Notes under the pieces: model-generated | Told to the model about the DNA's origin: nothing | The model's input: only the letters and a program-made list of their open reading frames with translations | Database searches by the model: none | Translations under genes and position numbers: made by a program | NCBI RefSeq assembly: GCF_000150275.1 | Contig: NW_002060943.1 | Location: 3,678,008-3,742,007 of the forward strand | Direction: 5' to 3' | Source: Trichoplax adhaerens | Lineage: Eukaryota; Animalia; Placozoa | DNA: 64,000 bases | Shown: piece by piece, positions 1 to 64,000 of the stretch | Layout: every line of letters starts with the position of its first letter | Numbering within the stretch: the first letter of the stretch is position 1

Positions 1-773
1 TATACAGTCACAGAAGTAGATTTTCAGCAATAAATAGCACTGAAAACTGCCAAAATGGAGCATGAATTGCCAAGAAAGTTCTTGTATCATGCCCAAATTG
101 TCAAGACGTTGTCGAACGTTATAGTTCATGACTGATTGTGCTTTCAGTCTAACTAATAGGCCGACATTGAATTAATAGTACTTGCACTAAACCCATACTA
201 CGTATTGCGTATTTATAGTCAGATTAATTAGACTAAAACGGACTATGATATCATTTTTTTAATTTATATTTACGTTGGAATAAAGTATCGTCAGGATGTT
301 TCGAATGTGCTAACAATCTTAGATTTTACTCTATTCTGTTGCAGTGCAGCCCGCAAAATAGCTTAATAGATTGATTGTAGAAAGTTACTAAGTGATATCG
401 AAAATGTACGATGGACACTGTATGCGCGAGATTGTAGGTTAACTGGAATCTCAAGATTGTGTTAAGCGCATATCTGTGCTAAATTGTTACAGTAAATATT
501 GTAGCTTTGATTAGGAATGTCTTATTAAGATGACCTAGTCAGTAATTATAGATCTAACCAGTTTATATAATAAAGTAAAGATTATAAGTTATCGAATTTC
601 GATCATTTCTAATTTTAAGACATTTTATCACAACGGTAAACTGAATACTGTAGTATACAAATGTTGTGTGGTTAACTCAATCATGCCCTACCATTTTATC
701 CTACATCTGTTACTTTTAACGCTGGATCACATCAGTCATATACGTATAATTGGCAGTACTGTAGAGTACTTAC

Positions 774-1303
774 TTTTGATTCTTGATTGGATCATCAAAC
801 GATTGAGGGACCAATGATAAGAATTTCTCCAAAGTATCAAATAATACAGGTTGGATGTCTTGATCTATGGTCGATATGTTGTGAATTTTGGCTACCTCTT
901 TAGCGGTGAGCTGATAAACAGCAGCATCGGACATTTGCTGCCACTGTAATGGTTGGCCAACGACGAATCCATAACACAGACCGTTATTGAAAATAGCGTA
1001 CAATGGAGGAGCACAACCAGCATTATGTAATAGGAGCATATTATCAATTTCCTTTTGGCGATCAATGAATAATTCGGTCGATTGTCCATACACGCGAATT
1101 AATAGCATTTGATAAGATGTATTACTTTGCAAATTATATCCAATAATTTTATTGGTAATACCAGCAGTAAAAGGTTTAATTAGGATGTTTTCATCTTTCC
1201 ACTGGGGCCGAACTTGATGGATGATTTTCAACCCGCTTTCTTCAACATTATTAATATCGACGGTTAGATCGATTCGTACAGGAATTATTGCGTTTTCTCC
1301 CAT
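774..1303 (-). CDS. ETNK1: Ethanolamine kinase (choline/ethanolamine kinase family), first coding exon; gene continues beyond the left edge
   Basis: ATG at 1303 (MGENAIIPVRIDL). Motifs FTAGITNKIIG, LLIRVYGQSTELFIDRQKE and GCAPPLYAIFNNGLCYGFVVG match the ETNK N-lobe. The exon ends CAA AA|GTAAGT at 774. Confidence 0.9.
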
Positions 1304-1550
1304 TGGATAGAGGCCAAGTTGGAGGGCACTAGTAAGATGAAAAAGTTTCAACGGCCAACGCAATAACCAGCTGTACTTATACCTATCGATGGTGTGGTTT
1401 ATATAAAACTGTATACATATACGACTAATCTGCAGCTAGGATTAGGGGCGTAGCTTACTATTATAAAACCGATATTGTACAATATACGCTATAGTAGTGT
1501 TTAGATTACATTAGTTTACATACTGTCTACGAGCAAATCAGTACTTTCCG

Positions 1551-1871
1551 AAGGTAGAAATCAGTGCTCAAGATCTCTCTACTGATGTCTACCATTAAGA
1601 CTGAACTGGAACAGAGGTTAGACCAGTTTTGTCCAATGGTAGAAATTAGTGCTCAAGATCTCTCTACTGATGTCTGCCTTTAAGACTGAACTGGAACAGA
1701 GGTTAAACCAGTTTTGTCCAAAGGTAGAAATTAGTGCTCAAGATCTCTCTACTGATGTCTGCCATTAAGATTGAACTGGAGCAGAGATTAGACCAGTATT
1801 GTCCAAAGGTAGAAATCAGTGCTCAAGATCTCTCTACTTAAGTCTGTTATTAAAACTGAACTGGAACAGAG
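1551..1871. repeat. 85-bp tandem repeat, about 3.75 copies
   Basis: Unit aaggtagaaatcagtgctcaagatctctctactgatgtct...ccagttttgtcca starts at 1551, 1636, 1721 and 1806. Confidence 0.95.
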
Positions 1872-2494
1872 CTTAATCATTACCAATATCATTGTTGACA
1901 GGCCTGGCTACTATAAAATAGTCATGAAATTTTTATAATTGTCAACGATAAACTAACTCCATAATAACTCGAGCCAATACTGTAATCGCGTTCAGGTTAA
2001 AGAAATAAATTACAGTACTCCGCTACAGGCTTCTTTACTTGGAAAGATCGGACCTTAAGCAGATAGAAGGAACTTTGCATCGAGGCTAGAAAGCACCTTG
2101 ATGCTTTCTGCACTATCATCTATCAATATATAGGCCATTTCACTGCCGTCATGCAACAATGATTTAGAATCAATTCGTAGAAAATTTTAGCGAAATGGAG
2201 TGATGTTATTACTGTATTACGTGCACAATGCAGTTGCTTGCTCTCTACCTCGTTGTCTATCGGCGAATGTATGCTATTTCACTGCAGCAATACTGCACAG
2301 TATTCAGAGGTAACTTTGAGCTAGACCGTAGGATATCTAACTGCAAGCTTCCATTTTACTAAATAGAAGTATTCTAGCCAAATGTAGCTAGTGAAGGTTT
2401 TATGCTAACGAAGTAGCCCATTGCCGATTCTACAAGAAAGCTCAAGTTTATCAGCTTTCCTTCCAGTTGTCCGTGCTTTCGGATTGCTGAAGAC

Positions 2495-2700
2495 ACTACA
2501 GTGTACAGTACACAAATGTACTGTAAAATGGACTTATTATACAGTAGTCGATGTTGCTCATTTCTACTCATAGCATTCCCTATAATTTCTACACTGAAAC
2601 CGTGAACTGTACTGTACGCCTTACAGTGTACAGTGTACAGTACAAAAACCAGCCAATCAGCTAATCGGTGGATACTGTCTATCAGTGTACTGTACAATGT
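2495..2700. repeat. Cluster of TACAG/TGTACAG (CTGTA) short motifs
   Basis: ctacagtgtacagtacac at about 2497, actgtactgtacgccttacagtgtacagtgtacagtac at about 2606-2643, cagtgtactgtaca at about 2683. Confidence 0.7.
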
Positions 2701-3149
2701 ATCATTTCAGAGAGACGTTTCAGTTGAAATGACCAGCAAAATAGTCGGCCCCCATTTTTACTCTATGGAGCGACTACTTTCTATCCGTCCTTCTGTCTTC
2801 ATCCAGATGACTGGCTAACTGCAATACAGTTAGTACTGCAGTGTTCTGTGCTAGCCAAACCTCTATACAGTTTTGTAGGAAGTTTACGACACTCGACTGT
2901 CGGCAATAGCCGTAAGCAAAAATTGCCCGGGTAAAATATTTTTTCAAAGCAAATTCCATCTTACCTTGGTCCGCCTTTCCTCCTTGTCTATTAACGCTTT
3001 CGATACTAATCACAACAAGAGCCTGAAGGAAAATAACTCAGTACAGCCGTTGATTGAGGACATTATCCTTGCGAAAATTGAATATCTTGTATTGGCAATA
3101 AAAGTTGGATCACGTCTGTCTTCTCTTTGAAGAAAGAAGCAAAACAAAA

Positions 3150-6466
<3,317 letters not shown>

Positions 6467-7008
6467 TCCCTGAATAATTTGGGATTTTTTTGGATACCAT
6501 TTGCAAACATCGCCTAGACAGTTTCTGACGGTTTTTCTTTAACGGAATAGTAATTCATCTCACTGGAACTGTATCAAGATAAACCGTTAACTTAATAATA
6601 TTTAGTCTCATTTGACCTACTTAAGGTAAATTATTCGGTATGTATAACAACATCTTGACAATTTTATTGCAACATCTGTCTCTGTGAAGTTTACAACGTT
6701 GTTATTTTAACAAGAGTGCTTTGAAGTCAATTTGTGCATAGCTGCAGTATCTACAGTGTACATAATATATTTTACTATACTGTTCGACTAAGATGTACGC
6801 TTACGAAAGTATTTTTAATAAATATGTATGATTACTATGGTGTAAGCGTACTTAATTTACTGTAATTCCTATTTCGTAAAATGGGCATTCATCGACTGTC
6901 TTAACATTAAATCAATTATTGCAGATATTTTACTTATTAATAAATAACATAAGTAAAAATGACTTTAAAAATATAATAACGTTGGTCGTAGAAGCCTAGT
7001 CTAGTATT

Positions 7009-10000
7009 TTAAGTCTTTGCAAATGTACATCCTCGAACGGCAATCTTCATAGCAATCCATCGATGCCATGTTTTCGGGATAAATCGTAAATATTTCGCTG
7101 TTACTGTTTGATAAACACAATTGTTCTTGATTTCATATGGATTGCTATTTCCGTTGAATAACTATTAATTAAAAATATTGTTCCGTAAATTGTCTGATAA
7201 TTTTTAGTAATGGTAAAGGTTATAAAAGTCATTAGTGCCTTATCTAGATTGTTTAGTATATGAAATGCTCTGATTTTATCGACACTAAAATCTTTGTAAT
7301 AAAGCTCTAGCAGAGATGATCAAGTTTACTTTAATGTCTTGATTCTTGTCTCTATAATATCGCCAGTCTTGCCCGTTAATACTATAAGCCAAGTTATACG
7401 TTTCTACCCAGTAGGATAGCGATGGGAATAATCCATTCTTACCCATCGTCTCAACAGATGTAACGATATAGTTATCCGGTACAACAATTTGTAGAAATTG
7501 CTGATGCTTAGTTTCTGCAGCACACCACGATTGATGATGAGGCGACTGATATAGTAAAGCATTGTTGGGTTGACAGGTCGATTGATGAATATAACTGGAG
7601 CTGGTTATTAACGTCGAGTTTAAAGGTATCACACAATTATTACAGCCAGTTTCATCTGTAGACCAAATATTAATACGGTAGTAAAGTCAATGGATGAATT
7701 TTAGAATAGCAAAGTCAATCCCAATATAACTTACTTTGACAAGAAAACAGACCACAGATTTTCTTCCTCGTCAAGAGGCAGCGTGATCTATTTTGTGCGG
7801 CATTGGTGCTATCCAAGCAATCTCTTTTATAAGAGATAATGTCATTGCTACAAGTGTTATTACAGACTGCTTGTGATGGTTGTTTTGAGTGAACAGTAGT
7901 AGCTATAATATTTTAATGATAGTAAAATTGCTTAATCAAACATTATATTCAATATTAGTCATTATACAGTACAGTAATTCTAGCTGAATCTATTAACCTA
8001 ATAACAGCTGGTTATTGTAATTTAACTGAAATTTAGTTACGCTATGCTAGTCTTATCCCTCAATCGTAACATCAGCTGTAGTAATTTCTAGATAAATTGA
8101 TGGATAAGGATTGTCGTGTGAATATAGCTATTAAATAGCACGTTTCTATCCATTGTTCACTCAGTTCATTCTTACATTTTATCTGGTAGATATCCATATT
8201 ACAGTAAAAGACGTCGGTATTAATTACAACTAATATATACTCGTATAGCTAGATTAGTACTGTAGTAATAGTATATTCCAGATAATAGTCTGTAGTAAGA
8301 AGTAGCACTATTAGAAGAGACATGTACTAATTGCTATATGAGTTTAATGGGAATATTCTATTAATATCACGATAATTTGAAATACCATTGCAAGATTTAG
8401 TTGCTGTACAATTTCTTCTTTCGTGAGAAGCTCCGTCACATTTCTTAGTATCTGTTTGTCCAGAAAAATTCTGACATTTTCGGTAGCGTTCCTGAGTTCC
8501 ACGACCACATTTTACGTTACATGCAGACCAGGTTGACCATGTAGTGAATTCACTTATTTTCTCTAAAGGTATTTACATATATTAGAGCAATTTAAATACT
8601 ACTCGAGTAAATTTACATTATGGCTATTAGTAAATAACATAAAGATACGAAATTTACGGAGATGTCTGCTAAAATGGCTGCTTACTTAATAGCTGACTTT
8701 AAATTAAGTAAGTCCTTATTATAGCAAGTATCAACATATATTTCGTACTCGAGTGATTAATTCATATATTATGAAAGAATTATCGTCTATGGACTACTTG
8801 GGCATGGTTGTTGTTGGCAATTGCGAATTTCTCCAACAACTCCTAGACAATCATATTTATGAGGTTGAAATTGTGGTGGATGAACGCAACTTCGGCGACG
8901 AAATTTGACGCCATGACCGCAGGTAGTACTACAAGATGACCACGTAGACCAATCAGTATAGTACTCATCATTAGGATCTATAATTTGGATATTGTAGACG
9001 TTATTTTTTTTTTTTTTTGACTATATATTAGCAGTTTAGCATATATTAAAGTTACCAATTGAAAATAGAAATAATATAAATGTATAGGATACCGAAAAAT
9101 TTCTGTTGTCAGAGTTTTACTGTAGGTTTAAAAGCATATATACTCATATACGTTAAAGCAATAATGCCATCTTGTATCCAAGGTAAGAGCTGCATCTAAC
9201 TTAATAAACGTGATATATCCAATATCAATCGTAGATATCGGTATAAGGACTAAGGCATTTTTACGTAAAATGGAAGGAAATCACCGTTTGGCGTGGTAGA
9301 AATAAATGTATAAAAGGAAGGAAATGAGGCAACATTTTCCATTGAACTATACAAGAAAAGTTGCGTTGATTTGTTGAATCAGGCTAATCCTTATCCGATA
9401 GGTCTCGTAGCTTGAGAGTACAAAAACTAAGCTTATAGCGACCTAGCTTCAAGGTTTAAATTCAACAATCAACTATTTCATTTACGCATAGTGAGCTATT
9501 TTGGGCAAGAAATCCGGTACTTGTTAATACGCGTATCATGCATAATTAAAATTAATGTATCGTTTTGATATATAGATTATATCAAACATCAGATATCATT
9601 TAAGAATACTATTCATTTGTCAATGGATACATGATCCGTTGCTATTTTATTTATAGCATCATAAAAGATGAGCTGATACAGTATCGACTGTTTTATATAG
9701 TGCTTACAGACTTCGGGATGATAATATATTTTCTGTCGTAAAACTTGCAATAATTTTCTCTATTAATACAAAAAGCCAATTAAAGTCCCTGAAAGGTTGG
9801 ATATCATTCTATTCTTTAACTATAGATGTCCGGCACATAAAGCTATATATACTACGTACGATATACTACGGCACTTGTATCTAAAATATTTATCAACACT
9901 TCTACCTTGTTGGGCATTCTTGGCATTGCGTTCGTGTATAAAATCTGAATTGAAGTAAAACTTTGAGCCTGATGATAATTTCAATGCTATGATCGATACA

Positions 10001-10023
10001 ATAATAACTGCTAGAAATTTCAT
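7009..10023 (-). CDS. Secreted protein: signal peptide, thrombospondin type-1 repeats (2 canonical, 1 degenerate), C-terminal F5/8 type C (discoidin) domain
   Basis: First exon 10023-9906 (MKFLAVIIVSIIALKLSSG signal peptide). TSP1 exons 8977-8798 (WSTWSSCSTTCGHGVKFRRRSC) and 8562-8386 (WSTWSACNVKCGRGTQERYRKC). Probable linker exon 8229-8176 and degenerate TSP1 exon 7902-7735. FA58C exons 7655-7330 (SWCA..WVETYNLAYSINGQDW) and 7161-7009 (LFNGN..AKYLRFIPKTWHRWIAMKIAVRGC, TAA). Exons between 8978 and 9905 are not fully resolved. Confidence 0.82.
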
Positions 10024-11164
10024 TTCATTCAAATAGTACAGTTTAGAAATGTGTAGTGGTTATACACGTAAATTGCTTTTTTCCTGAAATGGTACCAATC
10101 GTCGAATCCAGAATCCTATTCCTATCCGATTATCGTATAACTATACAGCTTAATAAGAACACGTACGCGCGATGGCTAGAAATTGTTATCGCATCGGAAT
10201 TACTACAGTAGTCATGCCAGCTTGAATTCTAGATTGCTAATTATAAAAATACTCTCATCAGCAACTAGGGCCCCAACATTTATTTATTTATCTACTTGCT
10301 ACATTTACAGTACTAATTGATTGCACATTACTTCCCAATACGTAACGTATAGCATAATTAATCCATGATCGTGCAGATTACGTGATCGATATAATAACTT
10401 TATTGTTTGTTATATTAATGACTGGGTAAGTGACAGTTGATTTTAAGATTTGTTTTCCATGCTTTTTCGGGGAGGGGAAGTTCAAACTGTTCATCTTAGT
10501 ATTTTATTACTACGATAGTAACACGATTCGTATAACCCTTGTACTTCGCAGTGCACTGACAGAGGAGGGTCGAGAGCTTAATAAAGCATAAGAGCTTGAT
10601 ATGGAAATTGTGATACTGTAGTTAGGTCTGGATAAATTCCATCAAGGTGAGGATAATAACGTCTTCAATGACAGAGGACCAGACTGTATCCTGATATTTC
10701 CCTCTTTCCATTACAAGTCTATCTTCAACTCTTTCTATGGGTATCCTTGAACTGTAATATGATCGTAGGGCTAAGTAAAGGAACCTGTCCAAACTGTATT
10801 AATTATCAATGGGAATTATTCACTACTATAGCAATGTAAATCCTTTTGGTGAGTCAGTTTAAAGTCATTTTAGTTCAATTTTTTTAACCCAAGGGTAGAT
10901 GAACTTATAAACAACCAAATCAATCGTTTCAGTAAGGGCTACGAAAGAGAGATTGTGTACGCTGCAGCAAGGACTACTAGGTATTACTAGTAGTCCATGG
11001 CTACAGCACTGTGTCTTCGTGGATTTTCATATGACTGTAGTAAAAGTAACTGCATGTTGAATTCAACGCATTGCTGGAATTCGCATAGGCATACTAGGGC
11101 ATCGTTACAAGAAATAAGAAATGTTTGCTCATAGGCCTGACTCCCAGGATTTTCCTCGCTATCT

Positions 11165-12015
11165 TTTGCTTGAGTGAAAGCTATAATGCGTACTGGCTGG
11201 AAGACGCCTTTTCAGTCCGGAAGATGCAATGTTGGTGGACTACACATTTGCTTCCTGCAATGGTCAAAGCCTGCTATTTTTTATCTTTATGCAATGCCAG
11301 ATTGCACCATTCTCCTAGCTCTCTTTTATTTGATTGAAAGCTATAAAACGTACTGGCTGGAAAACGCCTTTCCGGTCGGAAAGATACACTGTTCTGGACT
11401 ACACACTGGCTTCCTGCAATGGTCAAAGCCTGAGATCTTTTTTAACTTTGTGCAATGCTTGATTCCAAGATTCTGCTCTGCCAGCTCTCTTTTATTAGAT
11501 TGGAAGACGACTTTTCGGTCCGGAAGATGCACTATTGCTAAAAGTACACATTCGCTTCCTGGAATAGTCAAAACATGACATTTTAACTTTGTGCAATGCT
11601 TGATTCCACGATTCTGTTCTGCCAGCTCTCTTTTATTGGATTGGAAGATGACTTTTTGGTCCAGAAGATGCACTATTGCTAAAGTACGCATTTGCTTCCT
11701 GGAATAGTCAAAACATAACATTTTAACTTTGTGCTATGCTTGATTCCACGATTCTGCTCTGCCAGCTCTCTTTTATTGGATTGGAAGACGACTTTTCGGT
11801 CCAGAAGATGCACTATTGCTAAAGTACGCATCTGCTTCCTGGAATAGTCAAAACATAACATTTTAACTTTGTGCTATGCTTGAATCCACGATTCTGCTCT
11901 GCCAGCTCTCTTTTATTGGTTGGAAGACGACTTTTCGGTCCAGAAGATTACTATTGCTAAAGTACGCATTTGCTTCCTGGAATAGTCAAAACATGACATT
12001 TTAACTTTATGCAAT
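11165..12015. repeat. Tandem array of 140-bp units (about 4 near-identical copies) preceded by about 2 diverged units of about 159 bp
   Basis: tttaactttgtgc recurs at about 11441, 11582, 11722, 11862 and 12000. The upstream copies at about 11165 and 11325 carry an extra gaaagctataa..cgtactggc segment. Confidence 0.95.
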
Positions 12016-12209
12016 TCTACAGTATTGCAAATTGTCCAATTTATGTAAAACACCTTCCATTAATTAATTATATTACTACCTGTATTTTACCTTCTCCTGC
12101 ACTGATTGCCATCCCTAGATTGCACCCATTGGTTAAGTGCCCATACGCAGCCATGATAGTGCAGTTAGCAGTGCAGGCTGCGCAGCAGTCTCTAGGTGGG
12201 CGTGGAGTA

Positions 12210-12730
12210 TTGTACAGTGTACAGTGTACAGTACATAGATCACGTTAATCTTACTGCTGTACAGTACAGTACAGTGTGGACGCGCTAATTTCTATGATTT
12301 TGGTGCAAACAGATGGATTAAATTTTTTTTTTTTTTTGGACAAATTTTATATCAGTCTATAGAAAAAGAGTTAATTACACGAATCTGTCATCAAAATTTA
12401 CGTACGACGTTTACTTTCATCGTAATTATTAATTAAAGTACGCGAGACGCTACAGTACAAAGTAAAAATGAAGGTTTTGTACACTGCCGTTTTTCTGACT
12501 AGTGACATTTGTTTTGCTTCCAATTGATTTTATATCGAGGCTATACGCCCAATTCATCAGCTCAACGACCGGTATTAATCGACTCCTAACCGCATTGCAT
12601 ACAACTTACCTCCTGCCAAGCGTTGACAAAAGTAATGTCAGCAGCCCGCGTCTATACTGTACTGTACTGTACACTCTTAGTGTACAGTACAGTGTACAGT
12701 GTACAGTGTACAGTACAGTACAGTACTGTA
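12210..12730. repeat. TACAG/TGTACAG simple-repeat clusters including a perfect 15-bp-arm hairpin
   Basis: tgtacagtgtacagtgtacagtac at 12211, tgtacagtacagtacagtgt at 12258, and actgtactgtacact-ctt-agtgtacagtacagt at 12661-12693. Confidence 0.8.
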
Positions 12731-13285
12731 ACCACAGCATTGGTGCATAGCAATATCATAGCTGATCGTAGACAGTTGCAAATCCTTGCAATATTGATCA
12801 ACTCTAAATCAATCTTGTGCTTGTCTTTTGCTTTTTCAATCCTTGACTGTGTAAATGGTCATTACAAATCTTAGTATTAACCCTTAGTGGATGATGAAGT
12901 GAAAGATCTACGTTACAGTGACAGAAAAATAGGAAAGAAAGGAACTTATTGATGATGGGATATTGCTAAAATTAGTAACAGCAATCTTGATGCGACAGCG
13001 TCCAAGATCCAAGTAGTACAGTAGGTGCATTATCAACGCGATTGCCTGGATAACAATATGGTCTTTAGTATCATCCATTGTAAATGGAAGGCTGTCCAAC
13101 TTTCATGATCCATTTTACTTCAAGTTAAGGTATTCATGGGCTTCCATTGGTATTAATAATCATTCGATCGATCCAATTCAATCCAATTGATATCAATTCG
13201 TGGGCAGAGAATTGATGACTTTGTAATCGTCTGTACTACTGTACTTCCAAAGTGGGTTTGACATTAGTCTTTAGCTGCATACAAA

Positions 13286-14452
13286 ATGTCCATCAAAAGA
13301 ATCTTATTACTTTTCCAAGCAATTAATTTTTTCGTTCTTTTATGCCTAACAAGTTACATCTATTATACCTCCAAGAGATCAACAACTCAATCTGTTCAAG
13401 AATATCAAAATTTACAAAATCTAAGGCATAACAATATCACTATTATATTACTTTGGACAGGCTGGTTTTATGGTGACTGGCCTGTACCTCTTGGTGGTCA
13501 TCAATGTGACAGTCTTAGTAAACATTGCTATTTTACTATCGAAAGTAAGTACTATTCAACTGCTGATGCTGTTGTATTCCACGGCTCTGATTTGTATAGA
13601 ATGGAGGATGCTGCTTTACCCAATCAAACCAGTAAACCACGACATCAACGCTGGGTATATTACACGATGGAAAATCCACCCATTAGTGCCTATCTAGGTG
13701 TACAAGCCAAGGAAAGGGATGAAAATAAATTTGATTGGATTATGAGCTATGCTAAAGATGCCGATGTTTATGTACCTTATGGGCAGATTATCAAAGGTCG
13801 TTATGGCAATGGTTACGATTCTAATATCAATTACGCCCAAGGTAGACCCAAGATGGTAGCCATGGTCGCAAGTCGTTGTTATCCATCTCGTATGAAAATG
13901 GTGGCAGCATTGCAACATTATGTCGACGTTGATGTCTATGGTGAATGTGGAACAAAATGTTCACGCAATCGACAATGTTGGAATCATCTCAAACAAAATT
14001 ACAAGTTCTACCTAAGCTTTGAAAACGAAGTATGCAAAGATTATATTACGGAAAAGTTGTACAATAATGCATTTGCAAATTATCTGATACCTATTGTCAT
14101 CAGTGGTGCTAATTATTCCGATATCAAGGTTGTTCCACCGCATTCTGTCATCGATGCTTTACAATTTAAAAATGTTGAAGAATTAGCACGTTACATTAAA
14201 ATTGTAGCCGAAGATAATAAATTATATAATTCATACTTTCAATGGAGAAATCGTTACGACATCAAATTTATAAGAATGAGAGACACTTTGTGTACGCTAT
14301 GCAAGAAAATTTCGACCAAACCACTACGAAAGCCTTCTCGCCCTTATAGCAATTTACGCTACATATTAGGTAACCACGATGGCAATTGTAAAAAATTTCC
14401 GGAACCTTCTAGATTAAATGCCGTAAAGCCTAACTTTACATATTTCCAGTAA
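13286..14452 (+). CDS. Alpha-(1,3)-fucosyltransferase (GT10 family), single exon, type II membrane protein, 388 aa
   Basis: N-terminal transmembrane segment; IILLWTGWF; ADAVVFHG; QRWVYYTMENP; FDWIMSY..DADVYVPYG; GT10 signature YKFYLSFENEVCKDYITEKLYNNA; YNSYFQWR. Confidence 0.95.
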   Translation: MSIKRILLLFQAINFFVLLCLTSYIYYTSKRSTTQSVQEYQNLQNLRHNNITIILLWTGWFYGDWPVPLGGHQCDSLSKHCYFTIESKYYSTADAVVFHGSDLYRMEDAALPNQTSKPRHQRWVYYTMENPPISAYLGVQAKERDENKFDWIMSYAKDADVYVPYGQIIKGRYGNGYDSNINYAQGRPKMVAMVASRCYPSRMKMVAALQHYVDVDVYGECGTKCSRNRQCWNHLKQNYKFYLSFENEVCKDYITEKLYNNAFANYLIPIVISGANYSDIKVVPPHSVIDALQFKNVEELARYIKIVAEDNKLYNSYFQWRNRYDIKFIRMRDTLCTLCKKISTKPLRKPSRPYSNLRYILGNHDGNCKKFPEPSRLNAVKPNFTYFQ

Positions 14453-15304
14453 ACCATTTGTCCTGTATTACTGTCCAATGTGAGAACATAAAGATTGAAA
14501 GTATCGCATTTGACTCGATATGCTCATTGGTATCATGGTCTGCATCGCTGGCAAATACTATAATATAATTGAACCAAGGAATTGATTGAAAATTACAGTA
14601 GATGCTAACGGTTGCTTGCCTTTATCAACGTACATAATATGTCAACAGTGTCACTCTGATTAGCTGAATTTCTGTATTTCGAATCCTTACATACATTACT
14701 TAATCAATGAAATTTTAGACAATTATTTTGCATATTTTTATAATACGTATCTTCACATTTATTAGCACGCGAAATGTATGATTTGGTGGATAAATTATGA
14801 ATTAATCAGATATACATAGGAGATTTTGTCAAGAGCTTTGAGCATGATTACAAAAGTTTTATTAAAGTATGTGCAGATAGCCTACTATATTTGATGGCCA
14901 GTGTTAACTCGAATCTTCATGCTATGGTTTTGTATATTTTTCTTATGCACAGAGTACTTTTTCGATAGTAGTTATGCCGAAAGAAATTTTAGTATAAATG
15001 CTTACTATACTGTTGTAGCTAATATCTTTTAGATATCATCCGAGCGTGATATATTTTACGGTGTCGAGTTATGGATTTGCTATTTATGCAAGTCGATTAA
15101 AATTGTTTCAGTATATTTATCAGCAACTTGAAGCCTCTCTTTTAAGCCTAATTTAAGTCTGTATACGCCTACGTATATTGCAAATAAAGTCCAAATGGTT
15201 ACAAATAGTCTTCAATAAGCTGTCAACTTCTCGAAAGCCTGCTTAAAAAGTTATAGAATTGCAATATCCACTATTTACAGCCCGATCTCGATATTTTCTT
15301 AGTT

Positions 15305-17343
15305 TTATGTTTTGCCCAGGCATTGATAGAACTGAAATACTGTTTCACCAGCATTTAAGCATCCTTTATTGCGTGACGTAATAGCGTCGCTTATGATATC
15401 CTGGAAAAATTTTTTATGCAGTATGTTATATGTTGTTTTTAGTGCAAAGACTAAATTATCTCTTGAATAGAGTCGGCACCTCGATCTTATTTTAATTTAG
15501 GAGCTTGAACGACGATATTCAATAAGCAAAAGCTGAAATAATTACACAATAATTGACTAAAGCTATAGCTGTTCGCTTATTTTATTCATAAATTACGCTT
15601 TTAAAATGAAGTAGTCCATTTTACATGTTCATTCAATAAACCCACTGTTAATATGCATATAAAATTTGCTGTATACGGTAGATGAAATGTACAGTTTGTA
15701 CACTAATCTAGGCTAATACAACTGTACTTAGTTACTCAAGAGACACGAATCAATAACGACGTCAATACTAGAAATATTGAAAAATTACATTTTAATGACA
15801 ATTAAAATTGCTCTAACAATAAATTTTGTACTTGTATTTTCTCGCTATTGGGATAAAAAAATCGATTGATGTGAGTGATATGGCTTACTTTAACGCAAGC
15901 GAAGCCTAAAATTTCACTTTGACATACATTACCAGATATAGCACGGGAAAGATCTAGATATTGACCTAGAAATACCCATTGAATAAAGCTATTAAAATTT
16001 AATTTAATATGCCGGTATGTAACTTAACGTAACTTCTTATAATGTGTTAAACCTCATTTATGCGTATATCGAGTTTACAACGATCTAATCTCGATGTTAA
16101 TTCTAGCGATATATCAACAATGTCAAAGGTAAATAATTTCATATGCTAATGCCTATTGCCACTTCCACTAAGCACTGACTAATGGATAAAGATTCTTTAA
16201 TTTCTATAATTTCCATGAAATCAAATTATCACTCAAAAAGTTGTTATACGTGATGTTAAACTTTCTGTTTGAATACAAAGACTTCATTATATTAAATTTT
16301 TTCCCCTCTATCATCAAATGTAAATTATTACTGAACCATAGTCCGCAGTTAAATTTCTGCACAGTTCTCTTTAAGGTCAATAAACACTGGATTTTCCGCT
16401 ATTTACGGCTGTTATTTAGCTATACCATAGTAGTTTATTATACTACAGTTTTAAGTATAGCTTCCTACGTGATATAGGTTATCTATTACCACGATAAATT
16501 GCCTATTTTTTCAGTCAGTTATATACTATTAAACGGAAATGGAAAAGACTCATTCCACTTACAAACGGACTTCACTAGCGGATCTCTTACAAGTTTGACG
16601 TATCTAGTATCACCATATGAATTAAGATATTTTTCTAGTCGCTAATTTTTGAATGTTAAATTAAGAAATTGTAGCCAAAGATTTATTTTTTTGCCGTTTG
16701 TATGATAAATATTAAAGTTACCAAAGATTTATTTTATTACCGTTCTTATGATAAATACTCTGACTCTTTCTTGAAATTAAAGTAGCCAAAGATTCGTTTT
16801 ATTACCCTTTATTTGATAAATACTGTGGACTCTTTCTTGAAAATTGAAGTTGCCATAATAGCGTAACTGCATTTTCAAGCTTAAAAATCGATTACAGCAC
16901 CTTTAGCTAGTTTGATTGGTGGAGAATATTTTCATTGATCTTGCTTCAAATAGAAGAACAGCACGAGTCAAAATGATCGACTGATATCACGTAGCCTTTA
17001 GAAGCACAACATTATTTTGCAATAATCTGTACTAAAAGCAAGCTGGTTTATCATCTAGTAAAGAAATTATTTGAAATCAAATATATCTTGCTCAAGGCTG
17101 AGTTTTACTACCAGAACTTCTATTGCTGCATTGGTAAAATTTCAGCTCTCCTTATCATTATATTTAGAAATGAAGCCGATTCAGTAGTTAGTTGCAAGAA
17201 CGTCGTTATCTAAAGATATTTGTATTTTTAGCGAGTATTACAATAATTAAATAACTTACTGTATAAGATCAAACCTAAATCCTCCTTATTTCTTCTTAAT
17301 CGGAGCTTATCTACTTTCCTATTGCGTACAATTTTTAAACATT
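15305..17343 (-). CDS. Unrecognised small Cys-containing protein; last 4 exons, 5' end unresolved (not in ORF track)
   Basis: Exons 17343-17260, 16634-16563, 15965-15889 and 15400-15305. Each has a pyrimidine-AG acceptor, the internal donors are GTAAG, phases 1/1/0 are compatible and there are no stops. Translation: xCLKIVRNRKVDKLRLRRNKEDLGLILYKKYLNSYGDTRYVKLVRDPLVKSVCQYLDLSRAISGNVCQSEILGFACVKDIISDAITSRNKGCLNAGETVFQFYQCLGKT*. Confidence 0.7.
16670..16850. repeat. Short degenerate intronic tandem repeat (about 3 copies, about 50-60 bp)
   Basis: ccaaagattt..ttatt..ccgtt...atgataaata recurs at about 16675, 16721 and 16786. Confidence 0.7.
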
Positions 17344-19002
17344 CTAAGATAAAACGTGCAGTCAATCAAATGCTATCTTTAGTTTTTACTAGTTTGCCTT
17401 TGGAGTAAGTTTTCAATTTTAATTTTTTTCCCCCTTGATTAGCTGACATGGCACGCAGAAGATGTATACTAGTGTATCTTTTCTGTTTTTCATATCAAAA
17501 TAATAGCTATTGCTAAGATTGATAAATCAATCATCACGTCATTTCCATCAGCAATAATTTAGATCCAATTTAGGTTGTTTATAGCTTCTAGATATTAAAG
17601 TTAGAGTAATTTTAGCTCATTGCTGTCTTAGTCTTTTACTTATTCTTCATGCATCATCTATTTTCGGCATCTAAGCTAATATTGAAAGCTGTGAATTGAT
17701 ATCTTCGCATAAGAGGAATAAAATCCTTACGATAAGCACTATTGATTAATATATATAGTCAATCTTTGCAACTACTTTGACATTCATTTTCTGGCAAAGC
17801 ATCCCCTTTACAAACAAATTTGGCTTTAGCAATTGTAATTATTCAATTAAGCAAATCTATAGTATACTTACAGGTAAACGAAAACACTTACTGTGCAATA
17901 GCGACAAAATAAATCCTCCTTACATCTCCTATGAGGAAAAGAAGTACATTATTAATGACACACTAGCAGATAACACAATTTCTTAGAAAAAATTTTCATT
18001 TGTAATTAAAATAACAAATATTCTATCACGAATTCGCACTAAGTCTACTGAAAATTTATCCCTTTAGATTGTGATCGAGCTGAAAGCTGTTATACCTATA
18101 TTATTTTTACTTATAAAGAAATGTTATTTCGAACTGAATAAAAATCATGGCTATTGTAAGCGCAGTTGACGATCATACACATTTCTGTGTACTGCCATGT
18201 ATAATTACCGTTGCAACAGTTATAACTTATCTGTCAGTAAGAGATTTTGACATCAATCAAAATCGACAATATAGACATAGACTATGATGGCGACTTTATA
18301 AATTGCAAAGATGTTTCTTCTAGAGGCATTTGAAATTTTTTATTTAACTTGATATCCTTACAGACAATGCGTTAAATAAAAGTGAAATTGCATTATTGTC
18401 AGCAATCACGACTCGAGCATTATTTTCCACAATTCTATCGCGATTTAAGCATAACAATTTAGTCCAGACAATGCAATTTCAGAAATCAGTTGGCGTCTGA
18501 AATCTGCGCTTCTAAAGTCACAACCTTTATTCATGAGAAAACAGAAGCGACATCAATCAAATGTTGATAAATTTATGACGCATGAAATATTGATGAAGAT
18601 AATTGTAGTTTATTTTCGATAGTATTAGTAATCAATTCCTTAGGTTACAATTAAAGAACGATTTGTAGCTCATGTTTTCATTTTGAGATTATTATGAATT
18701 TTCAAAAGTCGTTTACTGATAATTTTGATCTAGTATCAATTTAGCACCATACTATGTAAAATAATTAAAATCGCCTGACTTTTCGATTATTGCTGCTTTA
18801 ATATAACACTGGCCTTAACCAATGGAGGAGTATTCACAGCTATGACGGCAATAATGATTGGAAAAACATATCTGCTATTTATCTTAAATTTTAATACAGC
18901 GAAATAATAACTATATTGTAATTTATGTGANAGATGTAAACTAAGCTATCCTTTTCATTGGAAGTAAGATTTTAGCTAAAAAATTAGATATAACAATTGT
19001 AT

Positions 19003-19301
19003 NNNNNNNNNNNNNNNNNNNNNNNNNNNNNNNNNNNNNNNNNNNNNNNNNNNNNNNNNNNNNNNNNNNNNNNNNNNNNNNNNNNNNNNNNNNNNNNNNN
19101 NNNNNNNNNNNNNNNNNNNNNNNNNNNNNNNNNNNNNNNNNNNNNNNNNNNNNNNNNNNNNNNNNNNNNNNNNNNNNNNNNNNNNNNNNNNNNNNNNNNN
19201 NNNNNNNNNNNNNNNNNNNNNNNNNNNNNNNNNNNNNNNNNNNNNNNNNNNNNNNNNNNNNNNNNNNNNNNNNNNNNNNNNNNNNNNNNNNNNNNNNNNN
19301 N
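19003..19301. other. Assembly gap (299 N), plus a single N at 18931
   Basis: Run of N. Confidence 1.
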
Positions 19302-20879
19302 CGTATTTCGTATTTTTCAACAAGCCATCTATAATGACAGGAAAATGTCTGCTCAATTTATATTTAAGAAATGATCTTGGCATTATGACATGAATGTCTA
19401 ATGGGTTAAAATCTAAGTCATGCTTATTATTCACATTACTCATTTCTTACTTCATCCCATCGGCATTTAGGTAAATAGAAAATATTGTTACAATTAATAT
19501 TAATTAAAAAGCTTTTAAATCTGTAAGTTATTTTATCATTCTTATCGAAATATGAAATATTGAGTAAGCAATTACCTAAAGAAATAGCTTATAATGGTAT
19601 TGAAAGTAGAAGATATACGTGAGTTCAATAATTGCTAATGGATACATCATGTTTATTTATAAACTCCGACATAGTCTCTTCTTCTGCATAGTGCCCTACA
19701 GCATGTTGTTTCTCTACAAGATATTTAACAAATCAGTTTCCTCAGTCATTCTGTAGACTTGAAAATTCCAGTCAAGTTGATGTAGAAGTACAAATATTTT
19801 TAAAGCATATCATTATGCACAATAAACTTTTGATGATTTTGTACATAATATGGCATCATAAGTCAAAGGCAGTTAATCCATATTATTATATTAATAAAGG
19901 ATGTTAATTTGGCTAGATCAAATGTTAATTTCAATGCTTGCACAATCAGATGATATTCACTACGATAGATTAGAGTACGATGATCTTGTAAGCCAAGCTA
20001 AATACAGATATGTATTGAGTTTATTGAACTCACCGTATCGTAAAATAGGATAATCAAATAGATTGAAGTTGATTTCATGCTAATACGTTGAACTCGATTG
20101 AAAATCAGTTAGTAAGTTGGTGTAAATGGCACGGCAGAGATGAAAAGGGATAATGAAAACAAGCTCTAAAAACAATATGATGATAGATCTAACCAATTAT
20201 CATCGATGAATAACAATTAAATTGTCTTTCAAGCAGAATTATTTAGCAGTTGTTGAAGAAGAATTAATCACGTGTTCCTAACTGATGTAAAAATAATTGA
20301 ATTGCAGTTTTGTTTATCCATGTTTTTATGTTAATGTTAGTCCACCGATTATATCAGACACTTATTTTAATGTTCTATGCTCCAGCTTAATCAGTAAAAG
20401 CATTAATACGTCTATTCAAAAAATGGATGAATTAGCAGAAAGACTTTATTGTCAGCCTCGTGATGAAATCGTTTCCATAAATGAATATTAATAACGGACC
20501 TAGTGAGTAACAGTGGATAACAAAAGCATAGCATTAATATGGATGGAGAGCTGATTGTCTAACGATTTGATACGCACATAAAAAGGCTTGTAATTAATAT
20601 TATCTCAGTAGAAAGTGACCTAGGTAGTCTGTATGTATTGAATTATAGTACTAATGAATAGACGCGATCATCCGCGCAGACTTATAGACTCTTCTACGCC
20701 ACTGACTCCAACTTTTATACAGGTATATAAGTCAACAAGTCAATAACAAATCTCAGTAATCGCTAATCTGGGATACAGAATAAACTACCTCTGTCTCCAA
20801 AAGTAATTTAGTAGTTCAAAGTAGTGCAATAGATTAATTCCATGGATAAAAGAGGATTGAAAACATCTTGAACGGCAAT

Positions 20880-23800
20880 ATGAGGAATTTTATTCTACCA
20901 ATATTTCTCTTATCACTCGCTTTCATATGGAATAATTTAGGTGAGGATGAATAGTTAATTAATTCCTAATTTTATGTATAGAATAGGTCTAAACGAGTTC
21001 TTAGGCTAGCATAAATATTCAAATTCATCATGGCGGAATTGTATTTTACAAGATATAACTTTAACTTGACCAATCCATTCCATTAACTGCTATCGTGACA
21101 TTAGTATAAAATTAGCATCGCCATAACTCTTTTTTTTGTATATTCAATCCAAATCTTCTACGTGACAGTCTAATACATCAATTTTTCATCAATAGTACAA
21201 AGTTAATGCATGATAAAATGGTTCTTACAATAGGAATAATGAATGTAACCTTTAAAAGAATCACTGCGTTGACGACCAGATGGGTCGCACTTAAATTCTC
21301 CCATGATGTGATCTTGCTAAACAACTATTGTATTGTAACAGTATCAACATCTGTACTATGATCCTAGCTTTAGATTTACTAAATCATGAAAAGAAAGGTT
21401 TGCTAGTAACTAAAGTTTTCTATTAACAACTCATAATAAGTTACAGACTGTACCTGTCGGTTAAGATGTAAAAATTACGATTAAAAGTTTTTTAGCTACC
21501 TCCAATATTAGCGACACTTAATGGAGTTTAATTAATCCAAACTATCCTGTATTAAGCGAGATTATTATCGTTTCGAATAGTCATTCTATCAATCTTGATA
21601 GCCAATAATGCGCGGTATAGAGCTTTATCAGACCGTTAATCGTGATGTTTTTTCTATCTCATTTAATTACGATGATCGGCAACAAGTTGGCTATTGATAC
21701 GAAATTTAAAATTTACATCAATTTACTCTAATCTTTTAAGCCATCTTTCGATACGAATAACATCCCATTTTTATCATTTACAACTTAATCCTTCATGTAA
21801 AGGAAACAAAATATTGATCAATTTTATTACTTAGGCTATTTGTCCAATTCAGACAACTGTCCACTTTGATAATTAATCGGTAAAGGATGTACATTTACTT
21901 TTTTATTTAGAAATAACGCTATGATTATGTCGTAGTTCTATCCTAAATATTGACCATGGTAAAAAGAGAATAGTTGTTAATTAATAAACTAGGGTGCATA
22001 GGAAAATAGTATCGATCATTTGAGATTAACGTTAAATAGCATTTCATAGACTATTGATAGTTTGAAATGTAGCAATATTTAATGTTCAGCTATATGGCAG
22101 AAACGATAATTTAGTCATTTTATTTAAACAGATCTGTTAGCAATAATAGAATTGGTAATAAGGTAGTAACTTATATATTTAATAGCTATCCCGACCATAT
22201 ATTGCTAAAAGAGTACTCCATTAAACATTTTACTCAGATTGTTCCTCCAAATGACACTCTTCCTCCCAAAATTATATAGACGTTTTTATAATTTCAAAAT
22301 TGCCTTCATATGATGAGTGATTGGTTTCTACACCACACTTATTTGTATAAAAGGGAACAATTTAATAATGAACACACGCACTTGTCTATTTTTAGTCAAG
22401 GCATTAAGTTCAAAGTAATTCGTCTTTTACATTATTTCTGTGAACGCTCATTTTTATTCATATAATGCGGAAAGCTTCCTCGTGTATAGGATGCTTTTAA
22501 AAACAAATAAGAAAAAACATGCTGCGCATCATATTCCTCGTAATATAGATTTTAAAGCCGATTAAAATAAAGCAAATAGTACTGAAAAGGGTATTTATTA
22601 AAGGCTGTTAAAGAAAAGCCAGTAATAGTTATGAGGAAACTAAATTCGTATCAACTGTTTTCCGAAGAAACAGAATTTGAATAAATTGGCATCATCAAAA
22701 CGATGTAGGAAAATCGAATAGACATTTCCGAAAAGTCGTTCTAAGAAAACACATAACAGTCATTTTTTCATCTTAATTTATTAATTATGAACAGGCTTAT
22801 CGGATGATGACTTTAATCCCTTCTATCGGTTTATGCTGAAACAAATACAAGGAAATTATTTGATGTGTGTTTGAAAGAAATTCAATGCCGACCTATGGCG
22901 CTGAAAATTTTGAAAACACAACGAAATATAATAAATCTTGATGTATGCTATAATTCGAATCTGTATACCTATACTTCTAACGCCTTCTACCGCATCTTTA
23001 TTTTCCATCGCATTTCTATGGCCATGCTTAAAAGATCATATTCAATTATTAGTTTAATAATAACATTTCAGTATCATCACATTTATTTAATGCCACCGCA
23101 TTTCGGATGATCTAAAGCTTTCCAGAACGTTTTTGTTTTACTGTCTAATTATGACTAAGAGCACCTGTACTGGTAATGATGGTTGTAGTAAAGTGAGAGC
23201 AAATTAGAGTCAGTGTAATAGTTTTTATAGGCGTAGAACGGATACAAGGAGTATGTACATCATTGAAGTAATTAAGGGCAATGTCGAATCTATCTTTTAT
23301 AGTGATTAGAAATGTTAATTTGTACTGTATATATCAGATAACATCAAAGAAAACTAATATTATACTTTAAGATAAGACAATCTAAATAATAAACAGGCTA
23401 AATTATTCATCATTATTGTTTGCCAAATACGGTGTGGCTTTGATGAAATTTAATTAACAGAAAATTTTTATTGTTCAATCTTATTTATTAACTCCGAATA
23501 ACTTGAAAACATTTACCGACATGCAGCAACTATCCAAGCTAATGAGCACAGGATAGACAGCGTGTTTTCAGATGATCCCATGTATCCTTGCATAGTACCC
23601 CTCAGTTTCGAATAAAATAGATTTTCCCCGTTTCAACATTATCTTTTCAATCCTAATCCTTTCAATGATGCAATTTCGCCACTGCTATAACATTCGATCA
23701 ATATTAGCTTGAATTTAGCAACGCATAGTGATAAAATTGAAATATTCGTATCCGAAATATGGAAATATACATATGAATACTCTATATTAATATTTTTTAT

Positions 23801-26800
23801 TAATAAATTATGTTGTGAAGCAAATTGGTGTTAATTAACTAATCTAGGAAAAATCAAATAATAGCTTTTAGAATTCTAAGAATTCCCAAATTTCCTGCAG
23901 ATGAAGTGATTAAAAATAATTCTACGTTACCTCTCCATTTTCCCATCATGCTAAAAAATTTTAGAGCATTAATTAATTAATTAATTAATTAATAGTTATT
24001 ACGTAGAATTTATCCGAAATAATCATGAATATAAATTTGAATGCATAGTTTGGCCTTTGCTTATGTGTTTAAAGATGCCAAAATTATTTAAGATCTATAA
24101 GAAATCGAGGATAAAAACTTTGTTTAGAATATTAACTAAATTATCCATTAAATTTTTATATTTTAAACTCTAATCCAAGGAAGTACATTATAAAAATCTT
24201 TTTCAAACAATATTGAAAATCACCTGAGATCTATAAAAAATAAATAAAAAATAACTGATTTATGATAGGAATTAAATAAAGATATTTATAATTTAATTGC
24301 TTACGTATCCACTTCATGCATATTGATTAATTACAATCAATAAATGAAATCAATTTCCATTATAAACTTGATTCACAAGCTATTACATTAAATTTACCTC
24401 ATTGAATTGGTACCATGTTGGTATCTCTACTATTATCCATGCTAGTAAATGAATTACTAGGTTAAATGACAGCAATTAATCACTAACAGCTGCATTTATG
24501 GTTACTAATTTGAAAAATTTCTGCCTGCAGCTTCAGCCGGATACCTGATTTATACTAATCCCAGTGAAATTCGTATCGTTGACACAAATGGGAAAGGTGA
24601 TCGATTGCTAATTTCAGGATTACATTACGCAGTTGCCATTGATTACCACCTCAAGAAGAAAGCTGTCTATTGGACAGACTCCAAAACCGGCCGTATAAGC
24701 CATTTTAATTACAAGGACATGTCAGCTTTGAAAAATAATGCCCATTATACTGCGTTAGAGGCTAAAGTTGTGCCTAACCTCCAATTTGATTCGCTGGCTG
24801 GAATAGCTGTTGATTGGATCAACGATAAACTTTATTTTATCGACGATGATAACCACCGAATTTATGTTAGTAATCTAGATGGAACAAATGCGAAAGCCTT
24901 ATTCACTGAAGGGATTGCCTATCCAAGAGCTATTGCCGTCGATCCTCTTCAAGGGTAAGGAATATTAATGATAAAACAACTTTGATTGGAAAGGCAGCTA
25001 TCGAGCAATGTAGTGTTTGGGAATTTTGATATACTGGCCCAAAGAGAGTATACAAACTTCTTTAACATTTGTTAAGATTGAGTGTTTCAATTGTTGGGCA
25101 CATTCAACTGTTTTATTTTATTTCATGGAACACCTCGATGTATAATCTTGTGATTGTTTTTATACCTGTCCTATACTTCATTAAGTATTATCTTTATTGG
25201 TATAGGTATATTTATTGGACTGAGTGGGGCGATAAGAATAAAATCGTTCGCGCAGCCATGGACGGTTCAGCAAAGCAAATTATTCGAAGTGACAATATGT
25301 ACTGGCCCAATGGTTTGTCCATCGATTATTTAACTGAAAAGCTTTTCTTCACCGATGGCTATACCAAAGCAATCTATCGTTTAGATTTGAATGGTAGTAA
25401 TTTTGTCAGCATAAAATCGAACTTACAACATCCACATGACATCACCGTTCATGGTAAACGATTATTTTGGACGGATTGGGAAGCATTTGCAATACAATCA
25501 TGCCATAAAACGAGTGGTAAAGAAGGTCGTAAAATTATAACTGGTAATAAGACTCCCTTGGGAATTAAAAGTCTAGCGCCGAAGCATCAACCCAGAGGTT
25601 CATATCGAGCTTAACTTATAGAACGCTCTCATTGAAGTTTGCATACAGTAGTGCTATTTTGATTTCATTTTGATATAGTTTCCTTCTTTTGCAGTAAAAT
25701 TGTATCTATGATTTCAAATTATGCATAGATTACTCTCTATTTGAAATTTACATACAGTAGTACTATTTTAATTCGATTTTTATATCGATCTTATTCATTT
25801 CCATTTACTTTCCTTCTTTTGCAGTAAATTTGATGTCTCCTTTTATAATTTCAAATTATGCTAACATTAGTTATCTATTTTCAAAAATAGCCCATAATCC
25901 ATGTGGCCATAATAACGGAAACTGTAGCCATTTATGCTTAATATCCCCATCTCAAGGAAATAATAGCCAATCGACAGGTTATACGTGTGCTTGTCCAACT
26001 GGTGTCAGCTTTAAATCGGGAAAAGTTTGTCATTCAGGTAAATTGACTGCATTTCTGCTGTTGGCCCAATAGAATATCATTCAAAATGCTTTATTATACT
26101 GTATTATATGATGTATTATCGCTTTTTAAAAAAGAAAGTAAATTACTTTAATATTGACAGAGCCATCTCATCCAGCAATACTACCTATTCTTTTGATAAC
26201 TTGTGCAAATTGAGTAGGTTTCTACATCTTGAAAAAGCTGGCAATATTCCAACTTGATGCGAGCTCTATTTACTTAATATTTACACCGCCCATTATATTC
26301 TTGTACCCTAAAATAGTAAAGCAATTACTGATTAAACAATCCGATCCCTATCTTACTTCATAACATTTTCACATTACCTTTGCTCGAAATGCCACTCCTC
26401 TATTTATCTCTGATTATAACTAATTTAAATGCATTCAAAATAAGTCATTGAATTTGTATTTTTAGAATTTTAAAATTAAGACCACTGTGACTGTGGTAAT
26501 AATTAAAAAAAAAACCATTCATTCTGCTTTCTTATGGATTGCGTAGGTCCAATTAACTTTTTACTGATTACAAGGCGCAGTGATTTACGCTGGATGTCGT
26601 TGGATGCACCACAATTTATCGATGTTAGAATCAATATTCAAGATATCAAGCATGCTTTCGACGTAACTTACGATCCAGTCGATCATTATATTTATTGGGC
26701 TGACAACATCATTCAGGCCATACTACGAGCAAAATTAGATGGTAGTGGAGCATCAGTTATTATACCAAATATTCAGTCACCGGAAGGACTAGCTATAGAC

Positions 26801-29800
26801 TGGATAGCTCGTACAATTTATTGGACTGACAAGATTGAAAAGAAAATTGAAGTAGCTACGTTAAATGGAACTCAACGTAAAACTATCATTAAGACCGATT
26901 TGGATACGCCAAGAGCCATTGCTATCGATCCATTTCGAGGGTATAACGATAGCCTATTTAGAATGTTGAATTCAATACTGTTGTTCTATAAAGCGAAGTT
27001 AGTGCTAGGTCGTACTTTGCTGAAGTTGGAAAGCCGCATAATGAATACATTAGCGTAGTATACTGAAGCTTTTTCGATTCCAGAAGAGAATTTACAATCT
27101 AATTTCATCTCGAATAAATAAAAATAAGAACAATTAATCCATGTAAAATAATTATAATTTATCTGAACATACCAAGAAATAGTAGATTTAGATAAAAAAA
27201 GATCCGCGAAAGTAGACAAAGTGATCATTTTTAACATTATCCTTTCACTGTCCTTGACTTTTCAGTAGTAATTCTTTGATCAAAATTTCAAAGTAGTATT
27301 TCAGCGTATGGTTACGCATAAAACTTTAATTTTTTATTATAGTTACTTAAATAAAGAAGAATGAATGATGATTATTCGTTATGTAGATAGTATCATTAAT
27401 CGAGATTATTGCATATCATAACGCTATGATATAGATACATATTTTGGAGTGATTGGGGAAAAGTACCAAAGATCGAGAGAGCTTATTTGGATGGTTCTGA
27501 TCGAAAAGTAATCGTCAATGATTCCATCGTTTGGCCAAATGGCATCGCGATCGATTACGACAAGCAAATACTCTACTGGGCTGATGCTGACCGTGATACC
27601 ATTGAAATTTCTGATTTAAACGGTCATGGAAGGAAGACATTGGTCAAAAACAATCTCTTTCATGTTTTTGGTTTGACTTTGCAAGGTGATTACATTTACT
27701 ATTCAGATTGGATTAAGCGAAAAGTGGAAAGAATCCATAAGAGTAATCCAACCACCCCTGAAGTGGTCTACCATCGGTCAGATTTAATGGGATTAGCTGC
27801 TGTCGATTTAGCATTTTACCAACGAGCAGGTAGGGTAGGGTAATCAATATCAATGTCTATTTCCTCTTTGCATAAGGATTATCATTATACAGAAATATTC
27901 CTATACTAAATTTAAGTATGATATAAACAGGCGCCGGAAATAATACCTGTGCTCATAAAAATGGCGGATGTAGTCACTATTGCTTTTTTAGAGGCAGTGG
28001 CCATATTTGTTCTTGTCCTTTCGGCTATGAATTACAGGAAGATGAAAAAACTTGCTTCGGTAAGTATTTAATATTCAAGAGCGATCAGCCAATGATATAT
28101 ATCATTAGAAGATATAGGTGATGAAGTTATTATACACGTACACAATACGACGCTACTGAAAAAGAACTGACTTAATGATATAGAATTGCTTAGAAGATCT
28201 TAGCCGTTTTATACTATATCAATCCATTTTAAGGGTGTGCAAAATGTCTTAGGTTCATTTGCGTACTACTTTAGGTTACTCTATTCTTATTCTGACAAAA
28301 AATGTTTTTATTCTCACCAGTAAATAATTTAGTAAGAAGTTCTACTTTGGTCTCGTTATTTGCAAAATACGTTAGACTTATTTGTGTACTTGGCTGCTCT
28401 ATTCTTATTCCGACAAGTTATTTTCTTTATTGCTTACCAATGAATAACAAGTTCTATTTTGGTACCATCATGACTAATTGTATCTTCTAATTTGTATCCT
28501 TCATTCTAGTTCCGAACGCTTTCTTTCTATTGCTAACAAGCAAGCAGTTATACCGTCTATCACTAAATGATCGATATGATATCAAGAAATTGCCTATTAA
28601 TGGTATTCAAGGTGGTAGTGGACTATCGTTTGATAGTCGAACAGAAGAAGTCTATTGGAGTGATATTGAATTGAAGCAAATTTCATCATCGTACTTAAAT
28701 GGAACGAATAGAAACGTTATTATTGAATTTGATCTAGCTAGTCCAAATTCGATCGCTTTCGATTGGACTACCAAATATATATACTGGACAGATAACATTC
28801 TTAATCGAATTGAAGTTACCAAGTCTGATGGAACAGCTCGTAAAATTTTGATTTGGCAAGACTTGTACAAGCCCAGCTATCTTGTGATACATCCGAAGGA
28901 GGGGTAAGTTATAATCAAGCGCTCTGTATTTCACTTTCGTATTGATATAATTATTGAATCGAAATGAACTGTGCTGTAGCTTTGATTTAATTCGTTATCC
29001 ATTTAGTTTTGAATAAATGGAGATGACTAAAATTTAGTACGTAGTGATCTAAATTACATCACAACATAGTCATATTCAGTTTACATGGGATAAAATTCCT
29101 TAGCAGTCAATGTTTAGACTTGAATTATTGTAAATTCAAAAAGTCCTCCAATTCACCATGATAGAACCAATTGAGCCATAAGAATGCACCTATAAGCAAA
29201 ACTTTACTTCTAAAGTTTCTACCGCAACTACTATATCAGTAAATTGGTCATTACCTTTGCAATAACTATCTAATCCTTAATCTTATTTGTCCTAATTATA
29301 GATTATTATTTTGGGTCAATCATAATTCTAATGTACTTGATGGGGCTAAAATAGAAAGATCTACTTTAGCTGGAACAGAGCGGAAGACAATCGTAGAAGT
29401 AGCAGGCATTCCAGTCAGTTTAGAAATCGATTTCGATAATGATCGCATCTTTTGGATTGATTCTACCAGAAAACGTATCTATTCTGCATCACTCCTTGGT
29501 ACCAATCTGGAAATGATTCCCGAATTCATGTCTAGCTCTAACTTTTTATCAATCTACGAGGATAAATTATATTGGATTGACAGCAAAGAAAGCCACATTA
29601 TGAAAGCAAATAAAACTAATTTTCAAAGGGAGCATGTGCACGATTTACGGAATTTTGACGATCATCCCAACAACTTATTGGTATATCATAAAAATCGCCA
29701 AAAACGTAAGCGATAGTAGTTTGATGACTGTCTATTAAAATAGAGTTAAGATAGAAATAACAGTAAACTAAAATGGTTATAATTATATCCAATGTAGAAA

Positions 29801-32800
29801 CAAGCAACATTTGTCATTAAGCATAGTAGATACGATTACTACTTTCGGAAATAATACCCTAATGCGTCCAAGTAAAATTTATGGATTTTCTGTTCTTATT
29901 CTTGACCGAGTAGATGGTAGCGCTTGCGATAAACCTCGTAACCCTTGTAGGGAACTATGCCTCTCAATCTCGAGTAAAGATGCAGTATGTGAATGCTCTA
30001 CTCATCTGGTGGCGAAAGGTGGTAAATGTACAGGTAAGGATCAGATCGATTTGTAGGTAATAAATTCATCACTAAATTGAAATGAAGACGGCATTGTTGG
30101 TATTACACTAATCGTTTATCGGTTTGGGTACAAAATCTAATTTTAACTATAATTGTCTATCTTACCATGATACCAAGCTTTCTTTATTTGGCTTTCATTT
30201 TATAGAACCCAATGCATATCTGCTGTTTGCTCAGCAAGAGACAATTAGCAAAGCCGATTTAGATGGCAAAAGCAATCCTCACACGTTATTACCAATTCAA
30301 GATATGCATGTTTATCCTGGTACGAAAAACTTTATAAAATCAAAGCATCAAATTCATTCCATTACCTATGATGAAGTGCAAAAATATTACTATTGGATTG
30401 ATAAAAATGATCAGGGCCATTCAGTTATTAATCGAGCTGCTAAATCAACATCAGAGCTTGTAGAATACCAAGAAGTGGTTAATGAAAAGAAACAAGATAT
30501 TTATGATATAGCGTTAGATTCAGTTAATCGCTATCTCTTTTGGTCATCAGAGAACTTACACAGTATTCAGGTTGCTAAAATAGGCGAATGGAAAAGTTAT
30601 TATGCTGTAATAGGGTATCAGTATGCTCCAAGATCAATTGCGATTGATCCCTATAAAAGGTAAATCATTTCTTGAGTATAATAGCAATTGTATTTGCTTT
30701 TCTACTTGCTTCTCCTATTCTCATGAATTTCATAGATTATTAAACTATGTATAATTGACTTATGTAGATAGTGGATCAGTTTTTAATGGGAATTTGATCT
30801 TAATTATTTTACAGCCATATCTACTGGATTCATGCTGGCTCAGCAGATTCACCAAAGATTTATCGTTGCAACTACGATGCGACCTATTCCGCTATTCTTA
30901 TCGAAAACGAATTGTATCAGCCAACATCACTAACAATCGATATTTCAAATTCCTCCAATCGGCTTTATTGGATTGATCTTGGAACTAGAACTATCTCATC
31001 TGCTCGTTCTGATGGCACGAACCGACATGATCTAGATTTCAACGTTAAAAGCCCAATCAACCCATATTCGGTGGCTATTTATTCCAAGTATATTTATTGG
31101 GCTGATCTTCAAGATAGTGCCATTTATAGAAGCTATAAATTACCCAAGAGCCCGCTTTATGCAGTACCTCAACTTGTTTTTAATCGCTTGAGTGATCTAA
31201 CTGGGATTAATGTAGTCAACAATTTTAATATGAAGGGTAAGATTGTCTCAATTTACAGTATACAGCATGAATTTTTAATTTCAATTCTAAACATATATTT
31301 ATGTGTCGATATATGTGTTAAGATAAATATATATATATATATATATATATTTGTATATATAGAGAGAAAACCTATAAAATTACAATTACATTGAGAAATA
31401 AACATTACATACATTTGAAAAACTAGGTTCCGGAGCTTGCTCAAATCATAACTGCACCCATTTGTGCATAGTAGATTCTTATCAAAAATCAACTTTTCGT
31501 TGTTCTTGTCCATTTGGCTATCGTATTCTCAATGATAGTCGAACATGTCAAGGTAAATATAATCAGATTTGATACGTCTTATAAGATACTAGCTTAGATT
31601 AACGCATTACTTATTTCTTCAAACTACTCGTATTAAAAAGCTTGGCTACTGAGTAATTTAATTTCTAAGAAATCAACTCCTATTTTTATTCTATTGATAA
31701 TTAGAAATTAAAGAATGTGGGAAAGGGGAATTTAAATGCCGATCACCTAGCATCTCTACCTGTATTAATGAAAAATCAAGATGCGATAATATAATCAATT
31801 GTATTGATAATTCAGATGAAATTAATTGTCGTAAGTTGAAATTTCTTACATTAAATAAAATATCAAGAAAATGGAGTAACTAGGTTCTAATTATTCCTAT
31901 GTTTTTATTTGCAAATCGAATCAATACTAAAATGGATAGCGAAATGTTCACCATTCCAATTTCATTGCAAAAACGATAAATGTATACCATGGCATAAAAA
32001 ATGTGACGGCATTAATGACTGTGATGATAATTCCGATGAGTTTAGCTGCGGTAGGTGGACATCTATTACGATTTCTTTATTAATTACAGTTGCTAAAATG
32101 CTTGCGCTAATTTTTGGATATTCATAACATTAATCTATTCCATGATTTAAGTTCTGATTTTGCTAGTCGCTTGAACAGAATAAATTAGAGTGAAAATAAC
32201 TGCATTTATCTTCTATTCAAACGTTATTATTCATTCACGATTTTTATTTATATTTATTATAGCTATTTCTTATTTTATTTATACTTCAGTCTTTAATTCA
32301 TTAATATGATGTGTTCATTGTGAGATCATTTAAGCTGCGATTTTAGCTAATTATAGTAACGCTTCATTGATGACAATTATCTTGATTAATTATAGTTTTG
32401 AAACCCACAACGATTGCAGCAACAACAATTATTACGTTATCAAGCAAACCACCGACAAGCGTTACTGATTCACAAACTAAAGGTTTTGATTTCAAACACT
32501 TGGTGATCATTTCTGTTGCTAGTGTGGCCTTTGTCCTCTTGTTGGTTGGAATTATCATATGGCGTTGTTCTAAACGAAAAAATAAAAAAGTAGACGATGT
32601 CCTAGAAACAAAAAGTGGCAAAACTTACATCGGACAAGGTGACATTAGAAATGACAACCAAGAAAGCAACATCGATGGCAATAATCAAACCAATACCAAT
32701 GGAAATAACATTACAGTTTCAATTAATCGCTTGCCCTTACCTGAGAATTACTCTACTTGTCGAGGATTATCACAAATTTATGGCAATGAAATTTCTGCCA

Positions 32801-33219
32801 AGAGCTTGGAAACATTTCATTCCAATCCACCACCTACACCTAATAATCTAAGTTCGGATAATGATGACTATTATGATATTGAAGACGAGGACGAAGGTAC
32901 TTTGGTTGATGAAACCGATACTGCAGTGCTTGAGACTGATTCGGATTATCAATTTTATCACCCTCCTCCAAATACTTCCGATAGTGCATTTTCGGATGGG
33001 AGTACAATCAATATTTATACTGGCTTATATGCTCCACCACCAAGTAGTGTATCCTCTTCAAGCATAGCTGAAAATTCTGACTTTCAAGATCGAGATCGTT
33101 GTAGCACTTACTCCGATTGTAGCCTTAAATATGATAGTTATAGTTCTGTAACACCAGAAAAAATTGCACATAGGCAGCGAAAGAAATTTCATAAACGAGA
33201 AAATATAGTAACATTATAA
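20880..33219 (+). CDS. LRP6: LRP5/6 (Arrow) Wnt co-receptor, 16 exons, about 1640 aa
   Basis: Exons 20880-20940 (signal peptide [20 protein letters not shown]), 24531-24954, 25206-25597, 25891-26037, 26547-26940, 27435-27829, 27931-28059, 28510-28903, 29302-29705, 29914-30033, 30206-30659, 30815-31236, 31427-31552, 31705-31830, 31940-32050, 32396-33219. The total of 4923 nt is in frame. Architecture: four YWTD beta-propeller/EGF pairs, LDLa repeats, a transmembrane segment ([21 protein letters not shown]) and a cytoplasmic NPPPTP motif. Confidence 0.93.
25625..25861. repeat. Intronic tandem duplication (two copies of about 110-125 bp) in LRP5/6 intron 3
   Basis: catacagtagt.ctatttt ... tttccttcttttgcagtaaa ... 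atttcaaattatgc occurs twice. Confidence 0.8.
31328..31350. repeat. (AT)n microsatellite
   Basis: About 11 AT units in an LRP5/6 intron. Confidence 0.9.
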
Positions 33220-33689
33220 TTAGTAGAGTCTGTACCTGTCTAGAATTTATTCTATCGAATTTAAATTGCCTTTCATCACATCTATAAAATTAATATAGTA
33301 TGGATTAACACTAAAAGTATAAGTATTAATGCACGTAAATGTATGTGCAGATACTGTATGTTTGTATAAAAAATATCCAAGAAGAGCTTTAGCAAGATTG
33401 AGATTAGGCATATACAAGCGCAAACAATTCGTTACGATAGTTAAATGGCAATTGCCATATGAATCTCTATCACACTGATTTTATTGATAGCGTAGTAATT
33501 TCACACAATTTTAAACAGTTGATGGAAGAAATGCAATTTCTATATTGTATGTTGTAAACCTTTGACATGATACTTATTTCCTGATATCCCATCACTGGCG
33601 GTATTACTCAAATTCCTTGCGGGATTATTATCTAGAGGAATACCATCATTTTTACTGTTCATTTCTTATTTGTTATTACTATGCAGCAG

Positions 33690-33910
33690 TATGCACATCG
33701 ATTTTTTCTCTCTATAAATCTTAAGATTATAATTTATGCAGCACCATGTTGGATGGTTTATTTTAATGCCGCTAACCAGACTTCAATAGTCGCACGCTCT
33801 CACTTATAATAGGTAGCAGTAAGCACATCGATTTCTTCACATTTAAAATCTTAGGATTGCAAATTATTTAGCACCATGTTGGTGGATTTATTTTAATGCC
33901 ACTAACTAAA
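33690..33910. repeat. Diverged tandem duplication, period about 130 bp
   Basis: gcacatcgattt...aatctta.gatt...agcaccatgttgg...ttattttaatgcc.ctaac occurs twice. Confidence 0.8.
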
Positions 33911-35099
33911 TGTCAATGGTTGTACTTATGGCACTTCATGAGTAAAAGCAAGAAATTTAATTTCTGCTGTTGACTATTCTTCTCTCTAATTCTATGTATT
34001 TCATGAATAGTGCTATTCAATAATATTTAAAGTTAAAACGCGGTACTTCATTTTTCTCCAGCTTGATATAACCTTCATGCTTTCCTCTAAGATTATCATA
34101 TAAAATCTCTTACCATGATAATGGATGATTGTTTATAATTCTTTTGAAAAACTATAAATTGTAAATAATAATTACTATGAAAGAAATGATTTTATGGTTC
34201 TATTGCTCTAATTATTATAATAATTTTCGCTGTTACTTACTACGTCAATATTAAGCAATGGACTCAAGATTGAACAAAAGAAATAAAGATACATTAAAAG
34301 ATCTTCAATATACATCTAATTTGTTACTTTCAGTTAGAATATGGCCAAACATTGTTTGTTACAGGATCGGAATTGATAAAAATTTTAGTCTTATAACGCA
34401 TTTAAATCATTGTGAGATTGTACTATATGAGATTTTATGAATTCAGAAATAATTATCATGAAAACCGTGACTAAATCACCAAAGGTTATTATAGGTAGCT
34501 TGGTCAACAGCAGTATGGGCTATCTGTATCGGTTATATTGTAATCTTTATGGCTGCTTTAATATAGCTAAAATAAGTGATTCCTACTCTTCAGGGTTCTT
34601 AGGAGCATATCGCACGGTATATTCCAGTTTATTACTTAAGTGATATTGTAGATCAACAGATATGCGTATAATATTTATAAATATTCAACTAATATTGAAA
34701 TTTACTCTTTTCTAGAAGAGAGTAGATAAATATGGTGCTGCTGCCTGCTAAGGTAATATATTATTGTATTATCCATATCAAATATTGTTGAAAGGTTAAA
34801 AATGGCAGCACTAACTTTCATGATTTATCAAATTTATCAAGCCCTATACTGTAGTTTGCTATATGTTTATATGAGATTAATTTAAGCATTTTTTGGACCA
34901 TTACTATAAGATGAGATAACTTTATCAGCTAATTAAACTCGATCCAGATATTCAATAATGGAATTTTAAAATGACGCTCTATCAGATATGACAAGAACTG
35001 CGACGAATTGGAATTCATTGCTGAAAGCTTACTTGTACCTTTAACACTATTTCAAGGCTGAAAATTCTGTTTATTTTAAGAATACTTAATCTCTCTTCG

Positions 35100-36200
35100 A
35101 CATATTCTTAAAACTAGCTATCGTACAAAGAGATTGATTAGTAATATAAATTTGAAGTCGTAGAAAAGTCTATTTTGACATTGTATGCTCAACTTTGTTT
35201 ATATTTCTGTTTTTACTAAGCACTAAAATAATTAAAATCATCTTCTTTATAAGATCAAATTAATAACGGCTAAAATCTTAATGTCAATTAAATGGTAAAT
35301 TAAGCCTTTAATATAAAATTTAATCTCAAGTAGATCTACTGTATAGTAGTTTTATCACAAGTGCTTGATCATTTTTTACTTGTGCTACTGATCTTGAAGA
35401 ATAAGTAGCCCTTTCGAATGTTTCTTTATCATGAAAGCTTTCAAAACTAAAGGTTTTCAATGAGTACGATCTAAGAATTCGATTTAGGTATGTAATATGA
35501 AGATATCTCAAAGCAGCCATATAGACCAATGTTATAAATTTCAGGACACTATCTGCGAAAGTAAAATCATTCGTTATAGAATATTTAATTCTTGTTGTAC
35601 CGGTATTGTACAAATAATTTACGACAAGTAGAAGAAGGATAATAGAATATTTCAAAATTTTTAACCTCTTTTAGCTAAATTCTTAAAATTAGCTATTAGA
35701 TAAAGAGATTGATTAGTAATAACAGTTTGAAGTCATAGAAAAGTCTATATTGACAAATTATACTCAAGTATACTTAAATTTCTATTTTTATTAAGCAGAA
35801 TATGATTAAAATTATCTTATTTATAAGATAAAATCAATAGTTAAAAAACTCAAAGTCAATTAAATGATAAATTATGCCTTTAATATAACTTTCAATTTCA
35901 AGTAGACCTAGAGTACAGCAAATTTTTTCATGTAATACTTGATCATTATTTACTTGTGCTACTGATTTTGAAGAATAAATGGCCATTCCTAATATCTTTT
36001 TCATGATGAGCTTTCAAAACTAAGGTTTTCTATAAGTATAATCTAAGAATTATCCGATTTAGCATACAATAACAGACTAAAGCCATAATTTCAGAACACT
36101 AACTACGACAGTAACCTATTTCTAATAGTATATTCATTTTTTATTATACTACACAAATAACATGCAACAAGTAAAAGAGGGATAGTTGAATATTTCTAAT
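35100..36200. repeat. Diverged tandem duplication, period about 575 bp
   Basis: attcttaaaa.tagctat...aaagagattgattagtaat at about 35104 and 35679. Colinear matches (cttgatcatt.tttacttgtgctactgat, gaatatttc) continue to about 35655 and 36198. Confidence 0.9.
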
Positions 36201-36440
36201 CTTCATAAATAGGCAGTTAAGATGTTTACAGTAATTGGCACGGTAGTAAGTGTGTTACTTAAGTAAGCTGATTCCGTACTACACAGTTAAGATATAAGAT
36301 TTTTGAAGCAGTTCTTTGACACAGTCACTTTGTGTCTGTTAATAGAATGTTAATGTTGATTTACATATTTATATTACTAGAAGAAGTAAATCCGTTATTA
36401 ATATTAGATAGAACAAAAAAATGAGTGATCTTGATCTAAT

Positions 36441-39341
36441 TTAAAAGTAAGTTGTTAGTCCTTCATTTTTTATTTTTTCTGTAGATAATTCATACGTTCG
36501 ATAAGTGGTACCATACATGTTAGGCAGTGTTGCAAAATCTCCATGATCGGTTACTAGACGATCAATTTAGGATCCACGATTAGTTATTAGAATCAGAGAC
36601 ATGAGAAATTATGCGAAGGTGATCAATATATTCATTGAAGAAAAAGCTTACCTGAAAATTGTCGAGGTCGACTAACATCATGAACTTGTGATTGTTGGAC
36701 TTGTTTAAGATCATGATTTTCATACGTTGAATACGTTGGTTTTAAACCACTAAAGGAAAAAATTCAATAAATTAAGTAAAATTATCTATTCTTATTGCTA
36801 AAAGAATATAACACTAAATAATTTAAATTAATGTAGCTGTAAAGGATGTAATGGTCATAAAATTGAGCAACTCTATTCTCATAACACGGTAATATCTACA
36901 TTTAGAATTACCTGTTTGGTACAAAATTTGCAGATTTTGGAGTTCGAATCTCCTTAATTTTAGAAAAATAGGGATTTCTATTTGTTAAAGGTCCGGTTGG
37001 AGTTGGTAATTTAGGTAGTACGCTGCAGGAGTGAATATTAGTTTATGTTCGTCAATGCTTAAAAAAACCAGTCCAAACGGAATAACTGACATAAAGTTTA
37101 TCCTTGCATATAGATTAGCTAAAAGGAAAATTATCTCAAGAAAATTTGCTTAACTGATAGGTAGATTTATTCGAAAATAGCAAGTTAAATATTATTATGG
37201 AAACGTCATATTATAGAGCTGTAATTTATTTTCTAGATCTAGTATTCAATTGATAGGCAAATGGGCTTACTTCTGCTTTGGACCAAATCCGCGAACTTTC
37301 GGAAAATTTTCGCATGCCCAATAGGTAGCAATATCATTTTTTGCATAAGGCGCAATTTTCTCCTGGGTATGATGTTCAAAGCTCAACTGTGACTGGGTTG
37401 CATATGGATCAAAATATTTTTCTACATTACTTTTTCGGACGGACTCTTTAATGTAGATTGGCTTCAGCTTTCCGTCATTAAACTAAGTAAGAATCATTTA
37501 ATGATTAGGTAGGTGGTATAATCTTATTGAATAATATCACAACAAACACGATGGCCTTTCAATACTGCAATAGATTCGAATAGCGTATAAAATCGAAATT
37601 AGTCTTGTTGACACTACTTACTTGGTTTTGAAATCTAGAATGATGCTCATTTAAGATATGTGGCCGATTTGCACTTAAATTAATTTGGACATCTCTTTCT
37701 CCGTTGTAATTCGATTTCATTTCAGTATTTTGATTTCCTGTCGTTAGCTCTCGTCCTCTGGGAAGCGAATCGATCTACGCAAAGTAAATCATAGTATCAG
37801 AGATTGTTGGCAATTGCAGCTAATTAAGGCCACAAAGATAAGGAATTCTTGTCAATAGCAATATAAAGTTTCGTTTTGAATCACTTATATCTTTATCAAG
37901 CGACAATAAGTTAATGAAAATGCTAGAAATTGTAAGCAACATCTAAAATAGTTGTATCAAATTATTTCGTAATTTAGGCTTGAGATAATCTGGTAATCGC
38001 TTTAATTTTATGAAGTTTAGGATTAGGATATAATTCAGAGACTTACTTTTTCTATAACATTGCCAGTATATTGAACTTGGTAGAAAGGTTGCGGTTTGGT
38101 GTATCTCGAATTTTTAAACTGACTTGGGTTTTCATGATTATACAGTGTATCATTATTAGTTGTTGTATACATCTGTTTTGTCAGATTATATTTTCCTTCT
38201 CGTATTCCAAGAGGTATGGAATTTCTAGGAGCCTAAAAAAACAAAATGCCTTAGTAATAAATCTGATTGTGAAGCATTTGTACCATCAAAATTTAGCTAA
38301 TTAATATGCTTGTAATTCTAGTTAACAAGCAATTGCCCCGAAGTTGTTGTCAATGGTATAATAATAAATGCTCTAGAGAATGGACCGTAAACACACGTTA
38401 CTTCGCTAATTATTTATATCAATTTAGGATATTATTTTTAATTTCGAGCAAGCGAATTTAAACTGTCATGGTTACATTTGTTGAGAATTATATTATCCAA
38501 TTAATTCATAGTTCCCTTCCGAAGCCTAACTGATGTATGAAGACATTTGTCCATTAGTTTCAATAAATTTTGCGAATACCGTAGGCTAAATGTAATAAAG
38601 AATGATCCATTGATCAATAGGTGGAACTTTAATCATTTCATACTTAGTCATTTAAACGATACACTGATTTCTAACTTAAAGGGATCTACTCATCATTACG
38701 GATTTGAGCATGGAATTTAAAATCATGATTGTCGTCTAATTCATTACCTTTACCGCTAACTATAACAGAATTTTAGATAGAAAATCCAATTTTCCTAAAC
38801 ATTACAACAAATTATAGTATTTGACATCTTCATTTAAGCAACGCTAATAAGGTACGGAGTATAAAGTCCTTACAACTAGAAATTTTAATGGAAAGAGTAT
38901 AAGATTGGCCGCTATTTGTCGACAATTAGTTCCAGCATTAATAAAAATATTATAAGAAAGCTGCATCTGTATTTGAATTCATCTAATAGTAGAGCAATTA
39001 TAGCGTTTACTATCTTTATTCAAACAACCCCTAGTAAGGTACGGAGCATAAAGTCCTTAGAGTTAGAAATCTTAATGTAAAAAGTATTGGATTTGACTGC
39101 TATCTGTCGAAAATTAATTTGAACACAAATAATTTTATTCGAAAATTACATCTTTACCCCAATTCATCTATACCTAATGACAATATTATTCTCTAATTAT
39201 TCTCTCATATTAATTCGAGCAAAAAGTTAAACTTTAATTGGCATATACCTTAAAATTAGAGCTAGGAAATGGACCGTCGGGACCAGGGTTATATCCAATT
39301 CTAGTTGAAGTAGTTAATGTTGGCTGATTACTATCAATCAT
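36441..39341 (-). CDS. SAXO3: SAXO3-like ciliary/flagellar microtubule inner protein (multi-exon, not in ORF track)
   Basis: Phase-consistent open exons 38232-38047, 37774-37622, 37482-37271, 37022-36912, 36749-36652 and 36553-36441 (TAA), with GTAAGT/GTAAGC/GTAATT donors. Probable first coding exon 39341-39249 (MIDSNQ..RIGYNPGPDGPFPSSNFK); uncertain exons near 38759-38690 and 38585-38531. Motifs DPYATQSQLSF, YAKNDIATYWACENFPKVRGFG, VPNSG and LPNMYGTTYRTY resemble SAXO3 as I recall it (KDALTYW...PQVWGHG; VPKAYSTE). The gene model is solid; the name is tentative. Confidence 0.75.
38847..39170. repeat. Diverged intronic tandem duplication, period about 188 bp
   Basis: taaggtacggag.ataaagtcctta..a.tagaaat.ttaatg at about 38848 and 39035. 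Confidence 0.8.
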
Positions 39342-39624
39342 TTTGTAGGCTTTATCTAATGTTGTCGATTGTGCTGATGAATTCGATTTATATTGTACAT
39401 AAAATTCTATTTCAAATTAAGATCGAATGTTTCTTGCACTGGAACTGATCCTATTAATTTATAAAGTAGCGAATAAAAAAGGAACCGAATCGATGATTTA
39501 AAAATGATTTGAGCGATAATTGTAACTATTGCTCTATAAGAAAATAAATGGAGAAGTAGGTTATGAATATGGATACATAATGAGAATCTAACCTCCTCGA
39601 TGTCCGTAGAATTTTAATAACCAG

Positions 39625-39784
39625 GTTGCTATGGTGATAAGAAAGCGTGATCAGTTGTGATGGTAACCTCCTGCTAGCAACTTATCATGCATGATAGAGT
39701 ATCTCGATTCCAACAAATAAAATTATCATGACAATAAAGCCGTTAAATGGCTCTAGTGATTGGTCGATAGAATACCGTTATTGG
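39625..39784. promoter_or_regulatory. Candidate bidirectional ciliary promoter: RFX X-box-like motifs plus two inverted CCAAT boxes
   Basis: GTTGCTATGGTGAT 39625-39638, GTTGTGATGGTAAC 39654-39667, half-site TAGCAAC 39675-39681, and ATTGG at 39759 and 39780. Lies between the divergent SAXO3-like (ATG 39341) and KIF6-like (ATG 40299) genes. Confidence 0.6.
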
Positions 39785-40298
39785 CTATCCAAATGAAATA
39801 CGCAAAGTCAAACTGAATATGAATTACTCTAGTCTATCTCAATCTAGACACTTACCCTATTATGCTATTAGTCTGTAAGGAGAGTAGCAAATAAAATCAG
39901 AATAGTAACTTGTTCAGTATGATATTGTAAGGCATGATTGATACGTTATTTATCTTCATACTAGATAATTTCAAGTTTATAAAGTGAATAGTAAAAGTGG
40001 ACAAGTGATCTAACGATAGGTGAATAATATTATACTGGTAGTAGAGTTGATGGATTAATAAAATTTTATTCATATCGTTATATCTCGTAACATAATATTG
40101 CTAGAATAAGATCATCATTTATTACTTTTTCTGCTCAAATTGCTCTCAATGATTGTTCCGGCTAAAGTCAAGAAAATTAGCGTCATTGACTGAACGTAAT
40201 TAAAAGAATTAACGTGTTGCAGTTACTTATTATTAATCCTTCAATATCTTTACCAATTTACCATTTTAATCCTATAACCCATCTTAAAATGTTGATCC

Positions 40299-43200
40299 AT
40301 GGGTCACATTAAAACATTCTTAAGAGTTAAACCGAGTAAAAATCCTTGTAAATACTTTGTCGCATCAGATCAGTCTATACGAGTTAGTTTACCCGAATCA
40401 TTTTTCTCCAATAAGTTTAATAAAAGTCAACATCAACGGATCATAAGTCATGAATTTCTTTACGATGGCGTTTTTGGACCTGATGCCTTACAAGATCAAA
40501 TTTTTGAAGCAGTGGCTATGCCTGTAGTGGACAGATTTCTTCAAGGCTATAACGGTACAATATTTGCATATGGTCAAACTGGTTCCGGTAAAACTCATAC
40601 CATCGATGGTAGCCAAAAATATTTTCAAGATAGAGGCATAATACCTCGTATCCTATCAGCAATTTATGGTAACATCAAGCAAATAGATAGCAAAGATATC
40701 TCTATCCACGTTACTTATATGGAGATATATAAGGAAGTAGGATATGATTTGCTCAATCCTGCAACAAAAGCTGGCTCTATGATTATTGAGTTGCCAAGGG
40801 TATGCTAAGAAATTATTATTTCGATTCAGTTTTAGTTTAGAAATATAAGTGCGAATATGGAAATAAATTTTAAGCTAATCTTTCTATTTTAGAACTATTT
40901 TCAAGCAAAATCTATTATGTTTTATAGCTATATATCCCTTCTAGTATCTTATTTTACACTTAATAGTTATTTCGTTAACTTCAATACATAACTACTGGAA
41001 GAGTATATGCAGACGTCTTATTTCATCGAAAGATTTTAGGCCATGTTCTGTAAGCGTTACTATCTGAAGTATAGTAAATAATGGCTAGATTTTTGCATTA
41101 GTATAGGCTAAGTTTGCTAACAAGCACAAGAAAGTATCACACGTTTCACAATTTGCTGTACTTGAAGTAATTTTAATCACTTTGAGTGACCGTTTATTAT
41201 AATTTATCGATTGGTCTTTTACTAGATATGTTCATATCGACTATAAGAAATTATCTAAATTTCAGAAGATTAAGCATAGCACATACAATACTACTTTATC
41301 AACCAGATTGCTGCAATCGACTATTTAAAATATCGAATCGTGACTTTATACTTAGTACAATAATTTATCATTTCTTAGTCTTCAGAGCTGTGTTCTCAAC
41401 GCAGATAATTTAGGCTACAGAATTACATTACTCTATTTTATTCTTCAGCCATAATATTATTTAGCAGAAATATTACGAAAATATGATTAGTATGCGCCAA
41501 TATTTTGATGATACTGCTATAGAATACCAATTTAGTTACTACGAGTTAAATGATAGTTACCTAATTAAAGTTATAATTTATCCTTCTTATATAGACTTAA
41601 GTTTCGCCAGTAAAAGAATTATATGAGCAATTTCATGACATTAATTACCATGGAACTTTGTTAGAACCTTGTGGAAAATAATTTTAGATCAATATTCAAC
41701 TGTATCGATAGCTTCTACATACTGTTTACCTAACAGTCCAAAATTTGGTCTACATAATTCACTGTTTCTTCAATGTTCACAGCTAGTGATTAGCAAATAT
41801 ATAGCTATATTTTAGGCTACTAGTACATGTTAGCTTTTAACATTTTACTCTTGTAACCTTACACCCTCGCGTGATAGTACTTCAAAATTATTCTTTATAT
41901 ATTTCGTTAAGACTGCAACCCACTAATTGTCCCGGCATTAATCAGTATATGTATCCATTTTGAACAGAGTTTTACCATGGTATTATCTTATTTAATCTTT
42001 ATTAACTTCCAGTTTATTTTTCTCATTTCCGGCTAGGTTCAAATATTAGATGGTGGAAGAGAAGGTGCACTTATCCGTAACTTATCTTCTCACTTAGCTT
42101 CAAACGAAAGAATTGCTCAAGATCTGATGTTCCAAGGCAGAGCTAATAAAAAAATTGCCGAAACGCCTATGAATCATAATTCATCTCGATCCCATACAAT
42201 ATTTACCATTATACAAACTACAACATCTCAGGATACCCCGACAATTACAAGGTCAGTAATTCTTGAGAAAGAAAATTGAATCTTTATTGAGTCCTAAGTA
42301 AAATACTTTTGTATTTAAGTATATTAATTAATACTAATGAAAGTAATGTAAGAAAATAACTTTGTTCTTTCGCTGATCGTTAAATTCATAGTTTAATTAT
42401 TATAGGAAATAAAATATCAAAATCAGATTAGTAATGTCTGCTTCATAAATCCTCTTTCGCTTTACGTTTTTAAATTAATGCCTTTACCTTCTTTCTGTTA
42501 GCTTATACTAATTGCTCCTATATACTACAGTAGTATTGAAAAATTGTAAACTAATCATCTTTAGTATAAATTTTTTATTTATAGCTGTAGATACTTTTGA
42601 CCTTAGAGTGATAGATTTGATGATAAAAGGTGTAGAATATTTTACAATAAAAGTATAGATAGCATTGTGCCGTGAGTACTAAGAGAGAAGTGGATTTTAT
42701 ATTTGAAACTTCTAAGGCTTGTTAATATAGATACATACAAATTAGGATCTTCTGTACTGGTACTTATAACAAATGGTAATGATTATGCTCGTTTTATAGA
42801 TTGAAATATCTTGTCTATAACTTTTTTCTCCTAGATCTAAACTTCATATTGTTGATTTGGCGGGGTCTGAAAGAGTTTCCAAATCAGGGCTATCGGGCAA
42901 ACATTTAGAAGAGGCTAAATTAATCAATCTTTCTCTATATTATCTTGAGCAAGTCATTATAGCACTACAAGAAGATATAAACTATGCAAGTAGACCCAAC
43001 ACCACATTAACTAATTCAAAAAAGAATCGTTGGTAAGATAAATAAATATACCTCATCTAAATTAAGGAATTTTTAAGTTTGACTTTATATCTACTAAGAT
43101 TGCCGATATTATCGAAATAACTCTATTTTCATGATTAAATGTTATTCTAGGCAAAGATCTAATAGCGCTAATACAGTCCGTTCTGGTAGTAGCTCAGTTA

Positions 43201-46200
43201 ACATATCTAAACATGTGCCTTATCGAAATTCTCTCTTGACTATGCTCTTGAAAGACAGCATAGGTGCTATAGAGTTTACATGACTACTACAATGATACAT
43301 ATTTGATTCCAATTTTAGAGTATCCTAATCTGTATACTTTGCAATTTATAAGGTGGTAATTGTTTAACATCCATGGTTGCTACCATATCAAGTGATATGC
43401 ATAATTTAATGGAAACTATGTCGACTTTTCGATTTTCACAACGTGTTGCTTGCATCGAAAATTATGCGAGGTAAAGACATTAGCTCTGATTTATCTCATT
43501 CATTGAGGAATAATGTAGACTACTGCTGTATAATTGGGCTTGTATTGAATATTATTTTAATCGAACGGTTGTTAATTGTAATGAATTAATACTGGTAGCT
43601 AAAGTACTTATAAATGGTGGATAATAATTTACAGAATATTCACTGAAGTAGTATTTACTCACTTCATTTTAATGAATTGCACCCTGATATTATATGACGA
43701 GGTAAAGAATTTCAGCTCTGTTTCCTTCCATTCCTTGACGAGTAATATAGTCTATTACCATAAAATGGGGCTACATATTGAACATTGCACGAATCGAACG
43801 GTTGTTGACTGTAATAAATTAGTTTCGATAGAAAGCGTTCTTCCAATCGATGCATAATAATTTACTCCGAATTCATAAAAGTAGTATTTATTTACTCCAT
43901 CTTATTGAAGTTATAATTACTTTTGCTGTACTGTATACTAAATGTCGCCAGTACTACATCCTAGATTTAATAGGTAGAGAATAGCATTCGTCCTGCGGAT
44001 AAGCGAAAGAGCTAGAAAGATAGAGTTTTATTCGCTTCGAACCGATACATAATTTACTTGACGGTCGTCAAAGTAGTATACACTTCATTTTATTAGAGTT
44101 ATAATTTCTTTTATTGTATGGTGGATGTTAGTAGTATTGTATCCTAGCTTTGACACGTAAACGATGGCGTTAGCCCTATAGATATGTATAAGAGCTAGAA
44201 AGATAGTTTTATTAGCATAAATTAAACACGAATTTCTTATATACCGCTATGTTGTTAAGATTTCATGTTTTGTAAAGTGATTAGTTATTACAAATGCATT
44301 TACGAGAAAATTTTAGTAATTTTAAGGGATGTTATTATAATTTTAGATAAAAATTGTTCATGAAAAGGCATTTCTTACTTGTTAATAATATAGACGAAAT
44401 AAAGAATTAAACGATAAAACTATTATTAAGAAACTAAAGGAGAGAATAGTTCAACTTGAAGCTCACTTAATTTCTGGTGAAAGTGAGGTAATGTAATTTA
44501 TGTTTTTCGTTTTACAATAATTGATCCATAGTATTAAACAGAAAATTAACATAACTAACTTTTATTTATAGCCATTGACGAGGTATTTTATGTATTAATT
44601 CTTATTATTAAATGATGATATTACCTAGAATGAACAAAAATTAGGAAATTCTAGTCGTAAGCTTGATCTAGTGGATAAAAGAGATTGTGCAGAAATCGTT
44701 CACGCTTTTATAGCCGGAAAAGTAAACGATCCAATTAAAGCAGGTAGAACCCTTTAATAACGCAAGTTTTAACACAGTATCTTGTAAAGTAGGATTTAAT
44801 GCCTGGTTTGTATCTTAATTAAATTTAAATTTTGGTATCTTCTAGGTGTAAATAGTATCGAAATGTTTAGAGAATGCTTCGTGATTTTTCGGGCTATTAT
44901 TACTCAGAACAACATCAACCCTGAAGGATTCGAAAGGACAGGACAATCGAATGGTAATTTTCATTTAGTTATTGCAAGATTTCGCGAAAGAAAGAGTTTT
45001 AATATAATTAATATTGTACGATGAACGAATTTCATTCTATTTCTCAGTTTTCTACTTGTATATAATCACTAGATTCCATTTGGTCACGGGAGAATGATCG
45101 CAAAAGGAATAAATCGACTCCATCGAGTAAATTTGTTACTATGAACGATAACCGACAATCTTATGATATAGACAATGATGATCAACAGCTTCGTTATCAT
45201 TATTTAGCCCATCAGAGCAATACTAGTAGTCCAAGTAAATTAGCAAATAGTCCGGTTAAACAAATCTATAATAGCAAATATCAGGGGTTTAACCGATCCG
45301 ATAATTTATTGAAATCACCATCCAAAAAGTATAAAAGAAGTAAAACTTCAACCAATTCCATGTCGTCATCGACCAAGTCTACTCCTGCAGTAAATAAAAG
45401 TGCTACCTTTATAACCAAAGAAGAGAGTAAAGTAAAACATCGAAAAAGCAAATCGACTTCTAATATCGCAATATCATCATTAACAAACGAGTCTAAAGAT
45501 AGGAAACTACCTGCTTCTCAAGGTCGTCAAGGAATGTTAAATCAGTCAAGGTACTTTTTGATAAAGTAGTGGATGGATTTCTACGGCTATAGAACATTAG
45601 TAATACACGCGTGTAATAGTTAGCACTGCATCATAGAAGATATTCATTGTAGATTTCATTTTCTATCATAATTTAGCTCTCAATATGATCCCCCAAATTC
45701 CATGAATAACGTAGAAAATGAAGGTTTATTACAACAGAAACGGTTATTTCGAGATGATGAAATTGGTCCAGTAATTCAAGAATTAACATTCATACAACAG
45801 GAATTGAGGTTGGTTGCTCTAACAATATTTTCTGCCGCTTGTAATAGAAAATAAATTTCATTATTCTAAAGTAGAGTATATCCTAAACTTCTTCTATCGT
45901 ATTGATCGTCGTGTTTGAATGGTCATGATAGACGAAATGCCTTAACACTTGAAGACCAGCTAGCAGAACAACATGCTGAAATATTAAGATTAAAGCGTCG
46001 TAATGTCAACAACGAAATTATTGCTCGAGAGAAATTAGTGGAGAAGCAAATAAAAAATAAACTGGTAAATAAAGGATCTATTATTTGAGCCATCAAAGCA
46101 AACGCAGAGTTGAAGTTATTTGTAGTCTCTATGCCATTTTATTAATATTATTCGATGATAGGGTAGTGAAGCACGATTTAAATATATCTTGGATTTTATA

Positions 46201-47724
46201 AATGATTTTACTAGGATCGCACCGAAGTTCGACTTTCTCAGGTATCGCAGCAGCTAAAGCAACTTCTTGTAAATAAAAGTTCTCATGATGATCCTGATTA
46301 TCGAACTCCAACCTCACATGGAACGATAATTTCACCAGAGTCTAGTATGAAACAGTATGGAATCTCTGTAAGACTACAGAATCCAAATAAAGCTAAGGAT
46401 CAATTAGCAGCACAAGCAAACAAAACACCAACATCAACGGAAGAAAGTTCAAGATATTCCCATGAAATGGTAAATAATTTCTTCTTAAATCAATTTAAGC
46501 TAGGATAGACCATGCTTCATTTTTTGCGTATTAAACATAATTTTATTCTCTTTCTAACGGATAGAAATTAAATTCAACGGAGACATTGAATGGAGATGAA
46601 AATCAACAAAAGTTAATAGCTAAGGAGGAATCAACCAGGCAAAAATTGTTAGCTTTTAAAGCTCAGTTACGTGATAATCGAAAAAATTCAACTAGCCGAA
46701 GTACATCAGCGCCTCGCGAATTTACTAAACAGTATGATATGAATACGAGTAGTGGCGTTCAATCGGCTCCAGGAAGTAGTTGGAATACGGATGTTGAAAA
46801 TAAGGCTGCATCGGATTCATTTTCCAAAGTTTTTACTATGCCAACCTATGGCCCAGCAGCTTTCGCTATGGATCCTACTAATAGTATCAAAACTCAGTCT
46901 TCTAATGCAAGTACATCCATTATGACCAACACTAGCAATGCCACAAGTAGCCCAGATTATGTCACGCCGACAAAGCCGATGGAATCCATGAAGGTACATA
47001 GATACACCAATGATATTCATCGTTATTATGACTATCTAGGACTAAAATATTGCATACCATATAGAGAAAAAAGAATTTAGGTTTTCTTTGATCTTATGGT
47101 GTACCATAAGAGAGAAATAGATGAAGCAGCAAGATATAAATGTTAATGTTATTTTTCAATATTAAATCTTAGCAACAACCGACGAAACCAACCTATGGAA
47201 AACGTGGTTATAATCCTAAAAGTGTATTTAGTATCTCCAATACCCTATCGGAATATCCTTCCACTCCAGAAAATGAAACGATAACATCACCTAATGTGGG
47301 CCTTCATCATCATAAAGCAGTTAATGAAAATCATTCCTTGGCAGAGTCTAGCTACCAGACTACTTCATCCAGCCAGATAGTCATGGACAGAAGGCAAAAA
47401 ATTGACACATCAACTGGCAAGCAAGAACAAACATCTCCAGTAGGCATTAATATTAGTCCAAAAATGTTTAAGAAATCAACGCCTTCGCATGCTAATATAC
47501 CTAAAAAGTCAATAATAGGCCCTGAAAAATTTACTGTACAAAGTATTAGTAATGATGTCATTGCTGATACAGAACGAGAAAATTCTTATTCGTCTGCAGT
47601 ACGAAAGCAAAAAGACCGAATTGCCAAGATTCGAGCTGCCATGAAGGCTGCAACGGTTATACAACGAGCTTGGAGGAGTTACAAACTTCGTCGTGGTAGA
47701 AAATTGCCTACTAAGCGAATATAA
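40299..47724 (+). CDS. KIF6: Kinesin-9 family (KIF6-like) motor with long low-complexity tail and C-terminal IQ motif, 14 exons, about 1146 aa
   Basis: Exons 40299-40799, 42037-42251, 42835-43032, 43151-43263, 43353-43470, 44394-44487, 44629-44743, 44846-44953, 45073-45550, 45677-45808, 45932-46064, 46215-46469, 46565-46993, 47173-47724. The total of 3441 nt is in frame. P-loop [17 protein letters not shown], switch [13 protein letters not shown], switch [24 protein letters not shown] and [17 protein letters not shown] are KIF6-like. Confidence 0.88.
43555..44215. repeat. Diverged intronic tandem duplications in kinesin intron 5
   Basis: aatcgaacggttgtt..tgtaat.aatta at about 43559 and 43792. 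ataatttac...aagtagtat...gttataatt and aagagctagaaagatag are repeated at about 43857/44049 and 44008/44190. Confidence 0.7.
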
Positions 47725-47876
47725 TCATCGGCTCTCTCTCTCTCTAGCAAAGTTGAAATGGCACTCTCTTGCTTTCCAATAGCGCTAGATGCTTTCCCAG
47801 TTTGGACTACGTCCAGTCCGATGTTCATAGTGCCCTTTCTAATTCAGAATAACAAAGTAAATATTATGTCTGCAAC

Positions 47877-48525
47877 GCAAATGTAAAGATAGGCAGGAAT
47901 ACAGCAGAAGAAAAAAATCGAGCTATAATGAAGATTATGTCTGTTAAAGGAGAGATTGACCAAGTTGCTAATTTTATCGTGCTAAAAAACTTGTCTATAT
48001 TGTAACGCCATCATCATCTATTTCTCTAGAACTAGCTAATGTAAATTGATAGTTAAATGCTTTCATTTTGGTTGAGACCATATGATTTTTAGAACATAAT
48101 TCAGGCCCGTAGTGTTGAATTTTATGCCTATAATACAAATGTAAGATAGAAGGAAATAGAAGAAAAACGAATCGAGCTATAATGAAGATGATATCTGTTA
48201 AACGAGATTAACCAAGTTACCAATTTTATCCTTGTTCGACTACTTGTCTATATATCGTTGCAACGGAATCAAATCTCTTTCTACAACTAGCGAATATAAA
48301 TTTTCGCGTAAATCCATCGATTTTGTCTTATACGATATGACTTTTAGTGCTTAATGTAGGTGCATAGTTGTTGGAAATGTTATACTCAATATGACTATGG
48401 TAGCCAATGTAAATTTACGCGTAAATTCGTCAATTTGAAGGCACACAACATCATTTTTAGAGCGTAATATTGGTAGGTAGTTTTACAAAAGTTGAATAGA
48501 ACTAGCTAATGCAAATTTAGGCGTC
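47877..48525. repeat. Diverged duplication (period about 260 bp) with further short sub-repeats, downstream of the kinesin
   Basis: caaatgtaa.gatag...aatcgagctataatgaagat..t.tctgttaaa...ccaagtt at about 47878 and 48137. tagc.aat..aaatt recurs at about 48033, 48288, 48401 and 48503. Confidence 0.75.
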
Positions 48526-49639
48526 AATTTGTAGATTTCAATTCACACAATCTGATTTTGGATACGTAAAATGCCGTCAAAATTTTATGTTCAATAGGTG
48601 GAATACCTTTATTATTTTCATTTGTGTGTGTGTATATAAATATGTTGATCAGCGGCAACCAGTTTTTTTCTAGTGGTTTGATAATTACAATTGCCGTGTA
48701 AATTGACTTAATATCATCTACTACGATATTGTTGGAAGTGATGGCCAATGTTACTACATCTGGAAACAATTTTTTATTTGGTTTTTCGAACGGTCTGAGA
48801 ATAAAAGATTTATTTGAAACTTGTATTCAAAGTTGATCTTCTTTAATTTGGCTTATAAAGAACTCTAGAATGCTTGTTAGCCTATAGTGAATGTCCATTT
48901 TGCATGATTTTACACTTTAACCTTGAAAATGATGCGGTTTTATTTCCATATCCATCCAGTTTGCAGGAAATGAATATTCTCTTTCGAAAACTTACACTTA
49001 ATCCTTTTCTGCCAATATCTGATCGTTTGCTAAGCCATAGGGAGATTCATAGTTTAGTATCTATATCTAGATGAGTCAGCGAATTATTAACAGGAAAGGT
49101 GGAAATATTTGAATACCGTAGCCATTCCTGATCCAACTATTTTTGGAATGAAAAGTTGGAAGCTCGACGGAGAAAGTACTACAATTCACGTAGCCTACGA
49201 ATTTCAACGGGGCCGTCATGATAAGTTCTGTCCAGATAGTATTGAAAAGATTGATCGTTATACAGTTTTCTCTTTGGAAGGTTTAAGCTACTGCGGTGTG
49301 GGGAAGAAACGCATCTTCCTCTATGATTTTAATTTTCAAATGACATGCGTCTACCCTTAAAATATTCAGCTTTTTGAAAATTATGGTACTGTCTGTAGCC
49401 AATTTCAGTAGCAATCATGATCAATTTAAGGGTAATAAGATACTATTACTAAATAACGTTTGACTACCAAATTCTCTCATGAATTACACATAAGGATATC
49501 AAACTGTCTTATTAGTCTTGATAGAGACAGTTGAATCAATCTGCAATGCATTCTCTTGGAAGGTCACTTAAATATCTAATATCTCTGCACAAAGTGATAT
49601 GGATGCTTGTTGCTAACAGTACCAATTAATGCAATCATA

Positions 49640-50590
49640 CGAAGTTTTAGCAAGAAATCCATGAGCAAATCTGCATCGAATAGTGTCTCTAGTAGAAGCA
49701 TACGTTTATGTAATTAAGCGAAACTTGAATGAGAAAAACAAGGGCAAATCTGTTTATTCTTTTGCATCTGTTACAAGTATTGGCTTAGGCGTATGCAATA
49801 AAATATAGTTTGAAGAAGAAAATCTATAGCAGATCTACCTATGCATTTCTTGTTCAAACCTCATTTTATTGCATACGCGTAAATCAATACTTATAGCAAA
49901 AACAAAACAAACGATATGTAGATTTGCCCTTTCATTTCTTGTTCAAGTTTCACTTTTTATTGCATAAGCGTAAATCAGTACTTTCAACAGAAACAAAATG
50001 ACTGGTAGATTTGCCTTGTATTTCTTAAGTTTCACTTTTTATTGCATATGCGTAAATCAATACTTTTGAACAGAAACAAAATGGCATCCAAATTTGCCCT
50101 TGCATTTCTTGTCTCAGCTTGACTTTATCGCATAAATCAGTGCTTCTACAAGCTCGAAACAAACCAAAATTAGATGTAGATACACCTGTTGATGGTTTGG
50201 CTCTGGTATTTGTTACTCAAACTTGACTTTATTGCATCAATCAGTGCTTCTACTAGAAATAAGATTGGATGCAGATTTGCCTATGGATATCTTGCTCAAA
50301 CTTCATTTGGCTACGTCAATCAATCAATACTTACTTCTACGGGGAACAAAACGGCCTGCAGATCTGCGTGTAACCTTGCATCTGGTATGAGTACTGATTG
50401 CTGCAATTAAGAAAAGTTTGAGCAAGAAATGCATGGGCAAATTTGCATGTCATCTTGTTTCTGGTAGAAGTGATGATACCGATTACGACAAGCAAGTTGG
50501 AACAAGAAATGTATAGGCAAATCTGCATCGAGTCTTGTTTCTGCTAGAAGTAATGATTGATGCATAAGTGAAGTTTGAAAGGGAAATCTA
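49640..50590. repeat. Degenerate 80-90-bp repeat units in alternating orientation, forming two long imperfect palindromes
   Basis: Forward units (agtttga.caagaaat.cat.ggcaaatctgc) at about 49645-49830 and 50365-50590; reverse units at about 49836-50360. Symmetry centres at AGATCT 49831-49836 and 50360-50365. Confidence 0.85.
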
Positions 50591-50926
50591 AATGTCATTC
50601 ACGTCTCATTTTATGGATGGTAGTGAAGGTGGGATCAACAGTAACGTCCGACTCCTACAGTTTATCTAATCTTTAAGTCAAGATTGCAACAGAGCAGTAG
50701 GCAATGTGTCTTTGCGATCCAACTCTTACTATTACTGATGTCTGCTCTAGAACTACAGTAGGTAGAAAAGTGACCACTCAATATGCTTTGGACAAGGCAT
50801 TTTCATCGACTTTCCATGATTATGATTGAATGGCGACGAGTCGATCCTCTCATATTATCGACAGTAAGAGAATACTATCAAAGTCTATCAAAATTGCAGC
50901 AGTGGGATATGACTGTTGAGCAGTAA

Positions 50927-52750
50927 AGTTAGAACAAGAAATGCTGTGGCAAATCCGCGGGGAATTTATAACTGTTGAAAGTATGGATTTTACACGTAGG
51001 TAATCAAGTCAACAAGAAATGCTGTGGCCAATCTGCAGGGAATTTAATACCGTTGAAAGAATGGATTTTATACGTAGGTAATCAAAGCAACAAGAAGTGC
51101 AAGATCACATCTGTAGGGAATTTATTAGTGTTGAAAGTATGGATTTTACACTTAGGCAATCAAGGCAGCAAGAAATGCTCAGGCAAATCTGCAGGGAATT
51201 TGTTACTGTTGAAAGCATGGATTTTACTTGTAGGTAATCAGAGCAAGAAGAAATGCTCTGGCAAACCTGCAGGGGCTTTGTTACTGAATCAAAGCACCAA
51301 GAAATGCTCTAGCAAATCTGCAGGGAATTTGTTACTGTTGAAAGTAGGGATTTTACACGTAGGTAATCAGAGCAACAAGAAATGCTCTGGCAAATCTGCA
51401 GGGACTTTGTTACTGAATTAAAGCACCAAGAAATGCTCTAGCAAATCTGCAGGGAATTTGTTACTGTTGAAAGTAGGGATTTTACACGTAGGTAATCAGG
51501 GCCACAAGAAATGCTCTGGTATATCTGCAGGGAATTTGTTACTGTTGAAAGCATGGATTTTACACGTAGGTAATCAGAGCAAGAAGAAATGCTCTGGCAA
51601 ATTTGCAGGGACTTTGTTACTGAATTAAAGCACCAAGAAATGCTCTAGCCAATCTGCAGGGAATTTGTTACTGTTGAAAGTAGGGATTTTACATGTAGGT
51701 AATCAGAGCAACAAGAAATGCTGTGGCCAATCTGTAGGGAATTTGTTACTGTTGAAAGTATGGATTTTACATGTAGGTAATCAGAGCAACAAGAAATGCT
51801 CTGGCAAATCTGTAGGGAATTTGTTACTGTTGAAAGCATAGATTTCACACGTAGGTAATCAGAGCAACAAGAAATGCTGTGGCCAATCTGCAGGGAATTT
51901 GTTACTGTTGAAAGTATGGATTTTACACGTCGGTAATCAAAGCAACAAGAAGTGCAAGATCACATCTGTAGGGAATTTGTTACTGTTGAAAGTATGGATT
52001 TTACATGTCGGTAATCAGAGCAAGAAGAAGTGCAAGATCACATCTGTAGGGAATTTGTTACTGTTGAAAGTATGGATTTTACATGTAGGTAATCAGAGCA
52101 AGAAGAAGTGCAATGGCCAATCTGCAGGGAATTTGTTACTGTTGAAAGTATAAATTTTACATGTAGGTAATCAGAGCAAGAAGAAGTGCAATGGCCAATC
52201 TGCAGGGAATTTGTTACTGTTGAAAGTATAAATTTTACATGTAGGTAATCAGAGCAAGAAGAAGTGCAATGGCCAATCTGCAGGGAATTTGTTACTGTTG
52301 AAAGTATAAATTTTACATGTAGGTAATCAGAGCAAGAAGAAGTGCAATGGCCAATCTGCAGGGAATTTGTTACTGTTGAAAGTATAAATTTTACATGTAG
52401 GTAATCAGAGCAAGAAGAAGTGCAATGGCCAATCTGCAGGGAATTTGTTACTGTTGAAAGTATAAATTTTACATGTAGGTAATCAGAGTAAGAAGAAGTG
52501 CAATGGCCAATCTGCAGGGAATTTGTTACTGTTGAAAGTATAAATTTTACATGTAGGTAATCAGAGTAAGAAGAAGTGCAATGGCCAATCTGCAGGGAAT
52601 TTGTTACTGTTGAAAGTATAAATTTTACATGTAGGTAATCAGAGCAAGAAGAAGTGCAATGGCCAATCTGCAGGGAATTTGTTACTGTTGAAAGTATAAA
52701 ATTTACATGTAAGTAATCAAAGCAAGAAGAAGTGCAATGGCCAATCTGCA
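50927..52750. repeat. 78-bp tandem satellite, about 24 units including three 51-bp deletion variants
   Basis: Unit gcaagaagaagtgcaatggccaatctgcagggaatttgttactgttgaaagtataaattttacatgtaggtaatcaga, period 78 (e.g. 52111 to 52189). Short units ttactgaat.aaagcacc at 51281, 51410 and 51617. Confidence 0.97.
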
Positions 52751-52759
52751 TGCCCTGTT

Positions 52760-53400
52760 GTGTCTAGTACAAGAACTGATGGGCATAATCGACAATGGCA
52801 GCTTGAGCAAGAAACGCATAAGCAAATGGGCATGCTTGCAATTGGTGCCGTAGGATTGGTTGGTGTCAAGTAGCAAGCGTCAGCTTCACGCTTGTGACTG
52901 GCACTGATGGTGTGAAAAGTGTGTCATGTTTGCAGTGAAGCGTTGCGTGTCAGCCTCTTCAGCTCAGTGCAGCACCGTTACGAGTGGCTACTGTAGTGTT
53001 CATGTTGCACTGCACTACTCTACTGATTGTATAGTGTTCAGTGTAGTCGAGTGGAATGGAGAGGCAAGCCCCAAAATACCTACCTCGTATAGTCCAATTG
53101 GCGTTGTCTTTCCTGCCTACTGTCTGTCCGTATAGTTGTACCACGTCCAGTAGAGGTAGGTGACCCAAAGTGTGGATGACCAACAACGCTGGTGAGGCGT
53201 GGATGGTGATATCGCAGGTGACAGTCGTTTGACGACGGATGGATGGCCAATTGGACGGCACTCATCCATAGCCATCATGGGACGGGATGGGACTGGATAG
53301 CAGCTCAGTGAAAGGCAGCCATGAGAGTAATGGAGACCGCTGCTGGCCACTGGAAATTCCCCCAATTGGCTTGCTAATGATCATCGTATTAATATTTTCT
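52760..53400. promoter_or_regulatory. Locally GC-elevated region upstream of CLK with three CCAATTGG palindromes; putative promoter/5'UTR
   Basis: Visibly higher GC than the flanks. CCAATTGG at 53094, 53247 and 53362, directly 5' of the ATG at 53524. Confidence 0.45.
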
Positions 53401-53523
53401 ACCTCTTGATTCCGTCCAAATTACTTGACTAATCAAAGCCTACTCTTGTCTGGCCATTCATACCCTTTAGCCATCCGTAGACAACATTGTAAAGTATTGC
53501 AAGAGAGAGAGAGAAGAAAAAAA

Positions 53524-56500
53524 ATGCCTTCTTCCAGTGTCGATAGAAAAAGAAAGAGACGCGGTTATTCTAGTCGCTCTCCGGATCACTATCATCACCA
53601 AGTCCGAGATGATCATGCTAGGAAAAGGAAGATAGCAAGGCATGATCTTGATCGTAGTCAATCTCCAACTTATCGTAGGCGCCAACGCCAACGTTGTCTT
53701 GATCGACATCATTGGCGTTATGATGGAGAGCGCAATCGAAGTAATCCTACAGGATCCACCTATGAACGTCGCCGCGGCCAGGACCATTCACGACACCGAC
53801 ATTCAAGGCCCTCTAAACATCGCTCTTACCATAGTCGACTTTCTTCAACTGCAAGCCATCACGTAAGTGTTATTGCTTATGTTTTCCTTCGTCTTGTTGA
53901 CCAATCCTATTGCAGTCCTTGATGGCATAATGTGAGATGAAATGGACCTTCCATTTTTCGACACTCTCTTAATTCTATGCTTGCGATCATCAAGAGTGTT
54001 GACAGTGAAAAAAAAAATATATTTGCCAGGCCGATACTGTAGTCGAGTTTTCCATCACTGTCATAGGATGACAATCGGTAGCTACTCAAAGGCCATGGAT
54101 AAATGACGACAACGAGCTCATTTTCTTAGTCTAATCCATTAAACTAATTTATAATATTGTATCGGAATTCTATACGCTTGGATGAAAGTGGATATGGTAA
54201 TCATCCATACTTGGAGCAAGCTGCAAGTGAATTTCTGAAGCTAGAGGCAAAATGGGTCGTCTGCAATACGTAGAATTCGATGAATCATCATGTGTATAAA
54301 GTAGAAACTATTGCAAAAGACAGTTTAATAGCAATAGAAGACCCTTTTCTTTGCTTGATCCTACAGTTTAGAACGGAATAGTCCGGTAAAGGTAAAATTG
54401 ACCGGCACCACTCCATTCGAAATAGATAGTATCAATAATTTCAAAGTATTGTCTACTAGGACAGTAAAACCCCTATAATTAAAAGTATTCATGGACAATT
54501 AGAATCGTTTTTTAATTATGCTACGCCTAGACAAGTTGCTACAAAATAGAATACTGTAGTATCCATTGAAAAAATGATGGATTTCTAGAACTTGGCAATG
54601 GAATCTTTCAATACTGTTGTAACATGACCGAGTACAATTTGAAATGGCCAACAACAAAAACTGATGGCCATCTCTTAAGGGGAACAACGGATTCAAACAG
54701 CAATCATGGCATTGAACATGTTCAAAATGAAATTACATCTATCTTAGACCATCATGGACAATGATGCACCCAACACTGTTGAAAATGGAACTATATGTGG
54801 ATCCATCGTAGTCGTGTAAAGTACTAATCTTTGACATAAGTGGACCGTTAATGATAATGTAGTCAAGAGACATTTGCCATAGAAATCCGTTGGATAAGAT
54901 AGGATCATCATGATTAAAGTCCACTCTAGGCTTGCAATGGCCATGAGCCTTTCTTAAGTTGATTTCAATATCCTTTTTTCCCTTGCAAACAGCAGAGAGG
55001 CGTCATCTTGTGTCAAAATGCTTTTGCAAGTATACGTAGGTGCGCCTACTACCCTACCAATCATTACTTTTTACTTTGATACTAAGTAGTATTCAAGCAG
55101 ACAGTGTAAAGAGGGACTTATTCGTTTATTGAGCATGAAAGAAGTAGCACATTAATATTCGGGCCATATTCTTAATTATTCTAGTCCATATTCTATTACA
55201 TGCCAAGACGATGATATAAGTGGATCAAGATGAAAAACTTGCTTCTTGCAAGCCGTTACAGCTAGCTTTGGAAAGAATTTCACTTTGTATCTCTGTCAAA
55301 GTTGGCGATATCTCTCTCTCTCTATAAATATATATTCTCAAGCACAAGTATATCTTCTACGTTTATAGCGATCCTATCGTGGCAATGACAGAATGAAATC
55401 AATTGTAGTACAGTAATGGAATGCTTAGAAAGAATCCATCAAATCAGTATCAGCTTTATTTCCTATGAATTCTTTAAGATAAACATCTACCTTAAGAGCT
55501 TATGATGGGCTATTTCAGCTAATTAGAATGAATTAATTATGAAAAAGATTAGAAATGATTAGCATGGTATCTAGTAGATTACTTTAAGAAATTCAATAAC
55601 TCAATGTAAATCATCTTATACGATTACCACCAAGATGTACTTTTGGATCAGATCTGATCCGTAACTTTAAAGGGCTCATCGTAGGATAACAAAATGGATA
55701 ATTATCATTTTTATACTATACGCGTACAGTAATGATCGCTAAAATAACTACGATATCTTGCTCTCCATTCCATGACCGTATTATTATTGTAGACTACAAA
55801 GTCAACTACTCCATGTTGTACTAGATCATTTTTGAAGTACTGTCTAATCGTTAATTAACTTTATTTTGATTACTTTCCCGTAGCAGTCAACAATTTGGGT
55901 ACAAATATTGAAAAAGTGGACATGGGATTAAAAATGATTTCCTTGTTTGTACACTCTATCGCCCTTGCACAATTTGGTTAGTTGTCCGTCATGACACCAC
56001 TTTAAAAATGATTGCCATTTTTCAGCCAATAAGTCTATTTTAGCATCTTATAGAGCAACATGGTATCAATTTTTATGTATGCGCATTTATGATTGCGTTT
56101 ACTAGATTATTTCAATCTAGACGGATAAGTCAACTCTCTCAATTTATTAGCACAATTCTTTCCCCAGGTATGATGGACATCCTGATTTTCACCATATTAA
56201 AATCAATCAATACTTGGCTTGAGTAGAGTTTGGGAAAATTTAAAGTCTTCAATAAAATAATTCCAGATTGCTATGAGTGGATACCTAGAACTATCATCTC
56301 AATTACAGCCAAACCAATGATAAAAATTTCGCATTTAGTTCTACATGCTATTGTTAACATCTTCTAGTAGGTTGAATGAGACATATATTAGGAATGACTG
56401 CAATCCACTTCTGTAGGGCAAATTTCGAGAATAACATGTAAAAAAGTATTAGCATTCTCGTATCATTAACTGACCATCTATTTGAAGATATTTTAGATGT

Positions 56501-59500
56501 AGCAGTCAATCCGCTTAACTTATTTTATTAAATAATTGCAACAACAGCATGATTGAAATGCATACTTTGCGATAGAATGTTAAAGTGCATGTATATAGAT
56601 GCTACGGTCAATCCCGGGGATCGGCCATATACAAACTAGGATTAGATACCGAAAGGTGTCTATACCCAGTGGATTTAATTTTTTGAGGGCAATTAAAAAT
56701 TAAATGAAATAACGGCGTTTCTTAATATCACTACGAAATTGAAGATTTGAGAAATATAATTGAAATTTTATCGTACCGTAGCTTAAGCAATAACCGGTGG
56801 TGAAATTTTAATATCATATTGATATTAATTAACCTTTAAAGTGACAATTTTAATTCATCAGCAATATCAATTAATGCATGACTTTATTAATGGATTGAAA
56901 TGCTTTGGTTCATACAGTAATTAGTAATTGTAAAAATTGTCATCGATCATCCTCAGTTTTGATAACAGTCTTACAATTATGTTCTATCTTGTCATTATAA
57001 AGCTACTGGTAGGTCTGTTCACTGAGTAAACTTTAAAATGAAAAATGGACTCCAGTAGACTCTTATTCCCTACGGCATTATTATTGTTGCTAATATATGC
57101 GTATATTGTTATAATTTAGAAAATAAAACCTGTTCGCTTGAAGTGTTGATCAACTAAATATGTTTGCTATGTTATCCCATTGCGGTGTTTCTATTCCTGA
57201 AGTACAACTCTTTTATCTGTCTGTGTATGCATTCTAAAAATCATCATATCCATGAATATCAGAGGAGAGAAAATGGTGGACAAGTCAAAATTAACGATGA
57301 CGAGGAAGGACACCTCGTATACCAAAAAGGAGATTGGCTGAAATCAAGATGTACTTTTTGATATCTATGCTGCAATAATATTTCCTAGCCTATCCAATAA
57401 TCCGTTACTTGTAGAAAGGAATAAATCCAATGTTTCGTCACTATCTAGTCGCCGTTGGCAGTAACACTTCGCGTATTAAACGCAGTTATAACTTTAACCA
57501 TTGTTTTCGATTTCAATGTAGTAACAAATTTTCATTTGCTACAATGATCGCTTATTTATGGCATACCTGCTATACGATAAGAAATGTTATTGATTTAATT
57601 TTTATTCAAAATTTTAGATCAAATATTAGATACCTTAGGAACTGGTACATTTGGTAAAGTTGCGTTATGTTACGACAAGTATGCTATTGGATGATGTATA
57701 CCGAATTAATTTTAATTGTATTCTATATACATAAGTTCTATAAGAGAAAAACCATTATTCTATGAATGTCGTAACCTATGTTAATTTCACATTAATATTA
57801 ATTAATCGATGATGGATTTATCTCTTATATGATTGGAGTAGACAGTGTGATGATAAAATTGCGTTAAAGATTATTCGAAATGTGCAAAAGTATAGGTGAG
57901 TAGTTACAACACCGCATGCACGTAATAGCTAATATATCTTAAAAGTCTATTCTTTAATATTGGAAAGAATGAATAACATTGGCTAATCATTAATACTAGT
58001 CTGACATACATCCATAAATACTTGTAGACGCATATGCTGCTGCTGTACTTTCTCTATGTAAAAGGCAAACATGGAGTTAAAAAATTTGTAGATATATCAG
58101 GGAGAATTGATTATAGAAATAAGCTATTTTGGATTAATTGTATTCTTTTGTTGTAGAGAGGCTGCAGAATTGGAAATACGCGTATTAAAAAAAATTTGCA
58201 AATGGGATCCCAAAGCAGAAATGTGAGTTTTTGCAATCAAACTTTCTTCGTATTTTATAACATTAGAAATTATCTGTCAATTCAACAATACTACTAGTAA
58301 TGAATGGCGCTAAAATTGTTTAATCTTATAGACCTTGTGTCAGAATGTTGGATTGGTTCGACTATTATGGTCATACTTGTATTTCATTTAATGTGTTAGG
58401 CAGTAGCTCGTTTGATTTTATGGTAAGATAATATTGGAATATTTCTTGAAAACTAGTACTATAGTAGGTTATAATCATTGTATGTTAAATAAATTGTAAA
58501 ATTATTATATTTGTGGTGGCATACTTTCAAATAAATACTTTATAGATCTTCTGTAGTCTAGGGCGTATCATAAATTACGTAGCCTAACTGAAATTGTTAA
58601 CAAACTCGCTGAACACTGATTAATGACTTGACATTTTAACATTATGTTATTAATTATGTAACTGAAATCTACTGTTTAATTTTATTTATTGCTATTTCGT
58701 ACAGCTTGATGCCTTAAATAATTGTTAAAAAGATTGATATTACTGTATTTCTCTATCGTATTGCATAATTTTAATAACTTACTGAAACCTGCAAAGACTA
58801 CCTTAACTGGCTATCATTTTTCTGTCTTTTTTAACGCCTTTAGAAAGATAATAAGTATTCTCCATACCCTATGCATCATATACAGAATATGGGATATCAA
58901 TTATTGTGTGCAATTGCATGTATGTATCAGTATCTTTGCTTATGTTGAGTGTAAAAGCCAGATACAAAATTTTGATACCGTGTACTGAATTGTATTTTCT
59001 TATTTCAGTTCTGCACGACAACAATCTTACTCACACTGACTTAAAGCCAGAAAATATATTATTTACAAATTCAAGTTATCATTCCGAATACAATGAAGAA
59101 CTGGTATGTATTACGTTATTAATAGTTAATACGATTCTCCTTGTGTACCTTCCGCAATTTTCTCTTTTCAATTGTATAATTTTATGCCATCCATTATGCT
59201 ATTATTTTCAGGAAAAGAAACAAAGAGTTTTGCGGAGTAGTAATATTTGTGTCATTGATTTTGGTTCGGCGGTTTTCAAAAGTGAATACCACAGCAGAAT
59301 TGTCTCAACCAGACATTATCGTGCACCGGAGGTTATTTTAGGTATTACATCTTCAGCATAATTGTTGTTAACATTGACATGCAACTACTATAAAAAAGCA
59401 AATGTAGTAATTACTTGCGTCGAAAATTTTAAAATAAGAATTAGGTTGGAGCTACCCATGTGACATTTGGAGTGTCGGTTGCATTCTGTATGAATATTAT

Positions 59501-60160
59501 ACTGGCAATGCTTTATTTCAAGTAAGTTATTGTATCTCCCTACTGTTGCTCTAAAGTGGTTAGAAATTATTTGAGGCTATATGCAATAAGCTACGGGATA
59601 TAATGGCTACTTTAATTGTTGTAGACACATGACAATCGTGAGCATTTGGCCATGATGGAAATTATTTTGGGTGATATTCCCATTGAAATGCAGCTAAAGG
59701 GAAAGTAAGTAATGAATTGATTGCGTTGACTGAAACAGAATAAGACTATTCACTTGCCGCATTTCTGAAACGCTTAATAACATCAAGACTTCTTTTGGAA
59801 ATCCTTATAGAAAATCCCACTACTTTAATAAGAAGGGAAAAGTAGTATGGGATAGCACTGGAGAAGGAGCCAAATATGTATATCGAGAATGTAAACCTTT
59901 AGATGTAAGTTGATAAAGTAATGTTAAGCCCTTTCATGTAAAAAATGACTAATGTAACTGATACTCTCACGCAGGAATATGCTAGAAGCGACGATATAGC
60001 AACTAAGAAATTATTTAACCTTCTATCTAAAATGTTGTGTTACGACCCAAATATGCGAACAACTGCTCCTGAAGCATTACAAGATAGTTTTTTCAAACTA
60101 AAATTAGATAATGTAAATAAAACGAACTCACGTACGCGTAGTAGGACTGATAGTTTGTGA
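53524..60160 (+). CDS. CLK2: CDC-like (LAMMER) dual-specificity kinase, CLK family, 13 exons, about 480 aa
   Basis: Exons 53524-53862 (RS-rich N-terminus), 57263-57350 (DDEEGHL), 57618-57678 (LGTGTFGKV), 57842-57895, 58157-58222, 58332-58422, 58844-58919, 59009-59103 (HTDLKPEN), 59212-59341 ([14 protein letters not shown]), 59439-59521, 59625-59704 ([11 protein letters not shown]), 59811-59904, 59975-60160. The total of 1443 nt is in frame. The vertebrate paralog label is nominal. Confidence 0.95.
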
Positions 60161-60163
60161 TAA

Positions 60164-60165
<2 letters not shown>

Positions 60166-60196
<31 letters not shown>
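60166..60196. repeat. (AT)n microsatellite immediately after the CLK stop
   Basis: TGA TAA TGA followed by about 15 AT units. Confidence 0.95.
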
Positions 60197-60200
<4 letters not shown>

Positions 60201-60801
60201 CATATCAGACCTGCACAACATTGTTATTTAAATCAGGATTTACTATCGGTTATTTTAACATGAAAATATCGTTTGGCTGGCTGTTGGTAAATATTTACAT
60301 GTTATTATACAGACACACTAACGAGCTGACTTAGATTTTACTAATGATACAGTACCAACTTGGTATGGAATTGACTCGTTACTAGAAGTTATAAATTTAA
60401 ACATTTCAAATTTTAGCCAATAAATACTATTAACCGACAATTTTAATGTTAGAAAAGTGACGCAGTTATGCTGATATTTTAATATATCACTGTTGAATTA
60501 CATGACTATACAACTCTACAAAGTTATCTTAGATTACAAGATAAATAATCATGTACAGATGGACAACTGTAATAGATATATATAAATACAAATCCTAGAA
60601 GAACAGGGCCTGTATAACACTAGCAACCTCACGTTGATATTGTATATTATGAGCATTACTATTTTCACTGTAGTTCGCAACATTTAGTTCTATGTGAAGT
60701 AAGTTATGAAATTGATACTAGCAAAGAACGGAATTGTTATGATATTCTTAGGATAACCAATTATAATATAGCTTTAAGCTCGGTTAAAAATTGTTTGTAT
60801 T

Positions 60802-63800
60802 TTATGTATGTTTATGATTATATAAGCTAATCCATAGATATTTTGACTTCGACGGTAACTGTTTGTATTTAGTGCACTGTCTCGCTCCTTTGCAAATTTT
60901 CATCTCCTCCAAGGTATTATGTAAATCAGCCAACTTCCATCTTGGTTGACTAGCAGCTGTGTTTTTTAACTATAATGTTACAGATATAATTGTTAATATG
61001 TTTTTAAGTGTCATAACTTGATATCACTAATAAAATTTTAGTAATGCCTATCGCATAATCTACAAAGGTAATTTTTGTTTACGATAAGAATCAGATTGTC
61101 TGCGTAATTTGCCTACGTAATCCGAATTCTAATGATATTATTAATCATGCTGTATGACTGATAACTCTTACAAGCATCAACATCTACAATAACATACGGT
61201 TTACAGCATGTTATGTGAGTTAAAGAACGATAGTAGAAAGAATTTAGCGTAATATCAGATTTAGCTATGCTCATCAACGGTATTTCCCGAACGTATTTAC
61301 TGTATACTTTATGCAAATATCTCCATAGCATTAAAAGAGTAAACTATTAATCAAACTTTACAGAATCCGCCACGGCTTACAAACGCTAAATCTTAAACTG
61401 TTATTTATAGCTACAAATTAGGTAGTAAATATGATTTACCTGATACGGGTCCTTGGTTAGATCAAAATATTCGACGAATTTGGTTACGAACTCGCAATAG
61501 AGAAAATTATGAGTATTATTTATGGTTCTAACACACCAGTATGTATTATTGTTGACGTTGCCGCAAGCGCAAAATGGATTGCCTAGTAAAATTACGGTAT
61601 TCAGTCAATAGATATTTCTAACATTAAGCGACGAATTTTAATTACTATATTGCAATACATTATTTATTAAAATTTGAATATCGCTAATTGTCCTCCTATT
61701 AAAATTATGCAGTCAATAGTTAAACGATAGTGCAAAACTAGAGCTTGTCTTTTACCATCTGATATCTATTTTTCTAATATTAAACGACGAATTTTAATAC
61801 TCTACTCGCTATAGATTATTAAAACTTGAACATCACTAAATCATTCTATGGAGCAGAACCTGTATAATATGGAGGTGTCTTCCAATGATCTTTTGTTTGG
61901 TAGAAACAAGTTAATGGTGGGCGAGAACAAGATGATTTACCAGAGTAGCCGTCAGATCTATTAGTCATTAGAGCACTATCGCCATCTTCATTAGGTCCAC
62001 TGGCAGAAATATCCTTAGTAACTGCATCAGTGGCTAATTTATTCGCGTGATCTATCTCGTGCTCACATAAGCATCCATTAATAGTTGGTTTTAGGTAATT
62101 TAATGAATTTTTATTTATGGATAACATCAATCGCAAGCGTCGATGGATATCGTTTAGTCTTTTAACTGCTTTATTATAATCTGCTAGCATGTTTAAGAAG
62201 CTAAGCCTCCAACTCGTTGAGTCTTGTGATCGACGCGAAGGCGATGTTATTTGACGCCGATATCTTTCGGCTATACTTCTCTCTTTCCTGACTGATTCTT
62301 GCTGATCTTGAAGCCTTTTAGTGAAATCACTAAATTATAGCAGAGAGAATAAGATTATTCTAGAATCAATACATTGTGAGCATGCAATCTTTATTATTGT
62401 CTTTATTTATGATCCACCAATTTATATTCGATATTTTATCCTCTAACGTTTGTTTATATCAACCTAGTCTCCAAGAAAAGTAGTAATCTATGACCACAAA
62501 ATTTCTATCCACATCGCTAATTAGATCAACTAATACATTCCTTTATCGCCTTTGATATATTAATATGTGATGACTGTTTTAATATACGGATATTTACTTT
62601 ATTCGCTTACTAACTTGTTAATGATGGCATCAAGAAATTGCTTGTCACATATGCAAATAGGATCTTTATTAGTCTTTTTACCATTAGAACATTTCTTTAC
62701 TTTCATACACTGATTGTCTCGGACACAAACAAATTTCTGTTTACCTCTACATGAAGATTTATAGAGTGAAGATTTGCAAAATTCTGCAGCTTTTACATCA
62801 CATTCTTCAACGGCATAAGTCTTCTCACGAGCTTTCCTAGCGACAAAATTTGTTCTTTTAGAAAGCAATATGCTACAAAGTAATAAACTCCCGATAGAAG
62901 TAGATTAAGAACCAAAATGAACAAATTTACGTAACAAAATTTTAGCATGTATCAGTTGATAATTTTACCCTCGTTCTATCAGAATTGTGTCCCTCCATGT
63001 TGTAATGGGAAACTTTCCAGACCACTTCCATCTAATGCAAAGTATAAAGTTAGCAATTGTAACACCAATATTACATAGCTTCCATTCTTCAATGATTGGA
63101 AATTAGAACTACAGAATTGATGGTTTGCATAGGTTCTGTTTATTTAAGATATCGCAATTAATAGAGACTATTCGAAGTGATCAGCATGGTAGCAAAGGAA
63201 TTATGTGCCATTTTTGTTAATCTTATTAGATTAAATCAGCGATCAATGTATTGAAATATTATTTATTGATATCATTCTATTCCAATTTGCAGTTAGCATT
63301 AAAATAGATGAGATGAAACATTTACATTATTCATTTTAAAATAAATTTACGTTAGTTTCGATTAATAATAATATTGGAGGACACTAAAATACCTGGAAAT
63401 TCTAAATAACTGCATAATAGATACTCCATCCATTTGAGATGGAATCGGTACTCCAGCAATATCTAGAAATGTTGGTGCTAAATCGATATTGGAAACAATT
63501 TCTCCCACCCTAAGATGTTAATATTATAAATTTTATTAGGTGCAATATATTATATTTTCAATTTTAGGGCTTTCTGTTGTAGATAATAAGGTAAAAATAT
63601 TCTAAATATATTTTTAATATTGACTACTATTGGGAGAGAAATGATCAATCTTTTGATGTTTGATTATTCTAATGTTAGTAATCAAGCTTAAAAATTCTTA
63701 TAGAAACGATAACATCAAGAACTAACTCATTACAATACTATTAACTTACTTAACATTTTTTGGAATCATAGGGCCACGAACAAGGAAAGGAACTCTAATA

Positions 63801-64000
63801 TCCGTCTCATAGGGCATGGATTTTCCTTTGACTATAGAGAAATGTCCAAGATGATAGCCATGATCCGAAGTGAAGAATAGGTAAGTTTTCTCTTTCAGGT
63901 CAAGCTTACGTATTGAGCGATATAATTTTTCCACAGCATCATCAACAGAAAGAAGCGTTTGCAGTCTTTTACGATATAGAAGATCTGAAGTAAGGCAAGC
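60802..64000 (-). CDS. SULF1: Extracellular heparan sulfate 6-O-endosulfatase (SULF1/2 type), 3' part; gene continues beyond the right edge
   Basis: Exons 64000-63750 ([47 protein letters not shown]), 63509-63393 ([13 protein letters not shown]), 63031-62969 ([10 protein letters not shown]), 62872-about 62615, about 62329-61860 (HWKTPP), 61582-61440 ([30 protein letters not shown]), 60969-60802. The Cys-rich hydrophilic insert separates SULF from GNS. Confidence 0.92.
61610..61842. repeat. Diverged intronic duplication in SULF
   Basis: tttctaa.attaa.cgacgaattttaat...ttattaaaa.ttgaa.atc.ctaa at about 61615 and 61771. Confidence 0.7.

What the first reader, a model, noticed from the sequence alone, without database searches (positions are those of the whole stretch)
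36441..47724. Head-to-head ciliary gene pair (SAXO3-like MIP and KIF6-like kinesin) sharing an X-box-rich promoter
Seen: a multi-exon minus-strand gene and the plus-strand kinesin start about 960 bp apart. Two X-box-like 14-mers (GTTGCTATGGTGAT, GTTGTGATGGTAAC), a TAGCAAC half-site and two ATTGG boxes cluster within 160 bp between them. Established: RFX factors bind GTNRCC-N(0-3)-RGYAAC and drive ciliary genes; kinesin-9 motors and SAXO proteins are motile-cilium components. Inference: a compact co-regulated motile-cilia module with a bidirectional RFX/NF-Y promoter in an early-branching animal.
Basis: partly seen in the sequence, partly recalled or inferred. Interest (0 to 1): 0.8.

Follow-up and report, generated by a model that had tools for sequence, protein, structure and literature searches.

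The report
Conserved X-box module between two cilia-type genes
In this placozoan-sized genome, a SAXO3-type ciliary microtubule protein gene and a kinesin-9-like motor gene sit head to head, and the only conserved non-coding DNA between them is a 77-110 bp block with two RFX-type X-box sites; this is an expected but well-supported case of RFX-style control of a cilia gene.

Summary
The two start codons lie at 39341 (-) and 40299 (+), 958 bp apart.

A second placozoan lineage (Logan contig L001) gives the key evidence. Silent sites there are saturated (53% of four-fold sites differ). The only non-coding DNA that still aligns across about 4.7 kb is window 39592-39668 (63/77 identical), which holds both X-boxes. 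Site B is identical in both lineages and lies 313 bp from the minus-strand ATG in both.

The minus gene is a 7-exon, 322-codon SAXO3 orthologue. Exons 4 and 3 match sea-urchin SAXO3 (8SNB) collinearly.

The kinesin is not KIF6; a better KIF6 orthologue lies on another contig. It belongs to an uncharacterised long-tailed kinesin-9-like clade that shares a C-terminal IQ region.

The NF-Y boxes are neither enriched nor conserved. Shared (bidirectional) use of the promoter is untested. The gene pairing was not found in five other animals.

This is a new member of a known kind, of moderate interest. The scan flagged X-box promoters at two other places in this genome; I did not test those.

The parts
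39592..39668 (.). Conserved non-coding block. It is the core of a conservation peak spanning about 39577-39686 and is the only alignable non-coding DNA between the two placozoan lineages.
   Evidence: blastn gives L001:2291-2367 = window 39592-39668, 82% identity. Alignment A1. In a sliding identity profile, background is about 40% and the peak reaches 85%. 63/77 bases are identical against 47% expected at neutral sites, binomial 4e-10. The block is single copy in the genome, has no Rfam hit and no consistent RNA fold.
39625..39638 (.). X-box-like site A: GTTGCTATGGTGAT, which reads ATCACCATAGCAAC on the minus strand. One perfect half-site (AGCAAC) plus a weak half.
   Evidence: 1 mismatch to GTNRCC-NN-RGYAAC on the minus strand. 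In L001 the same position reads GTTGCTATAGTAAC, a perfect GTHNYYATRRNAAC match.
39654..39667 (.). X-box-like site B: GTTGTGATGGTAAC. Perfect half-site GGTAAC/GTTACC plus an imperfect half.
   Evidence: Identical in L001 and L003 together with its flanks. 1 mismatch to GTHNYYATRRNAAC. Its first base is 313 bp from the A of the minus-strand ATG in both species.
39676..39682 (+). Third RFX half-site (TAGCAAC).
   Evidence: Present. L001 has a half-site within 1 bp of the matching position but in the opposite orientation (GTTACT at 2376).
39759..39784 (-). Two ATTGG (CCAAT on the minus strand) pentamers, at 39759-39763 and 39780-39784.
   Evidence: Present, but CCAAT/ATTGG occurs 2.6 times per kb in the window. 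L001 has none in this orientation or position.
36441..39341 (-). SAXO3-like gene, 7 exons, 322 codons. E1 39341-39246, E2 38232-38047, E3 37774-37622, E4 37482-37271, E5 37022-36912, E6 36749-36652, E7 36553-36444, stop 36443-36441.
   Evidence: GT-AG boundaries and consistent phases read from the sequence. Exon-4 profile against the PDB: only SAXO3 (8snb_7M), E 5.7e-6, chain residues 171-219. Exon-3 profile: the same chain, E 0.065, residues 103-145. Exons 2-5 are conserved at 51-76% aa in L001.
40299..47724 (+). Long-tailed kinesin-9-like gene. Exon 1 is 40299-40799. Further motor exons lie around 42037-42261, 42833-42979, 43206-43268 and 43319-43468. Tail exons run to 47721, stop 47722-47724. 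The IQ motif is in the last exon.
   Evidence: Pfam Kinesin matches on the exon pieces. Pfam IQ PF00612 scores 23.4 bits. Collinear tblastn with 1086-1426-aa relatives includes the C-terminus at 47557-47700, 54% identical to Ptychodera P0123. Tree.

Best explanation
The 958-bp spacer between a SAXO3 orthologue (minus strand) and a long-tailed kinesin-9-like gene (plus strand) contains one selectively constrained cis-regulatory module of 77-110 bp. Its core is two X-box-type 14-mers 29 bp apart plus a third half-site. Each 14-mer has one perfect RFX half-site, an AT spacer and a weaker second half. The most likely mechanism is that RFX winged-helix factors, whose DNA-binding-domain genes are in this genome, bind these sites and switch on the SAXO3-like gene in ciliated cells. 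That gene's ATG lies 284-341 bp away, within the range seen for other X-boxes in this genome. The module may also feed the kinesin gene 632-674 bp away, because it is the only conserved non-coding element in the whole region, but that is an inference. Shown here: the anatomy, the conservation, the gene identities and the presence of RFX genes. Inferred: RFX occupancy, cell-type specificity, the direction or directions of action, and a ciliary role for the kinesin.
For: Conservation. L001 (relative, 85% nt and 92% aa identity in kinesin exon 1) aligns to the window only at exons and at 39592-39668. The profile over the 955-bp spacer shows a single peak. Four-fold sites differ at 53% (JC 0.9), so neutral DNA is saturated. 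The block is 63/77 identical (binomial 4e-10), and its differences fall evenly across codon phases, so it is not coding. Motif content. Both X-box-like sites of each species' spacer lie inside the block. Site B is identical, and site A is a perfect C. elegans-type X-box in the relative. From the window's density of such sites (24 positions in 59 kb), two in a 90-bp block has P of about 7e-4. The block-to-ATG(-) distance is identical (251 bp) in both species. RFX_DNA_binding (PF02257) matches at least 4 loci in the genome. Calibration within placozoans. The bona fide MIP gene RIB43A has GTTGCCATGGAAAT at -200 in this genome and GTTACCATGGAATT at -273 in a relative. A perfect X-box about 520 bp upstream of an EF-hand gene has a counterpart, GTTGCTATGGCGAT, at -413 in a relative. 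The perfect palindrome GTTRCCATGGYAAC occurs 6 times against 1 for the reversed control. Literature. X-boxes lie 100-250 bp upstream of C. elegans ciliary genes, often more than one per gene (PMC2873420; PMC3245922). Saxo2 and Kif6 are among mouse RFX targets (PMC7498320). SAXO3 is an A-tubule MIP (PMC11834534, PMC13066092).
Against: There are no expression, TSS or binding data. By the strict mammalian consensus, site A has 1 mismatch and site B has 2, and such sites are not rare one by one. Genome-wide enrichment of the palindrome with up to 1 mismatch is only 124 against 68. In a panel of six Trichoplax ciliary genes, only RIB43A had a proximal X-box by consensus scan; CFAP20, IFT20 and the KIF6 orthologue had none within 1 kb of the ATG, DNALI1 (start codon not located) none in the 1 kb scanned, and IFT57 one at -962. 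The conserved block also includes non-X-box sequence (for example AAAGCGTGA between the sites), so other factors may bind. Only one other lineage was available for the footprint.
Confidence: 0.6

Rival explanations
1. One reading: a truly bidirectional RFX plus NF-Y promoter that co-regulates both genes as one compact motile-cilia module.
For: The genes are head to head with 958 bp between ATGs. The arrangement and spacings are kept in a second placozoan lineage (934 bp). The X-box block is the only conserved non-coding element in about 4.7 kb, so if the kinesin has a conserved upstream element, it is this one. The kinesin is nearest to kinesin-9 motors, which are flagellar. Kif6 is an RFX target in mouse.
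Against: The CCAAT boxes are at background density and are not conserved. The block is 632-674 bp from the kinesin ATG. Orthologous long-tailed kinesins in Ptychodera, Lytechinus, Branchiostoma and Pinctada have no SAXO3 neighbour within 10 kb upstream and no X-box-like site within 2 kb of the gene start. The kinesin is not KIF6, and its ciliary role is inferred only.
Confidence: 0.22
2. The conserved block is a regulatory element, or core promoter/5'-UTR, bound by factors other than RFX, and its resemblance to the X-box is coincidental.
For: Conservation extends beyond the 14-mers (39592-39624 and the AAAGCGTGA spacer). Neither window site is a perfect consensus match. The loose consensus GTHNYYATRRNAAC with up to 1 mismatch occurs about 0.4 times per kb in this AT-rich DNA. 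The small gene panel shows no general X-box enrichment.
Against: Two X-box-like sites inside a block that was chosen blind by BLAST has P of about 7e-4. The best-conserved stretches are the X-box halves themselves. In the relative, site A is a perfect X-box. A third half-site is kept in place despite a flipped orientation. X-box-like elements are likewise kept upstream of RIB43A and an EF-hand gene in relatives.
Confidence: 0.15
3. The block is a chance motif cluster with no function, or a hidden exon or small RNA gene.
For: 13% of simulated 59-kb sequences contain one cluster of three half-sites. Open frames cross the block on the minus strand in both species.
Against: The block is conserved at 82% against a saturated neutral background. 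Its differences are spread evenly over codon phases. There is no Rfam match. RNA folding z-scores are -1.85, 0.03, -0.68 and +1.64, with different folds in the two species. The block is single copy in the genome.
Confidence: 0.03

Closest known systems
X-box promoter motifs of RFX/DAF-19 target ciliary genes (C. elegans, Drosophila, mammals)
   Same: Imperfect palindromes of two RGYAAC-type halves with a short spacer, a few hundred bp upstream of a ciliary structural gene. More than one site per promoter, kept across species. RFX genes are present in the genome.
   Different: Here each site has only one perfect half. The sites lie about 284-341 bp from the nearest ATG rather than 100-250 bp. 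The organism is a placozoan, for which no binding or expression data were available to me. My small panel did not show X-boxes to be general among this genome's ciliary genes.
SAXO3, A-tubule microtubule inner protein of sea-urchin sperm doublets (PDB 8SNB chain 7M, 322 aa)
   Same: Two exons match it collinearly (chain residues 103-145 and 171-219). It is the only significant PDB hit (E 5.7e-6). The predicted length is the same, 322 residues.
   Different: The other five exons give no detectable match. No Pfam family was hit. Localisation is untested. The protein evolves fast (51-76% identity between the two placozoan lineages, against 92% for the kinesin exon).
Kinesin-9 family (KIF9/KLP1 and KIF6)
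   Same: It has a kinesin motor with an N-terminal extension aligned from residue 1. The nearest named relatives are 'KIF6/9'. A clade member's best solved matches are Chlamydomonas KLP1 and KIF9.
   Different: It is not the KIF6 orthologue: 40-42% identity to KIF6s that are 59-79% identical to each other, while a better KIF6 gene lies on contig C1394. It belongs to a separate clade of 1086-1426-aa proteins with a long low-complexity tail and a conserved C-terminal IQ region. No member has a characterised function.
Bidirectional (divergent) promoters of co-functioning gene pairs
   Same: The genes are head to head, less than 1 kb apart, with one conserved element between them. The arrangement is kept in a second placozoan lineage.
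   Different: There is no evidence of shared TSS region or co-expression. The element is off-centre, 2.2 times closer to one gene. The pairing is absent from the other phyla examined.

Membership tests
RFX X-box cis-element | Match to GTNRCC-N(0-3)-RGYAAC or GTHNYY-AT-RRNAAC | tested here: inconclusive
   Site A (minus strand) has 1 mismatch to the first consensus. Site B has 2 mismatches to the first and 1 to the second. In the relative, site A matches the second consensus perfectly. Each site has one perfect half.
RFX X-box cis-element | Lies a few hundred bp upstream of a ciliary gene start | tested here: met
   The sites are 284-341 bp upstream of the SAXO3-like ATG. Other X-boxes in this genome lie 200-520 bp upstream of ATGs.
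RFX X-box cis-element | Evolutionary conservation above neutral background | tested here: met
   It is the only conserved non-coding block, 63/77 identical against 47% neutral identity.
RFX X-box cis-element | An RFX factor is encoded by the organism | tested here: met
   PF02257 scores above cut-off at 5 places (at least 4 loci) in the genome.
RFX X-box cis-element | RFX binding and RFX-dependent expression | not testable with these tools
   Needs EMSA or DAP-seq, ChIP, or reporter or knock-down work.
SAXO3 (microtubule inner protein) | Sequence similarity to the structurally defined SAXO3 chain | tested here: met
   Exon-4 profile: E 5.7e-6, the only hit. Exon-3 profile: E 0.065, the same chain, collinear. 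Exons 2, 5 and 7 gave no hit; exons 1 and 6 were not searched.
SAXO3 (microtubule inner protein) | Comparable length and architecture | tested here: met
   The 7-exon model has 322 codons against 322 aa in sea urchin (PMC11834534).
SAXO3 (microtubule inner protein) | Location in the A-tubule lumen (protofilaments A12-A13) | not testable with these tools
   Needs cryo-EM or localisation data.
KIF6 (kinesin-9B) orthologue | Best reciprocal relationship to KIF6 | tested here: not met
   Identity to KIF6s is 40-42%. A multi-exon gene on C1394 matches KIF6 at 45-100% per exon. In the tree, the window gene is separated from the KIF6 clade with support 100.
Kinesin-9 family, broad sense | Kinesin motor whose nearest characterised relatives are KIF9/KLP1/KIF6 | tested here: inconclusive
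   Pfam Kinesin is met. Named hits are KIF6 or 'KIF6/9'. Clade member P0123's best PDB hits are KLP1 at 240 bits and KIF9 at 232 bits, against OSM-3 at 204 bits. For window exon 1 alone, a 'Kinesin-like protein' chain (7lff/7tqx; a fungal kinesin-8 by my recollection) scores slightly above KIF9.
Bidirectional promoter | Divergent genes less than 1 kb apart | tested here: met
   ATG to ATG is 958 bp, and 934 bp in L001.
Bidirectional promoter | Shared regulatory region with correlated expression | not testable with these tools
   No transcript or expression data are held.
NF-Y CCAAT box | CCAAT enriched and conserved near the promoter | tested here: not met
   There are 3 pentamers in 955 bp against 2.5 expected. 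None is conserved in place or orientation in L001.

The most novel reading that the evidence does not exclude
The long-tailed, IQ-ended kinesin-9-like clade (placozoans, hemichordates, echinoderms, amphioxus, molluscs; none of the nearest full-length relatives I looked up was from a vertebrate, though absence was not tested) is an undescribed axonemal motor. In placozoans it is wired to the same RFX X-box module as the A-tubule inner protein SAXO3, so that a motor and a lumenal stabiliser of doublet microtubules are co-produced from one divergent promoter.
Probability: 0.2. Interest if true: 0.55.

Novelty: new member of a known kind. Interest (0 to 1): 0.38.

Why it matters
RFX control of ciliary genes is well established in nematodes, flies and vertebrates, and recent work reports it in choanoflagellates. 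A placozoan example is expected, but this one comes with a clean footprint: one 77-bp island of conservation in otherwise saturated DNA. That makes it a ready substrate for binding and reporter tests in an early-branching animal, and a seed for building a placozoan RFX matrix. The follow-up also corrects the gene labels. It shows that Trichoplax SAXO3 exists and was apparently missed by ORF-based annotation. It also shows that the neighbouring motor belongs to an uncharacterised, conserved kinesin clade, which may deserve study in its own right.

Tried and rejected
- Pfam on all seven minus-gene exon pieces gave nothing.
- PDB phmmer on exons 2, 5 and 7 gave nothing useful.
- ESM Atlas on exon 4 gave only sub-threshold leads to other MIP families (Piercer, CFAP68, SPMIP11) and was not used as evidence.
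- The exact-protein look-up of the window's own kinesin exon 1 found nothing on record.
- Tektin (PF03148) could not be found exon by exon.
- The ciliary-gene panel (CFAP20, RIB43A, DNALI1, IFT20, IFT57, KIF6 orthologue) did not show general X-box enrichment: 2 consensus hits against about 2.5 expected for the loose consensus. The DNALI1 first exon was not located.
- A synteny search in Corticium, Lingula and Pinctada and in Ptychodera, Lytechinus and Branchiostoma found no SAXO3-like exon within 10 kb upstream.
- L027 (C1414:5.376 Mb) was considered as a possible KIF9 and rejected; it is kinesin-2-like.
- 'Kinesin-9C' is not a term in the searched literature.
- The coding-exon, repeat and RNA-gene readings of the block were rejected.
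- The spliced proteins were never joined for any search, fold or look-up. All searches were exon by exon, by reference, so no full-length Pfam scan, structure prediction or full-length homologue search of either gene was done.
Full report
**Where we are.** The window is AT-rich (33% G+C). It lies at C1414:3678008-3742007 of a 105.6-Mb, 1414-contig assembly. From my own knowledge, that size fits Trichoplax adhaerens, and an earlier scan note also calls the genome Trichoplax. I saw nothing that I took for human, viral or toxin sequence.

**Observation.**
- Both 14-mers occur once each, at 39625-39638 and 39654-39667.
- TAGCAAC is at 39676-39682, and ATTGG at 39759 and 39780.
- The minus-strand gene begins at ATG 39341 and the kinesin at ATG 40299, 958 bp apart.
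- The description is therefore accurate.

On sequence statistics alone the cluster is only mildly unusual.
- The loose C. elegans consensus GTHNYYATRRNAAC with up to 1 mismatch occurs at 24 positions in 59 kb.
One of those two is site A read on the minus strand, ATCACCATAGCAAC.
- This is the only place in the window with three RFX half-sites within 60 bp. 13% of Markov simulations of 59 kb contain one such cluster.

**The decisive evidence is comparative.**
- Kinesin exon 1 (169 aa) has a 92%-identical counterpart, P0001, in Logan assemblies of three sequencing runs.
- Contig L001 (4709 bp) covers kinesin exons 1-2, the whole spacer, and exons 1-5 of the minus gene.
- blastn aligns L001 to the window only at exons and at one non-coding stretch: L001:2291-2367 = window 39592-39668, 82% identity.
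- A global alignment of the 955-bp spacer shows about 40% background identity and a single peak of up to 85% at about 39577-39686.
- Four-fold degenerate sites of kinesin exon 1 differ at 53% (JC distance 0.9), so unconstrained DNA is saturated.
- 63/77 identities in the block has a binomial tail of 4e-10. The 14 differences fall evenly on the three codon phases, so the block is not coding.
- The block is single copy in the genome, matches no Rfam family, and has no consistent RNA fold in the two species.

**Inside the block.**
- Site B is identical in both lineages, together with its flanks.
- Site A keeps its GTTGCT/AGCAAC half. In the relative it reads GTTGCTATAGTAAC, a perfect GTHNYYATRRNAAC.
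- The centre-to-centre spacing of the two sites (29 bp) is kept.
- The distance from site B to the minus-strand ATG (313 bp) is kept exactly.
- The third half-site is kept within 1 bp but in flipped orientation.
- These two sites are the only X-box-like matches in either species' spacer.
- Given the window's site density, two such sites in a blindly chosen 90-bp block has P of about 7e-4.
- The ATTGG/CCAAT boxes are at background frequency (2.6 per kb) and are not conserved.

**Is an RFX reading plausible in this organism?**
- RFX_DNA_binding (PF02257) matches above cut-off at five places, representing at least four loci.
- The perfect palindrome GTTRCCATGGYAAC occurs 6 times against 1 for the reversed control. 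With up to 1 mismatch the count is 124 against 68, a modest enrichment.
- One perfect site lies about 230 bp upstream of a p25-alpha+DCX gene.
- Another lies about 520 bp upstream of an EF-hand gene. A relative from metagenome assemblies has GTTGCTATGGCGAT, almost the same variant as site A here, at -413.
- RIB43A, an undoubted inner-protein gene, has GTTGCCATGGAAAT at -200 plus two further half-sites in this genome, and GTTACCATGGAATT at -273 in a relative.
- Against this, my consensus scan found nothing within 1 kb of the start codons of CFAP20, IFT20 and the KIF6 orthologue, nothing in the 1 kb scanned for DNALI1 (whose start codon was not located), and only a distal site for IFT57. I cannot claim a general X-box rule for this genome.

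**Gene identities: the minus gene.**
- It has seven GT-AG exons with consistent phases and 322 codons.
- Exon 4 hits sea-urchin SAXO3 (8snb_7M, 322 aa) at E 1.9e-4. A two-sequence profile with the relative's exon hits it at E 5.7e-6, and it is the only hit.
- An exon-3 profile finds the same chain weakly (E 0.065) at collinear residues 103-145.
- SAXO3 is an A-tubule inner protein shared by sperm and other cilia (PMC11834534, PMC13066092).

**Gene identities: the kinesin.**
- It has a standard motor, and its named short relatives are 'KIF6' or 'KIF6/9'.
- It is only 40-42% identical to KIF6s, which are 59-79% identical among themselves from sponge to vertebrate.
- A multi-exon gene on C1394 matches KIF6 far better.
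- An all-against-all HMMER search shows the nearest full-length relatives to be 1086-1426-aa 'uncharacterized' or 'kinesin heavy chain-like' proteins of Ptychodera, Saccoglossus, Lytechinus, Antedon, Branchiostoma and several molluscs.
- A tree puts the window gene with them (the enclosing clade has support 100; its link to the animal long-tailed set has support 81), apart from the KIF6 clade.
- They share tail segments and the extreme C-terminus with the window gene: 47557-47700, 54% identity. That region carries a Pfam IQ motif.
- The clade's best solved relatives are KLP1 and KIF9, by a moderate margin over kinesin-2.
- So 'kinesin-9-like' is fair, 'KIF6-like' is not, and a ciliary role is only inferred.

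**Is the pairing old?**
- It is kept in the second placozoan lineage (934 bp between ATGs).
- I found no SAXO3-like exon within 10 kb upstream of KIF6 in a sponge or a brachiopod.
- I also found none upstream of the long-tailed kinesin in a bivalve, a hemichordate, a sea urchin or an amphioxus. Those four kinesin genes have no X-box-like site within 2 kb upstream of the annotated start.

**Verdict.**
- The element is real and constrained. It most likely acts as an RFX-type module for the SAXO3-like gene. Sharing with the kinesin is possible but unproven.
- The NF-Y part should be dropped, and the kinesin should be relabelled.
- This is an expected kind of regulation (RFX and cilia genes are linked in animals and in choanoflagellates; PMC10530576). 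It is therefore a new member of a known kind, of moderate interest, with a useful side result on an uncharacterised kinesin clade.

Noticed in passing
G000:C1394:~560800-563500 (L026:4826-7503): This multi-exon kinesin matches KIF6 of Lingula, Corticium and Mixophyes collinearly at 45-100% per exon. It is the likely true KIF6 orthologue of this genome. No X-box-like site was found within 1 kb upstream of its ATG.
   Followed up: partly
window 44395-47724 and proteins P0123-P0136: The kinesin's long tail is not placozoan-specific. Tail segments and the C-terminal IQ region are shared with 1086-1426-aa uncharacterised kinesins of hemichordates, echinoderms, amphioxus and molluscs. This is an unnamed conserved clade next to kinesin-9.
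   Followed up: partly
window 51078-51933: A satellite with a 78-bp period carries GTAATCARAGCAAC in each unit. These units give six false X-box hits at 1 mismatch, so any motif scan of this genome should mask the satellite.
   Followed up: no
window 38820-38900 and 39030-39110: Two similar copies of about 80 bp (AAGGTACGGAG.ATAAAGTCCTTA...) lie about 210 bp apart inside intron 1 of the SAXO3-like gene. I saw them by eye.
   Followed up: no
G000:C1414:3916856-3920235: One of the genome's RFX DNA-binding-domain genes lies about 175 kb downstream of this window on the same contig.
   Followed up: no
G000:C1410:2415640-2415780 (L029:1240-1380): The RIB43A promoter has an X-box-like site (GTTGCCATGGAAAT, -200), an AGCAAC half-site, and a GTTGCC half-site overlapping a CCAAT box, all within about 90 bp. 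A relative keeps GTTACCATGGAATT at -273 (L039:2268).
   Followed up: partly
G000:C1412:8202349 (L008:1501): A perfect X-box lies about 230 bp upstream of a minus-strand gene encoding p25-alpha plus doublecortin domains (apicortin-like architecture).
   Followed up: partly
window 39341-39592 versus L001:2040-2291: The distance from the conserved block to the SAXO3-like ATG is exactly 251 bp in both lineages, although the intervening DNA is only about 40-45% identical. This may reflect a spacing constraint or may be chance.
   Followed up: no
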